In this document: positions 1 to 20,243 of the stretch, piece after piece
Numbering within the stretch: the stretch's first letter is position 1
How the letters are laid out: each line of letters begins with the position of its first letter
From: an uncultured Eubacteriales bacterium
GTDB lineage: Bacteria; Bacillota; Clostridia; TANB77; RGIG9151
NCBI GenBank assembly: GCA_964631135.1
Contig: CAZVVZ010000005.1
Location: 1-20,243, forward strand
Length of the DNA stretch: 20,243 nt
Reading direction: 5' to 3'
The notes under the pieces: generated by a model
Told to the model about the DNA's origin: nothing
The model's database searches: none
Seen by the model: only the letters and a program-made list of their open reading frames with translations
Made by a program: the position numbers and the translations under genes

Positions 1-12
1 AAAGTGATTTAC

Positions 13-41
13 AAAGAGCCTTGTAACAAGGCTCTTTTTTT
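13..41 (+). terminator. Rho-independent terminator of a + strand gene lying left of the window
   Basis: 10-bp stem aaagagcctt (13-22) / aaggctcttt (28-37), 5-nt loop gtaac, followed by a T-run through 41. Confidence 0.7.
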
Positions 42-66
42 CGTGTAAAAAGGAAATATTCGTTCC

Positions 67-241
67 TTTTATGTTACTAGTCAGATTACTACTCTACGAA
101 AATAGTATATATGTTTTAAAAGGAACGAATATTTGCAGAAAGACTTCCCGTATTTTTTAAAGTCTTTCGTCGCAAATCCTGAGTTCCGATAAAACATATA
201 TACTATTTTCGTAGAGTAGTATCCTAAACAGTAACATAAAA
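67..241 (+). repeat. Long imperfect palindrome, copy 1 of a dispersed hairpin element family
   Basis: Positions x and 308-x pair. Outer arms 67-105 / 203-241 pair at 34 of 39 positions by hand count. Segments 106-147 and 160-202 are identical to copy 2 (13791-13832 and 13848-13890). Variable apical loop around 148-159. Confidence 0.85.
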
Positions 242-279
242 TCAACAAAAAAACATATGATTCTTTGAGGTGAATTTAT

Positions 280-1107
280 ATGGAAAAAACAATATGTATT
301 ATCGGAGGAGACGAAAGGAGCAAAGAGCTTGCTAGTATACTTGAAATGGAAGGACTTCACGTAAAAGTATATGATGAAAAAAATTACTTAGATATTAAAG
401 AATTCTTGGAAAATGTGGAATGTGTAGTAGGAGGAATCCCATTTTCGAGAGACGGAGAGACAATAAATGCTCCGTACATTCAAAAAAAAATAAGTGTTGA
501 AAATCTTTTTGTAAATATGAAAAAGCAGAAAAAACTAATTGCGGGAGGCTTTTCGGAAAAAATTAAAGACTTGGCCGGCAGATATGGAATAGAATTATAT
601 GATTTTTTAGATGATGAAGATTTTGCAATTTATAATGCAATTCCTACGGCAGAAGGCGCGATAGAAATTGCCATGAAGAATACTAAAAACACTATTTATT
701 CATCAAATTGTTTAGTTTTAGGATATGGACGAATAGGCAAAATTTTAACCGATAGGTTAAAAGGACTGCATGCGAATATTACGGTAGCGGCAAGAAAGAG
801 TGAGGATTTTGCATGGATAAATGCTATGGGATATGATTATGTGGAATATTCTAAGTTAGATAAAATATTACCGAATATAGATATTTTATTTAACACGGTC
901 CCTTCCTTAGTTATAAAAGAAAAGGAATTAAGTAATATGAAAAAAGACAGCCTAATTATAGATTTAGCATCTAAACCTGGTGGTATAGATTTTGATTTTG
1001 CAGAAAAAATAAATGCAAAAGCAAAATTATATTTAGGTCTTCCCGGTAAAGTTGCACCGCAGAGTGTGGCAAAATATATGTTAAACAAGGTTATGAAAGT
1101 AATTTAG
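280..1107 (+). CDS. dpaA: Dipicolinate synthase subunit A (SpoVFA/DpaA)
   Basis: 275-aa ORF, SD gaggtg 8 nt upstream of the ATG. Collinear by eye with B. subtilis SpoVFA: IIGGDxR N-terminus, AIYNAIPTAEGAI, GYGRIGK Rossmann motif, LASKPGGIDF, GLPGKVAPQS. Confidence 0.85.
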   Translation: MEKTICIIGGDERSKELASILEMEGLHVKVYDEKNYLDIKEFLENVECVVGGIPFSRDGETINAPYIQKKISVENLFVNMKKQKKLIAGGFSEKIKDLAGRYGIELYDFLDDEDFAIYNAIPTAEGAIEIAMKNTKNTIYSSNCLVLGYGRIGKILTDRLKGLHANITVAARKSEDFAWINAMGYDYVEYSKLDKILPNIDILFNTVPSLVIKEKELSNMKKDSLIIDLASKPGGIDFDFAEKINAKAKLYLGLPGKVAPQSVAKYMLNKVMKVI

Positions 1108-1117
1108 CATAAAAAAG

Positions 1118-1162
1118 ACCTCCATGAATACAAATGTAACAACAAAATGTATTCATGGAGGT
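1118..1162 (+). terminator. Strong hairpin after dpaA; its 3' arm contains the spoIIID Shine-Dalgarno
   Basis: 15-bp stem 1118-1132 / 1148-1162 (acctccatgaataca / tgtattcatggaggt), 15-nt loop, A-run before and tttt after. The GGAGG at 1157-1161 is the spoIIID SD. Confidence 0.5.
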
Positions 1163-1168
1163 TTTGAT

Positions 1169-1423
1169 ATGAAAGAGTATATAGAGGAAAGGACAATCGA
1201 AGTTGCACAGTACATAATCGATAGTAAAGCAACTGTTAGGGCGGCAGCTAAAAAGTTTGGAATATCTAAGTCCACAGTTCATAAGGACATTACTCAAAGA
1301 CTTTTGCAGATAAATGCGAGTTTAGCACATGAAGTGAAAATTGTATTGGATGAAAATAAAGCCGAACGTCATATAAGAGGCGGAGAGGCTACCAGAGAGA
1401 AATATAAAATGAAGAATATATAG
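1169..1423 (+). CDS. spoIIID: Stage III sporulation protein D, mother-cell transcription regulator
   Basis: 84 aa starting MKEYIEERTIEVAQYI...GISKSTVHKDIT...HIRGGEAT, near-collinear with B. subtilis SpoIIID. GGAGG SD 7 nt upstream of ATG 1169. The ORF-track start at 1124 lies inside the hairpin and has no SD. Confidence 0.9.
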   Translation: MKEYIEERTIEVAQYIIDSKATVRAAAKKFGISKSTVHKDITQRLLQINASLAHEVKIVLDENKAERHIRGGEATREKYKMKNI

Positions 1424-1480
1424 TATGGTTTATAATAAAGATATATAGTATAATATAAAAAATATATTTAGGGGGTAGCT

Positions 1481-2455
1481 ATGAATATCAATGAAATAGG
1501 TAAGTTAATTGGAAATACTCCGATGGTAAAGATAAATTGTATTCATGAGGGTATTAAAAAGTCTATTTATGCGAAACTTGAGTGGTATAACTTTAGCGGT
1601 AGCATAAAAGATAGGGTAGCATACCATATAATAAAGGATGCAAAGGAAAGTGGCGAACTAAGAGAAGAACAGCCTATAGTAGAGGCTACAAGCGGAAATA
1701 TGGGAATTTCTTTAGCTGCTATCGGAGGAGCTTTAGGTCACACGGTGCATATTTTTATGCCGGATTGGATGAGCGGTGAAAGAAAGCAGATATTAAGGAA
1801 TTATGGTGCTGTTTTACATGAGGTAAGCAAAGAGGATGGAGGCTTTACAGCTTCAATAAAAATGGCAGATAAATTGGCAAAAGAAATAGGTGGCTTTAGA
1901 AGTAATCAGTTTTCTAATCCTACTAATGTAGAAGCTCATTATGAGAATACAGGAAAAGAAATCCTTGAAAAAATGCAAGGAATAAAAATAGATGGATTTG
2001 TTTCGGGTATTGGCACCGGTGGAACGTTGATGGGGGTAATTAAGAGGCTAAAGGCATATGATGAAAATATAAAATCATATGCTTTTGAGCCTGATACATT
2101 ATCGGTAATATTACAGGGAGACACATCAGGTGAGCATAAGATTGCAGGAATAGGGGATGAATTCGTTCCTGAGATAGTGGATAGAAGTAAAATAGATAAA
2201 ATATTGCTAATAAATGATAATGATGCGATAAACATGTCAAGAATTTTAGCAAAAAAATTAGGCTTGGGAGTGGGAATATCAAGCGGTGCAAATTTTTTAG
2301 CGGCAGTTTTACTTAATGAAGGAGATAAAAATATTGTTACTGTGTTTGCAGACGACAATAAAAAATATCTTTCTACTGATTTGGGTAAGACTATTGATGA
2401 TAATGCTGATTTTGTTTCTAATAATATAGAATTGTTGGATTTTGAAGTTTTGTAA
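1481..2455 (+). CDS. cysK: Cysteine synthase / O-acetylserine sulfhydrylase (PLP-dependent, CysK/CysM family)
   Basis: 324-aa ORF with SD aggggg. PLP-lysine motif SGSIKDR, TSGNMG, and glycine loop GIGTGGTLMG. Confidence 0.8.
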   Translation: MNINEIGKLIGNTPMVKINCIHEGIKKSIYAKLEWYNFSGSIKDRVAYHIIKDAKESGELREEQPIVEATSGNMGISLAAIGGALGHTVHIFMPDWMSGERKQILRNYGAVLHEVSKEDGGFTASIKMADKLAKEIGGFRSNQFSNPTNVEAHYENTGKEILEKMQGIKIDGFVSGIGTGGTLMGVIKRLKAYDENIKSYAFEPDTLSVILQGDTSGEHKIAGIGDEFVPEIVDRSKIDKILLINDNDAINMSRILAKKLGLGVGISSGANFLAAVLLNEGDKNIVTVFADDNKKYLSTDLGKTIDDNADFVSNNIELLDFEVL

Positions 2456-2473
2456 ATGCATAGGTAAATGAAT

Positions 2474-2520
2474 AAAAAGCTCCTTTTTTATCAATAATAA
2501 TGGTAAAAAGGAGCTTTTTT
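2474..2520 (+). terminator. cysK terminator-like hairpin overlapping the SD of the downstream giant gene
   Basis: aaaaagctccttttt (2474-2488) pairs with aaaaaggagcttttt (2505-2519), 16-nt loop, T-rich 3' side. The right arm carries AAGGAG, the only SD candidate for ATG 2523. Confidence 0.5.
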
Positions 2521-2522
2521 AT

Positions 2523-5500
2523 ATGAAAAATAATAATGATAAATCTCTTTGTGAGCTAAATAAAGATTTTGCGGCCATTTTTAATATATATAAGAAACTA
2601 AATGAAAATAAAACTTTAATGATACCTGCAAGCGAGTGGCTACTTGATAATTTCTATATTATCGAAGAGCATGCGAAGCAAATAAAAAGGGATTTTAATA
2701 AGAAAATATATAAAAATCTGCCTATGGTTGACTCCGGCTTTACTAGAGTTTTTACTATCGCACGTGAAATTGTTTCTCAAAATGACGGTAAAATAGACGA
2801 GAATATTATTGAAAAATTTATAAATAAATACGAGGAAGTAACTCCGTTATATATGCGGGAAATATGGAACTTGGGAGTATGTTTACGAATTGCACTTATT
2901 GAAAAAATTCGAGGAATAAGCGAAAAAATAATGGAAACATATCACAAATGGGAGCAAGCTGAAAAATGGATTATAGATTACCCTTTGGTGGCGGAGCTAA
3001 AGCTTCCGGATATAGCAAATAATTATTCTTTTTATGAGCATTTAGCATATAAATTGCGCAGAATGGGAAAAGATGGGATTATTACTATAAACCGTATCGA
3101 CAGTTACATAGAGCGATATGGTACGAGCATAGAAATCATTTCAAGAAAAGAACACAGCATTCAGGCAAGAATGAAGATTTCTATTGGTAATTCAATTCAA
3201 AGCTTAAAGTATATTTCCAATATAAATTGGAATGATGTTTTTAATGAAATAAGTGAGATTGAGCATATTTTTGAAAATGAAAAATCCGGGATATATAAGA
3301 AGATGGACTTAGAAAGTAAAAATGCTTATCGAAGTAGGGTAGAAAGCATAGCTAAGGATTTAAAAATTTCAGAACTTCATGTTGCAAAAAAGTGTGTTGC
3401 TTGTGCTGATGAAAATTATAATGATGAAAAATGGGGGCATGTTGGATGCTATTTATTCGGTGAAGGCGAAGATACGTTCCTAAGTAAGCTAAATGTAAAA
3501 TTACCGAGATGGTATAAATTAAAGCGGCATTATAAAAATAAACCTTTTTCAATTTATTTTTTAACTATGTTTCTGTTTGCATTGATATCTACCGCGCTTT
3601 TTGGAGTACTTTTATATTATAATAATTGGTTATCCGCAGTAGGCTGGATAGGGTTGATAATAGCATTTATTATTGCTTTTGACGGTGGAAATTGTTTTGC
3701 AAATTATATGTTTAGCAGAATTTTTAAACCTAGGATTATTCCAAGACTTGATTTTTCCGGCGGAGTCCCTGAAAGTTCAGCAACAATGATTATTGTACCA
3801 ACATTATTGTCTAACGAAAAACGTGTAAGAGAGATGCTTTCTAATCTAGAAAAGTATTATATCGCGATACAGGATAAAAATGTGCTTTTTACATTGCTTG
3901 GAGATATAAAAGAAAGTGAGACTGAGGAAACTGAAGAGGACGAAACTATTGGGGAAATAGGTGTTAATACAGTAAATGAATTAAATAAAAAATATGGAAG
4001 TAATAAGTTTTTCTTTGCATATAGGAGAAGATTTTTTAATGCTTCGGAAGATAAATGGCTCGGGTGGGAGCGAAAAAGAGGGGCAATATTAAAGTTTAAT
4101 GACTTCTTATTAACCGGAAAATCTGATGATTACAGAATAATTTCCGGAGGTTTTGATGAAATTCCCAAAATAAAATATGTTCTGACGGTTGATGCAGATA
4201 CTTTTATCCCTATAGGTGAAGCAAAAAAGCTTATTGGAGCAATTTCTCATCCGGTTAATATTCCTGTGTTAAATGAAGAGGAAACGGCAGTAATTTCAGG
4301 TCATGGACTTATTCAGCCACATATCGGAATAGATGTGGTTAGTGCGAATCGGAGCAAATTTTCACAAGTTTTTGCCGGTACGGGCGGAATAGATCCATAT
4401 GTTTGTGCATCATCAGATATATATCAAGATTTGTTTGGAGAGGCAATTTTTACAGGTAAAGGGATTTATAATTTAGAAGTTTTTCAAAAAGTGTTAAGTG
4501 AGACTATCCCTGACAATGCCATTTTAAGTCATGATTTATTAGAAGGGTCGTATTTACGGGCAGGCTTAGCTACGGATATTGAGCTGATTGATGGTTACCC
4601 ATCTCGCTATAATGCATATGCATTAAGATCACATAGATGGGTAAGAGGTGACTGGCAGATAATAAAGTGGCTTTTTAAGAATGTACGAAACAAGAGCAAC
4701 GAGAGAGTTAGAAATCCTATAAATAAAATTTCTAAATGGAAGATTTTTGACAACCTTAGGAGAAGTCTTACAGCTCCTTTTATGCTACTGCTTATTTTAC
4801 TTTCTTTTTCGATTTTACCCGGAAATCCAATATTTTGGACAGCATTTGCGGTTATTCTGGGGATAAGAGGGAGTAAGAGACAATTTTTATATCAATTCTT
4901 GTTTTTGCCTTTTCAGGCATGGCTTATGTTTTCGGCAATATGTGTAACTATTTATAGATTGTTTTTTGTTAAAAAGAATTTGCTTGAATGGGTTACTGCG
5001 GCAGACATGGAAGTAAAACTGAAGAACACTTTAGGCAGCTTTTATGTTCTGATGAAATCTAATGTTATTTTTGGTTTAATGGTTTTAGCTGCTTCTTATT
5101 TTATTAAAGGAGATATTTTTTCTATAGTGTTGGGTACTTTTTTATTTGTAGTTTGGACGGTTGCTCCTTTTATTGCATTTAGTATCAGTAAGCCTATAGA
5201 TAATAAAAAAGAGAAATTAAATGATGCGGAAATTAAGGAATTAAGAGAATTTGCAAGGAAAACATGGGCATATTTTGATACTTTAATGAATGAGGAGAAT
5301 AATTTTCTTCCTCCGGATAATTTTCAGGAAGATCCGCCGAATGGAGTTGCGAATAGGACTTCGCCGACTAATATAGGACTTGGAATGTTGGCACTTTTAT
5401 CTGCTTATGATTTAGGGTTTATTGAAATTAGTGAAGTTAAGGATAAGATGGCGAAACTGTTAAATACTGTTATGCAACTTGAAAAGTGGAATGGGCACAT

Positions 5501-7481
5501 ACTTAACTGGTATAATACAAAAACATTAAAGCCATTATTCCCACGTTATATTTCTACAGTGGATAACGGGAATTTTTTGGCATATTGTATTACTGCCAGA
5601 GAAGGTATAAATAAATTGCTTGAAGATTCGGAAGATAAAAGTGAAATAATTTTTAAATTGGATAAGTTAATTGATGAGATGGATTTTTCTCTTTTATATG
5701 ATAAGAAGAAAAATGTGTTTTCTATAGGCTACAACTTAGAAGAAGGCAGGCTTACCAATTCTTTTTATGATTTATTAGCTTCTGAGGCTAGGCAAACAAG
5801 CTTTTTAGCGGTTGCAAGACATGAAGCACCTGTTAAGCACTGGTTTTCTTTGGGACGCAGCTTAACACGATTAAATCGCGACAAGGGGCTTGTTTCATGG
5901 ACCGGGACAATGTTTGAATATTTGATGCCGCTTCTTGTTATGCGAAATTATCCTAAGACATTGCTTGATGAAACTTATGATTTCGTTATTAAGAGTCAGA
6001 TTATTTATGCTAAAAAGAAAAATGTTGTTTGGGGAATTTCCGAATCTGCATTTTATAATTTTGATATAAACTTAAATTATCAGTATAAGGCTTTAGGGGT
6101 GCCGTGGCTTGGACTAAAGAGGGGATTACTTGAAGATACTGTTATTTCACCATATTCTACTATGCTTGCTCTTATGGTTAAACCACATTCGGCTTATAAA
6201 AATTTAAAAGAGTTATTAAAATATGATATGTTAGGGCAGTATGGTTTTTATGAGTCGATTGATTTTACTCCCGGCAGGCTTAAACTGTTAAACGGTGAGA
6301 AAAATTTTGCACAAATTAAAAGTTACATGGCACATCATCAAGGAATGAGTCTGGTGGCTATAAATAATGTTATAAATGATTTTATTATGCAAGAAAGATT
6401 TCATAGCAATGTATATGTAAAATCAGCAGATTTTCTTCTTCAAGAGAAAGTGCCAGGGGATATTATTTATACTAAGGACAGCAAAGAGAAGGTCGTTCCG
6501 CCTAAAAAAGTTTATTTTGAGAGTGTTGATACGGATAGACTTATAGAGGTTATGCCTGAAACAATGCCAAGTTTTAATGTCCTTACTAATGGGAGTTATG
6601 CGATTAGAATAAATGATAGAGGGGTTAACTCTACTCGTTTTAGAAATATTTCTGTTTCAAGATATAGAAGTGATTATATAAAAGAGTTTTATGGCCAGAC
6701 TTTTTATATACGAAGATTAGATACGGGTGAAATTTGGAGCCCAGCATATAAACCTGATTTTAAAGTACCGGATAAATATTTTGTGTCATTTTCAGGAGAT
6801 AAAGCAAAGTTTGTAAGACGTGACAAGGATATTGAAACGAATTATGAAGTTGTTGTGGCTACCGAAGATAATGCGGATATAAAACGTATTTCAATTATCA
6901 ATCATGCGAATATACCGGTCGATTTTGAAATTACCGGTTTTACTGAGATCGTTATTGGAGATCAAAATGCAGACATTTCGCATAGGGCTTTTTACGGGTT
7001 ATTTGTTAATACTTCGGAAGAAGATGAAATTTTATTTGCCAAAAGAAAGCCTAGAAATAAAAATGAAGAGGGACTGTTTGCATTTCAGACTTCTTTTGTT
7101 TTAGGTGAGGGATTTGGAGATTTTCAGTTTGAGACGGACAGAGCTAAGTTCATAGGAAGGGGCAGAAACGTTTTGAATCCTATTTCAATTACTGAAGGGA
7201 AGCCACTTTTCGGGACCACAGGTTCTGTTTTGGATCCTGCTTTTGTGCAGAGAAGAAATTTAAGGATCAATCCGGGAGAAACCGGTATGATATGCTTTGT
7301 TACAGGTATAGAAACTAGCATAGATAGGGCTAAGACTGTTGCTAAGAAGTACAGAAATGAGGACATGGTATCTGCTGTGTTCAGACTGGCTTATGCCAGA
7401 AATCAAGTTGAGCTTTCATATCTAAATGTAACTTCGGAGGAAGTTAAATTTTTTGACGAATTGATAAAATATTTAGTTTAA
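2523..7481 (+). CDS. Cyclic beta-1,2-glucan synthase-like protein, N-terminal part: membrane GT84 glycosyltransferase, glucoamylase-like region and first GH94 N-terminal domain
   Basis: 1652-aa ORF with several hydrophobic segments (e.g. FSIYFLTMFLFALISTALFGVLLYY). DxD motif VDADT near 4188-4202, plus HRWVRGDWQ. The C-terminal third resembles GH94 N-terminal sandwich domains. The architecture matches Cgs/NdvB/ChvB-type proteins by recognition only. Confidence 0.8.
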   Translation: MKNNNDKSLCELNKDFAAIFNIYKKLNENKTLMIPASEWLLDNFYIIEEHAKQIKRDFNKKIYKNLPMVDSGFTRVFTIAREIVSQNDGKIDENIIEKFINKYEEVTPLYMREIWNLGVCLRIALIEKIRGISEKIMETYHKWEQAEKWIIDYPLVAELKLPDIANNYSFYEHLAYKLRRMGKDGIITINRIDSYIERYGTSIEIISRKEHSIQARMKISIGNSIQSLKYISNINWNDVFNEISEIEHIFENEKSGIYKKMDLESKNAYRSRVESIAKDLKISELHVAKKCVACADENYNDEKWGHVGCYLFGEGEDTFLSKLNVKLPRWYKLKRHYKNKPFSIYFLTMFLFALISTALFGVLLYYNNWLSAVGWIGLIIAFIIAFDGGNCFANYMFSRIFKPRIIPRLDFSGGVPESSATMIIVPTLLSNEKRVREMLSNLEKYYIAIQDKNVLFTLLGDIKESETEETEEDETIGEIGVNTVNELNKKYGSNKFFFAYRRRFFNASEDKWLGWERKRGAILKFNDFLLTGKSDDYRIISGGFDEIPKIKYVLTVDADTFIPIGEAKKLIGAISHPVNIPVLNEEETAVISGHGLIQPHIGIDVVSANRSKFSQVFAGTGGIDPYVCASSDIYQDLFGEAIFTGKGIYNLEVFQKVLSETIPDNAILSHDLLEGSYLRAGLATDIELIDGYPSRYNAYALRSHRWVRGDWQIIKWLFKNVRNKSNERVRNPINKISKWKIFDNLRRSLTAPFMLLLILLSFSILPGNPIFWTAFAVILGIRGSKRQFLYQFLFLPFQAWLMFSAICVTIYRLFFVKKNLLEWVTAADMEVKLKNTLGSFYVLMKSNVIFGLMVLAASYFIKGDIFSIVLGTFLFVVWTVAPFIAFSISKPIDNKKEKLNDAEIKELREFARKTWAYFDTLMNEENNFLPPDNFQEDPPNGVANRTSPTNIGLGMLALLSAYDLGFIEISEVKDKMAKLLNTVMQLEKWNGHILNWYNTKTLKPLFPRYISTVDNGNFLAYCITAREGINKLLEDSEDKSEIIFKLDKLIDEMDFSLLYDKKKNVFSIGYNLEEGRLTNSFYDLLASEARQTSFLAVARHEAPVKHWFSLGRSLTRLNRDKGLVSWTGTMFEYLMPLLVMRNYPKTLLDETYDFVIKSQIIYAKKKNVVWGISESAFYNFDINLNYQYKALGVPWLGLKRGLLEDTVISPYSTMLALMVKPHSAYKNLKELLKYDMLGQYGFYESIDFTPGRLKLLNGEKNFAQIKSYMAHHQGMSLVAINNVINDFIMQERFHSNVYVKSADFLLQEKVPGDIIYTKDSKEKVVPPKKVYFESVDTDRLIEVMPETMPSFNVLTNGSYAIRINDRGVNSTRFRNISVSRYRSDYIKEFYGQTFYIRRLDTGEIWSPAYKPDFKVPDKYFVSFSGDKAKFVRRDKDIETNYEVVVATEDNADIKRISIINHANIPVDFEITGFTEIVIGDQNADISHRAFYGLFVNTSEEDEILFAKRKPRNKNEEGLFAFQTSFVLGEGFGDFQFETDRAKFIGRGRNVLNPISITEGKPLFGTTGSVLDPAFVQRRNLRINPGETGMICFVTGIETSIDRAKTVAKKYRNEDMVSAVFRLAYARNQVELSYLNVTSEEVKFFDELIKYLV

Positions 7482-7495
7482 GGCGGTGAAATATT

Positions 7496-10201
7496 TTGGA
7501 CAGTACCAAAAGTATTATTTGGAGTCGTGGAATTTCCGGTGATCTACCTATTGTCCTTATTGTAATATCTAAGTATGAAGATTTAGATATTATATATGAA
7601 GTGATAAAAGCACATGAATATTGGCGAGCTAAAGGTATTTTTGTGGATTTGGTTGTTGTAAGTCAGGAGGAAATCAGTTATAACCATCCTTTATGGAATA
7701 GCATTTGTGATGTTGTTTGTTCAAGTCATTTAGGAGTTTTACAGAATGTTTCAGGAGGTGCTTTCTTATTAAGGGGAGATATTTTAACGAAGGATGAATT
7801 AACTGAGCTTATAAATCTTTCAAGTATTGTTTCTAAAGACGGAGTTTTTTTGTTATCTGAAAATCTTAAGACTGAGAATATTTTTAACAGTGTAAAATCA
7901 AATAGCAGAGAAAAGATTAGTCATAGGGAATTGGAGTTTTTTAACGGTATCGGCGGGTTTGATGGGGAAAACGGTGAGTATGTTATTTATCCGTCGAAAG
8001 ATAATTATACTCCTCTTCCTTGGAGTAATGTTTTAGCTAATGAAAACTTCGGTTGTATTACTACCGAGGCAGGTGGAGGGTATACATGGGCTTTTAACAG
8101 TCATGAATATAGATTAACTCCTTGGAGTAATGACATGGTTAGTGATACTTCAGGAGAGTATTTATATATAAAAGATTTAGATAATAGTGAAATTTTTTCT
8201 CCTCATTTACTTCCGTTTAATTCTGAAGGCGATTACGAAGTTGTGTATGGTTTGGGATACACAAAATATTCTGCTATAGTGGCTGATTTTAAGGTCGATA
8301 CAACTGTGTTTGTTCCACGAAATGATTTGATGAAAGTGATTGAGATTAAAATTAAAAATTTAAGAGAGAGCAGAAGAAATATAGAAGTTGGATATTACGT
8401 GGAACCTGTTTTGGGATTTAGCAGAAATTTTAAGGAGAAAACGATAGAGTATGCTTTTGATAACAATATGCTTATTTTTAGCAATAAGTATGAAAAAGAA
8501 TTTTCAGGCAATAAGATTTTTTTAAAATTGCTTGGAGAAAATAGTTTTGAGGAAAAGAACACCGGATTTAGTGTTTTTAAGAATATAACGGTGGAAAGTA
8601 TGGGTGAGGTTTACGATGCGGTATTGTTCGGAGTTTATGAAAATTTGGATATAATAAGCAGATATTCTGATAAAAATTATAGAGAGAATGAATTGGAATC
8701 TGTAAAGAATTTTTTTACTAAAGATGTTAATAAAATTAAGATAAATACTCCGGATAAGGCAACTAATTTGCTATTAAATTCATTTTTGCTTTATCAGACA
8801 TTGGTATGCAGAATTTGGGCAAAAAGTTCTTTTTACCAGTCTGGAGGAGCTACCGGATTTAGGGATCAGCTGCAAGATAGTATGCCGTTTGCATATATTA
8901 TGCCGGAAATAACAAAAAAAGAGATTTTATATCATGCCAGACATCAATTTAACGAGGGAGATGTTTTGCACTGGTGGCACAAAGAGGCAAGAAAAGGTAC
9001 ACGAACACATTTTTCAGATGATCTATTATGGCTTGTCTTTGTGACGAATTATTATATAAAAGTTACGGGTGATTATGATATATTAAAAGAACAGGTTGAA
9101 TTCGTTGAAGGAGTAGGATTAGGAGAATACGAAGATGAAAAGTATATAGAGTTTGAGTATTGCAAAAACAGTGCTTCATTATTTGCACATTGCATTTTTG
9201 CCATAGAGCATGCAATTAAATTGGGGGAACATGGATTAGTTTTAATGGGCTCAGGTGATTGGAATGACGGAATGAATGAAGTCGGGAATAAAGGCAGCGG
9301 AGAAAGTGTATGGCTTTCGTGGTTTGTATATAAAATACTAACAGATTTTTCACCTATTTGTAAGAAGCAAGGGAGGGACGATTTGGCAGATAAATATTCC
9401 GAATTTTCAGCAAAGTTAAAGGAAAGTATAAATGCTAATGCTTGGGACGGAGAATGGTATAAGAGAGCTTTCTTTGATGATGGGACACCACTTGGCTCTG
9501 TAGATAATGAGGAATGTAAAATTGATTCTATTTCGCAGTCATGGAGTATTATATCCGGGGCAGGGGAGGAAGATAGATGCAAAAAAGCGATGACTTCATT
9601 TTTTAATTATTTAGTGGATAGGGAAAATGGAATTATAAAATTATTGACACCACCATTTAATAAAAGTAATTTACAACCCGGATATATAAAGAGCTATCCT
9701 GAGGGCGTAAGGGAAAACGGAGGGCAGTATACTCATGCGGCTGTTTGGGCCGGAATTGCATATTCTTTATTAAATGATAAAGATAAGACTTTTGAAATTT
9801 TTGAAATATTAAATCCTATAAATCATAGCAGGACAGATAGCGAGATGAAAAAATATAAGCTGGAGCCTTATGTTGTAGCCGCCGATATTTATTCTAATCC
9901 GTTACATGTTGGACGTGGTGGCTGGAGTTGGTATACGGGAGCAGCAGCTTGGCTGTATAGGTTTGGAGTTGAATTTTTGCTAGGACTAAAGTTTAAGGGG
10001 GATATGCTATTTATAAAGCCTTGTGTCCCGATCGATTGGAAGGAATTTGAGGTAGATTATAAGTATTTTAATACAATATATAAAATTAAAGTTGTATTAA
10101 ATGCTGAAAATAAAGTTATATTTGATAATCTACCCAGCAAAGGCAATAGTTTTAAATTGGTGAACGATAACGGGATACATTTTGTAGAGGTTAGGTGTTA
10201 A
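7496..10201 (+). CDS. GH94 glycoside phosphorylase-like protein (C-terminal half of a Cgs/NdvB-type synthase), encoded as a separate ORF
   Basis: 901-aa ORF in a different frame from 2523-7481. TTG start preceded by AGGCGGTG (7481-7488) at about 7-nt spacing. Contains GISGDLPIV, PWSN repeats, and the GH94 catalytic-type motif GFRDQLQD (about 8855-8878). Confidence 0.75.
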   Translation: MDSTKSIIWSRGISGDLPIVLIVISKYEDLDIIYEVIKAHEYWRAKGIFVDLVVVSQEEISYNHPLWNSICDVVCSSHLGVLQNVSGGAFLLRGDILTKDELTELINLSSIVSKDGVFLLSENLKTENIFNSVKSNSREKISHRELEFFNGIGGFDGENGEYVIYPSKDNYTPLPWSNVLANENFGCITTEAGGGYTWAFNSHEYRLTPWSNDMVSDTSGEYLYIKDLDNSEIFSPHLLPFNSEGDYEVVYGLGYTKYSAIVADFKVDTTVFVPRNDLMKVIEIKIKNLRESRRNIEVGYYVEPVLGFSRNFKEKTIEYAFDNNMLIFSNKYEKEFSGNKIFLKLLGENSFEEKNTGFSVFKNITVESMGEVYDAVLFGVYENLDIISRYSDKNYRENELESVKNFFTKDVNKIKINTPDKATNLLLNSFLLYQTLVCRIWAKSSFYQSGGATGFRDQLQDSMPFAYIMPEITKKEILYHARHQFNEGDVLHWWHKEARKGTRTHFSDDLLWLVFVTNYYIKVTGDYDILKEQVEFVEGVGLGEYEDEKYIEFEYCKNSASLFAHCIFAIEHAIKLGEHGLVLMGSGDWNDGMNEVGNKGSGESVWLSWFVYKILTDFSPICKKQGRDDLADKYSEFSAKLKESINANAWDGEWYKRAFFDDGTPLGSVDNEECKIDSISQSWSIISGAGEEDRCKKAMTSFFNYLVDRENGIIKLLTPPFNKSNLQPGYIKSYPEGVRENGGQYTHAAVWAGIAYSLLNDKDKTFEIFEILNPINHSRTDSEMKKYKLEPYVVAADIYSNPLHVGRGGWSWYTGAAAWLYRFGVEFLLGLKFKGDMLFIKPCVPIDWKEFEVDYKYFNTIYKIKVVLNAENKVIFDNLPSKGNSFKLVNDNGIHFVEVRC

Positions 10202-10220
10202 ATCGGTTAATATAAAACTA

Positions 10221-10475
10221 TTAAATAAATACTTTTAAAATCAATAAAATGATTATTCCGGGAATACCGAGTGCACCGGTAATTAGGGCAGAGAAAAAGT
10301 TTAACTCAATGTGGAAACTGAAAAACTGTCCTATCCAGTTTATGATTATAAGTGTAATTCCTCCAACAATTGCATTAGCAAATAGCTTCACAATCAATTT
10401 AATAGGAGCAGAGAAAATTTTAGCGATTAAGCACACACCAAGTATGGCTAAAATATAAACAAAAATTGTTTGCAT
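10221..10475 (-). CDS. bofA: BofA-family inhibitor of pro-sigma-K processing
   Basis: 84-aa two-TM protein ending GALGIPGIIILLILKVFI. SD aaaggaag. Lies directly downstream of yaaL, as in the B. subtilis recR-yaaL-bofA arrangement. Confidence 0.75.
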   Translation of the reverse strand: MQTIFVYILAILGVCLIAKIFSAPIKLIVKLFANAIVGGITLIIINWIGQFFSFHIELNFFSALITGALGIPGIIILLILKVFI

Positions 10476-10505
10476 ATGTATTCTTCCTTTCGTATTTATG
10501 TATTG

Positions 10506-10538
10506 GCGAGGCTATAATCCTCGCTCTTTTGCTTTTTT
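10506..10538 (+). terminator. Terminator-like hairpin readable only on the + strand, inside the 3' end of yaaL
   Basis: gcgagg (10506-10511) / cctcgc (10519-10524), 7-nt loop, then tcttttgctttttt. On the minus strand no U-tail follows the same stem. Confidence 0.35.
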
Positions 10539-10793
10539 CAATAAATATTGATATCGAGTTTGAGTAGCCTTTATTTTATATGTATAATAATCTACTAAAT
10601 CCGGCTCTTCAGCAAATTCGTAGTTACTTACAGCTATTTCAAAATCGCTTTGGGCATTTTTTAAATTACTTATTAGTTCTTTCGTATCATCATCATGAGG
10701 CTTTGACTTTGATAATTTATCTAAAATGTAATTCAAAATGCCGGAATTTTCTTTTTTGTCTACATCAGTTAAATCATTAAAAAGGTTTTCCAT
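10512..10793 (-). CDS. yaaL: YaaL/DUF2508-family sporulation-associated protein
   Basis: 93-aa ORF with SD ggaggt. C-terminal pattern DLVDYYTYKIKATQTRYQYLLKKAKERG is typical of DUF2508. Synteny with bofA supports the call. Confidence 0.7.
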   Translation of the reverse strand: MENLFNDLTDVDKKENSGILNYILDKLSKSKPHDDDTKELISNLKNAQSDFEIAVSNYEFAEEPDLVDYYTYKIKATQTRYQYLLKKAKERGL

Positions 10794-10804
10794 ATGATTA
10801 CCTC

Positions 10805-10848
10805 CAAAAATAAATTTACTACAAGAAACTTTGTCCTTGTAGTAAATT
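10805..10848 (-). terminator. Rho-independent terminator of the SLH-protein gene
   Basis: 13-bp stem 10813-10825 / 10836-10848 (aatttactacaag / cttgtagtaaatt), 10-nt loop. On the minus strand it is followed by ttattttt, and the yaaL SD comes immediately after. Confidence 0.6.
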
Positions 10849-10874
10849 ATAGTCTTGAAAGCAATAATTTATAC

Positions 10875-12983
10875 CTAATCTAATAAAATTATTAAAGCAG
10901 TTTCCTCATCGTCACAGAGTATAACCATTACTCTATCGCCTTCATCAATGTCACCCTCATCATATGCATCTACATAATCGGTTAAATTTTTACCCGGCTT
11001 TGTAGAATCATAGTTTACAAAAACTGCATTTGATAGAACATCTATAGTATACTCCTCACCATCATCGGCTTCAATTACAATTTCATCATCATCAATATCT
11101 GTGATTTCACCTACTAAGTAATTATCGTCTAACATGTCTTCTGAAGACAAGTAGTCACTGCTGCTAGAACTGCTTACCAATTTAGATTTTTTAGAAGCAA
11201 CTTCCAATTCTTCAATATAATCATTTTTCCCTAAAACAATTTTTACAAACTTCCCTTCGCTGTACAGATAACTTGATGTCGCAATTTTACTATATGTTTT
11301 ATCGGTGCCGTCATAAGAAAAGTCAGTATCGTCATCGAAATAGTAATCTTCTTCTTCATCATCGTAATCTCCATCGTACTCGTTAATATAGTCATCCATT
11401 AAAATATATTCTTTTCCGCTGTCTACATCTTCGATAACTATATATCCCTTTTTAGTACTTGCTTCTGTTATTTCACCGATTATATCATCATCTTCATCAT
11501 CGGAATCGTCATCATCTGTTAAAGTAGCTTCTTTAGTTGCAACTTCTAGCAAATCTATATAGTCATTTTTACCTAATGTAATAGCTACATAGTTGCCCTT
11601 TTTATACAAATAGCTTGATGTTGCGATATTTTTATAGGATTTTGAAGAACCGTTATATTCATATTCGGTATCATCATCAAAGTAATAATCTTCTTCTTCA
11701 TCATCATAATCCTCATCATATTCATCAATATAGTCATCCATTAAGATATATTCATCGCCATCATCATCTTCGATTACTACATAGCCATACTTCGTACTGC
11801 AATCAATTATTTTTCCGATAATTCTTTCTTCAGGCGAAACAACCGCAGCTTTTACTATATAGTTTGTAGAATCTACTGTTAGAGTTACCTCGTAATCTTT
11901 CTTTATAGCAGATGTCAATGTAGAAGATTTTCCATCTAAAGTATAAGTAGTAGAAGAATCATATGTGTATGCTATTCTTGAACCGTTTGAAGTTACTGTT
12001 ATAGTTTTAGAGGTTGAGCTTGCAGCATAAATGGTGCCTTTTACTGTTTTTGTAGTTATTTTTGCACCTTCGGATATATTCATTGAAGTAATATATAAAT
12101 CGTTTGTAATAGTAGCTGTAACAGTAGCATTTGCTTTCATAGAAGAAGAAGTAACTTCTTTAGAATTTACATAGAATTTTGTATTGCTGTCATATTCATA
12201 CTCTTCTGTAGTTCCATTTACTTTAATCCATACACTGCTTGCACTGGTATCTATTTTAGTTATAGTTCCGGTTACAAACGATGTTGCGGAAGCAGTATTA
12301 GAATTTGTATTTGTATTAGAACTTTCATCAGAAACAGATGGTTTTATATCTATTTTTTTATATATTCTTTGCAAAATAGATGCAGCTTGAGCACGTGTTA
12401 GAGAGGTCTTAGGTGAGAATGTTTCACTATCCATACCTGCCATAATTTTTTGAGAATACACATAATAAACATAAGGTTTTGCACTGGCTGATATAGAAGC
12501 AGTATCAGAAAAAGGTAATACGACTATTGAATTTTTGGTAGCTTCACTCTCTTTTCCCAAAACTTTAGTTACTAAAACTGCCATTTCTTCTCGAGTCAGC
12601 GGAGAATTTATTTTATCAGAAGCTAATAAATTATCCAGATCACTTTCTTTTAATACATTTACACCCATTAAATATGCAACATCTTTTTTATATTGAGTTG
12701 TATATTTAGACAATGCAGAAGTATATTTTTCTAAAAATTTATTTGCTTCAGTAGGGTAATTATTCAAACCCGCAACTCTTGAAAGCAAGATTAAACTTTC
12801 AATTTTCGAAATCTCTTTTGACGGTCTAAAAGTTCCGTCAGTATAACCGGAAATAATTCCGGCTTTTACCATTTCTTCAACTACACCTTTTGCCCAATGT
12901 CCTTCCGGCAAATCGCTGAATGCTGCAAAAGATGTTGTGGTTAACATCACAGTAACCATAAGAATTAAAAAAAACTTTTTCAT
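10875..12983 (-). CDS. Secreted S-layer-homology (SLH) domain surface protein with Ser/Thr-rich beta region and hyper-acidic C-terminal repeats
   Basis: 702-aa ORF with SD gaggagga. Signal peptide MKKFFLILMVTVMLTTTSFAAF. SLH motifs FSDLPEGHWAKGVVEEM...GYTDGTFRP and FSPKTSLTRAQAASIL. A T/S-rich segment is followed by D/E/Y-rich repeats. Confidence 0.85.
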   Translation of the reverse strand: MKKFFLILMVTVMLTTTSFAAFSDLPEGHWAKGVVEEMVKAGIISGYTDGTFRPSKEISKIESLILLSRVAGLNNYPTEANKFLEKYTSALSKYTTQYKKDVAYLMGVNVLKESDLDNLLASDKINSPLTREEMAVLVTKVLGKESEATKNSIVVLPFSDTASISASAKPYVYYVYSQKIMAGMDSETFSPKTSLTRAQAASILQRIYKKIDIKPSVSDESSNTNTNSNTASATSFVTGTITKIDTSASSVWIKVNGTTEEYEYDSNTKFYVNSKEVTSSSMKANATVTATITNDLYITSMNISEGAKITTKTVKGTIYAASSTSKTITVTSNGSRIAYTYDSSTTYTLDGKSSTLTSAIKKDYEVTLTVDSTNYIVKAAVVSPEERIIGKIIDCSTKYGYVVIEDDDGDEYILMDDYIDEYDEDYDDEEEDYYFDDDTEYEYNGSSKSYKNIATSSYLYKKGNYVAITLGKNDYIDLLEVATKEATLTDDDDSDDEDDDIIGEITEASTKKGYIVIEDVDSGKEYILMDDYINEYDGDYDDEEEDYYFDDDTDFSYDGTDKTYSKIATSSYLYSEGKFVKIVLGKNDYIEELEVASKKSKLVSSSSSSDYLSSEDMLDDNYLVGEITDIDDDEIVIEADDGEEYTIDVLSNAVFVNYDSTKPGKNLTDYVDAYDEGDIDEGDRVMVILCDDEETALIILLD
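11120..11822 (-). repeat. Intragenic tandem repeat: two units of about 113 aa (about 339 nt) plus a partial third
   Basis: Unit 1 (aa 388-500, nt 11484-11822) starts IIGKIIDCSTKYGYVVIEDDDGDEYILMDDYIDEYDEDYDDEEEDYYFDDD. Unit 2 (from aa 501, nt 11483 downward) starts IIGEITEASTKKGYIVIEDVDSGKEYILMDDYINEYDGDYDDEEEDYYFDDD. The third partial unit reads LVGEITDIDDDEIVIEADDGEEY. Confidence 0.8.
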
Positions 12984-13149
12984 AAGTATCCTCCTCGTTA
13001 AAAGGTTTTATTCTACGTTCAAATTATATAATAAAATATTATAAAAGACTAGTGTTTTGTATATTTTTTTTTGAAAATATATTAAGTCTTTGAAAAAAAT
13101 GACGATATGTTGGGTAGAAGAAAACAAAAGATAACTGGAGGTCAATAAT

Positions 13150-13719
13150 ATGAAGAGTAAAAGTAGTGTATTTATAAATGCTGAAGATTTATATCAAGGA
13201 AAGACAGCGAAAATAGTTTATAACGGTTCGTTAGCTAAAGCTTCAAATTCTGATTTATATCTTCACTTAGGTTTTGGCATGATGTGGGAGAATTTAACTG
13301 AAATAAAAATGACTAAAACAAATGAAGGCTATATAGCAGAAGTTCCTCTTGCAAAAGCTGATTCTATCAATTTTTGCTTTAGAGATAATAACAATAATTG
13401 GGACAATAACGGTTGCAAAAATTACTCATATGCTGTATCTAAGCCTAAGATGATTAAAGCTACAGCTGATACAACTTTGTCATCTTCATTAACTAATAAA
13501 ATAGAAGCAAAGCTAGGTGAAATTTCTAATAAGATTTCAACTGCAACACCATCGATTCCGGATGAATTGAGTTTAGTTCCATCTAAGAATATTACTGAAG
13601 CATATATTCAGAGAAAGAAAAACAAATTGATGTTTTATAGATTATTTAATTTCATTCCGAGAGAATTAACGGGTAACGGAAAGAAAAACAAAGGTATTTT
13701 TTCAGGACTTTGGAAATAA
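13150..13719 (+). CDS. Small protein with N-terminal CBM25/CBM53-like glucan-binding module and basic C-terminal tail; no signal peptide
   Basis: 189-aa ORF with SD ggagg. The pattern IVYNGSL...LYLHLGFGMMWENL...GYIAEVPLAKADSINFCFRDNNNNWDNNGCKNYSY matches the starch/glucan-binding CBM25/53 signature (LH.G...W, VP, FVF.D...WDNN.G.NY) by eye. Confidence 0.55.
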   Translation: MKSKSSVFINAEDLYQGKTAKIVYNGSLAKASNSDLYLHLGFGMMWENLTEIKMTKTNEGYIAEVPLAKADSINFCFRDNNNNWDNNGCKNYSYAVSKPKMIKATADTTLSSSLTNKIEAKLGEISNKISTATPSIPDELSLVPSKNITEAYIQRKKNKLMFYRLFNFIPRELTGNGKKNKGIFSGLWK

Positions 13720-13740
13720 TTAGACGTGAGTTAAGAAAAG

Positions 13741-13940
13741 GGGCATAAAAGACTTCTTTAAATAGGTTGCTGCTCAGACTAAAAAAATACTATATATGTT
13801 TTAAAAGGAACGAATATTTGCAGAAAGACTTCTTCTACTATTTTTAGAAGTCTTTCGTCGCAAATCCTGAGTTCCGATAAAACATATATAGTATTTTTTT
13901 AGTCTGAACAGTAACCTATTTAAATGAGTCTTTTATGGCC
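13741..13940 (+). repeat. Long imperfect palindrome, copy 2 (longest, 200 nt) of the hairpin element family
   Basis: Positions x and 27681-x pair. Outer 50 nt of each arm (13741-13790 / 13891-13940) pair at 45 of 50 positions by hand count. The core is identical to copy 1. It fills 200 nt of the 235-nt gap between convergent genes. Confidence 0.9.
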
Positions 13941-13954
13941 TCCGTCTTGCACTT

Positions 13955-15268
13955 CTATCTGATATATTTTAGCACTTCACTGATATCATTTTTCACATTG
14001 ACCTGCTCTCCGGTAGCCATATTTTTAATAGCAAGAGTATTATTTTTAATTTCATCTTCGCCAATTACAATAACAAACGGAATAGCTAGCTTATTAGCAT
14101 AATTAAACTTGCCTTTTATACTTTTCTGGTTGTAGTAAATTTCGGTATTTATATTATTATTTCTTAATTCAGTAGCAACTTTTATGCAGTACTTCATATC
14201 GGGAATCATAGGAATAATCATAACTTTAGAAATATTTTTAGCTACTTCCGATAGTAAACCTGCCTGTCTTAACTGGTAAAATAATCTTGTTAATCCTATT
14301 GAAATACCAACACCCGGCAATTTTTTGTTTGTATAAAATTCCGCTAAATTATCATATCTTCCGCCGGAACAAACACTTCCGATTTGCGGATAATCATTTA
14401 ATACGGTTTCATAAACAGTACCCGTATAATAATCCAAACCTCTTGCGATTGTTAAGTCAATTTTATAATTCTTAGATGGCAAACCAAAAGCCTCAACATT
14501 ATCAGATACTGCTTCTAGCTCCTCAATACCGTTATTAAACAATTCATTGCCAATATTTAAACTCCTTAGCTTAGTTATGACTTCACTAGGGGTTCCCTTT
14601 ATAGAAATAAAATCAATTATTCTGTCTACATTTTCTGGAGTTATATCCATTTCAGAAAGTATCTCTTTTACAGTATCTGTTCCGATTTTCTCAACTTTAT
14701 CTATAATTCTTAAAATATCCGATATTTTATCTTCGTATCCAAGTTCGGCAAAGAATCCGCCTAAAATTTTTCTGTTATTTACACGAATAGTAAAGTTATC
14801 AAATCCTAAATTTTTAAATGTTGTATAAATAATGCTAGGTATTTCAGCATCATTTAATATAGATAGTTCTCCGTCACCTATTATATCAATATCACATTGA
14901 TAGAACTCCCTATATCTGCCTTTTTGAGGACGCTCGCCCCTAAAAACTTTCCCTATTTGGTATCTTCTAAACGGATAAGATAAATTATATAAGTTCTCGG
15001 CAACGAATTTTGCAAGAGGTACGGTTAAATCAAACCTTAAAGATAAGTCCGTATCTCCCTTTGTAAATCTGTAAATTTGCTTTTCTGTTTCGCCTCCGGC
15101 CTTTGCAAGTAATACCTCCGAATATTCTATAATAGGAGTATCTAATGGCAAAAAGCCAAACTTTTCGTAAGATTCCCTAATTATATCTTTCATATGGTTA
15201 AATATCACCTGCTCTTCTGGTAATAATTCCATAAAGCCTGCTAAAGTTTTTGGTTCAACTTTTTCCAT
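13955..15268 (-). CDS. hisS: Histidine--tRNA ligase (class IIa, with C-terminal anticodon-binding domain)
   Basis: 437-aa ORF with SD aaagggga. Contains motif 2 region FRGERPQKGRYREFYQCDIDIIG, GGRYDNL, and the C-terminal HGTP-anticodon-type segment IPFVIVIGEDE. Confidence 0.9.
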   Translation of the reverse strand: MEKVEPKTLAGFMELLPEEQVIFNHMKDIIRESYEKFGFLPLDTPIIEYSEVLLAKAGGETEKQIYRFTKGDTDLSLRFDLTVPLAKFVAENLYNLSYPFRRYQIGKVFRGERPQKGRYREFYQCDIDIIGDGELSILNDAEIPSIIYTTFKNLGFDNFTIRVNNRKILGGFFAELGYEDKISDILRIIDKVEKIGTDTVKEILSEMDITPENVDRIIDFISIKGTPSEVITKLRSLNIGNELFNNGIEELEAVSDNVEAFGLPSKNYKIDLTIARGLDYYTGTVYETVLNDYPQIGSVCSGGRYDNLAEFYTNKKLPGVGISIGLTRLFYQLRQAGLLSEVAKNISKVMIIPMIPDMKYCIKVATELRNNNINTEIYYNQKSIKGKFNYANKLAIPFVIVIGEDEIKNNTLAIKNMATGEQVNVKNDISEVLKYIR

Positions 15269-15290
15269 ATTTTTATCCCCTTTCGCTATA

Positions 15291-16133
15291 TTAACTATCT
15301 CTATGCTTTAGTCCAAACAAACTAAGTATAAAGAAAACTGATGACACTAAAACAATGGTAGCTCCTGCAGCGGTTTCTAAATAGTAAGATGCTATCAGCC
15401 CTATAACACAAGACATTAACGAAACTAAAACAGAAAAAATTGTGTACTGTTTTACATTCTTTGAAATGTTTCTCGATGTAGCTGCAGGCAAAATAAGCAG
15501 TGAGTTAATAATTAAAATTCCTACCCATTTAATTGTTATCATAACAACAACTGCAACAATAAGTATAAAAACTAATTTTAACATGTCTGATTTTATTTTT
15601 CTGCTTTTTGCGATAGATGCATTTAGTCCTGAAAGTATAAATTTATTAAAAAATAAACTCCAAAAAGCCACAACAGTAATAAGCACGACCAAAAGCATAA
15701 ATATTTCGCTTGGAGTTATGCTAAGAATATCTCCAATTAGGTAGTTTGAGTATTTATTAAAGTTTCCGCCTTGAGAAAGTAAAACCAGTCCAAGAGCTAC
15801 AGAAGTAGATGAAAACACACCGATTACTGTATCTGTTGACATAGTATGTTTTTTTTCAAGCCACCATATAATAACTGACATCAATACGGCAAAAGCAATC
15901 ATGGAGTATAACGTATCAGACACGCCGAGTATTATTCCAAGCCCTATCCCGGTTAATGCTGAATGACCTAAAGCTTCGGAAAAAAATGACATTCTATTAT
16001 TAACAACCATACTTCCTAGGAAACCAAAAAGTAATCCTATTAAAAGTGTTGCTAAAAAAGCATTTTTCATAAAATCATAGCTTAACCATTCGAACGGTAA
16101 TATTAAGTTTAAAAATGCATATATATTTCGCAT
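15291..16133 (-). CDS. ABC-3 family metal (Zn/Mn/Fe) ABC transporter permease (ZnuB/MntB/TroC-like)
   Basis: Multi-TM ORF with FFSEALGHSALTGIGLG and LLILPAATSR motifs. I prefer ATG 16133 (SD ggaaaggaaag upstream) over the track's GTG at 16151. The stop lies 21 nt from the hisS ATG with no terminator between. Confidence 0.8.
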   Translation of the reverse strand: MRNIYAFLNLILPFEWLSYDFMKNAFLATLLIGLLFGFLGSMVVNNRMSFFSEALGHSALTGIGLGIILGVSDTLYSMIAFAVLMSVIIWWLEKKHTMSTDTVIGVFSSTSVALGLVLLSQGGNFNKYSNYLIGDILSITPSEIFMLLVVLITVVAFWSLFFNKFILSGLNASIAKSRKIKSDMLKLVFILIVAVVVMITIKWVGILIINSLLILPAATSRNISKNVKQYTIFSVLVSLMSCVIGLIASYYLETAAGATIVLVSSVFFILSLFGLKHRDS

Positions 16134-16166
16134 AAACTTTCCTTTCCACACATAATTAACTAAATA

Positions 16167-16195
16167 ATCATACTATATTTTTAGAAAATATTCAA
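16167..16195 (-). promoter_or_regulatory. Sigma-A-type promoter candidate for the permease-hisS operon
   Basis: On the minus strand: TTGAAT (16195-16190), 17-nt spacer, TATGAT (16172-16167), about 30 nt upstream of ATG 16133. Confidence 0.4.
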
Positions 16196-16211
16196 TAGGA
16201 GAGTGATGTAA

Positions 16212-17198
16212 ATGCGGGTTGCGGTAGTGGGAGCAAGTGGCATGGTTGGAAGAATGTTTTTAAAAGTGTTGGAAGAAAAAAAGTTAAATATCGATGAATA
16301 TGTTTTATTTACTTCAGAACGTTCTGCCGGTGAGAAAGTAAATTTTATGGGAAAAGAATACGAATTCCAAGAATTAACAGAAAGGTCTTTTGATAAAAAA
16401 TTTGACTTTGCTCTTTTTTCAGCCGGGGCAGAAGTATCTAAAAAATTTGCGCCAATTGCTGCAAGCAAAGAATGCATAGTAATAGACAACAGCAGTGCAT
16501 GGAGAATGGATAAATCAGTGCCTTTAGTGGTACCGGAAGTAAATATGGAATCAGCTTTTGAAAATAATGGGATAATTGCAAATCCAAATTGCTCTACAAT
16601 CCAAGCTGTTGTAGCATTAAAGCCATTACATGATGCATATAAAATAAAAAGAATAGTATTTTCAACATACCAAGCAGTCTCCGGAGCAGGTCAAAAAGGA
16701 TATATGGATTTAAAAAACGGAATAAAAGGAGAGGCACCAATGAAATTTCCCTATCAAATTTTTGGCAACTGCCTTCCACACATAGATATATTTATGGAAA
16801 ATGCTTATACGAAGGAAGAAATGAAAATGATAGAAGAAACGAAGAAAATACTTAACGATTATAATATTGGCATAACCGCAACTACAGTAAGAGTGCCGGT
16901 ATTTTTTGGGCATAGCGAATCAATAAATGTGGAATTTGAAAAAGACTTTGTATTAAGAGAGATATATGAATTATATGAAAGGGCACAAGGAGTAGTAATT
17001 CAGGATAACATTGCAGAAAATGTTTATCCGATGCCATTAACTGCAGAAGGATATGATGAGGTATTTGTAGGAAGAATCAGACGTGATTATAGTGTAAAAA
17101 GTGGGCTTAATTTATGGGTAGTAGCAGATAACATAAGAAAGGGTGCCGCAACTAATGCAATTCAAATAATGGAAAAAATGATGAATAAAAATTTCTAA
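16212..17198 (+). CDS. asd: Aspartate-semialdehyde dehydrogenase
   Basis: 328-aa ORF with SD aggagag. Contains VGASGMVG NAD(P) motif, active-site NPNCSTI, and QAVSGAG. Confidence 0.9.
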   Translation: MRVAVVGASGMVGRMFLKVLEEKKLNIDEYVLFTSERSAGEKVNFMGKEYEFQELTERSFDKKFDFALFSAGAEVSKKFAPIAASKECIVIDNSSAWRMDKSVPLVVPEVNMESAFENNGIIANPNCSTIQAVVALKPLHDAYKIKRIVFSTYQAVSGAGQKGYMDLKNGIKGEAPMKFPYQIFGNCLPHIDIFMENAYTKEEMKMIEETKKILNDYNIGITATTVRVPVFFGHSESINVEFEKDFVLREIYELYERAQGVVIQDNIAENVYPMPLTAEGYDEVFVGRIRRDYSVKSGLNLWVVADNIRKGAATNAIQIMEKMMNKNF

Positions 17199-17240
17199 TA
17201 AGCTAATAATAATCACATCTAGAAAAAAGGGGTGATTATT

Positions 17241-17426
17241 TTGGCAAATTTAACACAAGTGGAACTTCAAAATTTGCGACATCTTATTGGCAAACATGAA
17301 ACTGCTTATCAAAAATTTTCTACTTACGCACAAGACTCTTTCGATCCTCAAGTTAAAGACTATTTTGAAAGATCAGCGCAAGCAGCACAAAACACAAAGC
17401 AAAAACTAATAACATTTTTAAATTAA
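17241..17426 (+). CDS. Small helical spore-coat-associated protein (CotF-like partner)
   Basis: ORF-track ORF is 17232-17426. TTG 17241 has better SD spacing (aagggg at 17227-17232). Helical LTQVELQNLRHLIG...DPQVKDYFERSAQAAQ pattern, translationally close to the downstream Coat-F gene. Confidence 0.5.
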   Translation: MANLTQVELQNLRHLIGKHETAYQKFSTYAQDSFDPQVKDYFERSAQAAQNTKQKLITFLN

Positions 17427-17439
17427 GGAGGGCCTGTCA

Positions 17440-17685
17440 ATGGACGAAAAAACAATGGTAAATGATGCACTTAGCATGCTAAACAGTAGTTTGACAGGGT
17501 ATGCGAATATTATTTCTCAAACAAACAATACAACTTTACGTCAAACTTTACAACAAATCAGAAATAATGATGAAACCAGTCAATACGATTTATCAAAAAT
17601 AGCAGAGCAAAAAGGATACTATGTACCGGCTGCTCAAGCAACGGCAAACGAAGTATGTACCGTTAAAAATCAATTTATGCAGTAA
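17440..17685 (+). CDS. Coat F domain spore coat protein
   Basis: 81-aa ORF with SD aaggaggg. DALSMLNSSLTGYANIISQTNNTTLRQTLQQIRNNDE resembles the Coat_F signature (L...K.....Y......T.N..LR..L......). Confidence 0.65.
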   Translation: MDEKTMVNDALSMLNSSLTGYANIISQTNNTTLRQTLQQIRNNDETSQYDLSKIAEQKGYYVPAAQATANEVCTVKNQFMQ

Positions 17686-17800
17686 TTTACTTTTTGAATG
17701 CATAGAGTTATTTTCCAAGTGTAACTGATGATTAAGGCTACTCATATTTTCCGCTCGTTTCGCGACAAAATATTAAGGCATCTTTTGCATTCTGTGAAAG

Positions 17801-17920
17801 TAAAAAATACAGTATATGTTTTATCGGAACTCAGGATTTGCGACGAAAGACTTTTAAAAACATCAGAAGAAGTCTATCGGCAAATATTCGTCCCTTTTAA
17901 AACATATACTGTATTTTTTA
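17801..17920 (-). repeat. Imperfect palindrome, copy 3 (120 nt, opposite orientation) of the hairpin element family
   Basis: Positions x and 35721-x pair, with perfect 23-bp outer stem 17801-17823 / 17898-17920. 17814-17853 is the exact reverse complement of the 40-nt right arm of copies 1 and 2. The other arm (17870-17909) differs at 3 positions. Confidence 0.85.
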
Positions 17921-17993
17921 TTTAAATTTAAAAAAGTTTTTGCAATCATTTTTCTAGTGTCTCAAGTAGTATTTGCTTTCCCACACATTTATA

Positions 17994-18884
17994 TTAGTGA
18001 CTTGAACTGAGCTTTATTACACAAAGTTCGGGATTGTTAAAAATTCTTAAATCTATTGTACCGTTTCCAAGTCCTCGACTTACAATCATCTTTGAATTTT
18101 CATAGGAATATTCTCCTGCATCATATTTAGGGAACAAAGTCCTTTCAGGAGATAAAACTCCACCAATAAAAGGTAGTCGTATTAAACCGCCGTGAACATG
18201 CCCTGAAAGTACCAAATCAGCTCCCCATTTAGCAAAAATTTCAAAATCAAACGGAGAGTGAGATAATAATATATTAAAAGTAGAATTATCTGCAGTGGGC
18301 AAAATCTGTTGCATGTTTTCCAGTGAAAAATCTGTCTTAATATCATCTTTTAATGCATTTTTATAAGTAGTAATAGGCTGATGAAGACCGTAAATCTGTA
18401 TGAATTCATCATCTTTTGAAATGGCAACTCCTTTATTATTAAGCACATTAACACCTAAAGAATTTAATTCCCGCATAATTTCAATCTGCTGTTCCCAAGA
18501 TAAACGCATTTCGTGATTTCCCATTATGTAATAAGTAGGATAATTCTTTGCGATTTTTTCCGAAAACGAATAAAAAACACTGTAATGTTTACTGTCTGTG
18601 CTTATCATATCTCCGGTCATAACAACAATATCAGGATTGATTTCTTCAACTTTTTTTAATAATTTACTGTTACCTTTGCCGTATGAAGTATTATGCAAAT
18701 CTGATATCTGCAGAATTTTATATCCATTAAAAGCAGAAGGAATTTTTTCTGAAGTTATAGTATATTCAGTCACATCAATAATAAAGTAACTGCAAATAAT
18801 AGATATGGCTACGGCTATAACAACAATAAAAGCAATCCACATAAATATATACAGAATTCTTGCTATTAGTAAAGACCAATCCAT
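17994..18884 (-). CDS. Membrane-anchored calcineurin-like metallophosphoesterase (YkuE-like)
   Basis: 296-aa ORF with N-terminal TM segment. Motifs ISDLHN, GDMIS, GNHE, SGHVHGG. The start lies 18 nt after the upstream gene's stop. Confidence 0.8.
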   Translation of the reverse strand: MDWSLLIARILYIFMWIAFIVVIAVAISIICSYFIIDVTEYTITSEKIPSAFNGYKILQISDLHNTSYGKGNSKLLKKVEEINPDIVVMTGDMISTDSKHYSVFYSFSEKIAKNYPTYYIMGNHEMRLSWEQQIEIMRELNSLGVNVLNNKGVAISKDDEFIQIYGLHQPITTYKNALKDDIKTDFSLENMQQILPTADNSTFNILLSHSPFDFEIFAKWGADLVLSGHVHGGLIRLPFIGGVLSPERTLFPKYDAGEYSYENSKMIVSRGLGNGTIDLRIFNNPELCVIKLSSSH

Positions 18885-18902
18885 ATGGTTTTTCCTTTCA
18901 TA

Positions 18903-20243
18903 TTAGTTATTTTCTTCGTATAAAGCTTTAGCATTACCCGGTAAAGAACGAATATGACGTAAAAATGCATATACATTCTTATCATCGTCGGAGTTATAGA
19001 CAAACCCAAGCTTTTCAGCAACAAAAGTTGCATTTTTTCTAAACAGTTCAATCATGATAAACAACGAATCCCAGCATCGCTCATAATCTGACATATTGTA
19101 GCTCCTCATAAGACGTTCAAACATATCTTTTGGAAGATAATTTTCCATATATTTATCTTCGTTGCCGGTAGAAACTTCAAAGTTATTTTCAATTCCTATA
19201 CGAAATCTTATCATTTTTAATAATTCTTTTCTGACACAACTTTCTATATGCGAAGTTGCATATAAAAACTCTTTTCGCCATAATCCCTTAGCAACATATA
19301 CAGAAACCCACCAAAACTCGTTACAGCAATCATGGAATTCTTTTTGAGTAGGCTGCTTTATCCAATGAGATTGGTCAGATGGGGAGGCAAGAGTAGGTAA
19401 TACTTTGTCTTTATCAAGTAAAACTTTCGTAAGTGAATCTTCTTTTATATAATTTCCACGTTCTTCATAAGGAATAATAGTTAAATCAATTCTGTTTCCA
19501 TCAATAAATTGCATTAAATAAGAAAAACGTTTATCATCTTTTTTTGCACCTGTCATCAATGACGGAGTCTGCATTATAAGCCTTCTGCCGAAAATATTTA
19601 TCCAGTTGGGGTCTTTAGTAAATGATTCATAGTTATTTACTATAAAAGCTATATCATAATCTTGAAAAAAATCTTTTGGGGCTTTAGGATTGATTCTTGA
19701 TCCATTCATGGCAACAATTCTAATCCTATCATCTTTTTTCGCGGTATCTATAATGAGTGAAAGAATAGATTCCTCAGAACGAGTAATAGCCTTTGTTTTA
19801 GTATGCAAATCTTTTTTTAAATAAACTAAATCGGAGCATTCTTTACCGTTAACCATTATTGGATCGCTATAATTTTTAGTGAAAAAATTGTCTACGGTAT
19901 GAGAATACTGAAAACCAAATTTTTCATAAAACGGCGGATATGATGTGCCGGCAAGCATTGTGGAAAATTGGTTTTTATAAATCTGAAAGATATGCTGTAA
20001 AAGTTGTTTTGCAAAGCCGTGTCCCTGATATTCGACAGAAGTTGCAAGATTTTTTATTTCACAAGTTGTTTCATCTGCTTTTGAAATAACAACTTCAGAA
20101 ACAGCAACACCGTTTACACTAAGCACAAACATCTCACTTTTATCTAAGTATTTATCTATCATTTTTTCAGAAGGATCTGCAAGTAAAAGCAGATCTAGGT
20201 AATCTTTTTTATTTGAAGTAACTTTTTTTATATTTATTAACAT
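18903..20243 (-). CDS. aadK: Fusion protein: N-terminal GNAT acetyltransferase (YvbK-like) + C-terminal aminoglycoside 6-nucleotidyltransferase ANT(6)/AadK-like
   Basis: 446-aa continuous ORF with ATG at the last 3 nt of the window. aa 1-145 carry YLDLLLLADPSE...EIKNLATSVEYQGHGFAKQLL...FYEKFGFQ (GNAT). aa ~155-446 are collinear by eye with B. subtilis AadK (RIRIVAMNGSR, FQDYDIAF, CCNEFWWVSVYVAKGLWR). Confidence 0.8.
   Translation of the reverse strand: MLINIKKVTSNKKDYLDLLLLADPSEKMIDKYLDKSEMFVLSVNGVAVSEVVISKADETTCEIKNLATSVEYQGHGFAKQLLQHIFQIYKNQFSTMLAGTSYPPFYEKFGFQYSHTVDNFFTKNYSDPIMVNGKECSDLVYLKKDLHTKTKAITRSEESILSLIIDTAKKDDRIRIVAMNGSRINPKAPKDFFQDYDIAFIVNNYESFTKDPNWINIFGRRLIMQTPSLMTGAKKDDKRFSYLMQFIDGNRIDLTIIPYEERGNYIKEDSLTKVLLDKDKVLPTLASPSDQSHWIKQPTQKEFHDCCNEFWWVSVYVAKGLWRKEFLYATSHIESCVRKELLKMIRFRIGIENNFEVSTGNEDKYMENYLPKDMFERLMRSYNMSDYERCWDSLFIMIELFRKNATFVAEKLGFVYNSDDDKNVYAFLRHIRSLPGNAKALYEENN

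Follow-up and report, generated by a model that had tools for sequence, protein, structure and literature searches.

A small hairpin-forming DNA repeat with a conserved asymmetric core and locus-specific mirrored arms in uncultured spore-forming Clostridia

Several kinds of small palindromic DNA are known in bacteria. Among the bacterial MITEs and palindromic repeats of RNA-like structure are Correia/NEMIS, ERIC and, in the Bacillus cereus group, bcr1: small, non-autonomous, intergenic and hairpin-forming repeats that often lie at gene 3' ends and can serve as terminators or processing sites. Their terminal inverted repeats are conserved, and they come with target duplications. Integron attC sites are recombined as folded single strands; their structure is better conserved than their sequence, conserved extrahelical bases tell the functional strand apart, and compensatory changes are Watson-Crick. 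Their R and L boxes are conserved at the base, the tip is variable, and the sites lie in cassette arrays beside the integrase. IS1397 and ISKpn1, full insertion sequences with transposase genes, insert into REP/PU loops. REPINs are REP doublets that form hairpins and are mobilised by RAYT tyrosine transposases; their conserved 16-mers, the REPs, lie at the outer ends with a variable spacer in the centre, and compensatory changes between the two sides of the hairpin are common (PMC3116915). Finally, template switching has been documented as creating and repairing hairpin stems (PMC8794818), and quasipalindrome-associated template-switch mutation has been described in E. coli (PMC7202029).

The stretch of DNA analyzed here, which we call the window, is 20,243 nt long. 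It encodes DpaA, SpoIIID, BofA and CotF, together with an SLH protein, HisRS, Asd and GH94 glucan-synthase-like proteins, and comes from the chromosome of a spore-forming member of the Clostridia. The window species is represented by metagenome assemblies alone, from ENA (ERZ272792xx), Logan (SRR118808xx) and one NCBI MAG, and ~36 kb of its DNA was reached. Related regions were gathered by walking outward from the window via protein look-ups, and 237 kb of related DNA was scanned in total. The related species are called A to E, and their HisRS is 86-92% identical to that of the window. In the coordinates below, L009 is species A, L011 is B, L064 is D and L066 is E; L003 is an independent assembly of the window species, L001 is a strain of it, and L005 is a strain variant at copy 1. 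The set of copies comprises 11 distinct ones from six species, three in the window and eight more in the same and five related species.

Each copy is a ~100-nt asymmetric core that caps a long, perfect, locus-specific palindrome. In all copies the segments of the core follow the same order: P1 (ATATRTTTTA), AAA, P2 (GGAAC), GAAT, P3 (ATTTGC), A, P4 (GAAAGAC...) and a variable apical loop or extra hairpin, and then, in the 3' half, P4', GTC, P3', C(C)CTGA, P2', GA or GC, and P1'. Four helices, P1 to P4, form between arms A and B, and the unpaired bases between the helices are near-invariant, GAAT facing C(C)CTGA and A facing GTC. All copies (11/11) keep the unpaired GAAT and CCTGA, and 10/11 have the A/GTC bulge. 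P1 is conserved (ATATRTTTTA/TAAAAYATAT); P2 occurs as GGAAC/GTTCC, GGGAC/GTCCC, GGTGC/GCACC or GATGC/GCAAC, P3 as ATTTGC/GCAAAT, ATTTTC/GAAAAT or ATTCAC/GTGAAT, and P4 as GAAAGAC/GTCTTTC or GGAAGCC/GGCTTCC. Arms A and B are ~75% alike as inverted repeats, and the apical loops are T-rich on the A-to-B strand. Beyond P1 the arms continue for 20-122 nt per side in sequence private to each locus, and in every copy the stem stands between a left-hand A-run and a right-hand T-run. The copies have no ORF in common, and a coding role was dropped because the overlapping ORFs are only short and inconsistent. In a by-eye comparison, the internal loops fitted neither hairpin-ribozyme loop A (AGAA/GUC), nor the kink-turn (tandem G·A with a 3-nt bulge), nor the 11-nt tetraloop receptor (CCUAAG/UAUGG).

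A sequence-only reading of the window had placed three copies at 67-241, 13741-13940 and 17801-17920. All three are there, the first and the third now delimited as 59-249 and 17798-17923, with the core of the third on the minus strand. The mirrored differences that it had listed are present in the sequence as well: g105/c203 in copy 1 against c13790/g13891 in copy 2, ag at 17811-17812 with ct at 17909-17910 in copy 3, and, further out in copy 1, tactactctacg at 87-98 mirrored by cgtagagtagta at 210-221.

Copy 1 (plus strand) has 60-nt inverted arms (59-118/190-249, 87% in an inverted-repeat search). The inner arms (87-118/190-221) are perfect over 32 nt, and the outer arms (59-86/222-249), which are older than the inner ones, have 7 mismatches in 28 positions that were left uncorrected. 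The core, covariance-model positions 1-103, lies at 105-204 on the plus strand (cmsearch 113.1 bits, E = 9e-26) and reads P1, AAA, P2 GGAAC, GAAT, P3 ATTTGC, A, P4, apical loop, P4', GTC, P3', CCTGA, P2', GA, P1'. The sequence of this copy is the same in the independent assembly L003. At its left edge an inverted fragment of the A arm (the reverse complement of TAAAAGGAACGAATATTT) lies at 54-71 on the minus strand and pairs with 117-134 over 18 nt with 100% complementarity, and in L005 a 68-nt deletion has occurred at this edge between AAAAGGAA repeats, so that the left arm is missing. Directly before copy 1, at 7-41 on the plus strand, is an intrinsic terminator (aaagagccttgtaacaaggctcttttttt) of the upstream RNase J-like β-CASP gene, which is seen in L003.

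Copy 2 is a 200-nt hairpin on the plus strand (13741-13940) with arms at 13741-13803/13878-13940 (63 nt, 92%); the arms extend for ~60-63 nt with four mismatches left uncorrected, and the core is at 13790-13892 on the plus strand (120.5 bits, E = 1e-27). It had been described as a near-perfect hairpin and does fold as a single one: as RNA it reaches -110.4 kcal/mol on the plus strand (z = -18.3) and -107.7 on the minus strand, as DNA -68.3 kcal/mol (z = -17.4), with 0/200 shuffles as good and z-scores of -17 to -20 overall. Copy 3, the short form, lies on the minus strand with arms at 17798-17823/17898-17923 (26 nt, 96%) and its core at 17809-17911 (minus strand, 109.6 bits), and is inverted relative to copies 1 and 2 in the inverted-repeat search. 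With arms of 23-26 nt and its A-run/T-run bracket, it resembles a long bidirectional terminator. Its A arm carries GGGAC, which it shares with the species A copy at the orthologous site (L009:1002-1105).

The position of the copies past gene 3' ends, two of them between convergent genes, was seen as earlier claimed: copy 1 follows the upstream terminator, copy 2 lies between CBM53 (+) and HisRS (-), and copy 3 between CotF (+) and the metallophosphoesterase gene (-). The statement that the copies have no U-tail was right only in part. Brackets of an A-run and a T-run do exist (TAAAAAAATAC...GTATTTTTTTA in copy 2 and AAAAAATAC...GTATTTTTT in copy 3, which ends in TATTTTTT), but the T-run is mostly paired within the longer stem, and a simple terminator scanner (loops of 3-8 nt, three G-C pairs required) called no copy.

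A fourth full copy of the window species, c4, was found at L003:5071-5227, with 43-nt perfect arms and its core at L003:5094-5204, and two further copies are degenerate halves, which brings the species to 4 full and 2 partial copies in ~36 kb. An outer GTTACNGNTCAG motif is common to copies 1, 2 and c4. The covariance model, built from the 11 distinct copies and scoring the cores of copies 1-3 at 109.6-120.5 bits, found no further copies in the 237 kb of related DNA; this includes four UvrB-centred regions of relatives (77 kb), in which neither nhmmer nor the model found any copy. Rfam 15 had no match to the whole window at the gathering threshold; below it were only generic long-hairpin miRNA models on both strands, for example MIR8562 with 48.6 bits against a gathering value of 211. 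Plasmid and phage collections gave no blastn match, and the exact 24-mer GCAAATCCTGAGTTCCGATAAAAC, from the best-conserved arm, was absent from 185,579 species genomes, JGI metagenomes and IMG/VR. With a degenerate two-arm pattern, 50 matches were obtained in genomes, of which one is genuine (L040, 'uncultured Eubacteriales bacterium', GCA_964640345.1) and the other 49 are coding or chance; 19 of the matches were exactly 65 nt long and lay inside a conserved coding region, by eye that of a putative class II aminoacyl-tRNA synthetase gene. A tighter two-arm pattern had no match in metagenome and viral contig collections, the former evidently scanned without the JGI samples that hold the relatives. 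The palindromes of the window thus belong, as had been proposed, to a dispersed family, and as far as tested it has no name: Rfam, phage and plasmid searches gave nothing, and the genome, metagenome and viral scans gave one related MAG. The family is previously undescribed and confined to a narrow group of uncultured spore-forming Clostridia.

REPINs are the nearest described kind to this element. Like them, it is non-coding, extragenic and multi-copy, forms one long single-stranded DNA hairpin and carries compensatory changes, the fold and the changes both being confirmed here, and its solo A arm and solo B arm correspond to their singlet remnants. The layout is reversed, however: conservation lies in the centre, and each locus has outer arms of its own. 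Furthermore, neither a RAYT (Y1 HUH transposase) gene, within ~36 kb of the host genome, nor a GTAG-type REP signature was identified with the element, and its host belongs to a Clostridia clade, whereas REPIN hosts are Proteobacteria or cyanobacteria. Judged by their descriptions, Correia/NEMIS, ERIC and bcr1 differ from our element, in which the termini vary, the conserved stretch is internal and asymmetric, and no duplications were seen. The conserved unpaired bases and the Watson-Crick compensatory changes are shared with attC sites, but the copies are solitary, sit among housekeeping genes with no integrase nearby, and have neither basal boxes nor a cassette array. No partner gene (transposase, recombinase or other) and no full-length parent element was present in the DNA reached. 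Two candidate partners were rejected: a YhgA/Rpn-like gene at the copy 2 site of species A, the sole mobile-looking gene, has no core beside it, and 430-aa proteins in L008 and L066 are mere orthologues.

In the model-based alignment, 95.1% of stem cells are paired across the 11 copies, several of which are orthologous, so that these statistics rest on few independent events. Shuffles gave 80.2 ± 1.2% pairing, with 0/500 reaching the observed values, and sliding the 3' partner by 1-3 columns, as a control, reduced pairing to 33-49%. Both sides have changed in 16/35 pairs. Compensatory changes are in excess, with a two-sided Watson-Crick change in 56 cells versus a one-sided (G·U) change in 2, and strand asymmetry is absent (2 G·U versus 3 A·C cells). 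Transversion flips (UA to AU, CG to GC), for which no wobble intermediate is possible, are frequent among the changes. The pairing bears out the argument of the sequence-only reading that copy-and-paste alone cannot give the mirrored differences. Because there is almost no G·U and no strand asymmetry, the complementarity is Watson-Crick and strand-symmetric, which is expected from DNA-level copying and not from RNA-level selection.

These numbers bear on a structured RNA, be it a 3'-UTR element, a long bidirectional terminator or a small RNA, in which selection would act on the helices, and the conserved internal loops would either be bound by a protein or make up a tertiary motif. The covariation of P2-P4 around unpaired bases that do not vary is the classic signature of a folded functional strand, and the location of every copy downstream of genes, the A-run/T-run bracket on each hairpin and the T-rich apical loops of the A-to-B strand would all suit an RNA. 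Nonetheless, we consider an RNA unlikely. Besides the near absence of G·U, folding is equally good on both strands, and the core is oriented randomly relative to transcription: in co-directional contexts copy 1 is sense, and c4 and the L040 copy are antisense, and in species A the core is opposite to that of B and E at the same locus. Random orientation argues against a cis-acting RNA; a role at the DNA level, or flipping through inter-arm recombination, would be in keeping with it. Moreover, selection on RNA cannot make perfect arms of 98-122 nt or inverted copies of coding sequence, no Rfam family matches, and a consensus scan found 28 promoter-like sites where 26.4 were expected from shuffled sequence.

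Copying of one arm from the other at the DNA level is the best-supported explanation of why the arms match. At the metallophosphoesterase/CotF site of species A, the arms (L009:919-1016 and 1090-1187) are 98 nt long and 98% complementary. The left arm takes in the last 34 nt of the metallophosphoesterase CDS (65-952), which encode ...EICVITLNSK*, and is the ancestral one, because EICVITL is conserved in other species; the right arm is an inverted copy of the left and ends one base before the CotF stop codon. In species D the arms (L064:4908-4976 and 5052-5120; 69 nt, 99%) overlap the end of HisRS (CDS to 4932) and the end of CBM53 (CDS from 5107), and they join the ancestral sequence at a common TTTGGAAATAA. 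The CDS-containing arms are reproduced in independent assemblies, L008 and L010 for species A and L065 for species D.

Smaller changes passed between arms in the same manner. The outermost stems of copy 2 (ATAAAAGACTTCTTTAAAT at 13744-13762, one arm of the ancestral HisRS terminator stem, and its partner ATTTAAATGAGTCTTTTAT at 13919-13937, both given on the plus strand) share homology with the plain terminator of HisRS in species A (L009:4959-5005), down to an identical internal 2-nt mismatch. In strain L001, CA stands for TC at 13755-13756, in one arm, and this mismatch has become a perfect match. The orthologous copies of species B and E, which share locus, orientation and apical insertion, differ by GTC/GAC versus TGC/GCA, a change mirrored on both arms (GT to TG, AC to CA). 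The arms are unique to each locus in a comparison across copies; they also had no match in the phage collection, and the idea that they are captured foreign DNA (spacer-like) was rejected.

The earlier reading had offered either selection on a helix or templating of one arm from the other. For the arms, we prefer templating because of the inverted coding copies, the 2-nt correction in a strain, the mirrored dinucleotide change and the purely Watson-Crick changes; selection is still required for the asymmetric unpaired bases of the core. Since the outer arms of copies 1 and 2 keep mismatches (7/28 and 4/60), arm correction is episodic and not constant. Long palindromes that lack the core, with 27-41-nt arms, likewise run into coding ends in the relatives, and because they behave alike, arm copying may be a general trait of these genomes that the core merely exploits or nucleates. 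In quasipalindrome template switching, too, one arm templates the other, a multi-base 'compensatory' change arises in one step, and stems become perfect (PMC7202029, PMC8794818). This process fits the L001 correction, the mirrored dinucleotide of B and E and the perfect long arms, but it is a mutational mechanism and not an element family, and it leaves the core and its spread between loci unexplained. The literature searched held no report of ~100-nt extensions overwriting gene ends around a dispersed repeat. To our knowledge, REPINs carrying inverted copies of neighbouring coding sequence have not been reported either.

Occupancy of the sites is patchy among the species. The HisRS/CBM53 site is occupied in the window species and D and unoccupied in A, B, C and E; the metallophosphoesterase/CotF site is occupied in the window species, A and C and unoccupied in B, D and E; and the BofA/GH94 site is occupied in A, B and E (L009:9958-10277, L011:14899-15030 and L066:14920-15049) and unoccupied in C, D and the window species, where the intergenic space is ~20 nt (10202-10220). 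Empty sites carry ordinary short bidirectional terminators. For the c4 site, Lgt/SpoIVB, the intergenic regions are too diverged for an empty-site alignment. The cores of copy 1 and c4 are 98% identical although they lie at different loci, and copies of the closest relative match the window core at 74-80% identity. Copy 2 occupies the loop position of the ancestral HisRS terminator, so at least this copy landed at a hairpin apex. In this respect it resembles IS1397 and ISKpn1, which also insert at the apex of an existing extragenic hairpin, but the inserted unit here is a non-coding hairpin of 100-160 nt. Part of the difference between copies, which the earlier reading had missed, is insertion of copy 2 into an existing terminator hairpin. 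Taken together, the patchy sites, the nearly identical cores of copy 1 and c4, and the place of copy 2 in an ancestral terminator loop point to a mobile, REPIN- or MITE-like element, although independent insertion cannot be fully separated from ancient presence and repeated loss.

If the element were an ordinary MITE, a classical transposase would move it in double-stranded form; A and B would then be the two imperfect TIRs of a parent insertion sequence, co-evolving with the transposase, and the variable outer arms would be the different terminators into which it inserted. The ~75% likeness of A and B, the bidirectional terminators at empty sites, the outer GTTACNGNTCAG motif of copies 1, 2 and c4, and copy 2 itself, which is demonstrably within an ancestral terminator stem, agree with this, yet we find it doubtful. 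The positions at which the arms differ are invariant and those that they share vary in a mirrored way, the opposite of transposase-bound repeats, and the termini are the least conserved part. P1 could be a short terminal repeat, but the palindrome continues past it in variable sequence, and its ends are not fixable. No target-site duplication was seen at the edges of the 11 copies, where flanks are palindromic or unrelated, and no loop remnant at their stem/element junctions. Existing terminators, in addition, cannot hold the inverted 34 nt of a neighbour's CDS. Finally, no parent, that is, an autonomous insertion sequence with the same ends, was found in the 237 kb of related DNA or in the phage, plasmid, viral and genome scans.

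If the element were not mobile, it would be an ancient conserved hairpin, passed on vertically and lost again and again at a small number of 3' intergenic sites, and genome-wide homogenisation of palindromes would do the rest. The same three convergent-gene sites do recur across species, the derived GGGAC is common to copy 3 and the species A copy, and the core-less palindromes behave alike. We hold this to be very improbable: the cores of copy 1 and c4 are nearly identical at unrelated loci, whereas the core of the closest relative at the copy 3 site is only ~74% identical to the window consensus, and the 4 full and 2 partial copies in ~36 kb stand against none in the four UvrB regions. Several short MAG contigs of the window species also end within a copy, which is typical of a multi-copy repeat. 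That chimeric inverted joins made the palindromes during amplification or assembly is barely credible, for although all data are metagenome assemblies and palindromes are a known class of artefact, the copies with their arms recur across samples and assemblers (window/L001/L003, L008/L009/L010, L011/L012, L064/L065 and L066/L067) and are internal to contigs, between syntenic genes.

On balance, we think it somewhat more likely than not that the element is a mobile, small, non-coding hairpin DNA repeat with a conserved asymmetric core, whose arms are mirrored by DNA-level template switching. The core would be copied between intergenic sites downstream of genes, landing at least once in the loop of an existing terminator hairpin, and would have spread recently in the window species. 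We infer that the copying between arms, for which the loci above give the direct record, takes place by a template switch at replication: the palindrome would fold, and the nascent strand would switch template and copy the opposite arm, as in quasipalindromes, so that any change could move from arm to arm in a single step. The palindrome would also grow outward by copying one flank to the other side, up to or into the 3' ends of the flanking genes. The unpaired bases of the core appear to be under selection because they survive a process that otherwise makes the arms identical, presumably since the folded single strand is read by a partner. The analogy of REP/RAYT, IS608 and attC/IntI makes a mobilising enzyme the most likely candidate for this putative partner.

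A further possibility, to which we give little credence, is mobile DNA of a new type that does without conventional cut-and-paste. Its core would be copied into hairpin apices or would prime fold-back ('rolling-hairpin'-like) synthesis, making its own arms from the target flank, and a putative enzyme acting on the folded strand would recognise the invariant unpaired bases. If true, fold-back synthesis would account for arms that are private to each locus, pair perfectly, run to any length as far as the stop codon of the neighbour, and can overwrite the ends of genes. A variant in which the core spreads by template switching with no transposase at all seems to us just as improbable.

For metagenomics, these repeats break assemblies of this Clostridia clade. 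For the inference of RNA structure, they indicate that textbook 'covariation' is possible in a repeat family with no selection on an RNA helix. For genome evolution, they provide a clean natural case of arm-from-arm copying, which has otherwise been seen mostly in E. coli reporter assays and statistical reconstructions. The copying is visible at three time scales, between strains as the 2-nt correction, between sister species as the mirrored dinucleotide, and between loci as arms of up to 122 nt; twice, the copied arm takes in the final codons of the gene next to it. For mobile DNA, the usual layout of palindromic repeats is inverted, with a conserved centre and private arms, and the invariant unpaired bases hint at a putative partner that reads the folded DNA.

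Copy 1, one of the full copies of the hairpin repeat, lacks its left arm in one strain of the window species (L005:200-345, which corresponds to window 41-249). The loss results from a 68-nt deletion between AAAAGGAA repeats, and the half of copy 1 that remains carries several unmirrored changes. This variant looks like either decay after loss of the partner arm or a mis-assembly.

Two degenerate copies of the element were also found in the window species, one beyond each end of the window. Just beyond the window end at 20243 (L001:257-667 and L001:745-800), the genes for RNase P RNA (class A, 252 bits) and a tRNA precede a degenerate half copy, which consists of the A arm of the core only (ATATATGTTTCAAAAGGAACGAATTATAGC). 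The other degenerate copy, at L003:7699-7842 on the upstream side, keeps the B arm (GGAAGTCTTTATGCAAATTTTGAGTTCCGCTAAAA), and its 21-nt outer arms reach into the 5' end of an S11 peptidase gene. Unlike every other copy, it is flanked by divergent genes.

A second short repeat, GCAAAAGATRCCTTAATATTTTGTCGCGAA, adjoins copy 3 (window 17750-17790, minus strand) and copy 4 (L003:5016-5050). Relative to the core, its orientation is opposite, and no further occurrence was found among the retrieved loci.

At the HisRS|CBM53 intergenic site, exactly where the window carries copy 2 (orthologous to window 13720-13954), species A has a gene for a 368-aa YhgA/Rpn-like PD-(D/E)XK 'putative transposase' (L009:5099-6205; PF04754, 108.7 bits; TIGR01784, 53.8 bits). 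Two ordinary terminators flank this gene, and no element core lies beside it at this site in species A.

Two further features stand apart from the element. Within the gene for an SLH-domain protein (window 10875-12983, minus strand), a stretch of 229 nt occurs twice as a direct repeat (11183-11411 and 11525-11753, 73%), and short repeats of acidic codons are numerous. A ACGAATATTTTTTCGTAGAG-hairpin-CCACAGAAAAAATCCTGAGTG motif is common to MAGs of Patescibacteria and a Gammaproteobacterium (L025:7168-7229, L042:3049-3112 and L062:5644-5709); a degenerate search pattern matched it by chance, and although unrelated to the hairpin repeat it has the look of a small, conserved structured element.

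Among the short metagenome contigs of this clade, the ends of L002, L004, L006, L007 and L040 (the last from a related MAG) fall inside a copy of the element or at its border, and the element therefore fragments assemblies.

Relatives also carry long, near-perfect palindromes without the core at gene 3' ends, with arms of 27-41 nt (L064:8616-8692 and L064:1081-1152 in species D, L063:11319-11406, and L011:11318-11379 in species B). Two of these include the last 10-14 nt of coding sequence. The convergent BofA and GH94 genes of species B have 3' coding ends (GAAATGATTATTTAA and GAAATAATGTGTTAA, respectively) that form mutual imperfect inverted repeats (L011:14865-15065), and BofA in species B and E has three additional residues and a changed C-terminus. 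These inverted repeats and the altered C-terminus may have been left by a palindrome that spread into the coding region. The core-less palindromes at gene 3' ends in relatives suggest that palindrome extension is common to the clade as a whole.

Follow-up and report, generated by a model that had tools for sequence, protein, structure and literature searches.

We identified a non-coding, multi-copy palindromic DNA element whose conserved core of about 100 nt forms a hairpin of four helices separated by fixed, asymmetric loops. The element constitutes a previously undescribed family that is confined to a narrow clade of uncultured Clostridia. Its helices covary between species, its main internal loop keeps the same unpaired bases, and the outer arms bear the marks of having been copied onto each other. 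We tentatively interpret the element as a selfish DNA hairpin that is read by a putative structure-specific enzyme and that doubles as a transcription terminator, a reading to which we assign a probability of about 0.42.

The window, i.e. the whole stretch of 20,243 nt analysed here, contains three copies of the element that are mutually 88–93% identical (Table 1). The host is a Clostridia-like spore former with genes for SpoIIID, BofA, CotF, DpaA and an SLH protein. Its DNA contains ~32% G+C, it is represented by metagenomes only, and its nearest named relative is ‘Clostridia bacterium’. Contigs that were fetched through close HisRS homologues carry L-labels throughout. Every copy of the element is intergenic: copy 1 is flanked by a canonical terminator (7–41), which comes first, and by dpaA, which comes after; copy 2 occupies the gap between the convergent genes of a CBM protein (stop 13719) and hisS (stop 13955); and copy 3 has a cotF-like and a metallophosphatase gene, again convergent, as its neighbours. 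No tRNA and no Rfam family was found in the window.

Table 1 Features of the palindromic element in the window
Feature	Position	Strand	Remarks
Copy 1, whole palindrome (core 106–202)	59–249	+	
Solo inverted left-arm fragment AAAAGGAACGAATATTTCC	52–70	−	Outer edge of copy 1; 1 mismatch, 0.04 expected by chance
Copy 2, whole palindrome	13741–13940	+	63-nt arms, 92% complementary
A7 tract left of the stem	13781–13787	+	Mirror T7 at 13894–13900
Copy 2 core, helices H1, H3, H2 and H4 with fixed loops	13791–13890	+	RNAfold
H1	13791–13803/13878–13890	+	RNAfold
Bulge AAA	13804–13806	+	Opposite GA (13876–13877)
H3, left strand GGAAC	13807–13811	+	Pairs with GTTCC 13871–13875
Unpaired GAAT, left side of main internal loop	13812–13815	+	Invariant in 13/13 copies
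H2, left strand ATTTGC	13816–13821	+	Pairs with GCAAAT 13860–13865
Single-base bulge A	13822	+	Opposite GTC; A in 8/10 aligned copies
H4 and variable apical loop	13823–13856	+	13823–13833 with 13846–13856; loop 13834–13845
Bulge GTC	13857–13859	+	GTT in both L041 copies, lost in L007_a, GTG(A) in L040_a
Unpaired CCTGA, right side of main internal loop	13866–13870	+	Invariant except for an extra C in both L007 copies
Copy 3, palindrome (core 17811–17910)	17798–17923	−	

Between copies 1 and 2, two large GH94 genes stand side by side (2523–10201, + strand; 1652 and 901 aa), with supersandwich, glucoamylase-like and GH94 catalytic domains and with their synteny kept in all relatives. The SLH-domain gene (10875–12983, − strand) contains a 229-nt internal duplication (11183–11411 and 11525–11753, 73% identical) together with many short GAT/GAA-type codon repeats on the coding (minus) strand, which suggest acidic repeats. 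Just past the window end at 20243, L002 carries a class A RNase P RNA (257–667, 252 bits) with a tRNA directly after it, then a terminator and finally a left arm of the element that stands alone and has decayed.

The initial annotation had quoted two arm strings from copy 2 and described four helices interrupted by identical asymmetric loops in every copy. The strings are present at 13791–13890 and the arrangement recurs in 3/3 window copies. Folding of both strands by RNAfold, as had been proposed, yields exactly four helices for this segment at −37.6 kcal/mol (z = −9 compared with shuffled sequences); the opposite strand folds nearly equally, at −36.6 kcal/mol. Expected numbers of chance matches to the left and right arms amount to 0.04 and 0.00, so that the arm matches lie far above chance. 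The hairpin is not limited to the core but forms the centre of the 200-nt palindrome 13741–13940, for which a DNA fold of −67.4 kcal/mol (z = −18.3) was obtained. Past the first 9 bp of H4, the apical segment comprises 13–48 nt in other copies. The right arm is, as first reported, identical among the window copies (here 41 nt, AAGTC...CATATA, in 3/3), and the left arm of copy 3 carries three substitutions. That one arm is invariant was nevertheless a sampling effect of three copies (3/34 versus 0/36 substitutions, Fisher p = 0.11): the copies L013_a and L041_C from relatives show an uncompensated right-arm change, GTGCC.

We searched for further copies by an nhmmer profile, by a covariance model and by inspection of orthologous gaps in ~290 kb of loci, ~270 kb of which are syntenic, come from the window species and from about eight relatives, and overlap in part. 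Thirteen distinct copies with a single architecture were recovered from about eight related uncultured Clostridia. The window species holds a fourth full copy, L020_a, in addition to the three in the window; L007 and L041 carry two copies each, and L009, L013, L011, L016 and L040 one each. The element occurs in species whose HisRS is 86% or more identical to that of the window; among the fetched loci, no copy was found in L039 or in L017 and L018, which represent a species with a HisRS of only 79% identity. Decayed relics lie at L020 7748–7829, at L002 753–786 and at 52–70 of the window. The order of parts is H1, AAA, H3, GAATA, H2, A, H4, apical loop, H4′, GTC, H2′, TCC(C)TGA, H3′, G-N and H1′; it was parsed on the first nine copies, and L020_a, L040_a and the two L041 copies, which were read by eye, fit. 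Short-read contigs often terminate within the element (L003, L005, L042). An assembly artefact was considered and ruled out, as the palindromes lie within contigs, have different genes to their left and right, and are found again in assemblies of different samples (MEGAHIT, JGI and SPAdes).

Searches of larger collections returned no further members. An exact 20-mer of the right arm gave a single chance match among genome contigs, in Paenibacillus and without a hairpin. Two exact patterns gave no match among metagenome contigs, a collection that does not include these samples, since the JGI contig from which L007 derives would otherwise have been picked up by the second pattern. Three exact-pattern scans of viral contigs gave chance matches only, BLAST against plasmids and phages gave no match, and six-frame peptides of the element, which would reveal spurious ORFs over other copies, matched none of 5.8 billion proteins. 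With Rfam 15 there were 0 matches at the gathering threshold; with an E-value threshold only generic microRNA and long-hairpin models appeared, at 39 bits compared with a gathering score of 211. In the literature on Clostridial MITEs or REPINs we found nothing relevant.

To describe the covariation, we made an alignment of 10 distinct copies from several species, with a GAAA placeholder standing in for the apical loops. In this alignment 90.9% of the cells are paired, compared with 34–45% in a control with slid partners. Two-sided changes occur in 17/33 base pairs and 54 cells are compensatory, a level that was reached by 0/500 shuffles. H3 is found as GGAAC/GTTCC, GGGAC/GTCCC, GGTGC/GCACC, GATGC/GCAAC and GGTGT/GCACC, H2 as TTTGC/GCAAA, TTCAC/GTGAA, TTTTC/GAAAA and TTCGT/ACGAA, and the sequence of H4 differs in nearly every species. 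The conserved imperfections that had been pointed out in the initial annotation are borne out by this comparison: GAAT and CCTGA vary in 0/9 columns compared with 26/36 helix columns in H2–H4 (p = 1e-4), an invariance that is inflated to the extent that copies were found partly via conserved stretches, L040_a having been recognised by eye in part via its loops. Since several copies share descent, the copy counts are not independent. Because the unpaired columns never vary while the helices covary, we conclude from these alignments that the imperfections are under selection.

Some loop variants are specific to a genome. TCCCTGA is present in both L007 copies and GTT in both L041 copies, and the helices differ within each pair. 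With 8 same-genome pairs among 78 pairs, the probability of each loop coincidence is roughly 0.1. These two cases suggest that the loops co-evolve with a genome-specific factor.

A functional RNA would account just as well for covariation and loop conservation, and a structured RNA module is the strongest competitor of the selfish DNA hairpin, one that we consider possible though on balance doubtful. The element would then be transcribed by read-through from flanking genes, its internal loop would bind an RNA-binding protein or form a tertiary motif, its long stem and U-tract would terminate or stabilise transcripts in both directions, and the dynamics of the DNA palindrome would be a side effect. 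Such an RNA is classically recognised by covarying helices combined with unpaired bases that do not vary, and copies at orthologous sites persist across species. Tandem G-A/A-G pairs beside H3 are possible on the canonical strand only. The initial annotation had rightly placed them next to GGAAC/GUUCC and had rightly refrained from calling the loop a canonical k-turn, given two additional bases on the non-bulged strand; this departure counts against the RNA module, as does the lack of an Rfam family, with generic long-hairpin matches far under threshold. The change from GGAAC to GGGAC, which pairs as G-U on the canonical strand, had been taken as a weak hint that this strand acts as RNA. This hint dissolves in the larger alignment, where 6 G-U cells face 5 A-C cells, mostly in badly registered rows. 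The comparison gives no strand signal, and wobble intermediates are very few (6 cells versus 54 full compensations). The orientation of the core with respect to the flanking genes differs among species at 3/3 shared sites, and at L020_a the core is antisense to both neighbours. Finally, mirrored indels and an inverted duplication of coding sequence, described below, are events at the DNA level.

Termination is common to the RNA module and to the selfish DNA hairpin. In most copies the stem is bordered on its outside by an A-tract and a T-tract, and in 9/13 copies it is succeeded by a run of at least five T, compared with a background of 0.19. With the A7 tract of copy 2 and its mirrored T7, the hairpin would be trailed by a U-tract in either direction of transcription. 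The two convergent gaps of the window contain no other terminator-like site, and empty orthologous gaps carry canonical bidirectional terminators. A consensus terminator scan does not call the element, because its stem is long and rich in A+T. Given the A/T tracts flanking the stem and the convergent gaps devoid of any other terminator, the element probably also serves its host as a bidirectional terminator.

The palindromes of copies 1, 2 and 3 have arms of 60, 63 and 26 nt. Among copies of the window species the outer arms are partly homologous with a locus-specific distal part; in other species they are largely locus-specific. Outer-arm complementarity attains 59/59, 110/111 and 86/88. Two copies with 100% identical cores have outer arms that differ by mirrored substitutions and by a mirrored 6-nt indel, and the orthologous copies of L009 and L013 differ by GTC/GAC versus TGC/GCA. 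The palindrome of L007_a (919–1044 and 1061–1187) includes the final 34 nt of the metallophosphatase coding sequence. As homologues of this protein end alike, the 34-nt coding end is ancestral, and the right arm of L007_a is therefore an inverted duplicate of the neighbouring host gene. From this duplicate it follows that arms are copied onto each other; to judge from the mirrored changes, one arm is copied onto the other at the DNA level, presumably through template switching or through synthesis primed by the hairpin. In copy 2, the distal outer arm (13748–13765, AAAGACTTCTTTAAATAG) moreover resembles the reverse complement of the H4/apical region (13838–13855, AAAGACTTCTAAAAATAG) at 16/18 positions, a likeness that hints at nesting or internal templating.

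Arm-to-arm copying clearly operates, and it is one argument for regarding the element as a decaying MITE or palindromic repeat devoid of its own function, in which the loops would be inherited end differences of an ancestral element and complementarity would be upheld solely by template-switch correction. Decayed relics do exist, in L020, in L002 and at the edge of copy 1, and with window copies as similar as 88–93%, the bulges they share prove nothing. We nonetheless regard this explanation as distinctly unlikely. Helices were turned over between species at the 26 columns counted above, with nine loop columns unchanged. Template-switch correction should erase bulges, which was seen once, for A/GTC in L007_a; the survival of the core bulges despite arm copying thus strengthens the case for selection. 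The layout of a conserved centre between locus-specific termini is also the reverse of that of a MITE.

We examined the distribution of copies for signs of spread and turnover. The window species contains four near-identical full copies together with relics in about 31 kb, and divergence is much greater in the copies that other species carry at the same site than among the window-species copies themselves. The element has thus either spread recently or been homogenised within the genome. Orthologous sites are occupied in a patchy, partly phylogenetic manner: the window, L007 and L041 share a copy of the same orientation at site A, and L009, L013 and L040 have one at site B. The flanks of the element are TATATA-like and thereby their own reverse complement, and the loci contain no empty/filled pair within one species that would define the ends or a target duplication, so that the element is putatively mobile. 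A strain variant of copy 1 (L022:203–300 versus window 47–205) lacks 69 nt between AAAAGGAA direct repeats, a deletion that comprises the left outer arm and H1; the left strand of its H4 is diverged. Insertion of the element into the loop of an existing terminator, attractive for L007_b and L011_a, was considered and rejected: at the hisS site the L041 element lies beside the intact ancestral terminator, and an A-rich flank that has turned palindromic would also mimic nested terminators.

The same gaps hold other sequences in relatives. In the 92% species (L007; also L006 and L008), the gap between hisS and the CBM gene, where the window has copy 2, is occupied by a gene of the Rpn family of recombination-promoting nucleases/putative transposases (L007:5099–6205, 368 aa; TIGR01784, 53.8 bits), and in L039 other small genes are inserted at the same two gaps. 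A second family of long palindromes, rich in G+C, is found at the hisS/CBM site (L009:11318–11377, L040:2821–2881 and L016:11326–11399), with GACCAAGARGGACGG...CCGTCCYTCTTGGTC in L009 and L040 and TGCAAATAGGGACGCCC... in L016. Their arms show compensating differences between species, and the ancestral terminator comes after each. In two relatives, genes of ~430 aa with no Pfam or NCBIfam match (L006:1237–2538, − strand; L013:2083–3375, + strand), alongside small ORFs of no assigned family, sit in a variable region near a bactofilin gene.

Very improbable is a site read as double-stranded DNA, either as an invertible segment between inverted repeats or as half-sites of a duplex-reading protein: long near-perfect inverted repeats do flank the core and both orientations occur at the same site in different species, but the three to four samples of the window species showed no orientation polymorphism, half-sites would be expected to stay conserved instead of covarying, GAAT and CCTGA are not complementary and hence cannot both be read by one duplex-binding domain, and no recombinase gene lies nearby.

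If the selfish DNA hairpin is the correct reading, the palindromic element would be spread and kept uniform within the genomes of one narrow spore-forming clade by two processes. In the first, the ~100-nt core would fold as a single strand into its four helices, any change of the paired sequence being tolerated if pairing is preserved, and the fixed set of unpaired bases (AAA/G, GAAT/CCTGA and A/GTY) would offer contacts to a putative trans-acting, structure-specific protein on the folded DNA strand. Enzymes of this kind are RAYT, which reads REP/REPIN hairpins, the TnpA of IS200/IS605, which reads its end hairpins, and IntI, which reads attC. The interaction between protein and hairpin would account for propagation of the element. 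In the second process, likewise at the DNA level, intrastrand template switching or hairpin-primed synthesis would copy arm onto arm, keep the arms complementary and extend the palindrome into flanking host DNA. Both processes might be united if the core were a site of recognition and of priming, at which the enzyme nicks or binds the hairpin and rolling-hairpin-like synthesis copies flank onto flank; we consider this extension unlikely. Were it true, the element would represent a new kind of selfish element whose palindromes are grown from host DNA, including gene ends, and which, to judge from the genome-specific loop variants, evolves in concert with its enzyme.

The initial annotation had likened the conserved imperfections to recognition sites of HUH transposases. 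A candidate enzyme was sought among the called genes of the ~270 kb of syntenic loci, which contain no Y1 HUH gene (IS200/IS605, RAYT), no integrase and no parent IS with these arms. The only HUH gene that we came across belongs to an IS91-family insertion of ~1.46 kb (Zn_Tnp_IS91 and Y2_Tnp domains; L004:3127–4586) in a sister strain (sample ERZ27279226). It is situated exactly at the outer edge of the copy 3 arm (window ~17923) and is absent from the window and from L002. Its ORF is split into 124, 211 and 43 aa, and the 12-nt sequence TTAAATAAAAAA is found at both junctions. The ends of this insertion bear no likeness to the arms of the element.

Should the preferred reading hold, recognition of a fold rather than of a sequence, as in REPINs and attC, would operate in Clostridia, outside Proteobacteria, and the principal prize would be the protein that reads GAAT/CCTGA. 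The geometry of a conserved centre with host-derived palindromic flanks is unusual, and the element offers clean material on how palindromes in bacterial chromosomes grow and homogenise. It appears to replace normal terminators between convergent genes, hisS among them, and it breaks short-read assemblies of these rumen or gut MAGs.

Comparison with RNA motifs yields partial likenesses. Like a kink-turn, the element presents 5′-GA-3′ on both strands beside a Watson–Crick helix, GGAAC/GUUCC; its loop, however, is 4 × 5 nt (GAAU/CCUGA, or CCCUGA in L007), where a k-turn has a 3-nt bulge opposite nothing. Loop A of the hairpin ribozyme (AGAA/N*GUC) was ruled out, as the corresponding left-arm bases lie in a covarying helix, and the element does not follow the sequence rules of the 11-nt tetraloop receptor or of loop E.

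Among DNA elements, small bacterial repeats such as Correia, RUP, ERIC and BOX are non-coding, intergenic, hairpin-forming and multi-copy, and some act as terminators. The element shares the first set of properties with these MITEs and palindromic repeats but differs from them in that it has no conserved terminal inverted repeats and no parent IS in the loci, and in that its termini are locus-specific and partly derived from host flanks; no target duplication is recognisable at its self-complementary TATATA-like flanks. IS200/IS605 and IS91 elements resemble it insofar as imperfect hairpins are read on single-stranded DNA; the end hairpins of HUH elements, in contrast, are short, with a separate one at either end and both pointing the same way. 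The hairpin telomere of parvoviruses contains an asymmetric GA/GAA bubble, and hairpin-primed synthesis generates inverted duplications there. That both are DNA hairpins with a conserved, asymmetric bubble of mismatches is an analogy only, since a eukaryotic virus genome end is compared with a dispersed chromosomal repeat.

The two closest systems are attC sites and REPINs. In attC sites it is the fold that is conserved and not the sequence, and recognition relies on a few invariant bases, unpaired or extrahelical, of the folded single strand. The element shares this logic of fold over sequence with invariant unpaired bases, but its basal polarity is reversed (GTTTTA...TAAAAC versus RYYYAAC...GTTRRRY in attC), its copies are dispersed instead of forming cassette arrays, and no locus contains intI. 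REPINs are described mainly from Proteobacteria, whereas the host of the element is a Clostridia clade. A REPIN consists of two inverted REPs, which are short imperfect palindromes, at the ends of a hairpin with a variable, hairpin-forming spacer between them; this part varies in sequence yet is always self-complementary (PMC3337134). Both REPINs and the element are extragenic multi-copy hairpins of ~100 nt with two inverted arms and conserved imperfections, both persist vertically in a lineage, and both are presumably recognised in the form of a folded single strand. They differ in that the conserved REPs are basal and the variable pairing is apical, whereas the element has a conserved centre and variable pairing outside; in addition, its arms are not short palindromes of the REP type, and no RAYT was seen in the syntenic loci. 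The element thus departs from the defining features of MITEs, of k-turns and of every Rfam family; in its workings it comes closest to REPINs and attC sites, yet it departs from the defining features of these two as well.
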